Shown: piece after piece, positions 1-64,000 of the stretch
Layout: the number at the start of each line of letters is the position of its first letter
Numbering within the stretch: position 1 is the stretch's first letter
Source: Eledone cirrhosa
Taxonomy: Eukaryota
Direction: 5' to 3'
Length of the DNA stretch: 64,000 nucleotides
NCBI GenBank assembly: GCA_964016885.1
Contig: OZ024758.1
Location: forward strand, 33,480,001-33,544,000
Program-made: the position numbers and the translations under genes
Notes under the pieces: model-generated
What the model was told of the DNA's origin: nothing
What the model saw: only the letters and a program-made list of their open reading frames with translations
Database searches by the model: none

Positions 1-12
1 TAAAGGGACGTA

Positions 13-3000
13 ACTATGCTGTACATTAAATAATGTAGCCTAGGTACACTATGTCTGATAGCCACTATACTGTACATTAGATAATGTAGTCCTAGGTACA
101 CTACGTCTGATAGCCACTATACTGTACATTAGATAATGTCGTCCTTGGTACACTATGTCTGATAGCCACTATACTGTACATTAAATAATGTAGCCTAGGT
201 ACACTATGTCTGGTAGCCACTATACTGTACATTAGACAATGTAGTCCTAGGTACACTATGGTGATAGCCACTATACTGTACATTAGATAATGTAGTCCTA
301 GGTACATTATGGTGATAGCCACTATACTGTACATTAGATAATGTAGTTCTAGGTACACTATGTCTGACAGCCACTATACTGTACATTAGATAATGTAGTC
401 CTAGGTACACTATGTCTGACAGCCACTATACTGTACATTAGATAATGTAGTCCTAGGTACACCATGGTGATAGCCACTATACTGTACATTAGATAATGTA
501 GTCCTAGGTACACTACGTCTGATAGCCACTATACTGTACATTAGATAATGTAGTGCTAGGTACACTATGTCTGATAGCCACTATACTGTACATTATATAA
601 TGTAGTCCTAGATACACTATGTCTGAGAGCCACTATACTGTACATTATATAATGTAGTCCTAGGTACACTATGTCTGACAGCCAGTATACTGTACATTAT
701 ATAATGTAGTCCTAGATACACTATGTCTGAGAGCCACTATACTGTACATTATATAATGTAGTCCTAGGTACACTATGTGTGATAGCCACTATACTGTACA
801 TTAGATAATGTAGTCCTAGGTACACTACGTCTGATAGCCACTATACTGTACATTAGATAATGTCGTCCTTGGTACACTATGTCTGATAGCCACTATACTG
901 TACATTAAGTAATGTAGCCTAGGTACACTATGTCTGATAGCCACTATACTGTAGATTGTATAATGTAGTCCTAGATACACTATATCTGAGAGCCACTAAA
1001 CTGTACATTAGATAATGTAGTCCTAGGTACATTATGTCTGATAGCCACTATACTGTACATTAGATAATGTAGTCCTAGATACACTATGTCTGATAGGCAC
1101 TATACTGTACATTATATAATGTAGTCCTAGATGCACTATGTCAGATAGCTACTATACTGTACATTAGATAATGTAGTTCTAGGTACAATATGTCTCATAG
1201 CCACTATACTGTACGTTAGACAATGTAGTCCTAGGTACACTATGACTGATAGCCACTATACTGTACATTAGATAATGTAGTCCTAGGTACACTATGGTGA
1301 TAGCTACTATACTGTACATTACATAATGTAGTCCTAGGTACATTATGTCTGGTAGCCACCATACTGTACATTAGATAATGTAGCCCGAGATACACTATGT
1401 CTGATAGCCTCTATACTGTACATTAGATAATGTAGTCCTAGATACACTATGTTTGACAGCCACTATACTGTACATTATATAATGTAGTCCTAGATACACT
1501 ATATCTGAGAGCCACTAAACTGTACATTAGATAATGTAGTTCTAGGTACAATATGTCTGATAGCCACTATACTGTACATTAGACAATGTAGTCCTAGGTA
1601 CACTATGACTGATAGCCACTATACTGTACATTAGATAATGTAGTCCTAGGTACACTATGGTGATAGCCACTATACTGTACATTAGATAATGTAGTCCTAG
1701 GTACATTATGTCTGGTAGCCACTATACTGTACATTAGATAATGTAGCCCGAGATACACTATGTCTGATAGCCTCTATACTGTACATTAGATAATGTAGTC
1801 CTAGATACACTATGTCTGATAGCCACTATACTGTACATTAGATAATGTAGTCCTAGGTACACTATGTCTGACAGCCACTATACTGTACATTAGATAATGT
1901 AGTCCTAGGTACACTATGTCTGATAGCCACTATACTGTACATTATATAATGTAGTCCTAGATACACTATGTCTGAGAGCCACTATACTGTACATTATATA
2001 ATGTAGTCCTAGGTACACTATGTGTGATAGCCACTATACTGTACATTAGATAATGTAGTCCTAGGTACACTACGTCTGATAGCCACTATACTGTACATTA
2101 GATAATTTCGTCCTTGGTACACTATGTCTGATAGCCACTATACTGTACATTAAATAATGTAGCCTAGGTACACTATGTCTGATAGCCACTATACTGTACA
2201 TTATATAATGTAGTCCTAGATACACTATATCTGAGAGCCACTAAACTGTACATTAAATAATGTAGTCCTAGGTACATTATGTCTGATAGCCACTATACTG
2301 TACATTATATAATGTAGTCCTAGATGCACTATGTCAGATAGCTACTATACTGTACATTAGATAATGTAGTCCTAGGTACACTATGTCTGATAGACACTAT
2401 ACTGTACATTAGATAATGTAATCCTAGATACACTATGTCTGATAGCCACTATACTTTACATTAGACAATGTAGTCCTAGGTACACTATGTCTAATAGCTA
2501 CTATACTGTACATTAGATAATGTAATCCTAGATACACTATGTCTGATAGCCACTATACTGTACATTAGACAATGTAGTCCTAGGTACACTATGACTGATA
2601 GCCACTATACTGTACATTAGATAATGTAGTCCTAGGTACACTATGGTGAGAGCCACTATACTGTACATTAGATAATGTAGTCCTAGGTACATTATGTCTG
2701 GTAGCCACTATACTGTACATTAGATAATGTAGCCCGAGATACACTATGTCTGATAGCCTCTATACTGTACATTAGATAACGTAGTCCTAGATACACTATG
2801 TCTGATAGCCACTATACTGTATATTAGATAATGTAGTCCTACGTACACTATGTCTGACAGCCACTATACTGTACATTCGATAATGTAGTCCTAGGTACAC
2901 TATGTCTGACAGCCACTATACTGTACATTAGATAATGTAGTCCTAGATACACTATGTCTGAGAGCCACTATACTGTACATTATATAATGTAGTCCTAGGT

Positions 3001-6000
3001 ACACTATGTGTGATAGCCACTATACTGTACATTAGATAATGTAGTCCTAGGTACATTATGTCTGATAGCCACTATACTGTACATTAGATAATGTAGTCCT
3101 AGGTACATTATGTCTGATAGCCTCTATACTGTACATTAGATAATGTAGCCCGAGATACACTATGTCTGATAGCCACTATACTGTACGTTAGATAATGTAG
3201 TCCTAGGTACACTATGTCTGATAGCCTCTATACTGTACATTAGATAATATAGTGCTAGGTACACTATGTCTGATAGCCACTATACTGAACATTAGATAAT
3301 GTAGTCCTAGGTACACTATGTCTGATAGCCACTATACTGTACATTATATAATGTAGTCCTAGGTACACTATGTCTGATAGCGACTATACTGTACATTATA
3401 TAATGTAGTCCTAGGTACACTATGTCTGATAGCCACTATACTGTACATTATATAATGTCGTCCTTGGTACACTATGTCTGATAGCCACTATACTGTACAT
3501 TAAATAATGTAGCCTAGGTACACTATGTCTGATAGCCACTATACTGTACATTATATAATGTAGTCCTAGATACACTATGTCTGATAGCCACTATACTGTA
3601 CATTAGATAATGTCGTCCTTGGTACACTATGTCTGATAGCCACTATACTGTACATTAAATAATGTAGCCTAGGTACACTATGTCTGATAGCCACTATACT
3701 GTACATTATATAATGTAGTCCTAGATACACTATATCTGAGAGCCACTAAACTGTACATTAGATAATGTAGTCCTAGGTACATATGTCTTATAGCCACTAT
3801 ACTGTACATTAAATAATGTAGCCTAGGTACACTATGTCTGATAGCCACTATACTGTACATTAGATAATGTAGTCCTAGGTACATTATGTCTGATAGCCAC
3901 TATACTGTACATTAGATAATGTAGTCCTAGGTACACTACGTCTGATAGCCACTATACTGTACATTAGATAATGTCGTCCTTGGTACACTATGTCTGATAG
4001 CCACTATACTGTACATTAAATAATGTAGCCTAGGTACACTATGTCTGGTAGCCTCTATACTGTACATTAGACAATGTAGTCCTAGGTACACTATGGTGAT
4101 AGCCACTATACTGTACATTAGATAATGTAGTCCTAGGTACATTATGGTGATAGCCACTATACTGTACATTAGATAATGTAGTTCTAGGTACACTATGTCT
4201 GACAGCCACTATACTGTACATTAGATAATGTAGTCCTAGGTACACTATGTCTGACAGCCACTATACTGTACATTAGATAATGTAGTCCTAGGTACACCAT
4301 GGTGATAGCCACTATACTGTACATTAGATAATGTAGTCCTAGGTACACTACGTCTGATAGCCACTATACTGTACATTAGATAATGTAGTGCTAGGTACAC
4401 TATGTCTGATATCCACTATACTGTACATTATATAATGTAGTCCTAGATACACTATGTCTGAGAGCCACTATACTGTACATTATATAATGTAGTCCTAGGT
4501 ACACTATGTCTGACAGCCACTATACTGTACATTATATAATGTAGTCCTAGATACACTATGTCTGAGAGCCACTATACTGTACATTATATAATGTAGTCCT
4601 AGGTACACTATGTGTGATAGCCACTATACTGTACATTAGATAATGTAGTCCTAGGTACACTACGTCTGATAGCCACTATACTGTACATTAGATAATGTCG
4701 TCCTTGGTACACTATGTCTGATAGCCACTATACTGTACATTAAGTAATGTAGCCTAGGTACACTATGTCTGATAGCCACTATACTGTAGATTGTATAATG
4801 TAGTCCTAGATACACTATATCTGAGAGCCACTAAACTGTACATTAGATAATGTAGTCCTAGGTACATTATGTCTGATAGCCACTATACTGTACATTAGAT
4901 AATGTAGTCCTAGATACACTATGTCTGATAGGCACTATACTGTACATTATATAATGTAGTCCTAGATGCACTATGTCAGATAGCTACTATACTGTACATT
5001 AGATAATGTAGTTCTAGGTACAATATGTCTCATAGCCACTATACTGTACGTTAGACAATGTAGTCCTAGGTACACTATGACTGATAGCCACTATACTGTA
5101 CATTAGATAATGTAGTCCTAGGTACACTATGGTGATAGCTACTATACTGTACATTACATAATGTAGTCCTAGGTACATTATGTCTGGTAGCCACCATACT
5201 GTACATTAGATAATGTAGCCCGAGATACACTATGTCTGATAGCCTCTATACTGTACATTAGATAATGTAGTCCTAGATACACTATGTTTGACAGCCACTA
5301 TACTGTACATTATATAATGTAGTCCTAGATACACTATATCTGAGAGCCACTAAACTGTACATTAGATAATGTAGTTCTAGGTACAATATGTCTGATAGCC
5401 ACTATACTGTACATTAGACAATGCAGTCCTAGGTACACTATGACTGATAGCCACTATACTGTACATTAGATAATGTAGTCCTAGGTACACTATGGTGATA
5501 GCCACTATACTGTACATTAGATAATGTAGTCCTAGGTACATTATGTCTGGTAGCCACTATACTGTACATTAGATAATGTAGCCCGAGATACACTATGTCT
5601 GATAGCCTCTATACTGTACATTAGATAATGTAGTCCTAGATACACTATGTCTGATAGCCACTATACTGTACATTAGATAATGTAGTCCTAGGTACACTAT
5701 GTCTGACAGCCACTATACTGTACATTAGATAATGTAGTCCTAGGTACACTATGTCTGATAGCCACTATACTGTACATTATATAATGTAGTCCTAGATACA
5801 CTATGTCTGAGAGCCACTATACTGTACATTATATAATGTAGTCCTAGGTACACTATGTGTGATAGCCACTATACTGTACATTAGATAATGTAGTCCTAGG
5901 TACACTACGTCTGATAGCCACTATACTGTACATTAGATAATGTCGTCCTTGGTACACTATGTCTGATAGCCACTATACTGTACATTAAATAATGTAGCCT

Positions 6001-9000
6001 AGGTACACTATGTCTGATAGCCACTATACTGTACATTATATAATGTAGTCCTAGATACACTATATCTGAGAGCCACTAAACTGTACATTAAATAATGTAG
6101 TCCTAGGTACATTATGTCTGATAGCCACTATACTGTACATTAGATAATGTAGTCCTAGATACACTATGTCTGATAGGCACTATACTGTACATTATATAAT
6201 GTAGTCCTAGATGCACTATGTCAGATAGCTACTATACTGTACATTAGATAATGTAGTCCTAGGTACACTATGTCTGATAGACACTATACTGTACATTAGA
6301 TAATGTAATCCTAGATACACTATGTCTGATAGCCACTATACTGTACATTAGACAATGTAGTCCTAGGTACACTATGTCTAATAGCTACTATACTGTACAT
6401 TAGATAATGTAATCCTAGATACACTATGTCTGATAGCCACTATACTGTACATTAGACATTGTAGTCCTAGGTACACTATGTCTGAGAGCCACTATACTGT
6501 ACATTATATAATGTAGTCCTAGGTACACTATGTGTGATAGCCACTATACTGTACATTAGATAATGTAGTCCTAGGTACATTATGTCTGATAGCCACTATA
6601 CTGTACATTAGATAATGTAGTCCTAGGTACACTATGTCTGACAGCCACTATACTGTACATTAGATAATGTAGTCCTAGGTACACTATGGTGATAGCCACT
6701 ATACTGTACATTAGATAATGTAGTCCTAGGTACACTATGGTGATAGCCACTATACTGTACATTAGATAATGTAGTCCTAGGTACATTATGTCTGGTAGCC
6801 ACTATACTGTACATTAGATAATGTAGCCCGAGATACACTATGTCTGATAGCCTCTATACTGTACATTAGATAATGTAGTCCTAGATACACTATGTCTGAT
6901 AGCCACTATACTGTACATTATATAATGTAGTCCTAGATACACTATGTCTGAGAGCCACTATACTGTACATTATATAATGTAGTCCTAGGTACACTATGTG
7001 TGATAGCCACTATACTGTACATTAGATAATGTAGTCCTAGGTACACTACGTCTGATAGCCACTATACTGTACATTAGATAATGTCGTCCTTGGTACACTA
7101 TGTCTGACAGCCACTATACTGTACATTAAATAATGTAGCCTAGGTACACTATGTCTGATAGCCACTATACTGTACATTATATAATGTAGTCCTAGATACA
7201 CTATATCTGAGAGCCACTAAACTGTACATTAAATAATGTAGTCCTAGGTACATTATGTCTGATAGCCACTATACTGTACATTAGATAATGTAGTCCTAGA
7301 TACACTATGTCTGATAGGCACTATACTGTACATTATATAATGTAGTCCTAGATGCACTATGTCAGATAGCTACTATACTGTACATTAGATAATGTAGTCC
7401 TAGGTACACTATGTCTGATAGACACTATACTGTACATTAGATAATGTAATCCTAGATACACTATGTCTGATAGCCACTATACTGTACATTAGACAATGTA
7501 GTCCTAGGTACACTATGTCTAATAGCTACTATACTGTACATTAGATAATGTAATCCTAGATACACTATGTCTGATAGCCACTATACTGTACATTAGACAA
7601 TGTAGTCCTAGGTACACTATGTCTGAGAGCCACTATACTGTACATCATATAATGTAGTCCTAGGTACACTATGTGTGATAGCCACTATACTGTACATTAG
7701 ATAATGTAGTCCTAGGTACATTATGTCTGATAGCCACTATACTGTACATTAGATAATGTAGTCCTAGGTACACTATGTCTGACAGCCACTATACTGTACA
7801 TTAGATAATGTAGTCCTAGGTACACTATGGTGATAGCCACTATACTGTACATTAGATAATGTAGTCCTAGGTACATTATGTCTGATAGCCACTATACTGT
7901 ATATTAGATAATGTAGTCCTAGGTACACTATGGTGACAGCCACTATACTGTACATTAGATAATGTAGTCCTAGGTACATTATGTCTGATAGCCACTATAC
8001 TGTACATTAGATAATGTAGTCCTAGGTACATTATGTCTGGTAGCCACTATACTGTACATTAGATAATGTACTTCTAGATACACCATGTCTGATAGCCTCT
8101 ATATTGTACATTAAATAATGTTGTCCTAGATACACTATGTCTGATAGCTACTATACTCTATATTATATAATGTAGTCCTAGGTACACTATGTGTGATAGC
8201 CACTATACTGTACATTAAATAATGTAGCCTAGGTACACTATGTCTGATAGCCACTATACTGTACATTATATAATGTAGTCCTAGGTACACTATGTCTGAT
8301 AGCCTCTATACTGTACATTAGATAATGTAGTCCTAGATACACTATGTCTGATAGGCGCTATACTGTACATTATATAATGTAGTCCTAGATGCACTATGTC
8401 AGATAGCTACTATACTGTACATTAGATAATGTAGTTCTAGGTACAATATGTCTCATAGCCACTATACTGTACATTAGACAATGTAGTCCTAGGTACACTA
8501 TGACTGATAGCCACTATACTGTACATTGGATAATGTAGTCCTAGGTACACTATGGTGATAGCCACTATACTGTACATTAGATAATGTAGTCCTAGGTACA
8601 TTATGTCTGGTAGCCACTATACTGTACATTAGATAATGTAGCCCGAGATACACTATGTCTGATAGCCTCTATACTGTACATTAGATAATGTAGTCCTAGA
8701 TACACTATGTCTGATAGCTACTATACTGTACATTAGATTATGTAGTCCTAGATACACTATGTCTGATAGCTACTATACTGTACATTAGATAATGTAGTCC
8801 TAGATACACTATGTCTGATAGCCACTATACTGTACATTAGATAATGTAGTCCTAGGTACACTATGTCTGATAGCCACTATACTGTACATTAGATAATGTA
8901 GTCTTAGGTACACTACGTCTGATAGCCACTATACTGTACATTAGATAATGTAGTCCTTGGTACACTATGTCTGATAGCCACTATACTGTACATTAAATAA

Positions 9001-9775
9001 TGTAGCCTAGGTACACTGTCTGATAGCCACTATACTGTACATTATATAATGTAGTCCTAGATACACTATATCTGAGAGCCACTAAACTGTACATTAGATA
9101 ATGTAGTCCTAGGTACATTATGTCTGATAGCCACTATACTGTACATTAGATAATGTAGTCCTAGATACACTATGTCTGATAGGCACTATACTGTACATTA
9201 TATAATGTAGTCCTAGATACACTATGTCAGATAGCTACTATACTGTACAATAGATAATGTAGTTCTAGGTACAATATGTCTGATAGCCACTATACTGTAC
9301 ATTAGACAATGTAGTCCTAGGTACACTTTGACTGATAGCCACTATACTGTACATTAGATAATGTAGTCCTAGGTACACTATGGTGATAGCCACTATACTG
9401 TACATTAGATAATGTAGTCCTAGGTACACTATGACTGATAGCCACTATACTGTACATTAGATAATGTAGTCCTAGGTACACTATGTCTGATAGCCAATAT
9501 ACTGTACATTAGATAATGTAGTCCTAGGTACACTATGTCTGATAGCCACTATACTGTACATTAGATAATGTAGTCCTAGGTACACTATGTCTGATAGCCA
9601 CTATACTGTACATTAGATAATGTAGTCCTACATACACTATGTCTGATAGCCACTATACTGTACATTATATAATGTAGTACTAGGTACACTATGTCTGATA
9701 GCCACTATACTGTACATTAGATAATGTAGTCCTAGGTACACTATGTCTGATAGCCACTATACTGTACATTAGATA
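13..9775. repeat. 52-bp tandem satellite array (~188 monomers), consensus GTAGTCCTAGGTACACTATGTCTGATAGCCACTATACTGTACATTAGATAAT
   Basis: Head-to-tail 52-bp units (51-bp variants GTAGCCTAGG, ATGGTGATAG) read directly, with no spacers. The first ~12 nt of the window do not match the consensus. The array ends at ...ACATTAGATA (9775). Confidence 0.98.
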
Positions 9776-10076
9776 TGTTTCTTTTATTTGCCACTAGGGC
9801 ATCAAAAGTGGGACAAGTACAAAGGGGGGAGTTTACACAAAAAGGCGTCCTCAATAAGGAGGAGGCAATAACAAAATATAAAAATAAAATAAGATACAAC
9901 AAAAAATAAGATTTATAACAAAATCCTCAATAGACACACCCCCGAAAAAAGTGTGCAACCCTTCTCCTCAGGAGCACCGAGAAGGGGTGCTCCCTTGGTC
10001 TTTCATGTTCCTCACCTATAGTCTGACGTAGAGTGAAGGCCCATTCACACGGGCCATTCTCGCCACTTTCACCACT
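9776..10076 (-). mobile_element. 5'-truncated 3' end of a non-LTR retrotransposon, probably L1/Tx1 clade (ORF C-terminus + 3' UTR)
   Basis: The minus strand reads ...VKVARMARVNGPSLYVRL*, then a T-rich UTR ending AATAAAAGAAACA at the satellite. Clade assignment is from recalled similarity to cephalopod Tx1-like ORF2 ends. Confidence 0.55.
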
Positions 10077-10690
10077 GATACCAAACGTTGAGAGGGGCCG
10101 TTATACTCCGGGCGATGTGGTCAATACCAAGGGTGAACAGGAGGGGTCCCAAAGGGTTGCCCTGTTGGATCCCAGTAGCCAAGGGTATGACCGTATCAGC
10201 AGCATGGCGCATGCTCGAGGCTCCATATGACAGGTAGGCTGAGGGGGCTCGGCTGAGGCAGGCCTCGAGCAGATGATCCCAGCGTAAAGAGTTGAAGGCA
10301 TTCCTCATGTCAAACTTGACAATGAGGTGGCTGGAGGCCCTGGATGCCGGTTCCGAGTGTTACGGACTTGCAGATTACCTTGGCAGCTAGCCTCCGGAAG
10401 ACATTGCCCACAGCAATGGGGCGTATGCCACCCTCTTTCTTCCTGAGAGCGGTGAGGCTGGCCGAAAAAAAGAGGCCTCGAGCGTAAGAGTCCGGGGCGC
10501 CATGGATGAGCCTATTGGTGAGCGCCACAATTGCACTCAGAAGGCGGCGCCCGGCCTCAGCGGAGAGGGGAGATATCAACTCCTTGAGGAGGCCTGGTCA
10601 GAGACCATCAACATCTCCGCAGCTGCTAGCTGGGAAGGACCTGATGGCGGACATGATGTCTGCATCAGAAGCCACAAGGAGCAAGTGTGG
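10077..10690 (-). pseudogene. CRE-clade retrotransposon RT fragment, copy 1 (cut at WY, before the catalytic LDD)
   Basis: Near-identical to 22375-22988 (offset 12298). Motifs GGIRPIAVG, FDMRNAFNS, GIQQGNPLGPLLF. Confidence 0.9.
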
Positions 10691-10784
10691 ATTACAATAC
10701 AAAACCTCTGAGAATGATTTCTAAGAATTTCACCATAATTAATTTTCATCAATATATATTAATATTATTATTGTTTATTAGGTC

Positions 10785-11005
10785 AGGTGGATTGGCGAGA
10801 ACAATTCTACTCTTCTTTTTTAGATGTCACGATTTTTCATGGCATTCCTGAGATCATTAATCTCCAGGTGGAGATCCAGAGACATCTGATGTATGTAGGT
10901 GAACCTCAGTCATCCCACTTGGGTCTTACTATGTTTAGGTATCCACCACAGGAGCCAGCTCATCAGGTCATCCTACCCTCAGCAGCAATGTCCAGCATCT
11001 ATTGA
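10785..11005 (-). mobile_element. Degenerate LINE C-terminal fragment, RTE-like (also ~23083-23303, ~29573-29793)
   Basis: Minus-strand translation AGHCC*G*DDLMSWLLWWIPKHSKTQVG*LRFTYIHQM...DLRNAMKNRDI* fits the GH...LLW.P.HG...GRP..TYI...AM.DR pattern of RTE-type C-termini, with stops. Confidence 0.6.
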
Positions 11006-11134
11006 CTTCCGCTCCCTAGTTATTGTGGTAATCTTCGATATCTGGGAATATATTTCTTCTGCTTAAGGGAGTAATAAATATATAGTTTAAAAAAAAATAT
11101 ATATATACACACACATATATATATGTTGACATTT

Positions 11135-11281
11135 ATAAGAGTTCTCTATCAAAAGCCTTCTCTATGTCCAAAGCTAAGTATAGTGGCTTATTTGTCTCTA
11201 AGAACCTCTCTTGTAGTTGTCTCACTAAGAAGAGGGCATCTGTTGTACTTTTCAGAGGCACAAAAGCAAACTGCATCTCAT
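11135..11281 (-). mobile_element. RTE-clade reverse transcriptase fragment (also ~23433-23579, ~29923-30069)
   Basis: EMQFAFVPLKSTTDALFLVRQLQERFLETNKPLYLALDIEKAFDR matches the QFGF...STTDAIF.RQLQE...DLEKAFDR RT motifs of RTE LINEs. Confidence 0.85.
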
Positions 11282-11325
11282 ACACATACATACATATACA
11301 TACATACATACATATACACATACAT

Positions 11326-11672
11326 ACATCATCATCATCATCATTTCGTTTTAAGTCCGCTTTTTCCCTGCTTGCAAGGGTGGGACGGGAACTGATTCTG
11401 GCTTGATTTCTACAGCTGGATGCCCTTCCTAACACCAACCTCATTTACAGTGAGTGCTGGGTGCTTTTTTGCCGTGGCACCTCCACGACCACTTTGCAGT
11501 GGAATGATATGGACCCCAGTCCCTATCATCTCATTTCTACAGCTGAGTAAACTGGAGCAATGTGAAATAAAGTGTCTTGCTCAAGGAAACAACACATCAC
11601 CCGGTCTGAGAATTGAACTCACAACCTTTCGATTGCCAGGCCAATGCTCTAACCACTAAGCCATGTGCCTCC
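11326..11672 (-). mobile_element. tRNA-derived SINE with CORE-like domain and (GAT)n tail (also ~23624-23973, ~30114-30457)
   Basis: Minus strand begins GGAGGCACATGGCTTAGTGGTTAGAGC (A box), then GAGTTCAATTC (B box), CCTTGAGCAAGACACTTTATTTCAC (central domain), GGTTGGTGTTAGGAAGGGCATCCAGCTGTAGAAA, and a (GAT)n tail. Confidence 0.8.
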
Positions 11673-11969
11673 ATATACATATACATACACATACATATAC
11701 ATACATACATATATATATATACATACATACATATATACACATACATACATACACATACATACATACATACACATATACATACATATATATACATATACAT
11801 ACATACACATACATAAGCATATACACATAAGTATATATACATATACACACGTATATATACATATACATACATACATATATACATATACATACATATATAT
11901 ACATATACATACATACATATATACATACATATATACACATACATACATATATACATATATACACATACA
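11673..11969. repeat. Compound (TACA/TATA/CA)n microsatellite (also ~23974-24246, ~30458-30750)
   Basis: Direct reading. Length differs between unit copies. Confidence 0.95.
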
Positions 11970-12486
11970 TGGTGGCTGCCAACTCGTTTTCGAGTACGGC
12001 CACTACTTTATATCCATGTAGGAGAACCCCTACCGATGTGCTGAACGAGTGTGACTTTTTAGTCCAGCCAGCGACTTGAAAACTCTGGTACAAACACTAC
12101 ACTTGTGACAATTATTGACACATAGTGCTGGGCCCATGGTACCATGTGACGGCAAGTGCAGAGAGATCTCCAGATATAAAGCAATGCCTGTGCCATGAAG
12201 CTTTTATAGTGAGCAAAGGCACTGCACAAAGCCAGTCCCACTCTCTTAACCAAGATGATATTTACCAAAAAGAAGAACAAGTCAACATCATTGGATACCA
12301 TCAGGGTTGCAGGTGTTATATCAGAGTTTTCCTTCTCCTAGAATTCTGCCTTGACAAAAGCTAAGGGGTCATCTCTCCCAGTGATTTTGGATGGCCATTG
12401 ACTCTTAAGAGCTCCTTTGCCCTTTGACAGGTTTTGTTTTTAGTCCTGCAGGATGTCCAAAGTCACCCTCCTCACCAAGAAACCTT

Positions 12487-12750
12487 ACATACATATATAC
12501 ATACATACACACATATACACATACATACACACATATACATACATATATACATATACACATACATACATATACATACATATACATATACATACACATACAT
12601 ATATATATATATACATACACACACATATACATACACACACATACATATACACATATATACACATACATACATATACATACATATACACATATACACTCAT
12701 ATATATACATACATACACACACATACATACATACATATATATACATACAT
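12487..12750. repeat. Compound (TACA/TATA/CA)n microsatellite (also ~24764-25027, ~31268-31549)
   Basis: Direct reading. Confidence 0.95.
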
Positions 12751-12869
12751 AAAGACAAATCCACCTCATGGACGAGAATGCAAGGGCTCCTCCTCTTTGT
12801 TTCGGCCGCGGATGGCTAACATAACCCCATCCCCGCTCCCCACCGCTCCCACCCTCCAAACGCAATCCA

Positions 12870-13065
12870 AAACTTCAGAGTTGGTACCATGAATGTAGGC
12901 ACCTTAAAGGGTGGCTCTAACGAGGTTGTAGAAATGCTTGAACGTAAGGAGGTCGATGTTTGTTTTATTCAAGAGACCAGGTGGAGGGGTGGGTCTGCTA
13001 GATTCATAGTGGGTAAAGAACGATGCAATAAGCTTTTCTGTGTGGGAAATGACAATGGGCTGGGT
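12870..13065 (+). mobile_element. RTE LINE apurinic-like endonuclease N-terminal fragment (also ~25147-25342, ~31669-31864)
   Basis: [36 protein letters not shown]...KLFCVGN carries the NV...D...QETRW motifs of the APE domain of RTE elements. Confidence 0.85.
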
Positions 13066-13089
13066 ATACACATACCACCCCACCACCCC

Positions 13090-13296
13090 AGCGCAAAGTG
13101 GTCGTGGAGGCGCCGCGGCAAAAATGCACCCAGCCCACACTGCAAAGCTGACGTGGAGGTGCCACGGAAAAAAAAAGTACCCAGCACTCACTGCAAACGG
13201 GGTTGGCGTCAGGAAGGGCACCCAGCTGTAGAAACCAATCCAGAATCAGCTCCCATCCCACCCTTGCAAGCATGGAAAAGCGGACGTATGATGAAG
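13090..13296 (+). mobile_element. SINE/RTE-type 3' tail fragment, inverted relative to 11350-11500
   Basis: GGTTGGCGTCAGGAAGGGCACCCAGCTGTAGAAA...CCCTTGCAAGCATGGAAAAGCGGACG is the reverse complement of the tail at 11350-11500. Confidence 0.75.
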
Positions 13297-13297
13297 T

Positions 13298-13344
<47 letters not shown>

Positions 13345-13476
13345 CATATGTACACATATACACATACATATATGTACATATATATACACATGCATATATA
13401 CACACATATATATCAGTGTACATATACATATACATATATATATATAAATGAATATTTATTCAATTTAAAGCGCCAA

Positions 13477-14256
13477 TCTATATATATAAAACTGTGGTTG
13501 TCTGTCTGTCTATCGAATTTTGGCACACATCTCCTCTTAGAATCTCTCACGGAATTGCACCGAAATTGCTATACTTGTACATTGAGCCCTAGCGAAGACA
13601 TCGGAAAAAAAAAATTTCAAATTGACCCACCCTATGTGACGAAATCGAATATAATGTATCGATTTTTGAGCGTAAGTTATCAGTTATTTCCCTTTGCTCT
13701 GTTTACATTGAGCGTCTTACGTAAAAAATTACGCTGGCTTTCTCAGCGTTTAAAATGACATTAACACAATACACGAACAGATCAGTTCGAACACTAAGCT
13801 TCCGTTTTGCTTCATTTCCATTTAAAAGCATTTTAAAACAATATTTTTACTTGAAAACAAGTCTATTTAAAGACTACGTAAAACAAGCAAATATTTCAGG
13901 CGTGCAGACAGACAGTCGTGCAGAGAGGTGATATAGGCGTGCAGACAGACATAACTGATAATTTGGTTACGCTAATGTTTTTCTCTGCGTTGCAGTGTTT
14001 ACATTTTCGATCTTTGTTAATAAATAACCAGTGCAGTTTTTATCCCCAGCATCCTCTTTTGTTATAACATTCGGGTTATCGTTATGTTTTCTTAACTTCA
14101 TAAGGCATATTGTTGGTTGAGGGAATATTAATCAAAAACACCACATGCAAGTCTGCACAGTAGACACTACAGTTTTTAAGCCAAAAAAGAAACTTAACAT
14201 TGTAACTTTAACACAGCTACTGAGCGACCCCGAGCAACGCCGGGCTTTACTGCTAG
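13477..14256 (+). mobile_element. Non-autonomous Helitron, 780 bp
   Basis: Starts TCTATATATATAAAA and ends CTAG, with subterminal GC hairpin CCCG(A)GC-AAC-GCCGGG at 14229-14244. Inserted between A and T without TSD. Empty sites GCCAA|TTATC at 25729|25730 and 32277|32278. Confidence 0.93.
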
Positions 14257-14910
14257 TTATCTATGTATAACAAGATATGAATTTTTCTAGGGATGGGGAA
14301 ATTTTCAGTTTGTTTTTATATTTTCACTTCATTTTTTACTTTCTATTTAATACAGTCTTTGATCCAATATAATCCTGACAGTATTTGAACCAGTTTACCT
14401 CATATCTGTTAGAACACGAAAAGTGTGAAACAACAAAATGTTTACTTTTCGTGTTCTATCGTGTTCTAACATATATGCCTAACTTCTTCATAAATTTTCC
14501 CGGGATAGCCGTGGTGGTGGTGATCGTATGTCATTGGCTAATTTTCAACCAATCAGAGTAAGTGTTGATATATATATATATATATATATATACTATTCCC
14601 CCTCTCTCTATATATATCTTACGCTTTCGCTTTACACTCCTCCCCTTCAATAACACATTTCCCCCTCTCTATATATCTCTTCCACTGTTACTTACGCCTG
14701 TTTCTCTCTATCTGTTCCGTCTCTATATATATCTCTCTTACTCTTTCGCTTTGCACTCCTCCCCTTCAATACCATCTCCCCCCCTCTCTATATATTTGTT
14801 ACTCTATCGCTGCACGCTCCTCTCCTTCAATATATATTATTACACACGCTTTACACTCCTTTATCCCCAGCGCCCCTATATATACACCCCCCCCTCCCGC
14901 ATCTATATCT

Positions 14911-14955
14911 TTGCCTTTCATCTTTACGGGATCGATAAAATAAAGTACCAGTAAT
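14911..14955 (+). mobile_element. SINE 3' fragment (also ~34810-34853)
   Basis: TTGCCTTTCATC..T.CGGG.TCGATAAAATAAAGTACCAGT. The same tail recurs at ~17795-17833. Confidence 0.6.
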
Positions 14956-15327
14956 ACACTGTCACTATAAGTAGACGACTTTCAAATTGAATTGTTGGTT
15001 CCATTTCTTTAGTATTTTCAATTGTAGTTATCTACTTAAAAAGCGTTACACGGTTAGAGACATAATTGGTAAGTTATATCTTCCCTATTAAACCATTGCA
15101 TTATTTCGCCTACAATAGAACAAAAATTAAATGTTCTTTAAAGAAACAGGAATATAACTTTATAAAAAAAAAAGTTGCATCCGCTTCTTTTATCATTGAT
15201 AATTTTTTCGTTTTAATATTAATTGTTTTTTGTAGTTGTTTATATTAAAAATCTTACTGTAATATTTACTTAAACGAAGGCAGACATCTAAACTTATAGA
15301 TTAATCTTGAGCGAAGGACTAGATAAA

Positions 15328-15412
<85 letters not shown>
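15328..15412. repeat. (CT)n(AT)n microsatellite
   Basis: Direct reading. Shorter allele at ~35227-35280. Confidence 0.95.
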
Positions 15413-15413
<1 letters not shown>

Positions 15414-15416
15414 AAT

Positions 15417-15630
15417 AAACGAAGAATGATAACATTTCAAGCAAAGAGTTTAATTAGGTAATGACTTACAAATTTGTTTCAGTATATATTTAATATAATA
15501 TTAATATATTTTGTAATATTATTAACTAATTATTATAATTAGCGCTTCAGGCTTTGTCTATATACTGAAACAAATTTGTAAGTCATTACCTAATTAAACT
15601 CTTTGCTTGAAATTTTATCACTCTTCGTTT
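15417..15630. repeat. ~72-bp inverted repeat pair around an AT-rich ~70-bp loop (second copy 35284-35497)
   Basis: AAACGAAGAATGATAACATTTCAAGC...CAGTATATA (15417-15488) is the near-perfect reverse complement of 15559-15630. Confidence 0.9.
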
Positions 15631-15822
15631 TGAATTTCTCCTAAGTATTCAATACTCTGTTGAGAAATACATTTTACATAAACAGTCTTTGTACCATTTA
15701 TACGGTATTAATTACTTATATTTATATATATATATATATATAGCGTATGATTAGAACTGTGTTTATTATTAATATTTTAATGGATTTAATGAAAAATTTT
15801 AGGTGTTCATATATATATTCTA

Positions 15823-15881
15823 AAAATGCGCGAAATCGTGAATCCGCGATAGTTGAACCGCCAAGTAGCGAGGTATCACTG
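15823..15881 (+). mobile_element. Tc1/mariner-pogo (Tigger-like) MITE right end
   Basis: CCGCGATAGTTGAACCGCCAAGTAGCGAGGTATCACTG|TA ends ACTG followed by TA, typical of Tigger-like ends. Left end not found. Confidence 0.5.
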
Positions 15882-15909
15882 TATATATGTTTAAATATAT
15901 AGTGTAGCT

Positions 15910-16374
15910 GTGATGTATCTCGCGAGTGAATCGAGACCTGTCACTGATTTTGGTGTCCCCACTGCCGATGTGAATGAGCAACGCTGCACTTGTGAATTGG
16001 GTCTTGATGTTGCAGGCAGTTCATATACTTACAATGATGCGGTCCCACAAGCTTGTTCACATTCCTGTGCTAATAATCTAGATGGGCGTATTAAATTGGA
16101 TGTGAAAACAGCTTACCGGATGCGGAATCGGGAGAAGTTGAGACAAAAACAGGCCGATTATAGAGCTGTGAATTTTGCTAAATTAACACAAAAACAGGCC
16201 AAGTATAGATGTTCAAAACGGTATGAGTTGGCAAACAAGCAGGCCAAGTATAGATCTGCAAATTCAGCTATTATATCTCAAAAGCAAGCCGAGCGTAGAG
16301 CTTCTAAACGTACCGAGTTGGCTAAAGAGCAGACCAAGTACAGATCTGCAAATATCTTATTGCACAAACAATAA
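15910..16374 (+). CDS. 154-aa ORF with ~6 basic 15-aa repeats, probably a transposon protein remnant
   Basis: AYRMRNREKLRQKQ / ADYRAVNFAKLTQKQ / AKYRCSKRYELANKQ / AKYRSANSAIISQKQ / AERRASKRTELAKEQ / TKYRSAN. Non-microsatellite composition. Expression unknown. Confidence 0.4.
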   Translation: MMYLASESRPVTDFGVPTADVNEQRCTCELGLDVAGSSYTYNDAVPQACSHSCANNLDGRIKLDVKTAYRMRNREKLRQKQADYRAVNFAKLTQKQAKYRCSKRYELANKQAKYRSANSAIISQKQAERRASKRTELAKEQTKYRSANILLHKQ

Positions 16375-16585
16375 TTCTGCACAAATGTTGCTCCATTATT
16401 AGATCTAATGTTGCAACGATACAGTTAAATGTTGTCTGTGTATTTTAAAAAAGATTTGCTTATAATCTTTTCAAATTTCATTACGCCAATGATTCAAGCT
16501 CAAATTGACATTATCTAAAAAATTGTACAAACAGCGGTGGATTAGCAGTAGTGAACAGATAAATCAGTCAATTTATTAAGATTGA

Positions 16586-17239
16586 CTTGGCATCAATCAG
16601 CAAGACCTTCATTAGCTGCTCTCCAGCCATCTATTTAAAGCTGTATACATCTATGGTACGAATACACTTGGAGTTCGCGTCATCAGTCTGGAACCTCTAT
16701 CTTGCTCAGAACATTGACCTCCTGGAAACTGTTCAGAGACATGCAACCAAGCGCATACCCTCCATCAGACACCTACCATACCCTGAATATTTTGCTTCCC
16801 TCTGGCAATGGACTTGGTAAACACCCACAAAGTTATTAACCATCCGACCAACAACAACCCCGAACACCTTTTTGATCTCCATGTATCTAACACGTGGACA
16901 TGCCTACAAAGTCAGAAAACAACACAGCTCCCATGACTTTAGGAAATATTTCTTCATGCTCAGAGTTGCTGAAGGATGGAACAAACTTCCTGCATCAGTT
17001 GTTAGCTGATGACAAACTGCATCCTTTAAAACCATCATACATTCCGAAATACACCAAAACTACACCTGATGTCCCCCTTCCATACACATGCACATATGTG
17101 TATATCATGACTCATGCACTGTTCTTTTTTCATGACGTTTTTATATTACCCTATGTATTATATATGCACTTTTGATGAGTTGTAGTGCACCTCAGCATTG
17201 TACACAATATTTTCATTATTATTATCATTATTATTATTA
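16586..17239 (+). mobile_element. 5'-truncated CR1-like LINE 3' end with (ATT)n tail
   Basis: LYTSMVRIHLEFASSVWNLYL..NIDLLETVQRHATKRIP, then TRGHAYKVRK..FRKYFF..RVAEGWNKLPASVV, then an ATT-repeat tail at ~17215-17239. Confidence 0.85.
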
Positions 17240-17709
17240 CACTCATTGATCCATTTTGCACTAACTCTGCATCAAGCACCCTCACCTAAATATTAACCAA
17301 TCAAGGATCCAATACAGCTATCTGTTGGATGAGTATTGTATAGTGCCAAAAACGAAACCAATCAGTTTAGCAGAAAGTTTCCAGACAAGAAACACGCATA
17401 TTTTGCTATCCTCAAACACGTTTACACATGGCATGAAATATAACTAATCCGAGATGGCTAGGTTTCATCTTCTAACTGGATATACGAAATCCATTATGTC
17501 TTGACAACAACATGAGGTAACATTATGTTATTCACAGACACACTTTGTACACTGTTCCATATCAGAATGTATTTCCTTCGTCACATTCACAAACAGTATT
17601 GAAAATATGTTCTTCGGCAAATAAAAATGTTTTGTTCATAATATTTCAACTAGCGATTGCTCTACTCCACGCACGACCACCATAAATTAATGACCAGCTC
17701 AACACAAGT

Positions 17710-17880
17710 ATTGGTAGAGCGTCAGACACCATGCTTTGCAGTATTGTTATGGTCCTTTGCATTCTAAGTTCAAATCCTGCCGAGGTTAACTTCGACTTTC
17801 ATACTTACTAATTCGATAAAATAAAGTACCAGTAATGGACTGCCGTAATGGATTTGTGCCGAAAAATAGAAACACTATTA
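17710..17880 (+). mobile_element. Degenerate tRNA-derived SINE
   Basis: GGTAGAGCGTCAGAC...AGTTCAAATCCTGCCGAGGTTAACTT...TCGATAAAATAAAGTACCAGT. Confidence 0.6.
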
Positions 17881-18432
17881 ATGTGCAATAAGAGCAAAAT
17901 ATAACGACATTGCTCAATTATTTTATCTAATGTTGTAATAACGCAAGGAAATGTTGTTTGTGTATTTTTTTTTTATATTTGCTCATAGGATTTTACAATT
18001 TCGCTCAGCCAACAACTATTAAAAAGTGAGTTGCTTAAGATAACAATTTAATCACAAATTGTTGCTATCTTTTAATACACTCCAACAAGTCATCAAATTA
18101 TGTACAATAAAAACAAATCTTATTAATTTGCTCAGGGAATATAAAGAAAATGTATATACACTGATAATTGCAATTGTATGTAAATATTTTGTTTTTGTAT
18201 TGTTTATTTTATGTTTTCTATTATGTATAATATATTGATTTAATATTGATTGTTTTTTGTAGTTGTTTATATTAAAAGTCTGAAAATATTTTTATACATC
18301 TTACACTAATATTTATAAGATAATTTATAATAACAATTACATAATCTAATTACATTACAACGATAATTTATTATTAATATATATCCTGTTTAACTAGAGT
18401 TATTACAAGCGTTGCCTTAAAAAAATATTAAA

Positions 18433-19387
18433 CTAGACATGAAAAATGCGCAAGCTCAAAAGAGCCACAGAATGTTATAATAAACCTTCAAAAGTGTGGG
18501 ACTAGAGTTGTTGCTAAAAAATATTGTAATCATTATATATCGTACATTCTGTGGCATCCTTTATAAAAATAGCTTAAACCAACGAAGCCTTTATTTTTAC
18601 GCTATTTCACTTAGTTAATTCTTAGAGTGTAACATATAAAAATAAATACATCTATGTTTAATGTAATAACAGCTATAAATAATTACGTAATATTATTATC
18701 ATATACTCATAGTAACAAAATAATTGTGTTGAAAATTAATATGATGCTTATATGAACGATCAAATCTATAATGATAATTTCTTAAATATACTAATAGTAA
18801 AATAATTTAGTTATCTATTGTTACATTTTCATAGAACTATAATATTAACAATCGTATTGCATTATCAAATTTTTATCACTACAAACTTTCATATTGGAAT
18901 TACCTGAAGCCACTTATTATTACTTCGCTTTCGTACTTTTACAGCTGTAGATATTGCGCTGTATCTTATATCTAATATCAATATCTCATGGTAATTTGCA
19001 TGCAGTGTAAAATAGGTTTATTAATAACTTTAATATGAAATGTATTATACAGGGCTGCGGAGTCGGCCAAAAATTGACTGGCTCCAACTCAGGATCCGAT
19101 ACTCCATTATTTCCTAAATTTCAGCTCCGCAGCTCTGTTATTATATTAATTAATTTATTTTATAGTTGTAAATCATATTTTTATATGTTACACTCTAAGA
19201 ATTAACTAAGTGAAATAGCGTAAAAATAAAGGCTTCGTTGGTTTAAGCTATTTTTATAAAGGATGCCACAGAATGTACGATATATAATGATTACAATATT
19301 TTTTAGCAACAACTCTAGTCCCACACTTTTGAAGGTTTATTATAACATTCTGTGGCACTTTTGAGCTTGCGCATTTTTCATGTCTAG
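18433..19387. mobile_element. Foldback/MITE with ~210-bp terminal inverted repeats
   Basis: 18433-~18644 (CTAGACATGAAAAATGCGCAAG...) is almost exactly the reverse complement of ~19176-19387 (...CTTGCGCATTTTTCATGTCTAG). Confidence 0.9.
19050..19137. mobile_element. 88-bp hAT-type MITE nested in the foldback element
   Basis: TIRs CAGGGCTGCGGAG / CTCCGCAGCTCTG. 8-bp TSD GTATTATA / TTATTATA (7 of 8 match). Confidence 0.75.
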
Positions 19388-19653
19388 TATATGTATGCAC
19401 ACACAACACTCAAGTTTCGCCATCTACTGCTATTTCATTCATATTTATTGTTTAATTAACTCTGGTCTAATTCATCAACTATTGTTAATTATATTATTAC
19501 GTAGATTTCTTATAAAATTTAGTGCATATATACGTGTATATATACAGGGAGACACTGTAATAGATGTAAAGAGAGTGGGAGATAGAGTTATAGAAGTAAA
19601 GAGAGGGAAAGAAATAAGCGGTAGATAGAGTAATAGATGTAAAGAGAGGGTTA

Positions 19654-19830
19654 GAACGTTCAACTTGACAGTCAGTACAATGTTCAGCATGGTAGCCAGT
19701 ACATATGCCAACTACCCAACCGGCCAGCCAGCCGTATTTGCGGTTGACTGGCCAGTTGGGCGGTTGGTATATGGAACGTTCAACTACGCAGTCAGTACCA
19801 AAGTTCAACATTGTAGCCAGTGCATATGCC
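19654..19830. repeat. ~56-bp direct repeats (120-bp spacing) bracketing a 72-nt GC-rich imperfect palindrome (also at +6490 and about +13038)
   Basis: GAACGTTCAACT..CAGTCAGTAC..GTAGCCAGT.CATATGCC at 19654 and 19774. Hairpin at 19702-19773. Confidence 0.85.
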
Positions 19831-20547
19831 GATCGCCGCGCCCTCTTTGCTCTATTTTAGTGACCTGGAACTAAGTAAAAAGAGTAGGAGATAACTCGAC
19901 AAAAGCGGAGAGGGTGAGATTCGAACCATGTAAAGTCGTTGGCTCCTGAAGTTCGTAAGCTGAGCAACGCCGGCAGCAAGGCAAATCGCGCATAAAATAA
20001 CACTTATATCGACAAAATAAAACAAAAATTTCAATGTTGCACTCTTGTTTGTTGTTCTTTTATTTTACGTAAACATTTCGCTGCTCTAGCCTCTTATTTC
20101 CTATTAGATTACACTTAATTCCATTAAACATTCATTCTTAGTCTCGTGGTAAACTATTTCATCTATATTTATATCGCTGTTACAGCCTTTTATTTCTACA
20201 TCTATCACCTATAGCCACTGTTACGCCGGTAGTATAAGTAGCTTTATAACAAGAAACGATGATATAACTCCACAAAATGTGTTCTTGAGCAAGACACTTC
20301 ACTTCATATTGCTCCAGTACACCGAGTTACACATAGACAGATACATACATACACATATATATGTACACAGATAGAAATAAGAGGGAGATAGAGTAAAAGA
20401 TGTAAAGATAGTGTAAAAGATTTAAAGAGAGGGTGAGAGTGTGACACACATTTATCTGTCTATCTCTCTCTATTTTAACACCGGTCGTTATAATTAGTTT
20501 TATAACACCGCTATATTACCGACATGAAAGAGGTAAATAATTATTTT

Positions 20548-20602
20548 TTAAATGTATAGAACATGTTTCTCTTGTCTTCTTAAATGTATAGAACATGTTT
20601 CT
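20548..20602. repeat. ~23-bp direct duplication TTAAATGTATAGAACATGTTTCT
   Basis: Two copies at 20548 and 20580 (also 27038/27070). Confidence 0.9.
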
Positions 20603-20987
20603 TATTTATATTCTTAACATAGCTACGACCTTATCTCATTTACTGGTCTCTACTTTTAGGACTTTGCTGGTCCCATGTGCCCTCCATCAAGACACACTCG
20701 TCCCTTCTCTGAGCCCCCGTACTAATTACTACACATACGTATATATATTTATTTTAAGAAACCTGAATGACAAATAATATAAAGTGTTTGTAAAGTGGGG
20801 AAGAGTAGTTTTACGGTGCAGTTGTTATATAGATATCGTTTTTGCAGTGGGGTTGTGACTGGCGTATAATAATGAGTCACTGTTGATGTATATACAAATC
20901 ATATTTTGGATATAAGTGAAGTTATTTAAGAGATTTAGTTGTTTTGTATACATTCCAGTTGTTGTCTCCCTGTTTCTTCTTCAACAA

Positions 20988-22988
20988 CTATAACGGTACG
21001 CGATGGGGCCCACCCACAGCCCCGGCGGACAGAATGGAGAAGGCGTTTCCCCGGAGCACGGCAAGGGAGACGCGCTGGAAAAGCCACTCCAACTCGCGGG
21101 GCTCACACCTGCGGCTGGCCAGCTCAGCGCCTATGGTGGTGAGTAAGGAGGTAGCCCTGGGGCCGAGGACACCAGAAGTCTCCACTTCCAGGGGTACGAC
21201 CGCAAACCTGTCGGAGAGCGACCGATATGTGAGGAGTTTGGCCCCCTCAGCCTGACGTGCAGCAGAACCTGGGCCAGTCGCAGACTGCACCAGGTTGCGG
21301 CTGCAGAAAGTGTCGGTGCAAGTGGCATCCCAGACGAGGGGTTTGCCACCGCGGAACGGGAAGATGGTCATGCCATCTGGCCTTTTGCCGTCCCCTGGAG
21401 CTGGGAAGGGAAGCCTGCAGCGTCCAAGCCATGCTTAATGACTTCGTTGAGGGCAGCATGGCGTGGATTGCGGCTGGCACTGTGGCGACAGGAAAGCGGG
21501 TGGAGGCCGAAAGAGTCCATTTTGGAACCGCAGCGACATTGGTGTGAGGCCGAGCCTCAGGGAACCACCGATGCGCAAGCTATGGTTGTCTAGCTGCGTG
21601 CGAGTGGAGAAGGAGGGCAGGGCATGGAGCCAGCACCACTGTTGGGTTTGGAGGCCGCACGAAAACAAACAAGGCGGTGCTGGTCGAGCTGGCGCGTGAG
21701 CCTGTCTGAGGCCAGGCTGCACTGGATGGCATCCCAAGTGTGTTGGGGGGACTTGACGTCAACATGGGGAGAAGGAGGAGGAACGTCTACTGGGCTAAGT
21801 CCTAGCCGGTCCCACGTCTCACAGGCGGCCACGCGTTCTCTGAACACAGAGGGTTCTGTTGTGTTTTGAAGAACCCTGCTGAGGAGGACGTGGTACGAGG
21901 TTACCGACGAAAGATACGCCGGCAAAGCTAGTGAGATCGGGGACTGGAGGTGAAGGCCGCCATACCTGACAGGTAAAGTTGCATATCTCATCGGCTGCTG
22001 CTCGGATACAAGTCTGGGTGTAGCACAGAGTGTATAGAGGAGCTTCGGCATGGCGTAGCAGTTCCTCAGTAGAAAGAGAACTGGGTGGCCATCAATCAAG
22101 CCCAGTCGGCTCGTGAGAGTCTGGACTTGATGGTGGAGCGGATGGCCGGCGGGTGGATCGGTGAGGGCATCCTCTTTGGGGGTCACCTGAACCTGGCGGA
22201 GAATGGACCGAACGTCCAAGACGGAGACTGCAAAGCTTGCAGCATCGAGGCTGACATTCACCACCTCCGACTTGGCTGAGTTGACCTGGAGGTCGATTCT
22301 CGCCAGGGCAGGAACCACCAATTGAAGGTCATGGCAGACCGTCTGTACGGGCCCACCCAAAGTAGCATCATCCAGATACCAAACGTTGAGAGGGGCCGTT
22401 ATACTCCGGGCGATGTGGTCAATACCAAGGGTGAACAGGAGGGGTCCCAAAGGGTTGCCCTGTTGGATCCCAGTAGCCAAGGGTATGACCGTATCAGCAG
22501 CATGGCGCATGCTCGAGGCTCCATATGACAGGTAGGCTGAGGGGGCTCGGCTGAGGCAGGCCTCGAGCAGATGATCCCAGCGTAAAGAGTTGAAGGCATT
22601 CCTCATGTCACACTTGACAATGAGGTGGCTGGAGGCCCTGGATGCCGGTTCCGAGTGTTACGGACTTGCAAATTACCTTGGCAGCTAGCCTCCGGAAGAC
22701 ATTGCCCACAGCAATGGGGCGTATGCCACCCTCTTTCTTCCTGAGAGCGGTGAGGCTGGCCGAAAAAAAGAGGCCTCGAGCGTAAGAGACCGGGGCGCCA
22801 TGGATGAGCCTATTGGTGAGCGCCACAATTGCACTCAGAAGGCGGCGCCCGGCCTCAGCGGAGAGGGGAGATATCAACTCCTTGAGGAGGCCTGGTCAGA
22901 GACCATCAACATCTCCGCAGCTGCTAGCTGGGAAGGACCTGATGGCGGACATGATGTCTGCATCAGAAGCCACAAGGAGCAAGTGTGG
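20988..22988 (-). pseudogene. 5'-truncated, decayed CRE-clade non-LTR retrotransposon (RT, CCHC knuckle, restriction-like endonuclease), copy 2
   Basis: RT motifs GGIRPIAVG, FDMRNAFNS, QQGNPLGPLLF, WYLDD. Zinc knuckle CRCG..MD..GLHPLSC....R..RH..LN. RLE motifs GKRPDGMT..P...GKPLVWDATC...AE..K...Y...VET.G..G...FQRVSLAVLRGNA. Frameshifts and in-frame stop (DGL*PG). Confidence 0.9.
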
Positions 22989-25575
22989 ATTACAATACAA
23001 AACCTCTGAGAATGATTTCTAAGAATTTCACCATAATTAATTTTCATCAATATATATTAATATTATTATTGTTTATTAGGTCAGGTGGATTGGCGAGAAC
23101 AATTCTACTCTTCTTTTTTAGATGTCACGATTTTTCATGGCATTCCTGAGATCATTAATCTCCAGGTGGAGATCCAGAGACATCTGATGTATGTAGGTGA
23201 ACCTCAGTCATCCCACTTGGGTCTTACTATGTTTAGGTATCCACCACAGGAGCCAGCTCATCAGGTCATCCTACCCTCAGCAGCAATGTCCAGCATCTAT
23301 TGACTTCCGCTCCCTAGTTATTGTGGTAATCTTCGATATCTGGGAATATATTTCTTCTGCTTAAGGGAGTAATAAATATATAGTTTAAAAAAATATATAT
23401 ATATACACACACATATATATATGTTGACATTTATAAGAGTTCTCTATCAAAAGCCTTCTCTATGTCCAAAGCTAAGTATAGTGGCTTATTTGTCTCTAAG
23501 AACCTCTCTTGTAGTTGTCTCACTAAGAAGAGGGCATCTGTTGTACTTTTCAAAGGCACAAAAGCAAACTGCATCTCATACACATACATACATATACATA
23601 CATACATACATATACACATACATACATCATCATCATCATCATCATTTCGTTTTAAGTCTGCTTTTTCCCTGCTTGCAAGGGTGGGACGGGAACTGATTCT
23701 GGCTTGATTTCTACAGCTGGATGCCCTTCCTAACACCAACCTCATTTACAGTGAGTGCTGGGTGCTTTTTTGCCGTGGCACCTCCACGACCACTTTGCAG
23801 TGGAATGATATGGACCCCAATCCCTATCATCTCATTTCTACAGCTGAGTAAACTGGAGCAATGTGAAATAAAGTGTCTTGCTCAAGGAAACAACACATCA
23901 CCCGGTCTGAGAATTGAACTCACAACCTTTCGATTGCCAGGCCAATGGTCTAACCACTAAGCCATGTGCCTCCATATACATATACATACACATACATATA
24001 CATACACATATATATATACATACATACATATATACACATACATACATACACATACATACATACATACACATATACATACATATATATACATATACATACA
24101 TACACATACATAAGCATATACACATAAGTATATATACATATACATACATACATATATACATATACATACATATATATACATATACATACATACATATATA
24201 CATACATATATACACATACATACATATATACATATATACACATACATGGTGGCTGCCAACTCGTTTTCGAGTACGGCCACTACTTTATATCCATGTAGGA
24301 GAACCCCTACCGATGTGCTGAACGAGTGTGACTTTTTTGTCCAGCCAGCGACTTGAAAACTCTGGTACAAACACTACACTTGTGACAATTATTGACACAT
24401 AGTGCTGGGCCCATGGTACCATGTGACGGCAAGTGCAGAGAGATCTCCAGATATAAAGCAATGCCTGTGCCGTGAAGCTTTTATAGTGAGCAAAGGCACT
24501 GCACAAAGCCAGTCCCACTCTCTTAACCAAGATAATATTTACCAAAAAGAAGAACAAGTCAACATCATTGGATACCATCAGGGTTGCAGGTGTTATATCA
24601 GAGTTTTCCTTCTCCTAGAATTCTGCCTTGACAAAAGCTAAGGGGTCATCTCTCCCAGTGATTTTGGATGGCCATTGACTCTTAAGAGCTCCTTTGCCCT
24701 TTGACAGGTTTTGTTTTTAGTCCTGCAGGATGTCCAAAGTCACCCTCCTCACCAAGAAACCTTACATACATATATACATACATACACACATATACACATA
24801 CATACACACATATACATACATATATACATATACACATACATACATATACATACATATACATATACATACACATACATATATATATATATACATACACACA
24901 CATATACATACACACACATACATATACACATATATACACATACATACATATACATACATATACACATATACACTCATATATATACATACATACACACACA
25001 TACATACATACATATATATACATACATAAAGACAAATCCACCTCATGGACGAGAATGCAAGGGCTCCTCCTCTTTGTTTCGGCCGCGGATGGCTAACATA
25101 ACCCCATCCCCGCTCCCCACCGCTCCCACCCTCCAAACGCAATCCAAAACTTCAGAGTTGGTACCATGAATGTAGGCACCTTAAAGGGTGGCTCTAACGA
25201 GGTTGTAGAAATGCTTGAACGTAAGGAGGTCGATGTTTGTTTTATTCAAGAGACCAGGTGGAGGGGTGGGTCTGCTAGATTCATCGTGGGTAAAGAACGA
25301 TGCAATAAGCTTTTCTGTGTGGGAAATGACAATGGGCTGGGTATACACATACCACCCCACCACCCCAGCGCAAAGTGGTCGTGGAGGCGCCGCGGCAAAA
25401 ATGCACCCAGCCCACACTGTAAAGCTGACGTGGAGGTGCCACGGAAAAAAAAAGCACCCAGCACTCACTGCAAACGGGGTTGGCGTCAGGAAGGGCACCC
25501 AGCTGTAGAAACCAATCCAGAATCAGCTCCCATCCAACTCTTGCAAGGATGGAAAAGCGGACGTATGATGAAGTT

Positions 25576-25610
<35 letters not shown>

Positions 25611-27477
25611 ATATGTACACATATACACATACATATATGTACATATATATACACATGCATATATATCAGTGTACATATACATATACATATATATATATAA
25701 ATGAATATTTATTCAATTTAAAGCGCCAATTATCTATATATAACAAGATATGAATTTTTCTAGGGATGGGGAAATTTTCAGTTTGTTTTTATATTTTCAC
25801 TTCATTTTTTACTTTCTATTTAATACAGTCTTTGATCCAATATAATCCTGACAGTATTTGAACCAGTTTACCTCATATATATGTATGCACACACAACACT
25901 CAAGTTTCGCCATCTACTGCTATTTCATTCATATATATTGTTTAATTAACTCTGGTCTAATTCATCAACTATTGTTAATTATATTATTACGTAGATTTCT
26001 TATAAAATCTAGTGCATATATACGTGTATATATACAGGGAGACACTGTAATAGATGTAAAGAGAGTGGGCGATAGAGTTATAGAAGTAAAGAGAGGGAAA
26101 GAAATAAGCGGTAGATAGAGTAATAGATGTAAAGAGAGGGTTAGAACGTTCAACTTGACAGTCAGTACAATGTTCAGCATGGTAGCCAGTACATATGCCA
26201 ACTACCCAACCGGCCAGCCAGCCATATTTGCGGTTGACTGGCCAGTTGGGCGGTTGGTATATGGAACGTTCAACTACGCAGTCAGTACCAAAGTTCAACA
26301 TTGTAGCCAGTGCATATGCCGATCGCCGCGCCCTCTTTGCTCTATTTTAGTGACCTGGAACTAAGTAAAAAGAGTAGGAGATAACTCGACAAGAGCGGAG
26401 AGGGTGAGATTCGAACCATGTAAAGTCGTTGGCTCCTGAAGTTCGTAAGCTGAGCAACGCTGGCAGCAAGGCAAATCGCGCATAAAATAACACTTATATC
26501 GACAAAATAAAACAAAATTTTCAATGTTGCACTCTTGTTTGTTGTTCTTTTATTTTACGTAAACATTTCGCTGCGCTAGCCTCTTATTTCCTATTAGATT
26601 ACACTTAATTCCATTAAACATTCATTCTTAGTCTCGTGGTAAACTATTTCATCTATATTTATATCGCTGTTACAGCCTTTTATTTCTACATCTATCACCT
26701 ATAGCCACTGTTACGCCGGTAGTATAAGTAGCTTTATAACAAGAAACGATGATATAACTCCACAAAATGTGTTCTTGAGCAAGACACTTCACTTCATATT
26801 GCTCCAGTACACCGAGTTACACATAGACAGATACATACATACACATATATATGTACACAGATAGAAATAAGAGGGAGATAGAGTAAAAGATGTAAAGATA
26901 GTGTAAAAGATTTAAAGAGAGGGTGAGAGTGTGACACACATTTATCTGTCTATCTCTCTCTATTTTAACACCGGTCGTTATAATTAGTTTTATAACACCG
27001 CTATATTACCGACATGAAAGAGGTAAATAATTATTTTTTAAATGTATAGAACATGTTTCTCTTGTCTTCTTAAATGTATAGAACATGTTTCTTATTTATA
27101 TTCTTAACATAGCTACGACCTTATCTCATTTACTGGTCTCTACTTTTAGGACTTTGCTGGTCCCATGTGCCCTCCATCAAGACACACTCGTCCCTTCTCT
27201 GAGCCCCCGTACTAATTACTACACATACGTATATATATTTATTTTAAGAAACCTGAATGACAAATAATATAAAGTGTTTGTAAAGTGGGGAAGCGTAGTT
27301 TTACGGTGCAGTTGTTATATAGATATCGTTTTTGCAGTGGGGTTGTGACTGGCGTATAATAATGAGTCACTGTTGATGTATATACAAATCATATTTTGGA
27401 TATAAGTGAAGTTATTTAAGAGATTTAGTTGTTTTGTATACATTCCAGTTGTTGTCTCCCTGTTTCTTCTTCAACAA

Positions 27478-29478
27478 CTATAACGGTACGCGATGGGGCC
27501 CACCCACAGCCCCGGCGGACAGAATGGAGATGGAGTTTCCCCGGAGCACGGCAAGGGAGACGCGCTGGAAAAGCCACTCCAACTCGCGGGGCTCACACCT
27601 GCGGCTGGCCAGCTCAGCGCCTATGGTGGTGAGTAAGGAGGTAGCCCTGGGGCCGAGGACACCAGAAGTCTCCACTTCCAGGGGTACGACCGCAAACCTG
27701 TCGGAGAGCGACCGATATGTGAGGAGTTTGGCCCCCTCAGCCTGACGTGCAGCAGAACCTGGGCCAGTCGCAGACTGCACCAGGTTGCGGCTGCAGAAAG
27801 TGTCGGTGCAAGTGGCATCCCAGACGAGGGGTTTGCCACCGCGGAACGGGAAGATGGTCATGCCATCTGGCCTTTTGCCGTCCCCTGGAGCTGGGAAGGG
27901 AAGCCTGCAGCGTCCAAGCCATGCTTAATGACTTCGTTGAGGGCAACATGGCGTGGATTGCGGCTGGCACTGTGGCGACAGGAAAGCGGGTGGAGGCCGA
28001 AAGAGTCCATTTTGGAACCGCAGCGACATTGGTGTGAGGCCGACCCTCAGGGAAACGCCGATGCGCAAGCTATGGTTGTCTAGCTGCGTGCGAGTGGAGA
28101 AGGAGGGCAGGGCATGGAGCCAGCACCACTGTTGGGTTTGGAGGCCGCACGAAAACAAACAAGGCGGTGCTGGTCGAGCTGGCGCGTGAGCCTGTCTGAG
28201 GCCAGGCTGCACTGGATGGCATCCCAAGTGTGTTGGGGGGACTTGACGTCAACAGGGGGAGAAGGAGGAGGAACGTCTACTGGGCTAAGTCCTAGCCGGT
28301 CCCACGTCTCACAGGCGGCCACGCGTTCTCTGAACACAGAGGGTTCTGTTGTGTTTTGAAGAACCCTGCTGAGGAGGACGTGGTACGAGGTTACCGACGA
28401 AAGATACGCCGGCAAAGCTAGTGAGATCGGGGACTGGAGGTGAAGGCCGCCATACCTGACAGGTAAAGTTGCATATCTCATCGGCTGCTGCTCGGATACA
28501 AGTCTGGGTGTAGCACAGAGTGTATAGAGGAGCTTCGGCATGGCGTAGCAGTTCCTCAGCAGAAAGAGAACTGGGTGGCCATCAATCAAGCCCAGTCGGC
28601 TCGTGAGAGTCTGGACTTGATGGTGGAGCGGATGGCCGGCGGGTGGATCGGTGAGGGCATCCTCTTTGGGGGTCACCTGAACCTGGCGGAGAATGGACCG
28701 CACGTCCAAGACGGAGACTGCAAAGCTTGCAGCATCGAGGCTGACATTCACCACCTCCGACTTGGCTGAGTTGACCTGGAGGTCGATTCTCGCCAGGGCA
28801 GGAACCACCAATTGAAGGTCATGGCAGACCGTCTGTACGGGCCCACCCAAAGTAGCATCATCCAGATACCAAATGTTGAGAGGGGCCGTTATACTCCGGG
28901 CGATGTGGTCAATACCAAGGGTGAACAGGAGGGGTCCCAAAGGGTTGCCCTGTTGGATCCCAGTAGCCAAGGGTATGACCGTATCAGCAGCATGGCGCAT
29001 GCTCGAGGCTCCATATGACAGGTAGGCTGAGGGGGCTCGGCTGAGGCAGGCCTCGAGCAGATGATCCCAGCGTAAAGAGTTGAAGGCATTCCTCATGTCA
29101 AACTTGACAATGAGGTGGCTGGAGGCCCTGGATGCCGGTTCCGAGTGTTACGGACTTGCAGATTACCTTGGCAGCTAGCCTCCGGAAGACATTGCCCACA
29201 GCAATGGGGCGTATGCCACCCTCTTTCTTCCTGAGAGCGGTGAGGCTGGCCGAAAAAAAGAGGCCTCGAGCATAAGAGTCCAGGGCGCCATGGATGAGCC
29301 TATTGGTGAGCGCCACAATTGCACTCAGAAGGCGGCGCCCGGCCTCAGCGGAGAGGGGAGATATCAACTCCTTGAGGAGGCCTGGTCAGAGACCGTCAAC
29401 ATCTCCGCAGCTGCTAGCTGTGAAGGACCTGATGGCGGACATGATGTCTGCATCAGAAGCCACAAGGAGCAAGTGTGG
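27478..29478 (-). pseudogene. CRE-clade retrotransposon remnant, copy 3
   Basis: Same ORF set as 20988-22988 at offset 6490, sharing the same lesions. Confidence 0.9.
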
Positions 29479-32096
29479 ATTACAATACAAAACCTCTGAG
29501 AATGATTTCTAAGAATTTCACCATAATTAATTTTCATCAATATATATTAATATTATTATTGTTTATTAGGTCAGGTGGATTGGCGAGAACAATTCTACTC
29601 TTCTTTTTTAGATGTCACGATTTTTCATGGCATTCCTGAGATCATTAATCTCCAGGTGGAGATCCAGAGACATCTGATGTATGTAGGTGAACCTCAGTCA
29701 TCCCACTTGGGTCTTACTATGTTTAGGTATCCACCACAGGAGCCAGCTCATCAGGTCATCCTACCCTCAGCAGCAATGTCCAGCATCTATTGACTTCCGC
29801 TCCCTAGTTATTGTGGTAATCTTCGATATCTGGGAATATATTTCTTCTGCTTAAGGGAGTAATAAATATATAGTTTAAAAAAAAACATATATATACACAC
29901 ACATATATATATTTTCACATTTATAAGAGTTCTCTATCAAAAGCCTTCTCTATGTCCAAAGCTAAGTATAGTGGCTTATTTGTCTCTAAGAACCTCTCTT
30001 GTAGTTGTCTCACTAAGAAGAGGGCATCTGTTGTACTTTTCAGAGGCACAAAAGCAAACTGCATCTCATACACATACATACATATACATACATACATACA
30101 TATACACATACATACATCATCATCATCATTTCGTTTTAAGTCCGCTTTTTCCCTGCTTGCAAGGGTGGGACGGGAACTGATTCTGGCTTGATTTCTACAG
30201 CTAGATGACCTTCCTAACACCAACCTCATTTACAGTGAGTGCTGGGTGCTTTTTTGCCGTGGCACCTCCACGACCACTTTGCAGTGGAATGATATGGACC
30301 CCAATCCCTATCATCTCATTTCTACAGCTGAGTAAACTGGAGCAATGTGAAATAAAGTGTCTTGCTCAAGGAAACAACACATCACCCGGTCTGAGAATTG
30401 AACTCACAACCTTTCGATTGCCAGGCCAATGCTCTAACCACTAAGCCATGTGCCTCCATATACATATACATACACATACATATACATACATATATATATA
30501 TACATACATACATATATACACATACATACATACACATACATACATACATACACATATACATACATATATATACATATACATACATACACATACATAAGCA
30601 TATACACATAAGTATATATACATATACACACGTATATATACATATACATACATACATATATACATATACATACATATATATACATATACATACATACATA
30701 TATACATACATATATACACATACATACATATATACATATATACACATACATGGTGGCTGCCAACTCGTTTTCGAGTACGGCCACTACTTTATATCCATGT
30801 AGGAGAACCCCTACCGATGTGCTGAACGAGTGTGACTTTTTAGTCCAGCCAGCGACTTGAAAACTCTGGTACAAACACTACACTTGTGACAATTATTGAC
30901 ACATAGTGCTGGGCCCATGGTACCATGTGACGGCAAGTGCAGAGAGATCTCCAGATATAAAGCAATGCCTGTGCCGTGAAGCTTTTATAGTGAGCAAAGG
31001 CACTGCACAAAGCCAGTCCCACTCTCTTAACCAAGATGATATTTACCAAAAAGAAGAACAAGTCAACATCATTGGATACCATCAGGGTTGCAGGTGTTAT
31101 ATCAGAGTTTTCCTTCTCCTAGAATTCTGCCTTGACAAAAGCTAAGGGGTCATCTCTCCCAGTGATTTTGGATGGCCATTGACTCTTAAGAGCTCCTTTT
31201 CCCTTTGACAGGTTTTGTTTTTAGTCCTGCAGGATGTCCAAAGTCACCCTCCTCACCAAGAAACCTTACATACATATATACATACATACACACATATCCA
31301 CATATACACATACATACACACATATACATACATATATACATATACACATACATACATATACATACATATACATATACATACACATACATATATATATATA
31401 TATATACATACACACACATATACATACACACACATACATATACACATATATACACATACATACACATACATATACATACATATACACATATACACTCATA
31501 TATATACATACATACACACACATACATACATACATATATATACATACATAAAGACAAATCCACCTCATGGACGAGAATGCAAGGGCTCCTCCTCTTTGTT
31601 TCGGCCGCGGATGGCTAACATAACCCCATCCCCGCTCCCCACCGCTCCCACCCTCCAAACGCAATCCAAAACTTCAGAGTTGGTACCATGAATGTAGGCA
31701 CCTTAAAGGGTGGCTCTAACGAGGTTGTAGAAATGCTTGAACGTAAGGAGGTCGATGTTTGTTTTATTCAAGTGACCAGGTGGAGGGGTGGGTCTGCTAG
31801 ATTCATCGTGGGTAAAGAACGATGCAATAAGCTTTTCTGTGTGGGAAATGACAATGGGCTGGGTATACACATACCACCCCACCACCCCAGCGCAAAGTGG
31901 TCGTGGAGGCGCCGCGGCAAAAATGCACCCAGCCCACACTGTAAAGCTGACGTGGAGGTGCCACGGAAAAAAAAAGCACCCAGCACTCACTGCAAACGGG
32001 GTTGGCGTCAGGAAGGGCACCCAGCTGTAGAAACCAATCCAGAATCAGCTCCCATCCCACCCTTGCAAGCATGGAAAAGCGGACGTATGATGAAGT

Positions 32097-32133
<37 letters not shown>

Positions 32134-32941
32134 TATATATATATACACATACATATGTACACATATACACATACATATATGTACATATATATACACATGC
32201 ATATATACACACATATATATCAGTGTACATATACATATATATATATAAATGAATATTTATTCAATTTAAAGCGCCAATTATCTATATATAACAAGATATG
32301 AATTTTTCTAGGGATGGGGAAATTTTCAGTTTGTTTTTATATTTTCACTTCATTTTTTACTTTCTATTTAATACAGTCTTTGATCCAATATAATCCTGAC
32401 AGTATTTGAACCAGTTTACCTCATATATATGTATGCACACACAACACTCAAGTTTCGCCATCTACTGCTATTTCATTCATATATATTGTTTAATTAACTC
32501 TGGTCTAATTCATCAACTATTGTTAATTATATTATTACGTAGATTTCTTATAAAATCTAGTGCATATATACGTGTATATATACAGGGAGACACTGTAATA
32601 GATGTAAAGAGAGTGGGAGATAGAGTTATAGAAGTAAAGAGAGGGAAAGAAATAAGCGGTAGATAGAGTAATAGATGTAAAGAGAGGGTTAGAACGTTCA
32701 ACTTGACAGTCAGTACAATGTTCAGCATGGTAGCCAGTACATATGCCAACTACCCAACCGGCCAGCCAGCCGTATTTGCTGTTGACTGGCCAGTTGGGCG
32801 GTTGGTATATGGAACGTTCAACTACGCAGTCAGTACCAAAGTTCAACATTATAGCCAGTGCATATGCCGATCGCCGCGACCTCTTTGCTCTATTTTAGTG
32901 ACCTGGAACTAAGTAAAAAGAGTAGGAGATAACTCGACAAG

Positions 32942-33027
32942 AGCGGAGAGGGTGAGATTCGAACCATGTAAAGTCGTTGGCTCCTGAAGTTAGTAAGCGG
33001 GGCTGCTACTGACTGAGGAACGCCGGC
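32942..33027 (-). mobile_element. tRNA-like SINE head (longer allele; 15-bp shorter alleles at ~19903-19975 and ~26393-26465)
   Basis: Minus strand GCCGGCGTTCCTCAGTCAGTAGC (A-box-like) ... GGTTCGAATCTC (B box). No full cloverleaf. Confidence 0.55.
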
Positions 33028-33609
33028 AGCAAGGCAAATCGCGCATAAAATAACACTTATATCGACAAAATAAAACAAAAATTTCAATGTTGCACTCTTG
33101 TTTGTTGTTCTTTTATTTTACGTAAACATTTCGCTGCTCTAGCCTCTTATTTCCTATTAGATTACACTTAATTCCATTAAACATTCATTCTTAGTCTCGT
33201 GGTAAACTATTTCATCTATATTTATATCGCTGTTACAGCCTTTTATTTCTACATCTATCACCTATAGCCACTGTTACGCCGGTAGTATAAGTAGCTTTAT
33301 AACAAGAAACGATGATATAACTCCACAAAATGTGTTCTTGAGCAAGACACTTCACTTCATATTGCTCCAGTACACCGAGTTACACATAGACAGATACATA
33401 CATACACATATATATGTACACAGATAGAAATAAGAGGGAGATAGAGTAAAAGATGTAAAGATAGTGTAAAAGATTTAAAGAGAGGGTGAGAGTGTGACAC
33501 ACATTTATCTGTCTATCTCTCTCTATTTTAACACCGGTCGTTATAATTAGTTTTATAACACCGCTATATTACCGACATGAAAGAGGTAAATAATTATTTT
33601 TTAAATGTA

Positions 33610-36383
<2,774 letters not shown>

Positions 36384-36386
<3 letters not shown>

Positions 36387-39300
36387 GCTGTCAGAAGTAA
36401 CTCCACTGTTGGTGAGAATTCATTTAAGTTCATGGTATTAGCTGTCAGAAGGAACGCCACTGTTGGTGAGAATTCATTTAAGTTCATGGTACTAGCTGTC
36501 AGAAGTAACTCCAATGTTGGTGAGAATTCATTTAAGTTCATGGTATTAGCTGTCAGAAGTAACTCCACTGTTGGTGAGAATTCATTTAAGTTCATGGTAC
36601 TAGCTGTCTGAAGTAACTCCAATGTTGGTGAGAATTCATTTAAGTTCATGGTATTAGCTGTCAGAAGGAACTCCACTGTTGCCGAGAATTCATTTAAGTT
36701 CATGGTATTAGCTGTCAGAAGTAACTCCACTGTTGGTGAGAATTCATTTAAGTTCATGGTACTAGCTGTCAGAAGTAACTCCACTGTTGGTGAGAATTCA
36801 TTTAAGTTCATGGTATTAGCTGTCAGAAGTCACTCCAATGTTGGTGAGAATTCATTTAAGTTCATGGTATTAGCTGTCAGAAGTCACTCCACTGTTGGTG
36901 AGAATTCATTTAAGTTCATGGTACTAGCTGTCAGAAGTAACCCCAATGTTGGTGAGAATTCATTTAAGTTCATGGTATTAGCTGTCAGAAGTCACTCCAA
37001 TGTTGGTGAGAATTCATTTAAGTTCATGGTATTAGCTGTCAGAAGTAACTCCACTGTTGGTGAGAATTCATTTAAGTTCATGGTATTAGTTTGTCAGAAG
37101 TAACTCCACTGTTGGTGAGAATTCATTTAAGTCATGGTATTAGTTGTCAGAAGTAACTCCAATGTTGGTGAGAATTCATTTAAGTTCATGGTATTAGCTG
37201 TCAGAAGGAACTCCACTGTTGGTGAGAATTCATTTAAGTTCATGGTATTAGCTGTCAGAAGGAACTCCAATGTTGGTGAGAATTCATTTAAGTCATGGTA
37301 CTAGCTGTCAGAAGTAACTCCACTGTTGGTGAGAATTCATTTAAGTTCATGGTATTAGCTGTCAGAAGGAACGCCACTGTTGGTGAGAATTCATTTAAGT
37401 TCATGGTACTAGCTGTCAGAAGTAACTCCAATGTTGGTGAGAATTCATTTAAGTTCATGGTATTAGCTGTCAGAAGGAACTCCACTGTTGGTGAGAATTC
37501 ATTTAAGTTCATGGTATTAGCTGTCAGAAGTAACTCCACTGTTGGTGAGAATTCATTTAATTCATGGTATTAGCTGTCAGAAGTAACTCCATTGTTGGTG
37601 AGAATTCATTTAAGCCATGGTACTAGCTGGCAGAAGTAACTCCAATGTTGGTGAGAATTCATTTAAATCATGGTACTAGCTGTCAGAAGTAACTCCAATG
37701 TTGGTGAGAATTCATTTAAGTTCATGGTATTAGCTGTCAGAAGGAACTCCACTGTTGGTGAGAATTCATTTAAGTTCATGGTATTAGCTGTCAGAAGTAA
37801 CTCCACTGTTGGTGAGAATTCATTTAAGTTCATGGTATTAGCTGTCAGAAGTAACTCCACTGTTGGTGAGAATTCATTTAAGTTCATGGTACTAGCTGTC
37901 AGAAGTAACTCCAATGTTGGTGAGAATTCATTTAAGTTCATGGTATTAGCTGTCAGAAGTAACTCCACTGTTGGTGAGAATTCATTTAAGTTCATGGTAT
38001 TAGCTGTCAGAAGTAACTCCACTGTTGGTGAGAATTCATTTAAGTTCATGGTACTAGCTGTCAGAAGTAACTCCACTGTTGGTGAGAATTCATTTAAGTT
38101 CATGGTATTAGTTTGTCAGAAGTAACTCCACTGTTGGTGAGAATTCATTTAAGTCATGGTATTAGTTGTCAGAAGTAACTCCAATGTTGGTGAGAATTCA
38201 TTTAAGTTCATGGTACTAGCTGTCAGAAGTAACTCCACTGTTGGTGAGAATTCATTTAAGTTCATGGTATTAGCTGTCAGAAGTAACTCCACTGTTGGTG
38301 AGAATTCATTTAAGTCATGGTATTAGCTGTCAGAAGTAACTCCAATGTTGGTGAGAATTCATTTAAGTCATGGTACTAGCTGTCAGAAGTAACTCCAATG
38401 TTGGTGAGAATTCATTTAAGTTCATGGTATTAGCTGTCAGAAGTAACTCCACTGTTGGTGAGAATTCATTTAAGTTCATGGTATTAGCTGTCAGAAGTAA
38501 CTCCACTGTTGGTGAGAATTCATTTAAGTTCATGGTATTAGCTGTCAGAAGGAACTCCAATGTTGGTGAGAATTCATTTAAGTCATGGTACTAGCTGTCA
38601 GAAGTAACTCCACTGTTGGTGAGAATTCATTTAAGTTCATGGTATTAGCTGTCAGAAGGAACGCCACTGTTGGTGAGAATTCATTTAAGTTCATGGTATT
38701 AGCTGTCAGAAGTAACTCCACTGTTGGTGAGAATTCATTTAAGTTCATGGTACTAGCTGTCAGAAATAACTCCAATGTTGGTGAGAATTCATTTAAGTTC
38801 ATGGTATTAGCTGTCAGAAGGAACTCGACTGTTGCTGAGAATTCATTTAAGTTCATGGTATTAGCTGTCAGAAGTAACTCCACTGTTGGTGAGAATTCAT
38901 TTAAGTTCATGGTACTAGCTGTCAGAAGTAACTCCACTGTTGGTGAGAATTCATATAAGTTCATGGTATTAGCTGTCAGAAGTCACTCCAATGTTGGTGA
39001 GAATTCATTTAAGTTCATGGTATTAGCTGTCAGAAGTCACTCCACTGTTGGTGAGAATTCATTTAAGTTCATGGTACTAGCTGTCAGAAGTAACCCCAAT
39101 GTTGGTGAGAATTCATTTAAGTTCATGGTATTAGCTGTCAGAAGTAACTCCACTGTGGGTGAGAATTCATTTAAGTCATGGTATTAGCTGTCAGAAGTAA
39201 CTCCAATGTTGGTGAGAATTCATTTAAGTTCATGGTATTAGCTGTCAGAAGTAACTCCACTGTTGGTGAGAATTCATTTAAGTTCATGGTATTAGATGTC

Positions 39301-42300
39301 AGAAGTAACTCCACTGTTGGTGAGAATTCATTTAAGTTCATGGTACTAGCTGTCAGAAGTAACTCCACTGTTGGTGAGAATTCATTTAAGTTCATGGTAT
39401 TAGTTTGTCAGAAGTAACTCCACTGTTGGTGAGAATTCATTTAAGTCATGGTATTAGTTGTCAGAAGTAACTCCAATGTTGGTGAGAATTCATTTAAGTT
39501 CATGGTATTAGCTGTCAGAAGTAACTCCACTGTTGGTGAGAATTCATTTAAGTTCATGGTATTAGCTGTCAGAAGGAACGCCACTGTTGGTGAGAATTCA
39601 TTTAAGTTCATGGTATTAGCTGTCAGAAGTAACTCCACTGTTGGTGAGAATTCATTTAAGTTCAGTGTACTAGCTGTCAGAAGTAACTCCAATGTTGGTG
39701 AGAATTCATTTAAGTTCATGGTATTAGCTGTCAGAAGGAACTCCACTGTTGGTGGGAATTCATTTAAGTTCATGGTATTAGCTGTCAGAAGTAACTCCAC
39801 TGTTGGTGAGAATTCATTTAAGTCATGGTACTAGCTGTCACAAGTAACTCCACTGTTGGTGAGAATTCATTTAAGTTCATGGTATTAGTTTGTCAGAAGT
39901 AACTCCACTGTTGGTGAGAATTCATTTAAGTCATGGTATTAGTTGTCAGAAGTAACTCCAATGTTGGTGAGAATTCATTTAAGTTCATGGTACTAGCTGT
40001 CAGAAGTAACTCCATTGTTGGTGAGAATTCATTTAAGTTCATGGTACTAGCTGTCAGAAGTAACTCCACTGTTGGTGAGAATTCATTTAAGTTCATGGTA
40101 TTAGTTTGTCAGAAGTAACTCCACTGTTGGTGAGAATTCATTTAAGTCATGGTATTAGTTGTCAGAAGTAACTCCAATGTTGGTGAGAATTCATTTAAGT
40201 TCATGGTATTAGTTTGTCAGAAGTAACTCCACTGTTGGTGAGAATTCATTTAAGTCATGGTATTAGTTGTCAGAAGTAACTCCAATGTTGGTGAGAATTC
40301 ATTTAAGTCATGGTACTAGCTGTCAGAAGTAACTCCAATGTTGGTGAGAATTCATTTAAGTTCATGGTATTAGCTGTCAGAAGTAACTCCACTGTTGGTG
40401 AGAATTCATTTAAGTCATGGTATTAGTTGTCAGAAGTAACTCCACTGTTGGTGAGAATTCATTTAAGTTCATGGTACTAGCTGTCAGAAGTAACTCCACT
40501 GTTGGTGAGAATTCATTTAAGTTCATGGTATTAGTTTGTCAGAAGTAACTCCACTGTTGGTGAGAATTCATTTAAGTCATGGTATTAGTTGTCAGAAGTA
40601 ACTCCAATGTTGGTGAGAATTCATTTAAGTTCATGGTATTAGCCGTCAGAAGGAACTCCACCGTTGGTGAGAATTCATTTAAGTTCATGGTATTAGCTGT
40701 CAGAAGTAACTCAAATGTTGGTGAGAATTCATTTAAGTTCATGGTATTAGCTGTCAGAAGTAACTCCACTGTTGGTGAGAATTCATTTAAGTTCATGGTA
40801 TTAGCTGTCAGAAGTAACTCCACTGTTGGTGAGAATTCATTTAAGTTCATGGTATTAGTTTGTCAGAAGTAACTCCACTGTTGGTGAGAATTCATTTAAG
40901 TCATGGTATTAGTTGTCAGAAGTAACTCCAATGTTGGTGAGAATTCATTCAAGTTCATGGTACTAGCTGTCAGAAGTAACTCCACTGTTGGTGAGAATTC
41001 ATTTAAGTTCATGGTATTAGCTGTCAGAAGTAACTCCACTGTTGGTGAGAATTCATTTAAGTCATGGTATTAGCTGTCAGAAGTAACTCCATTGTTGGTG
41101 AGAATTCATTTAAGTCATGGTACTAGCTATCAGAAGTAACTCCACTGTTGGTGAGAATTCATTTAAGTTCATAGTACTAGCTGTCAGAAGTAACTCCACT
41201 GTTGGTGAGAATTCATTTAAGTTCATGGTACTAGCTGTCAGAAGTAACTCCACTGTTTGTGAGAATTCATTTAAGTTCATGGTACTAGCTGTCATAAGTA
41301 ACTCCACTGTTGGTGAGAATTCATTTAAGTTCATGGTATTAGCTGTCAGAAGTCACTCCAATGTTGGTGAGAATTCATTTAAGTTCATGGTATTAGCTGT
41401 CAGAAGTCACTCCACTGTTGGTGAGAATTCATTTAAGTTCATGGTACTAGCTGTCAGAAGTAACCCCAATGTTGGTGAGAATTCATTTAAGTTCATGGTA
41501 TTAGCTGTCAGAAGTCACTCCAATGTTGGTGAGAATTCATTTAAGTTCATGGTATTAGCTGTCAGAAGTAACTCCACTGTTGGTGAGAATTCATTTAAGT
41601 TCATGGTATTAGCTGTCAGAAGTAACTCCACTGTTGGTGAGAATTCATTTAAGTTCATGGTATTAGCTGTCAGAAGTAACTCCACTGTTGGTGAGAATTC
41701 ATTTAAGTTCATGGTATTAGCTGTCAGAAGGAACTCCAATGTTGGTGAGAAATCATTTAAGTCATGGTACTAGCTGTCAGAAGTAACTCCACTGTTGGTG
41801 AGAATTCATTTAAGTTCATGGTATTAGCTGTCAGAAGGAACGCCACTGTTGGTGAGAATTCATTTAAGTTCATGGTATTAGCTGTCAGAAGTAACTCCAC
41901 TGTTGGTGAGAATTCATTTAAGTTCATGGTACTAGCTGTCAGAAGTAACTCCAATGTTGGTGAGAATTCATTTAAGTCATGATATTAGCTGTCAGAAGTA
42001 ACTCCATTGTTGGTGAGAATTCATTTAAGTCATGGCACTAGCTGTCAGAAGTAACTCCACTGTTGGTGAGAATTCATTTAAGTTCATGGTATTAGCTGTC
42101 AGAAGGAACTCCACTGTTGGTGAGAATTCATTTAAGTTCATGGTATTAGTTTGTCAGAAGTAACTCCACTGTTGGTGAGAATTCATTTAAGTCATGGTAC
42201 TAGCTGTCAGAAGTAACTCCAATGTTGGTGAGAATTCATTTAAGTTCATGGTATTAGCTGTCAGAAGGAACTCCACTGTTGGTGAGAATTCATTTAAGTT

Positions 42301-45300
42301 CATGGTATTAGCTGTCAGAAGTAACTCCACTGTTGGTGAGAATTCATTTAAGTTCATGGTACTAGCTGTCAGAAGTAACTCCACTGTTGGTGAGAATTCA
42401 TTTAAGTCATGGTATTAGCTGTCAGAAGTAACTCCAATGTTGGTGAGAATTCATTTAAGTTCATGGTATTAGCTGTCAGAAGTAACTCCACTGTTGGTGA
42501 GAATTCATTTAAGTTCATGGTATTAGCTGTCAGAAGTAACTCCACTGTTGGTGAGAATTCATTTAAGTTCATGTTACTAGCTGTCAGAAGTAACTCCACT
42601 GTTGGTGAGAATTCATTTAAGTTCATGGTATTAGCTGTCAGAAGTAACTCCAATGTTGGTGAGAATTCATTTAAGTTCATGGTATTAGCTGTCAGAAGTA
42701 ACTCCACTGTTGGTGAGAATTCATTTAAGTTCATGGTATTAGCTGTCAGAAGTAACTCCACTGTTGGTGAGAATTCATTTAAGTTCATGGTACTAGCTGT
42801 CAGAAGTAACTCCACTGTTGGTGAGAATTCATTTAAGTTCATGGTAATAGTTTGTCAGAAGTAACTCCACTGTTGGTGAGAATTCATTTAAGTCATGGTA
42901 TTAGTTGTCAGAAGTAACTCCAATGTTGGTGAGAATTCATTTAAGTTCATGGTACTAGCTGTCAGAAGTAACTCCACTGTTGGTGAGAATTCATTTAAGT
43001 TCATGGTATTAGCTGTCAGAAGTAACTCCACTGTTGGTGAGAATTCATTTAAGTCATGGTATTAGCTGTCAGAAGTAACTCCATTGTTGGTGAGATTTCA
43101 TTTAAGTCATGGTACTAGCTGTCAGAAGTAACTCCACTGTTGGTGAGAATTCATTTAAGTTCATGGTACTAGCTGTCAGAAGTAACTCCACTGTTGGTGA
43201 GAATTCATTTAAGTTCATGGTATTAGCTGTCAGAAGTAACTCCACTGTTGGTGAGAATTCATTTAAGTTCATGGTACTAGCTGTCAGAAGTAACTCCACT
43301 GTTGGTGAGAATTCATTTAAGTTCATGGTACTAGCTGTCAGAAGTAACTCCAATGTTGGTGAGAATTCATTTAAGTTCATGGTATTAGCTGTCAGAAGTA
43401 ACTCCACTGTTGGTGAGAATTCATTTAAGTTCATGGTACTAGCTGTCAGAAGTAACTCCACCGTTGGTGAGAATTCATTTAAGTTCATGGTATTAGCTGT
43501 CAGAAGTCACTCCAATGTTGGTGAGAATTCATTTAAGTTCATGGTATTAGCTGTCAGAAGTCACTCCACTGTTGGTGAGAATTCATTTAAGTTCATGGTA
43601 TTAGCTGTCAGAAGTCACTCCAATGTTGGTGAGAATTCATTTAAGTTCATGGTATTAGCTGTCAGAAGTCACTCCACTGTTGGTGAGAATTCATTTAAGT
43701 TCATGGTACTAGCTGTCAGAAGTAACCCCAATGTTGGTGAGAATTCATTTAAGTTCATGGTATTAGCTGTCAGAAGTCACTCCAATGTTGGTGAGAATTC
43801 ATTTAAGTTCATGGTATTAGCTGTCAGAAGTAACTCCACTGTTGGTGAGAATTCATTTAAGTTCATTGTATTAGCTGTCAGAAGTAACTCCACTGTTGGT
43901 GAGAATTCATTTAAGTTCATGGTATTAGCTGTCAGAAGGAACTCCACTGTTGGTGAGAATTCATTTAAGTTCATGGTACTAGCTGTCAGAAGTAACTCCA
44001 CTGTTGGTGAGAATTCATTTAAGTTCATGGTATTAGTTTGTCAGAAGTAACTCCACTGTTGGTGAGAATTCATTTAAGTCATGGTATTAGTTGTCAGAAG
44101 TAACTCCAATGTTGGTGAGAATTCATTTAAGTCATGGTACTAGCTGTCAGAAGTAACTCCAATGTTGGTGAGAATTCATTTAAGTTCATGGTATTAGCTG
44201 TCAGAAGGAACTCCACTGTTGGTGAGAATTCATTTAAGTTCATGGTATTAGCTGTCAGAAGTAACTCCACTGTTGGTGAGAATTCATTTAAGTTCATGGT
44301 ATTAGCTGTCAGAAGTAACTCCACTGTTGGTGAGAATTCATTTAAGTCATGGTATTAGCCATCAGAAGTAACTCCATTGTTGGTGAGAATTCATTTAAGT
44401 CATGGTACTAGCTGTCACAAGTAACTCCACTGTTGGTGAGAATTCATTTAAGTTCATGGTATTAGTTTGTCAGAAGTAACTCCACTGTTGGTGAGAATTC
44501 ATTTAAGTCATGGTACTAGTTGTCAGAAGTAACTCCAATGTTGGTGAGAATTCATTTAAGTTCATGGTACTAGCTGTCAGAAGTAACTCCATTGTTGGTG
44601 AGAATTCATTTAAGTTCATGGTACTAGCTGTCAGAAGTAACTCCACTGTTGGTGAGAATTCATTTAAGTTCATGGTATTAGTTTGTCAGAAGTAACTCCA
44701 CTGTTGGTGAGAATTCATTTAAGTCATGGTATTAGTTGTCAGAAGTAACTCCAATGTTGGTGAGAATTCATTTAAGTCATGGTACTAGCTGTCAGAAGTA
44801 ACTCCAATGTTGGTGAGAATTCATTTAAGTTCATGGTATTAGCTGTCAGAAGGAACTCCACTGTTGGTGAGAATTCATTTAAGTTCATGGTATTAGCTGT
44901 CAGAAGTAACTCCACTGTTGGTGAGAATTCATTTAAGTTCATGGTACTAGCTGTCAGAAGTAACTCCAATGTTGGTGAGAATTCATTTAAGTTCATGGTA
45001 TTAGCTGTCAGAAGTAACTCCACTGTTGGTGAGAATTCATTTAAGTCATGGTATTAGTTGTCAGAAGTAACTCCACTGTTGGTGAGAATTCATTTAAGTT
45101 CATGGTACTAGCTGTCAGAAGTAACTCCACTGTTGGTGAGAATTCATTTAAGTTCATGGTATTAGTTTGTCAGAAGTAACTCCACTGTTGGTGAGAATTC
45201 ATTTAAGTCATGGTACTAGCTGTCAGAAGTAACCCCAATGTTGGTGAGAATTCATTTAAGTTCATGGTATTAGCTGTCAGAAGTCACTCCAATGTTGGTG

Positions 45301-48300
45301 AGAATTCATTTAAGTTCATGGTATTAGCTGTCAGAAGTAACTCCACTGTTGGTGAGAATTCATTTAAGTTCATGGTATTAGCTGTCAGAAGTAACTCCAC
45401 TGTTGGTGAGAATTCATTTAAGTTCATGGTATTAGCTGTCAGAAGTAACTCCACTGTTGGTGAGAATTCATATAAGTTCATGGTATTAGCTGTCAGAAGG
45501 AACTCCAATGTTGGTGAGAAATCATTTAAGTCATGGTACTAGCTGTCAGAAGTAACTCCACTGTTGGTGAGAATTCATTTAAGTTCATGGTATTAGCTGT
45601 CAGAAGGAACGCCACTGTTGGTGAGAATTCATTTAAGTTCATGGTATTAGCTGTCAGAAGTAACTCCACTGTTGGTGAGAATTCATTTAAGTTCATGGTA
45701 CTAGCTGTCAGAAGTAACTCCAATGTTGGTGAGAATTCATTTAAGTCATGATATTAGCTGTCAGAAGTAACTCCATTGTTGGTGAGAATTCATTTAAGTC
45801 ATGGCACTAGCTGTCAGAAGTAACTCCACTGTTGGTGAGAATTCATTTAAGTTCATGGTATTAGCTGTCAGAAGGAACTCCACTGTTGGTGAGAATTCAT
45901 TTAAGTTCATGGTATTAGTTTGTCAGAAGTAACTCCACTGTTGGTGAGAATTCATTTAAGTCATCGTATTAGTTGTCAGAAGTAACTCCAATGTTGGTGA
46001 GAATTCATTTAAGTCCTGGTACAAGCTGTCAGAAGTAACTCCAATGTTGGTGAGAATTCATTTAAGTTCATGGTATTAGCTGTCAGAAGGAACTCCACTG
46101 TTGGTGAGAATTCATTTAAGTTCATGGTATTAGCTGTCAGAAGTAACTCCACTGTTGGTGAGAATTCATTTAAGTTCATGGTACTAGCTGTCAGAAGTAA
46201 CTCCACTGTTGGTGAGAATTCATTTAAGTCATGGTATTAGCTGTCAAATAACTCCAATGTTGGTGAGAATTCATTTAAGTTCATGGTATTAGCTGTCAGA
46301 AGTAACTCCACTGTTGGTGAGAATTCATTTAAGTTCATGGTATTAGCTGTCAGAAGTAACTCCACTGTTGGTGAGAATTCATTTAAGTTCATGTTACTAG
46401 CTGTCAGAAGTAACTCCACTGTTGGTGAGAATTCATTTAAGTTCATGGTATTAGCTGTCAGAAGTAACTCCAATGTTGGTGAGAATTCATTTAAGTTCAT
46501 GGTATTAGCTGTCAGAAGTAACTCCACTGTTGGTGAGAATTCATTTAAGTTCATGGTATTAGCTGTCAGAAGTAACTCCACTGTTGGTGAGAATTCATTT
46601 AAGTTCATGGTACTAGCTGTCAGAAGTAACTCCACTGTTGGTGAGAATTCATTTAAGTTCATGGTAATAGTTTGTCAGAAGTAACTCCACTGTTGGTGAG
46701 AATTCATTTAAGTCATGGTATTAGTTGTCAGAAGTAACTCCAATGTTGGTGAGAATTCATTTAAGTCATGGTACTAGCTGTCAGAAGTAACTCCAATGTT
46801 GGTGAGAATTCATTTAAGTTCATGGTATTAGCTGTCAGAAGGAACTCCACTGTTGGTGAGAATTCATTTAAGTTCATGGTATTAGCTGTCAGAAGTAACT
46901 CCACTGTTGGTGAGAATTCATTTAAGTTCATGGTATTAGCTGTCAGAAGTAACTCCACTGTTGGTGAGAATTCATTTAAGTCATGGTATTAGCCATCAGA
47001 AGTAACTCCATTGTTGGTGAGAATTCATTTAAGTCATGGTACTAGCTGTCACAAGTAACTCCACTGTTGGTGAGAATTCATTTAAGTTCATGGTATTAGT
47101 TTGTCAGAAGTAACTCCACTGTTGGTGAGAATTCATTTAAGTCATGGTACTAGTTGTCAGAAGTAACTCCAATGTTGGTGAGAATTCATTTAAGTTCATG
47201 GTACTAGCTGTCAGAAGTAACTCCATTGTTGGTGAGAATTCATTTAAGTTCATGGTACTAGCTGTCAGAAGTAACTCCACTGTTGGTGAGAATTCATTTA
47301 AGTTCATGGTATTAGTTTGTCAGAAGTAACTCCACTGTTGGTGAGAATTCATTTAAGTCATGGTATTAGTTGTCAGAAGTAACTCCAATGTTGGTGAGAA
47401 TTCATTTAAGTCATGGTACTAGCTGTCAGAAGTAACTCCAATGTTGGTGAGAATTCATTTAAGTTCATGGTATTAGCTGTCAGAAGGAACTCCACTGTTG
47501 GTGAGAATTCATTTAAGTTCATGGTATTAGCTGTCAGAAGTAACTCCACTGTTGGTGAGAATTCATTTAAGTTCATGGTACTAGCTGTCAGAAGTAACTC
47601 CAATGTTGGTGAGAATTCATTTAAGTTCATGGTATTAGCTGTCAGAAGTAACTCCACTGTTGGTGAGAATTCATTTAAGTCATGGTATTAGTTGTCAGAA
47701 GTAACTCCACTGTTGGTGAGAATTCATTTAAGTTCATGGTACTAGCTGTCAGAAGTAACTCCACTGTTGGTGAGAATTCATTTAAGTTCATGGTATTAGT
47801 TTGTCAGAAGTAACTCCACTGTTGGTGAGAATTCATTTAAGTCATGGTACTAGCTGTCAGAAGTAACCCCAATGTTGGTGAGAATTCATTTAAGTTCATG
47901 GTATTAGCTGTCAGAAGTCACTCCAATGTTGGTGTGAATTCATTTAAGTTCATGGTATTAGCTGTCAGAAGTAACTCCACTGTTGGTGAGAATTCATTTA
48001 AGTTCATGGTATTAGCTGTCAGAAGTAACTCCACTGTTGGTGAGAATTCATTTAAGTTCATGGTATTAGCTGTCAGAAGTAACTCCACTGTTGGTGAGAA
48101 TTCATTTAAGTTCATGGTATTAGCTGTCAGAAGGAACTCCAATGTTGGTGAGAAATCATTTAAGTCATGGTACTAGCTGTCAGAAGTAACTCCACTGTTG
48201 GTGAGAATTCATTTAAGTTCATGGTATTAGCTGTCAGAAGGAACGCCACTGTTGGTGAGAATTCATTTAAGTTCATGGTATTAGCTGTCAGAAGTAACTC

Positions 48301-51300
48301 CACTGTTGGTGAGAATTCATTTAAGTTCATGGTACTAGCTGTCAGAAGTAACTCCAATGTTGGTGAGAATTCATTTAAGTCATGATATTAGCTGTCAGAA
48401 GTAACTCCATTGTTGGTGAGAATTCATTTAAGTCATGGCACTAGCTGTCAGAAGTAACTCCACTGTTGGTGAGAATTCATTTAAGTTCATGGTATTAGCT
48501 GTCAGAAGGAACTCCACTGTTGGTGAGAATTCATTTAAGTTCATGGTATTAGTTTGTCAGAAGTAACTCCACTGTTGGTGAGAATTCATTTAAGTCATGG
48601 TATTAGTTGTCAGAAGTAACTCCAATGTTGGTGAGAATTCATTTAAGTCCTGGTACAAGCTGTCAGAAGTAACTCCAATGTTGGTGAGAATTCATTTAAG
48701 TTCATGGTATTAGCTGTCAGAAGGAACTCCACTGTTGGTGAGAATTCATTTAAGTTCATGTTACTAGCTGTCAGAAGTAACTCCACTGTTGGTGAGAATT
48801 CATTTAAGTTCATGGTATTAGCTGTCAGAAGTAACTCCAATGTTGGTGAGAATTCATTTAAGTTCATGGTATTAGCTGTCAGAAGTAACTCCACTGTTGG
48901 TGAGAATTCATTTAAGTTCATGGTATTAGCTGTCAGAAGTAACTCCACTGTTGGTGAGAATTCATTTAAGTTCATGGTACTAGCTGTCAGAAGTAACTCC
49001 ACTGTTGGTGAGAATTCATTTAAGTTCATGGTAATAGTTTGTCAGAAGTAACTCCACTGTTGGTGAGAATTCATTTAAGTCATGGTATTAGTTGTCAGAA
49101 GTAACTCCAATGTTGGTGAGAATTCATTTAAGTTCATGGTACTAGCTGTCAGAAGTAACTCCACTGTTGGTGAGAATTCATTTAAGTTCATGGTATTAGC
49201 TGTCAGAAGTAACTCCACTGTTGGTGAGAATTCATTTAAGTCATGGTATTAGCTGTCAGAAGTAACTCCATTGTTGGTGAGATTTCATTTAAGTCATGGT
49301 AGTAGCTGTCAGAAGTAACTCCACTGTTGGTGAGAATTCATTTAAGTTCATGGTACTAGCTGTCAGAAGTAACTCCACTGTTGGTGAGAATTCATTTAAG
49401 TTCATGGTATTAGCTGTCAGAAGTAACTCCACTGTTGGTGAGAATTCATTTAAGTTCATGGTACTAGCTGTCAGAAGTAACTCCACTGTTGGTGAGAATT
49501 CATTTAAGTTCATGGTACTAGCTGTCAGAAGTAACTCCAATGTTGGTGAGAATTCATTTAAGTTCATGGTATTAGCTGTCAGAAGTAACTCCACTGTTGG
49601 TGAGAATTCATTTAAGTTCATGGTATTAGCTGTCAGAAGTCACTCCACTGTTGGTGAGAATTCATTTAAGTTCATGGTACTAGCTTTCAGAAGTAACTCC
49701 ACTGTTGGTGAGAATTCATTTAAGTTCATGGTATTAGCTGTCAGAAGTCACCCCACTGTTGGTGAGAATTCATTTAAGTTCATGGTACTAGCTGTCAGAA
49801 GTAACCCCAATGTTGGTGAGAATTCATTTAAGTTCATGGTATTAGCTGTCAGAAGTCACTCCACTGTTGGTGAGAATTTATTTAAGTTCATGGTATTAGC
49901 TGTCAGAAGTCACTCCAATGTTGGTGAGAATTCATTTAAGTTCATGGTATTAGCTGTCAGAAGTCACTCCACTGTTGGTGAGAATTCATTTAAGTTCATG
50001 GTACTAGCTGTCAGAAGTAACCCCAATGTTGGTGAGAATTCATTTAAGTTCATGGTATTAGCTGTCAGAAGTCACTCCAATGTTGGTGAGAATTCATTTA
50101 AGTTCATGGTATTAGCTGTCAGAAGGAACGCCACTGTTGGTGAGAATTCATTTAAGTTCATGGTATTAGCTGTCAGAAGTAACTCCACTGTTGGTGAGAA
50201 TTCATTTAAGTCATGGTATTAGTTGTCAGAAGTAACTCCAATGTTGGTGAGAATTCATTTAAGTCATGGTACTAGCTGTCAGAAGTAACTCCACTGTTGG
50301 TGAGAATTCATTTAAGTTCATGGTACTAGCTGTCAGAAGTAACTCCAATGTTGGTGAGAATTCATTTAAGTTCATGGTATTAGCTGTCAGAAGGAACTCC
50401 ACTGTTGGTGGGAATTCATTTAAGTTCATGGTATTAGCTGTCAGAAGTAACTCCACTGTTGGTGAGAATTCATTTAAGTCATGGTATTAGCCATCAATAG
50501 TAACTCCATTGTTGGTGAGAATTCATTTAAGTCATGGTACTAGCTGTCACAAGTAACTCCACTGTTGGTGAGAATTCATTTAAGTTCATGGTATTAGTTT
50601 GTCAGAAGTAACTCCACTGTTGGTGAGAATTCATTTAAGTCATGGTATTAGTTGTCAGAAGTAACTCCAATGTTGGTGAGAATTCATTTAAGTTCATGGT
50701 ACTAGCTGTCAGAAGTAACTCCATTGTTGGTGAGAATTCATTTAAGTTCATGGTACTAGCTGTCAGAAGTAACTCCACTGTTGGTGAGAATTCATTTAAG
50801 TTCATGGTATTAGTTTGTCAGAAGTAACTCCACTGTTGGTGAGAATTCATTTAAGTCATGGTATTAGTTGTCAGAAGTAACTCCAATGTTGGTGAGAATT
50901 CATTTAAGTCCTGGTACTAGCTGTCAGAAGTAACTCCAATGTTGGTGAGAATTCATTTAAGTTCATGGTATTAGCTGTCAGAAGGAACTCCACTGTTGGT
51001 GAGAATTCATTTAAGTTCATGGTATTAGCTGTCAGAAGTAACTCCACTGTTGGTGAGAATTCATTTAAGTTCATGGTACTAGCTGTCAGAAGTAACTCCA
51101 ATGTTGGTGAGAATTCATTTAAGTTCATGGTATTAGCTGTCAGAAGTAACTCCACTGTTGGTGAGAATTCATTTAAGTTCATGGTATTAGCTGTCAGAAG
51201 TAACTCCAATGTTGGTGAGAATTCATTTAAGTTCATGGTATTAGCTGTCAGAAGTAACTCCACTGTTGGTGAGAATTCATTTAAGTTCATGGTATTAGCT

Positions 51301-54300
51301 GTCAGAAGTAACTCCACTGTTGGTGAGAATTCATTTAAGTTCATGGTATTAGTTTGTCAGAAGTAACTCCACTGTTGGTGAGAATTCATTTAAGTCATGG
51401 TATTAGTTGTCAGAAGTAACTCCAATGTTGGTGAGAATTCATTTAAGTTCATGGTACTAGCTGTCAGAAGTAACTCCACTGTTGGTGAGAATTCATTTAA
51501 GTTCATGGTATTAGCTGTCAGAAGTAACTCCACTGTTGGTGAGAATTCATTTAAGTCATGGTATTAGCTGTCAGAAGTAACTCCATTGTTGGTGAGAATT
51601 CATTTAAGTCATGGTACTATCTATCAGAAGTAACTCCACTGTTGGTGAGAATTCATTTAAGTTCATAGTACTAGCTGTCAGAAGTAACTCCACTGTTGGT
51701 GAGAATTCATTTAAGTTCATGGTACTAGCTGTCAGAAGTAACTCCACTGTTTGTGAGAATTCATTTAAGTTCATGGTACTAGCTGTCATAAGTAACTCCA
51801 CTGTTGGTGAGAATTCATTTAAGTTCATGGTATTAGCTGTCAGAAGTCACTCCAATGTTGGTGAGAATTCATTTAAGTTCATGGTATTAGCTCTCAGAAG
51901 TCACTCCACTGTTGGTGAGAATTCATTTAAGTTCATGGTACTAGCTGTCAGAAGTAACCCCAATGTTGGTGAGAATTCATTTAAGTTCATGGTATTAGCT
52001 GTCAGAACTCACTCCAATGTTGGTGAGAATTCATTTAAGTTCATGGTATTAGCTGTCAGAAGTAACTCCAATGTTGGTGAGAATTCATTTAAGTTCATGG
52101 TATTAGCTGTCAGAAGGAACTCCACTGTTGGTGAGAATTCATTTAAGTTCATGGTATTAGCTGTCAGAAGTAACTCCACTGTTGGTGAGAATTCATTTAA
52201 GTTCATGGTACTAGCTGTCAGAAGTAACTCCAATGTTGGTGAGAATTCATTTAAGTTCATGGTATTAGCTGTCAGAAGTAACTCCACTGTTGGTGAGAAT
52301 TCATTTAAGTCATGGTATTAGTTGTCAGAAGTAACTCCAATGTTGGTGAGAATTCATTTAAGTTCATGGTACTAGCTGTCAGAAGTAACTCCACTGTTGG
52401 TGAGAATTCATTTAAGTTCATGGTATTAGTTTGTCAGAAGTAACTCCACTGTTGGTGAGAATTCATTTAAGTCATGGTATTAGTTGTCAGAAGTAACTCC
52501 AATGTTGGTGAGAATTCATTTAAGTTCATGGTATTAGCTGTCAGAAGGAACTCCACTGTTGGTGAAAAATTCAATTAAGTTCATGGTATTAGCTGTCAGA
52601 AGGAACTCCAATATTGGTGAGAATTCATTTAAGTCATGGTACTAGCTGTCAGAAGTAACTCCACTGTTGGTGAGAATTCATTTAAGTTCATGGTATTAGC
52701 TGTCAGAAGGAACGCCACTGTTGGTGAGAATTCATTTAAGTTCATGGTATTAGCTGTCAGAAGTAACTCCACTGTTGGTAAGAATTCATTTAAGTTCATG
52801 GTACTAGCTGTCAGAAGTAACTCCAATGTTGGTGAGAATTCATTTAAGTTCATGGTATTAGCTGTCAGAAGGAACTCCACTGTTGGTGAGAATTCATTTA
52901 AGTTCATGGTATTAGCTGTCAGAAGTAACACCACTGTTGGTGCAAATTCATTTAAGTCATGGTATTAGCTGTCAGAAGTAACTCCATTGTTGGTGAGAAT
53001 TCATTTAAGTCATGGTACTAGCTGTCAGAAGTAACTCCACTGTTGGTGAGAATTCATTTAAGTTCATGGTATTAGTTTGTCAGAAGTAACTCCACTGTTG
53101 GTGAGAATTCATTTAAGTCATGGTATTAGTTGTCAGAAGTAACTCCAATGTTGGTGAGAATTCATTTAAGTTCATGGTACTAGCTGTCAGAAGTAACTCC
53201 ATTGTTGGTGAGAATTCATTTAAGTTCATGGTACTAGCTGTCAGAAGTAACTCCACTGTTGGTGAGAATTCATTTAAGTTCATGGTATTAGTTTGTCAGA
53301 AGTAACTCCACTGTTGGTGAGAATTCATTTAAGTCATGGTATTAGTTGTCAGAAGTAACTCCAATGTTGGTGAGAATTCATTTAAGTCCTGGTACTAGCT
53401 GTCAGAAGTAACTCCAATGTTGGTGAGAATTCATTTAAGTTCATGGTATTAGCTGTCAGAAGGAACTCCACTGTTGGTGAGAATTCATTTAAGTTCATGG
53501 TATTAGCTGTCAGAAGTAACTCCACTGTTGGTGAGAATTCATTTAAGTTCATGGTACTAGCTGTCAGAAGTAACTCCAATGTTGGTGAGAATTCATTTAA
53601 GTTCATGGTATTAGCTGTCAGAAGTAACTCCACTGTTGGTGAGAATTCATTTAAGTTCATGGTATTAGCTGTCAGAAGTAACTCCAATGTTGGTGAGAAT
53701 TCATTTAAGTTCATGGTATTAGCTGTCAGAAGTAACTCCACTGTTGGTGAGAATTCATTTAAGTTCATGGTATTAGCTGTCAGAAGTAACTCCACTGTTG
53801 GTGAGTATTCATTTAAGTTCATGGTATTAGTTTGTCAGAAGTAACTCCACTGTTGGTGAGAATTCATTTAAGTCATGGTATTAGTTGTCAGAAGTAACTC
53901 CAATGTTGGTGAGAATTCATTTAAGTTCATGGTACTAGCTGTCAGAAGTAACTCCACTGTTGGTGAGAATTCATTTAAGTTCATGGTATTAGCTGTCAGA
54001 AGTAACTCCACTGTTGGTGAGAATTCATTTAAGTCATGGTATTAGCTGTCAGAAGTAACTCCATTGTTGGTGAGAATTCATTTAAGTCATGGTACTAGCT
54101 ATCAGAAGTAACTCCACTGTTGGTGAGAATTCATTTAAGTTCATAGTACTAGCTGTCAGAAGTAACTCCACTGTTGGTGAGAATTCATTTAAGTTCATGG
54201 TACTAGCTGTCAGAAGTAACTCCACTGTTTGTGAGAATTCATTTAAGTTCATGGTACTAGCTGTCATAAGTAACTCCACTGTTGGTGAGAATTCATTTAA

Positions 54301-57300
54301 GTTCATGGTATTAGCTGTCAGAAGTCACTCCAATGTTGGTGAGAATTCATTTAAGTTCATGGTATTAGCTCTCAGAAGTCACTCCACTGTTGGTGAGAAT
54401 TCATTTAAGTTCATGGTACTAGCTGTCTGAAGTAACCCCAATGTTGGTGAGAATTCATTTAAGTTCATGGTATTAGCTGTCAGAACTCACTCCAATGTTG
54501 GTGAGAATTCATTTAAGTTCATGGTATTAGCTGTCAGAAGTAACTCCAATGTTGGTGAGAATTCATTTAAGTTCATGGTATTAGTTGTCAGAAGGAACTC
54601 CACTGTTGGTGAGAATTCATTTAAGTTCATGGTACTAGCTGTCAGAAGTAACTCCACTGTTGGTGAGAATTCATTTAAGTTCATGGTATTAGTTTGTCAG
54701 AAGTAACTCCACTGTTGGTGAGAATTCATTTAAGTCATGGTATTAGTTGTCAGAAGTAACTCCAATGTTGGTGAGAATTCATTTAAGTCATGGTACTAGC
54801 TGTCAGAAGTAACTCCAATGTTGGTGAGAATTCATTTAAGTTCATGGTATTAGCTGTCAGAAGGAACTCCACTGTTGGTGAGAATTCATTTAAGTTCATG
54901 GTATTAGCTGTCAGAAGTAACTCCACTGTTGGTGAGAATTCATTTAAGTTCATGGTACTAGCTGTCAGAAGTAACTCCAATGTTGGTGAGAATTCATTTA
55001 AGTTCATGGTATTAGCTGTCAGAAGTAACTCCACTGTTGGTGAGAATTCATTTAAGTCATGGTATTAGCTGTCAGAAATAACTCCAATGTTGGTGAGAAT
55101 TCATTTAAGTTCATGGTATTAGCTGTCAGAAGTAACTCCACTGTTGGTGAGAATTCATTTAAGTCATGGTATTAGCTGTCAGAAGTAACTCCATTGTTGG
55201 TGAGATTTCATTTAAGTCATGGTACTAGCTGTCAGAAGTAACTCCACTGTTGGTGAGAATTCATTTAAGTTCATGGTACTAGCTGTCAGAAGTAACTCCA
55301 CTGTTGGTGAGAATTCATTTAAGTTCATGGTATTAGCTGTCAGAAGTAACTCCACTGTTGGTGAGAATTCATTTAAGTTCATGGTACTAGCTGTCAGAAG
55401 TAACTCCACTGTTGGTGAGAATTCATTTAAGTTCATGGTACTAGCTGTCAGAAGTAACTCCAATGTTGGTGAGAATTCATTTAAGTTCATGGTATTAGCT
55501 GTCAGAAGTAACTCCACTGTTGGTGAGAATTCATTTAAGTTCATGGTACTAGCTGTCAGAAGTAACTCCACTGTTGGTGAGAATTCATTTAAGTTCATGG
55601 TATTAGCTGTCAGAAGTCACTCCAATGTTGGTGAGAATTCATTTAAGTTCATGGTATTAGCTGTCAGAAGTCACTCCACTGTTGGTGAGAATTCATTTAA
55701 GTTCATGGTACTAGCTGTCAGAAGTAACCCCAATGTTGGTGAGAATTCATTTAAGTTCATGGTATTAGCTGTCAGAAGTCACTCCACTGTTGGTGAGAAT
55801 TCATTTAAGTTCATGGTACTAGCTGTCAGAAGTAACCCCAATGTTGGTGAGAATTCATTTAAGTTCATGGTATTAGCTGTCAGAAGTCACTCCAATGTTG
55901 GTGAGAATTCATTTAAGTTCATGGTATTAGCTGTCAGAAGTAACCCCAATGTTGGTGAGAATTCATTTAAGTTCATGGTATTAGCTGTCAGAAGTCACTC
56001 CACTGTTGGTGAGAATTCATTTAAGTTCATGGTACTAGCTGTCAGAAGTAACCCCAATGTTGGTGAGAATTCATTTAAGTTCATGGTATTAGCTGTCAGA
56101 AGTCACTCCAATGTTGGTGAGAATTCATTTAAGTTCATGGTATTAGCTGTCAGAAGTAACTCCACTGTTGGTGAGAATTCATTTAAGTTCATTGTATTAG
56201 CTGTCAGAAGTAACTCCACTGTTGGTGAGAATTCATTTAAGTTCATGGTATTAGCTGTCAGAAGGAACTCCACTGTTGGTGAGAATTCATTTAAGTTCAT
56301 GGTACTAGCTGTCAGAAGTAACTCCACTGTTGGTGAGAATTCATTTAAGTTCATGGTATTAGTTTGTCAGAAGTAACTCCACTGTTGGTGAGAATTCATT
56401 TAAGTCATGGTATTAGTTGTCAGAAGTAACTCCAATGTTGGTGAGAATTCATTTAAGTCATGGTACTAGCTGTCAGAAGTAACTCCAATGTTGGTGAGAA
56501 TTCATTTAAGTTCATGGTATTAGCTGTCAGAAGGAACTCCACTGTTGGTGAGAATTCATTTAAGTTCATGGTACTAGCTGTCAGAAGTAACTCCAATGTT
56601 GGTGAGAATTCATTTAAGTTCATGGTATTAGCTGTCAGAAGTAACTCCACTGTTGGTGAGAATTCATTTAAGTCATGGTATTAGTTGTCAGAAGTAACTC
56701 CACTGTTGGTGAGAATTCATTTAAGTTCATGGTACTAGCTGTCAGAAGTAACTCCACTGTTGGTGAGAATTCATTTAAGTCATGGTACTAGCTGTCAGAA
56801 GTAACCCCAATGTTGGTGAGAATTCATTTAAGTTCATGGTATTAGCTGTCAGAAGTCACTCCAATGTTGGTGAGAATTCATTTAAGTTCATGGTATTAGC
56901 TGTCAGAAGTAACTCCACTGTTGGTGAGAATTCATTTAAGTTCATGGTATTAGCTGTCAGAAGTAACTCCACTGTTGGTGAGAATTCATTTAAGTTCATG
57001 GTATTAGCTGTCAGAAGTAACTCCACTGTTGGTGTGAATTCATTTAAGTTCATGGTATTAGCTGTCAGAAGGAACTCCAATGTTGGTGAGAAATCATTTA
57101 AGTCATGGTACTAGCTGTCAGAAGTAACTCCACTGTTGGTGAGAATTCATTTAAGTTCATGGTATTAGCTGTCAGAAGTAACTCCACTGTTGGTGAGAAT
57201 TCATTTAAGTTCATGGTACTAGCTGTCAGAAGTAACTCCAATGTTGGTGAGAATTCATTTAAGTTCATGGTATTAGCTGTCAGAAGTAACTCCACTGTTG

Positions 57301-60300
57301 GTGAGAATTCATTTAAGTCATGGTACTAGCTGTCAGAAGTAACTCCACTGTTGGTGAGAATTCATTTAAGTTCATGGTATTAGTTTGTCAGAAGTAACTC
57401 CACTGTTGGTGAGAATTCATTTAAGTCATGGTATTAGTTGTCAGAAGTAACTCCAATGTTGGTGAAAATTCATTTAAGTTCATGGTACTAGCTGTCAGAA
57501 GTAACTCCATTGTTGGTGAGAATTCATTTAAGTTCATGGTACTAGCTGTCAGAAGTAACTCCACTGTTGGTGAGAATTCATTTAAGTTCATGGTATTAGT
57601 TTGTCAGAAGTAACTCCACTGTTGGTGAGAATTCATTTAAGTCATGGTATTAGTTGTCAGAAGTAACTCCAATGTTGGTGAGAATTCATTTAAGTCCTGG
57701 TACTAGCTGTCAGAAGTAACTCCAATGTTGGTGAGAATTCATTTAAGTTCATGGTATTAGCTGTCAGAAGGAACTCCACTGTTGGTGAGAATTCATTTAA
57801 GTTCATGGTATTAGCTGTCAGAAGTAACTCCACTGTTGGTGAGAATTCATTTAAGTTCATGGTACTAGCTGTCAGAAGTAACTCCAATGTTGGTGAGAAT
57901 TCATTTAAGTTCATGGTATTAGCTGTCAGAAGTAACTCCACTGTTGGTGAGAATTCATTTAAGTTCATGGTATTAGCTGTCAGAAGTAACTCCAATGTTG
58001 GTGAGAATTCATTTAAGTTCATGGTATTAGCTGTCAGAAGTAACTCCACTGTTGGTGAGAATTCATTTAAGTTCATGGTATTAGCTGTCAGAAGTAACTC
58101 CACTGTTGGTGAGAATTCATTTAAGTTCATGGTATTAGTTTGTCAGAAGTAACTCCACTGTCGGTGAGAATTCATTTAAGTCATGGTATTAGTTGTCAGA
58201 AGTAACTCCAATGTTGGTGAGAATTCATTTAAGTTCATGGTACTAGCTGTCAGAAGTAACTCCACTGTTGGTGAGAATTCATTTAAGTTCATGGTATTAG
58301 CTGTCAGAAGTAACTCCACTGTTGGTGAGAATTCATTTAAGTCATGGTATTAGCTGTCAGAAGTAACTCCATTGTTGGTGAGAATTCATTTAAGTCATGG
58401 TACTAGCTATCAGAAGTAACTCCACTGTTGGTGAGAATTCATTTAAGTTCATAGTACTAGCTGTCAGAAGTAACTCCACTGTTGGTGGGAATTCATTTAA
58501 GTTCATGGTACTAGCTGTCAGAAGTAACTCCACTGTTTGTGAGAATTCATTTAAGTTCATGGTACTAGCTGTCATAAGTAACTCCACTGTTGGTGAGAAT
58601 TCATTTAAGTTCATGGTATTAGCTGTCAGAAGTCACTCCAATGTTGGTGAGAATTCATTTAAGTTCATGGTATTAGCTCTCAGAAGTCACTCCACTGTTG
58701 GTGAGAATTCATTTAAGTTCATGGTACTAGCTGTCAGAAGTAACCCCAATGTTGGTGAGAATTCATTTAAGTTCATGGTATTAGCTGTCAGAACTCACTC
58801 CAATGTTGGTGAGAATTCATTTAAGTTCATGGTATTAGCTGTCAGAAGTAACTCCAATGTTGGTGAGAATTCATTTAAGTTCATGGTATTAGCTGTCAGA
58901 AGGAACTCCACTGTTGGTGAGAATTCATTTAAGTTCATGGTATTAGCTGTCAGAAGTAACTCCACTGTTGGTGAGAATTCATTTAAGTTCATGGTACTAG
59001 CTGTCAGAAGTAACTCCAATGTTGGTGAGAATTCATTTAAGTTCATGGTATTAGCTGTCAGAAGTAACTCCACTGTTGGTGAGAATTCATTTAAGTCATG
59101 GTATTAGTTGTCAGAAGTAACTCCACTGTTGGTGAGAATTCATTTAAGTTCATGGTACTAGCTGTCAGAAGTAACTCCACTGTTGGTGAGAATTCATTTA
59201 AGTTCATGGTATTAGTTTGTCAGAAGTAACTCCACTGTTGGTGAGAATTCATTTAAGTCATGGTATTAGTTGTCAGAAGTAACTCCAATGTTGGTGAGAA
59301 TTCATTTAAGTTCATGGTATTAGCTGTCAGAAGGAACTCCACTGTTGGTGAAAAATTCAATTAAGTTCATGGTATTAGCTGTCAGAAGGAACTCCAATAT
59401 TGGTGAGAATTCATTTAAGTCATGGTACTAGCTGTCAGAAGTAACTCCACTGTTGGTGAGAATTCATTTAAGTTCATGGTATTAGCTGTCAGAAGGAACG
59501 CCACTGTTGGTGAGAATTCATTTAAGTTCATGGTATTAGCTGTCAGAAGTAACTCCACTGTTGGTAAGAATTCATTTAAGTTCATGGTACTAGCTGTCAG
59601 AAGTAACTCCAATGTTGGTGAGAATTCATTTAAGTTCATGGTATTAGCTGTCAGAAGGAACTCCACTGTTGGTGAGAATTCATTTAAGTTCATGGTATTA
59701 GCTGTCAGAAGTAACACCACTGTTGGTGCAAATTCATTTAAGTCATGGTATTAGCTGTCAGAAGTAACTCCATTGTTGGTGAGAATTCATTTAAGTCATG
59801 GTACTAGCTGTCAGAAGTAACTCCACTGTTGGTGAGAATTCATTTAAGTTCATGGTATTAGTTTGTCAGAAGTAACTCCACTGTTGGTGAGAATTCATTT
59901 AAGTCATGGTATTAGTTGTCAGAAGTAACTCCAATGTTGGTGAGAATTCATTTAAGTTCATGGTACTAGCTGTCAGAAGTAACTCCATTGTTGGTGAGAA
60001 TTCATTTAAGTTCATGGTACTAGCTGTCAGAAGTAACTCCACTGTTGGTGAGAATTCATTTAAGTTCATGGTATTAGTTTGTCAGAAGTAACTCCACTGT
60101 TGGTGAGAATTCATTTAAGTCATGGTATTAGTTGTCAGAAGTAACTCCAATGTTGGTGAGAATTCATTTAAGTCCTGGTACTAGCTGTCAGAAGTAACTC
60201 CAATGTTGGTGAGAATTCATTTAAGTTCATGGTATTAGCTGTCAGAAGGAACTCCACTGTTGGTGAGAATTCATTTAAGTTCATGGTATTAGCTGTCAGA

Positions 60301-63300
60301 AGTAACTCCACTGTTGGTGAGAATTCATTTAAGTTCATGGTACTAGCTGTCAGAAGTAACTCCAATGTTGGTGAGAATTCATTTAAGTTCATGGTATTAG
60401 CTGTCAGAAGTAACTCCACTGTTGGTGAGAATTCATTTAAGTTCATGGTATTAGCTGTCAGAAGTAACTCCAATGTTGGTGAGAATTCATTTAAGTTCAT
60501 GGTATTAGCTGTCAGAAGTAACTCCACTGTTGGTGAGAATTCATTTAAGTTCATGGTATTAGCTGTCAGAAGTAACTCCACTGTTGGTGAGTATTCATTT
60601 AAGTTCATGGTATTAGTTTGTCAGAAGTAACTCCACTGTTGGTGAGAATTCATTTAAGTCATGGTATTAGTTGTCAGAAGTAACTCCAATGTTGGTGAGA
60701 ATTCATTTAAGTTCATGGTACTAGCTGTCAGAAGTAACTCCACTGTTGGTGAGAATTCATTTAAGTTCATGGTATTAGCTGTCAGAAGTAACTCCACTGT
60801 TGGTGAGAATTCATTTAAGTCATGGTATTAGCTGTCAGAAGTAACTCCATTGTTGGTGAGAATTCATTTAAGTCATGGTACTAGCTATCAGAAGTAACTC
60901 CACTGTTGGTGAGAATTCATTTAAGTTCATAGTACTAGCTGTCAGAAGTAACTCCACTGTTGGTGAGAATTCATTTAAGTTCATGGTACTAGCTGTCAGA
61001 AGTAACTCCACTGTTTGTGAGAATTCATTTAAGTTCATGGTACTAGCTGTCATAAGTAACTCCACTGTTGGTGAGAATTCATTTAAGTTCATGGTATTAG
61101 CTGTCAGAAGTCACTCCAATGTTGGTGAGAATTCATTTAAGTTCATGGTATTAGCTCTCAGAAGTCACTCCACTGTTGGTGAGAATTCATTTAAGTTCAT
61201 GGTACTAGCTGTCTGAAGTAACCCCAATGTTGGTGAGAATTCATTTAAGTTCATGGTATTAGCTGTCAGAACTCACTCCAATGTTGGTGAGAATTCATTT
61301 AAGTTCATGGTATTAGCTGTCAGAAGTAACTCCAATGTTGGTGAGAATTCATTTAAGTTCATGGTATTAGTTGTCAGAAGGAACTCCACTGTTGGTGAGA
61401 ATTCATTTAAGTTCATGGTACTAGCTGTCAGAAGTAACTCCACTGTTGGTGAGAATTCATTTAAGTTCATGGTATTAGTTTGTCAGAAGTAACTCCACTG
61501 TTGGTGAGAATTCATTTAAGTCATGGTATTAGTTGTCAGAAGTAACTCCAATGTTGGTGAGAATTCATTTAAGTCATGGTACTAGCTGTCAGAAGTAACT
61601 CCAATGTTGGTGAGAATTCATTTAAGTTCATGGTATTAGCTGTCAGAAGGAACTCCACTGTTGGTGAGAATTCATTTAAGTTCATGGTATTAGCTGTCAG
61701 AAGTAACTCCACTGTTGGTGAGAATTCATTTAAGTTCATGGTACTAGCTGTCAGAAGTAACTCCAATGTTGGTGAGAATTCATTTAAGTTCATGGTATTA
61801 GCTGTCAGAAGTAACTCCACTGTTGGTGAGAATTCATTTAAGTCATGGTATTAGCTGTCAGAAATAACTCCAATGTTGGTGAGAATTCATTTAAGTTCAT
61901 GGTATTAGCTGTCAGAAGTAACTCCACTGTTGGTGAGAATTCATTTAAGTCATGGTATTAGCTGTCAGAAGTAACTCCATTGTTGGTGAGATTTCATTTA
62001 AGTCATGGTACTAGCTGTCAGAAGTAACTCCACTGTTGGTGAGAATTCATTTAAGTTCATGGTACTAGCTGTCAGAAGTAACTCCACTGTTGGTGAGAAT
62101 TCATTTAAGTTCATGGTATTAGCTGTCAGAAGTAACTCCACTGTTGGTGAGAATTCATTTAAGTTCATGGTACTAGCTGTCAGAAGTAACTCCACTGTTG
62201 GTGAGAATTCATTTAAGTTCATGGTACTAGCTGTCAGAAGTAACTCCAATGTTGGTGAGAATTCATTTAAGTTCATGGTATTAGCTGTCAGAAGTAACTC
62301 CACTGTTGGTGAGAATTCATTTAAGTTCATGGTACTAGCTGTCAGAAGTAACTCCACTGTTGGTGAGAATTCATTTAAGTTCATGGTATTAGCTGTCAGA
62401 AGTCACTCCAATGTTGGTGAGAATTCATTTAAGTTCATGGTATTAGCTGTCAGAAGTCACTCCACTGTTGGTGAGAATTCATTTAAGTTCATGGTACTAG
62501 CTGTCAGAAGTAACCCCAATGTTGGTGAGAATTCATTTAAGTTCATGGTATTAGCTGTCAGAAGTCACTCCACTGTTGGTGAGAATTCATTTAAGTTCAT
62601 GGTACTAGCTGTCAGAAGTAACCCCAATGTTGGTGAGAATTCATTTAAGTTCATGGTATTAGCTGTCAGAAGTCACTCCAATGTTGGTGAGAATTCATTT
62701 AAGTTCATGGTATTAGCTGTCAGAAGTAACCCCAATGTTGGTGAGAATTCATTTAAGTTCATGGTATTAGCTGTCAGAAGTCACTCCACTGTTGGTGAGA
62801 ATTCATTTAAGTTCATGGTACTAGCTGTCAGAAGTAACCCCAATGTTGGTGAGAATTCATTTAAGTTCATGGTATTAGCTGTCAGAAGTCACTCCAATGT
62901 TGGTGAGAATTCATTTAAGTTCATGGTATTAGCTGTCAGAAGTAACTCCACTGTTGGTGAGAATTCATTTAAGTTCATTGTATTAGCTGTCAGAAGTAAC
63001 TCCACTGTTGGTGAGAATTCATTTAAGTTCATGGTATTAGCTGTCAGAAGGAACTCCACTGTTGGTGAGAATTCATTTAAGTTCATGGTACTAGCTGTCA
63101 GAAGTAACTCCACTGTTGGTGAGAATTCATTTAAGTTCATGGTATTAGTTTGTCAGAAGTAACTCCACTGTTGGTGAGAATTCATTTAAGTCATGGTATT
63201 AGTTGTCAGAAGTAACTCCAATGTTGGTGAGAATTCATTTAAGTCATGGTACTAGCTGTCAGAAGTAACTCCAATGTTGGTGAGAATTCATTTAAGTTCA

Positions 63301-64000
63301 TGGTATTAGCTGTCAGAAGGAACTCCACTGTTGGTGAGAATTCATTTAAGTTCATGGTACTAGCTGTCAGAAGTAACTCCAATGTTGGTGAGAATTCATT
63401 TAAGTTCATGGTATTAGCTGTCAGAAGTAACTCCACTGTTGGTGAGAATTCATTTAAGTCATGGTATTAGTTGTCAGAAGTAACTCCACTGTTGGTGAGA
63501 ATTCATTTAAGTTCATGGTACTAGCTGTCAGAAGTAACTCCACTGTTGGTGAGAATTCATTTAAGTCATGGTACTAGCTGTCAGAAGTAACCCCAATGTT
63601 GGTGAGAATTCATTTAAGTTCATGGTATTAGCTGTCAGAAGTCACTCCAATGTTGGTGAGAATTCATTTAAGTTCATGGTATTAGCTGTCAGAAGTAACT
63701 CCACTGTTGGTGAGAATTCATTTAAGTTCATGGTATTAGCTGTCAGAAGTAACTCCACTGTTGGTGAGAATTCATTTAAGTTCATGGTATTAGCTGTCAG
63801 AAGTAACTCCACTGTTGGTGTGAATTCATTTAAGTTCATGGTATTAGCTGTCAGAAGGAACTCCAATGTTGGTGAGAAATCATTTAAGTCATGGTACTAG
63901 CTGTCAGAAGTAACTCCACTGTTGGTGAGAATTCATTTAAGTTCATGGTATTAGCTGTCAGAAGTAACTCCACTGTTGGTGAGAATTCATTTAAGTTCAT
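36384..64000. repeat. 54-bp EcoRI satellite array (>500 monomers, runs off the window), consensus GCTGTCAGAAGTAACTCCACTGTTGGTGAGAATTCATTTAAGTTCATGGTA(T/C)TA
   Basis: Uninterrupted head-to-tail monomers, nearly all with GAATTC. 53-bp (AAGTCAT) and +1 (AGTTTGTC) variants. Higher-order periods of 2478, 2634 and 6786 bp from recurring rare variants. Confidence 0.99.

Follow-up and report, generated by a model that had tools for sequence, protein, structure and literature searches.

The segment at 14405-19387 of the window, the whole 64,000-nt stretch of Eledone cirrhosa DNA analysed here, is non-autonomous and arose by deletion from a 13-kb Helitron-like element. We consider it probable, at roughly 60%, that it is a deletion copy of a young transposon that combines an HLE2-type transposase with TC...CTRR ends and carries 212 bp of its own tail a second time in inverted orientation, that it likely moves by rolling-circle copy-and-paste through intact partners elsewhere in the genome, and that the long foldback acts as a predicted stop signal.

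The original prediction was that excising this segment recreates an empty site without a target-site duplication (TSD). Comparison with sister units in the same window confirmed this, as the joined flanks match the sites at 25871 and 32419 exactly. The segment starts with TC and ends with CTAG, and is flanked by A and T with zero duplication. Its features are given in Table 1, together with a second copy in the window.

Table 1. Features of the two copies in the window
Feature	Position	Strand	Remarks
Non-autonomous copy of HLE2-type Helitron family, 4,983 bp, A/TC...CTAG/T, no TSD	14405..19387	+	Empty-site comparison; autonomous partner
5' terminal hairpin	14407..14461	+	Folding: -17 kcal/mol in this copy, -21 in the common type
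5' half of short asymmetric inverted repeat	14433-14442		Inside 5' hairpin; one substitution in this copy
61-bp tandem repeat	14590..14832	+	5' non-coding part
Junction of ~590-bp deletion	14908..14909	.	Private to this copy among copies fetched
Tail of very high-copy SINE-like repeat	14910..14961	+	Read depth and loose ends; presumed label
Imperfect internal palindrome	15417..15630	.	79%
RepHel ORF, first ~147 codons	15913..16353	+	15-aa repeats
Junction of ~7.5-kb internal deletion	16350..16353	.	4-nt microhomology; remainder of RepHel gone
CR1-like LINE 3' piece	16530..17237	+	Approximate boundaries; presumed label
SINE-like insert	17686..17850	+	In same ~1.9-kb block as CR1-like piece
Inner arm	18433..18644	-	Inverted copy of last 212 bp including terminal CTAG; 1 mismatch
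Terminal arm	19176..19387	+	No stable short hairpin
3' half of asymmetric inverted repeat	19344-19353		Within terminal arm
Second copy, independent insertion	33610..36386	+	Ended by 54-bp satellite

The interior had been read as a mosaic of captured cargo. The listed parts are present, but two of them are intrinsic. The ORF with 15-aa repeats is the N-terminus of the RepHel transposase, and the 'foldback MITE' repeats the final 140-220 bp of the element in inverted orientation and is therefore not cargo. A captured MITE should turn up by itself, bordered by a TSD of its own and by varied flanks on either side; instead, the context of the inner arm within the element is fixed. Capture does apply to the SINE and CR1 pieces, which were acquired once, internally, by the master element, and the CR1-like piece belongs to the ~1.9-kb block that is missing from an older subfamily. 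The SINE, Tigger and CR1 labels are presumptive, based on read depth and translation rather than on a repeat-library search.

The family comprises about 670 near-identical copies genome-wide. Counting by exact patterns gave 669 exact 5' ends and 1,357 copies of the 3' 23-mer, 683 of them in the context of the inner arm, a ratio of about 1:1 between terminal and inner occurrences. In a preset test of the 5' end, 30 of 30 loci had exactly the same start, a TC preceded by A, in 29 different flanks. We examined 85 loci, and the 75 complete copies scored all occupy an A/T target without duplication. Flank duplications at 14 nt were no commoner in the copies (8/75) than in controls (7/75), which indicates that there is no TSD. 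Bases +2 to +4 of the 3' flank are G or C in 6 of 225 cases versus 34 of 225 at -2 to -4, the same asymmetry as in the canonical Helitron Helraiser (PMC4778049). No circle or head-to-tail junction was seen among 15 of the 237 sequencing-read joints listed. In such reads, the empty paralogous units produce the same joint as an unoccupied site in another individual would.

These exact-ended copies across the genome refute template switching and a local microhomology-mediated rearrangement, and they argue against hopping within the tandem array, for which a route via an unsampled intermediate keeps a small probability. The two copies, which lie within 20 kb, do share one common substitution and one beside a microsatellite. 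The second has the same 5' 11-mer, in a site between A and T that is empty at 20556/20557 and 27046/27047. Its 5' end is not identical as had been claimed, however: the first 70 bp contain 2 substitutions and differing small duplications. The second copy also retains the ~590 bp lost from the 14405 copy and, over 1,554 columns, shows 11 differences from it, whereas the nearest relative of the 14405 copy, on another contig, shows 5. Since the two copies are not nearest relatives, local hopping of the 14405 copy is not supported, and the description 'locally mobile' is abandoned. On one contig, a 5' end lies no more than 16 kb from 48 of 54 motif clusters, and 2 of 3 re-fetched 'orphans' had one too, which also speaks against a captured MITE. 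We regard a local origin as highly improbable. The remainder of the 33610 copy, which is truncated at the 54-bp satellite, was not found.

Together with the 669 exact 5' ends, intact autonomous partners with the same ends uphold the predicted non-autonomous rolling-circle element. A 13,078-bp element (L062/L163) has the ends of the 14405 copy and 99.6% identity to it across the 3' 3 kb. There are 19 full-length Rep matches at 98-100%; ten were fetched, and all ten begin at the same TC and seven have unbroken frames of 2,230-2,245 aa, giving at least seven autonomous partners with unbroken ORFs. The mean CDS distance among autonomous copies is 0.31%. The transposase is a single ORF with the Pfam domains DUF6570, Helitron_like_N, PIF1 and UCH, and it has the HUH, two-tyrosine, Walker and protease motifs. 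The partner thus carries the HUH, two tyrosines and Pif1 helicase of a Helitron-like RepHel between the ends seen in the window. Pfam searches of the ORF pieces within the window gave no real match, and a genome search with Helitron_like_N recovered mostly canonical RepHels without the partner, which was identified via a fetched family copy.

Phylogenetic analyses (a quick tree and FastTree, midpoint-rooted, with only 4-5 HLE1 rows, all from the E. cirrhosa genome) put a long branch, with support of 100, between the partner RepHel and canonical RepHels and grouped the partner with UCH-bearing proteins. Its similarity to a canonical RepHel (E 4e-15) is about the same as to host Pif1 helicases. 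It falls in the HLE2 clade, outside HLE1, with DUF6570 and (F/Y)xR before motif 2, and lacks the HLE1 RGLPH motif. The AP endonuclease that is fused to RepHel in Helentrons is absent, with UCH in its place. Because the transposase is HLE2, this is not a canonical Helitron. Named matches of the UCH-type HLE2 in other animals include Rhodnius, Aphidius, Cotesia and sponges. Metagenome relatives lie on contigs too short for element ends.

The ends are hybrid. The 5' TC, 3' CTRR and A/T target of canonical HLE1 elements were found in 75/75 copies, and the 3' end varies as CTAG, CTGG and CTGA. The canonical 3' hairpin of 16-20 nt, ~11 nt from the end, is lacking: the last 45 nt fold weakly (-0.5 to -3.3 kcal/mol), although the contrast is modest, as a neighbouring canonical hairpin scores only -5.7. 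In Rfam, the sole match was to a hairpin and fell below threshold. On the RepHel strand, the T/T target and the hairpin after the 3' repeat that are typical of HLE2 (Helitron2/Helentron) are absent too. Two HLE2 traits are present, a 5' hairpin (in all lineages) and a short asymmetric inverted repeat. The repeat is 10 bp in the 14405 family (reached in 6/300 shuffles) and 13 bp in a sister family, and is not significant in the older subfamily (72/300 and 140/300 shuffles).

The hairpin and repeat at the TC end also allow the opposite polarity, a Helitron2 with a reversed ORF. The TC end on the bottom strand (short repeat, hairpin, 2 nt) would then be the terminator, the CTRR end the origin, and the foldback an oversized Helitron2 5' hairpin exposing the strand for nicking. 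This layout fits the Helitron2 3' end, where the 3'-ATIR precedes the hairpin at 20-30 bp from the end (PMC3627910); reversed ORFs have been described (PMC3627910, PMC5148889; 'HLE2-reverse', PMC11417382), and the short repeat lies within the foldback. However, the first base of the element would be C or A, while that of described Helitrons is T (PMC3627910), and its short repeat would lie 31-44 nt from the CTRR end rather than 0-2. The end variation is exactly CTRR-like and the flank asymmetry agrees with the TC-to-CTRR polarity, making the reversed reading unlikely.

The foldback is widespread in the family. It is carried by three lineages whose arms have only the last ~45 nt in common. In the sister family (60-63% protein identity to the 14405 family), 20/20 elements start with A/TC and the hairpin, 17/20 reach the 3' motif (CTGG/T in 14, CTAG/T in 2, one variant), and the inner arm is present in 16 of those 17. 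Both arms are kept in 19/20 elements of the older subfamily, mostly 1.0-1.2 kb long, and in minimal derivatives that have lost all else, the span shrinking from 955 to ~440 bp. Four subfamily-specific changes occur in both arms, so the arms change together between subfamilies. In young copies, the arms are non-identical in 29/58, with a private change in both arms in one copy; private mutations are thus nearly always in one arm, and arm copying is rare. The foldback continues beyond CTAG by 8 nt in 3 copies and by 1-3 nt in another 41, a signal too weak to use.

The foldback could instead be a by-product, generated at the 3' end through fold-back synthesis or through self-insertion in antisense orientation; occasional conversion would keep the arms similar, and movement would not depend on them, with the element and its HLE2 transposase as described. 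Single copies without the inner arm exist (L057, L224 and the autonomous C3a), the inner arm resembles the element end followed by T, and self-insertion has been proposed for FoHelis (PMC5148889). Retention need not mean strict need either, as Helraiser without its 3' end retains 6-9% transposition (PMC4778049). Nevertheless, the presence of the foldback in three such divergent lineages and the survival of both arms in minimal derivatives make a by-product rather improbable. We favor a stop signal. By analogy with Helraiser, the transposase would nick at A^TC, and the top strand would be peeled off and cut at CTRR^T; the circle would be closed and then inserted at a TA-rich A/T site. On release, the terminal arm may pair with the inner arm, the stem base falling exactly at the terminal CTAG. 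The stem would pause the enzyme in place of the canonical 16-20-nt hairpin, and occasional copying between paired arms may maintain their similarity.

Helitron classes are defined by pairing a transposase clade with an end structure. We tentatively suggest, while leaning slightly against so broad a claim, an undescribed animal HLE2 lineage whose TC...CTRR/A-T ends are independent of those of the oomycete proto-Helentron, and in which a self-renewing foldback of the 3' end, of kilobase span, serves as a cis signal for transposition; its intact young copies would be the first such system assayable as found. The sole known mismatch of clade and ends, the proto-Helentron, is reported from Phytophthora only, and HELIANO found none comparable in 404 genomes (PMC11417382). 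Seeing the mismatch again, now in an animal and in a different HLE2 lineage, is relevant to the question of whether TC...CTRR ends are ancestral or were swapped. Annotation tools tied to one class will mis-bound such hybrid-ended elements. The HLE2 literature consulted reports no test of the start/stop mechanism, and it can be tested with the natural copies, which differ by 0.3% and have whole ORFs with a deubiquitinase domain predicted to be active. Such long inverted repeats, over 1,000 of them in a single genome, probably also promote rearrangement and give rise to double-stranded RNA.

The closest precedent is the Phytophthora proto-Helentron (Thomas et al. 2014, PMC4067079; HELIANO, PMC11417382). 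Both have an HLE2-type RepHel without endonuclease, 3' CTAG, an A/T target without TSD, a 5' stem-loop and short inverted repeats (PMC4067079). The proto-Helentron starts with TT rather than TC and resides in an oomycete rather than an animal (PMC4067079), and its Rep motif is EFQxRGSPH, versus EYQxRGAPH plus a C-terminal UCH here, which at the level of the motif indicates a different RepHel subgroup. Its descriptions, as consulted, do not mention a long terminal foldback (PMC4067079, PMC11417382). HLE2 subgroups c/d likewise have DUF6570, Rep, Pif1 and UCH in one ORF; HLE2 is described as T/T-inserting with a 3' stem-loop, unlike our family, in an account that gives no description of c/d ends (HELIANO, PMC11417382). 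Fusarium FoHeli3-5 ('HLE2-reverse') share the 5' hairpin, the lack of a 3' hairpin and a short repeat set 20-40 bp in from the 3' end, but are fungal, with TGCCT...CTCCTGT ends and, as described, no known target preference (PMC5148889). Lepidopteran Hel-2 non-autonomous Helitrons are animal elements that also have TC/CTAG ends, a 5' inverted repeat and subterminal repeats, but they are ~250-350 bp long with a 3' hairpin, and their description mentions no linked transposase partner (PMC4344730). Canonical HLE1 Helitrons such as Helraiser share TC...CTRR, A/T insertion without TSD and an AT-richer 3' flank (PMC4778049); the E. cirrhosa family differs from them in its distant transposase and in having a long foldback where they have a short 3' hairpin.

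The 14405 element is a genuine mobile element and, as a lone insertion, ordinary. As the original prediction stated, excising it recreates precisely the vacant site of both sister units, and the sequence at 33610 is another copy, in an A|T site that is vacant at 20556 and 27046. A joint skipping the 4,983 bases also occurs in a contig and in reads from other samples, as expected because the vacant units give it. The 54-bp satellite truncates the 33610 copy with 2 nt overlap, and 12/12 stretches sampled as far as ~600 kb past the window still consist of it. Within the host unit, one segment is repetitive in its own right: it has 663 candidates, of which many stand in 6-20-kb tandem arrays close to contig ends. 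A distinct canonical non-autonomous Helitron of 780 bp lies 148 bp upstream of the 14405 element, with A|TC at its start, a GC-rich hairpin and CTAG|T at its end, and a site vacant in sister units; a relative is nested, on contig C20, within a copy of the large element.

Positions of the repeats and Helitron copies within the window
Feature	Position	Strand	Description
52-bp satellite	13-9775		tandem repeat
~6.5-kb unit			three and a half copies
780-bp Helitron	13477-14256		canonical, non-autonomous
14405 element	14405-19387	+	4,983 bp, non-autonomous, TC...CTAG
Inner arm of foldback	18433-18644		inverted copy of last 212 bp
Terminal arm of foldback	19176-19387		last 212 bp
Repeated host-unit segment	20590-20990		
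33610 copy	33610-36386	+	cut off by 54-bp satellite
54-bp satellite	36385 onward		

Copies have a fixed start, which the original prediction said would support mobility: 30/30 loci open at the identical TC following an A. Exact matches in this 3.0-Gb animal genome number 669 for the 5' end and 1,357 for the 3' 23-mer, 683 of the latter in inner-arm context. Among 39 fetched copies, the exact end lies inside 9.5 kb in 34, the last base varies in 3, 1 is interrupted and 1 is longer. On one contig, surveyed over its first 182 Mb, a correctly oriented 5' end accompanies 48 of 54 3' clusters, and usual sizes are ~3.5 and 5.6 kb. All 75 complete copies (85 loci examined) sit at A|T in TA-rich sites with no duplication, and divergence from the majority is 0.4% (34 copies, 1,554 columns). 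The nearest relative of the 14405 copy is on contig C4 (5 differences); the 33610 copy shows 11 differences and retains 590 bp missing from it. Because copies are genome-wide and the 33610 copy is not the nearest relative and keeps these 590 bp, the window is better explained by a TA-rich unit that received two insertions independently than by the local hop first suggested. A paralogous tandem array on contig C20 (L032/L070, about 3.23-3.25 Mb) holds a copy that shares the 14405 element's 5' flank and 5' variant and differs in body haplotype and 3' flank; it is likely a product of ectopic recombination between two copies. Sequencing-run contigs labelled as a second organism carry the element with few differences, which may reflect a close relative or transfer.

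The longer copy (L062+L163) spans 13,078 bp; it has the ends of the 14405 element and also sits in A|T. The ORF with 15-aa repeats, previously read as cargo, is the N-terminus of its RepHel transposase, and the short form arose from such an element by a ~7.5-kb deletion with 4 nt microhomology. The Rep region has 19 matches at 98-100%. Ten autonomous copies were fetched, with the 5' end in 10/10, the exact 3' end in 9/10 and an uninterrupted frame of 2,230-2,245 aa in 7/10. They contain HUH, tyrosine, Walker and protease Cys/His motifs, and their mean CDS distance is 0.31%; from these intact frames, motifs and low distance we infer present-day activity. A UCH/USP-type protease domain at the RepHel C-terminus (L180 and other autonomous copies) has its Cys box intact in 10/10 and likewise in sister families, and changed in L062. 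It is predicted to be an active deubiquitinase fused to the transposase.

Pfam identifies DUF6570, Helitron_like_N, PIF1 and UCH in RepHel. According to HELIANO (PMC11417382), DUF6570 marks HLE2 and UCH occurs in HLE2 subgroups c and d. We built midpoint-rooted trees, without named references, from 153 Rep cores (FastTree) and 32 (quick IQ-TREE). Canonical RepHels of the same genome (five and four, respectively) split off by a long, fully supported branch, and both trees group the family's transposase with relatives that bear UCH and away from the Helentrons that bear an endonuclease. The Helraiser match is only 4e-15. Judged by domains and trees, the transposase is HLE2. HLE2 elements are described as inserting in T|T with a 3' stem-loop, whereas this family has TC...CTRR ends and an A|T target. 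A canonical RepHel fragment recurs at ~100-kb spacing on contigs C19, C20, C27 and C16 (L133-L160), which suggests that it travels inside a very large repeated unit.

In all three lineages the final 140-220 bp, together with the CTRR, occur a second time in inverted orientation 0.4-1.1 kb upstream: in 46/54 clusters of the window family, 16/17 sister-family members and 19/20 of the older subfamily (740 motif matches; minimal members 1.0-1.2 kb). Four older-subfamily marker changes occur in both arms. Among young copies the arms are identical in 29/58, and one carries a private change in both. This retention and the shared marker changes indicate that the foldback is intrinsic and slowly homogenised, and not a captured MITE. 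The ~1.9-kb block upstream of it, inside the element, holds pieces that we take to be CR1-like and SINE-like; it is common to autonomous copies and missing from the older-subfamily copy r86. It was acquired once, internally, not through 3' read-through. The cargo-capture reading holds only in part: the ORF and foldback belong to the element itself.

The sister family is 60-63% identical in Rep, and its 5' end has 458 exact matches. It starts with A|TC-hairpin in 20/20 and ends in CTGG|T, CTAG|T or CTGA|T; a C-G/G-C swap in the stem of this hairpin separates its two subtypes. On contig C1, members of one subtype often carry more than one 5' end (two or three, spaced at 250-1,200 bp). Small tandem duplications gather at the 5' hairpin base in 11/51 copies (window 14455-14475 and others), and the loop is inverted in some sister-family copies; these two observations point tentatively to hairpin formation in vivo. 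A short inverted repeat pairs 5'-end positions 25-38 with 3'-end positions -44 to -31, over 13 bp in the sister family (0/300 shuffles reach it) and 10 bp in the window family (6/300); in the older subfamily it is not significant by shuffling. As originally noted for the window element, the 3' hairpin is missing: the last 45 nt contain no stable one in any of the three lineages.

In Helraiser (PMC4778049), a short 3' hairpin is the terminator. By analogy, the transposase would nick at A^TC, strand displacement would proceed and pause, a cut at CTRR^T would give a circle, and the circle would insert at A|T. Because folding prediction for the last kilobase has the inner arm paired to the terminal CTAG and to the flanking T, we consider that the foldback probably takes the terminator role (roughly 60%). 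The element could instead be a Helitron2 read backwards, with a reversed ORF and the foldback marking the origin (PMC3627910 and PMC5148889); the 5'-T rule, the CTRR pattern at the end and the flank asymmetry speak against this, and we regard it as unlikely. That the foldback is a neutral by-product seems somewhat less likely still. No circle junction appeared among the 15 joints listed of 237.

We found no account of an HLE2 transposase with TC...CTRR/A|T ends, or of a long terminal foldback, among the literature matches listed or in the papers named here; Repbase/Dfam, subscription papers and figure-only supplements lay outside this search, so earlier annotation is possible. The passages covered from PMC11934779, PMC13282606, PMC13085455 and PMC8788227 contain neither. 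Proto-Helentron, with an HLE2 protein, TT...CTAG ends and A|T, is reported from Phytophthora only, and HELIANO found nothing resembling it in 404 species (PMC11417382). One octopus species has 5 HLE2 in that source's table, with no end descriptions in the matches listed. Since the proto-Helentron Rep motif is of the EFQxRGSPH type, our family is likely, by motif type, a separate lineage. FoHeli3-5 have a similar hairpin and repeat geometry but different termini (PMC5148889), and lepidopteran Hel-2 combines TC/CTAG with subterminal repeats but keeps a 3' hairpin (PMC4344730). The window family is apparently a variant not described before: its transposase and ends do not match, its long terminal foldback is conserved, and its young partners are intact.
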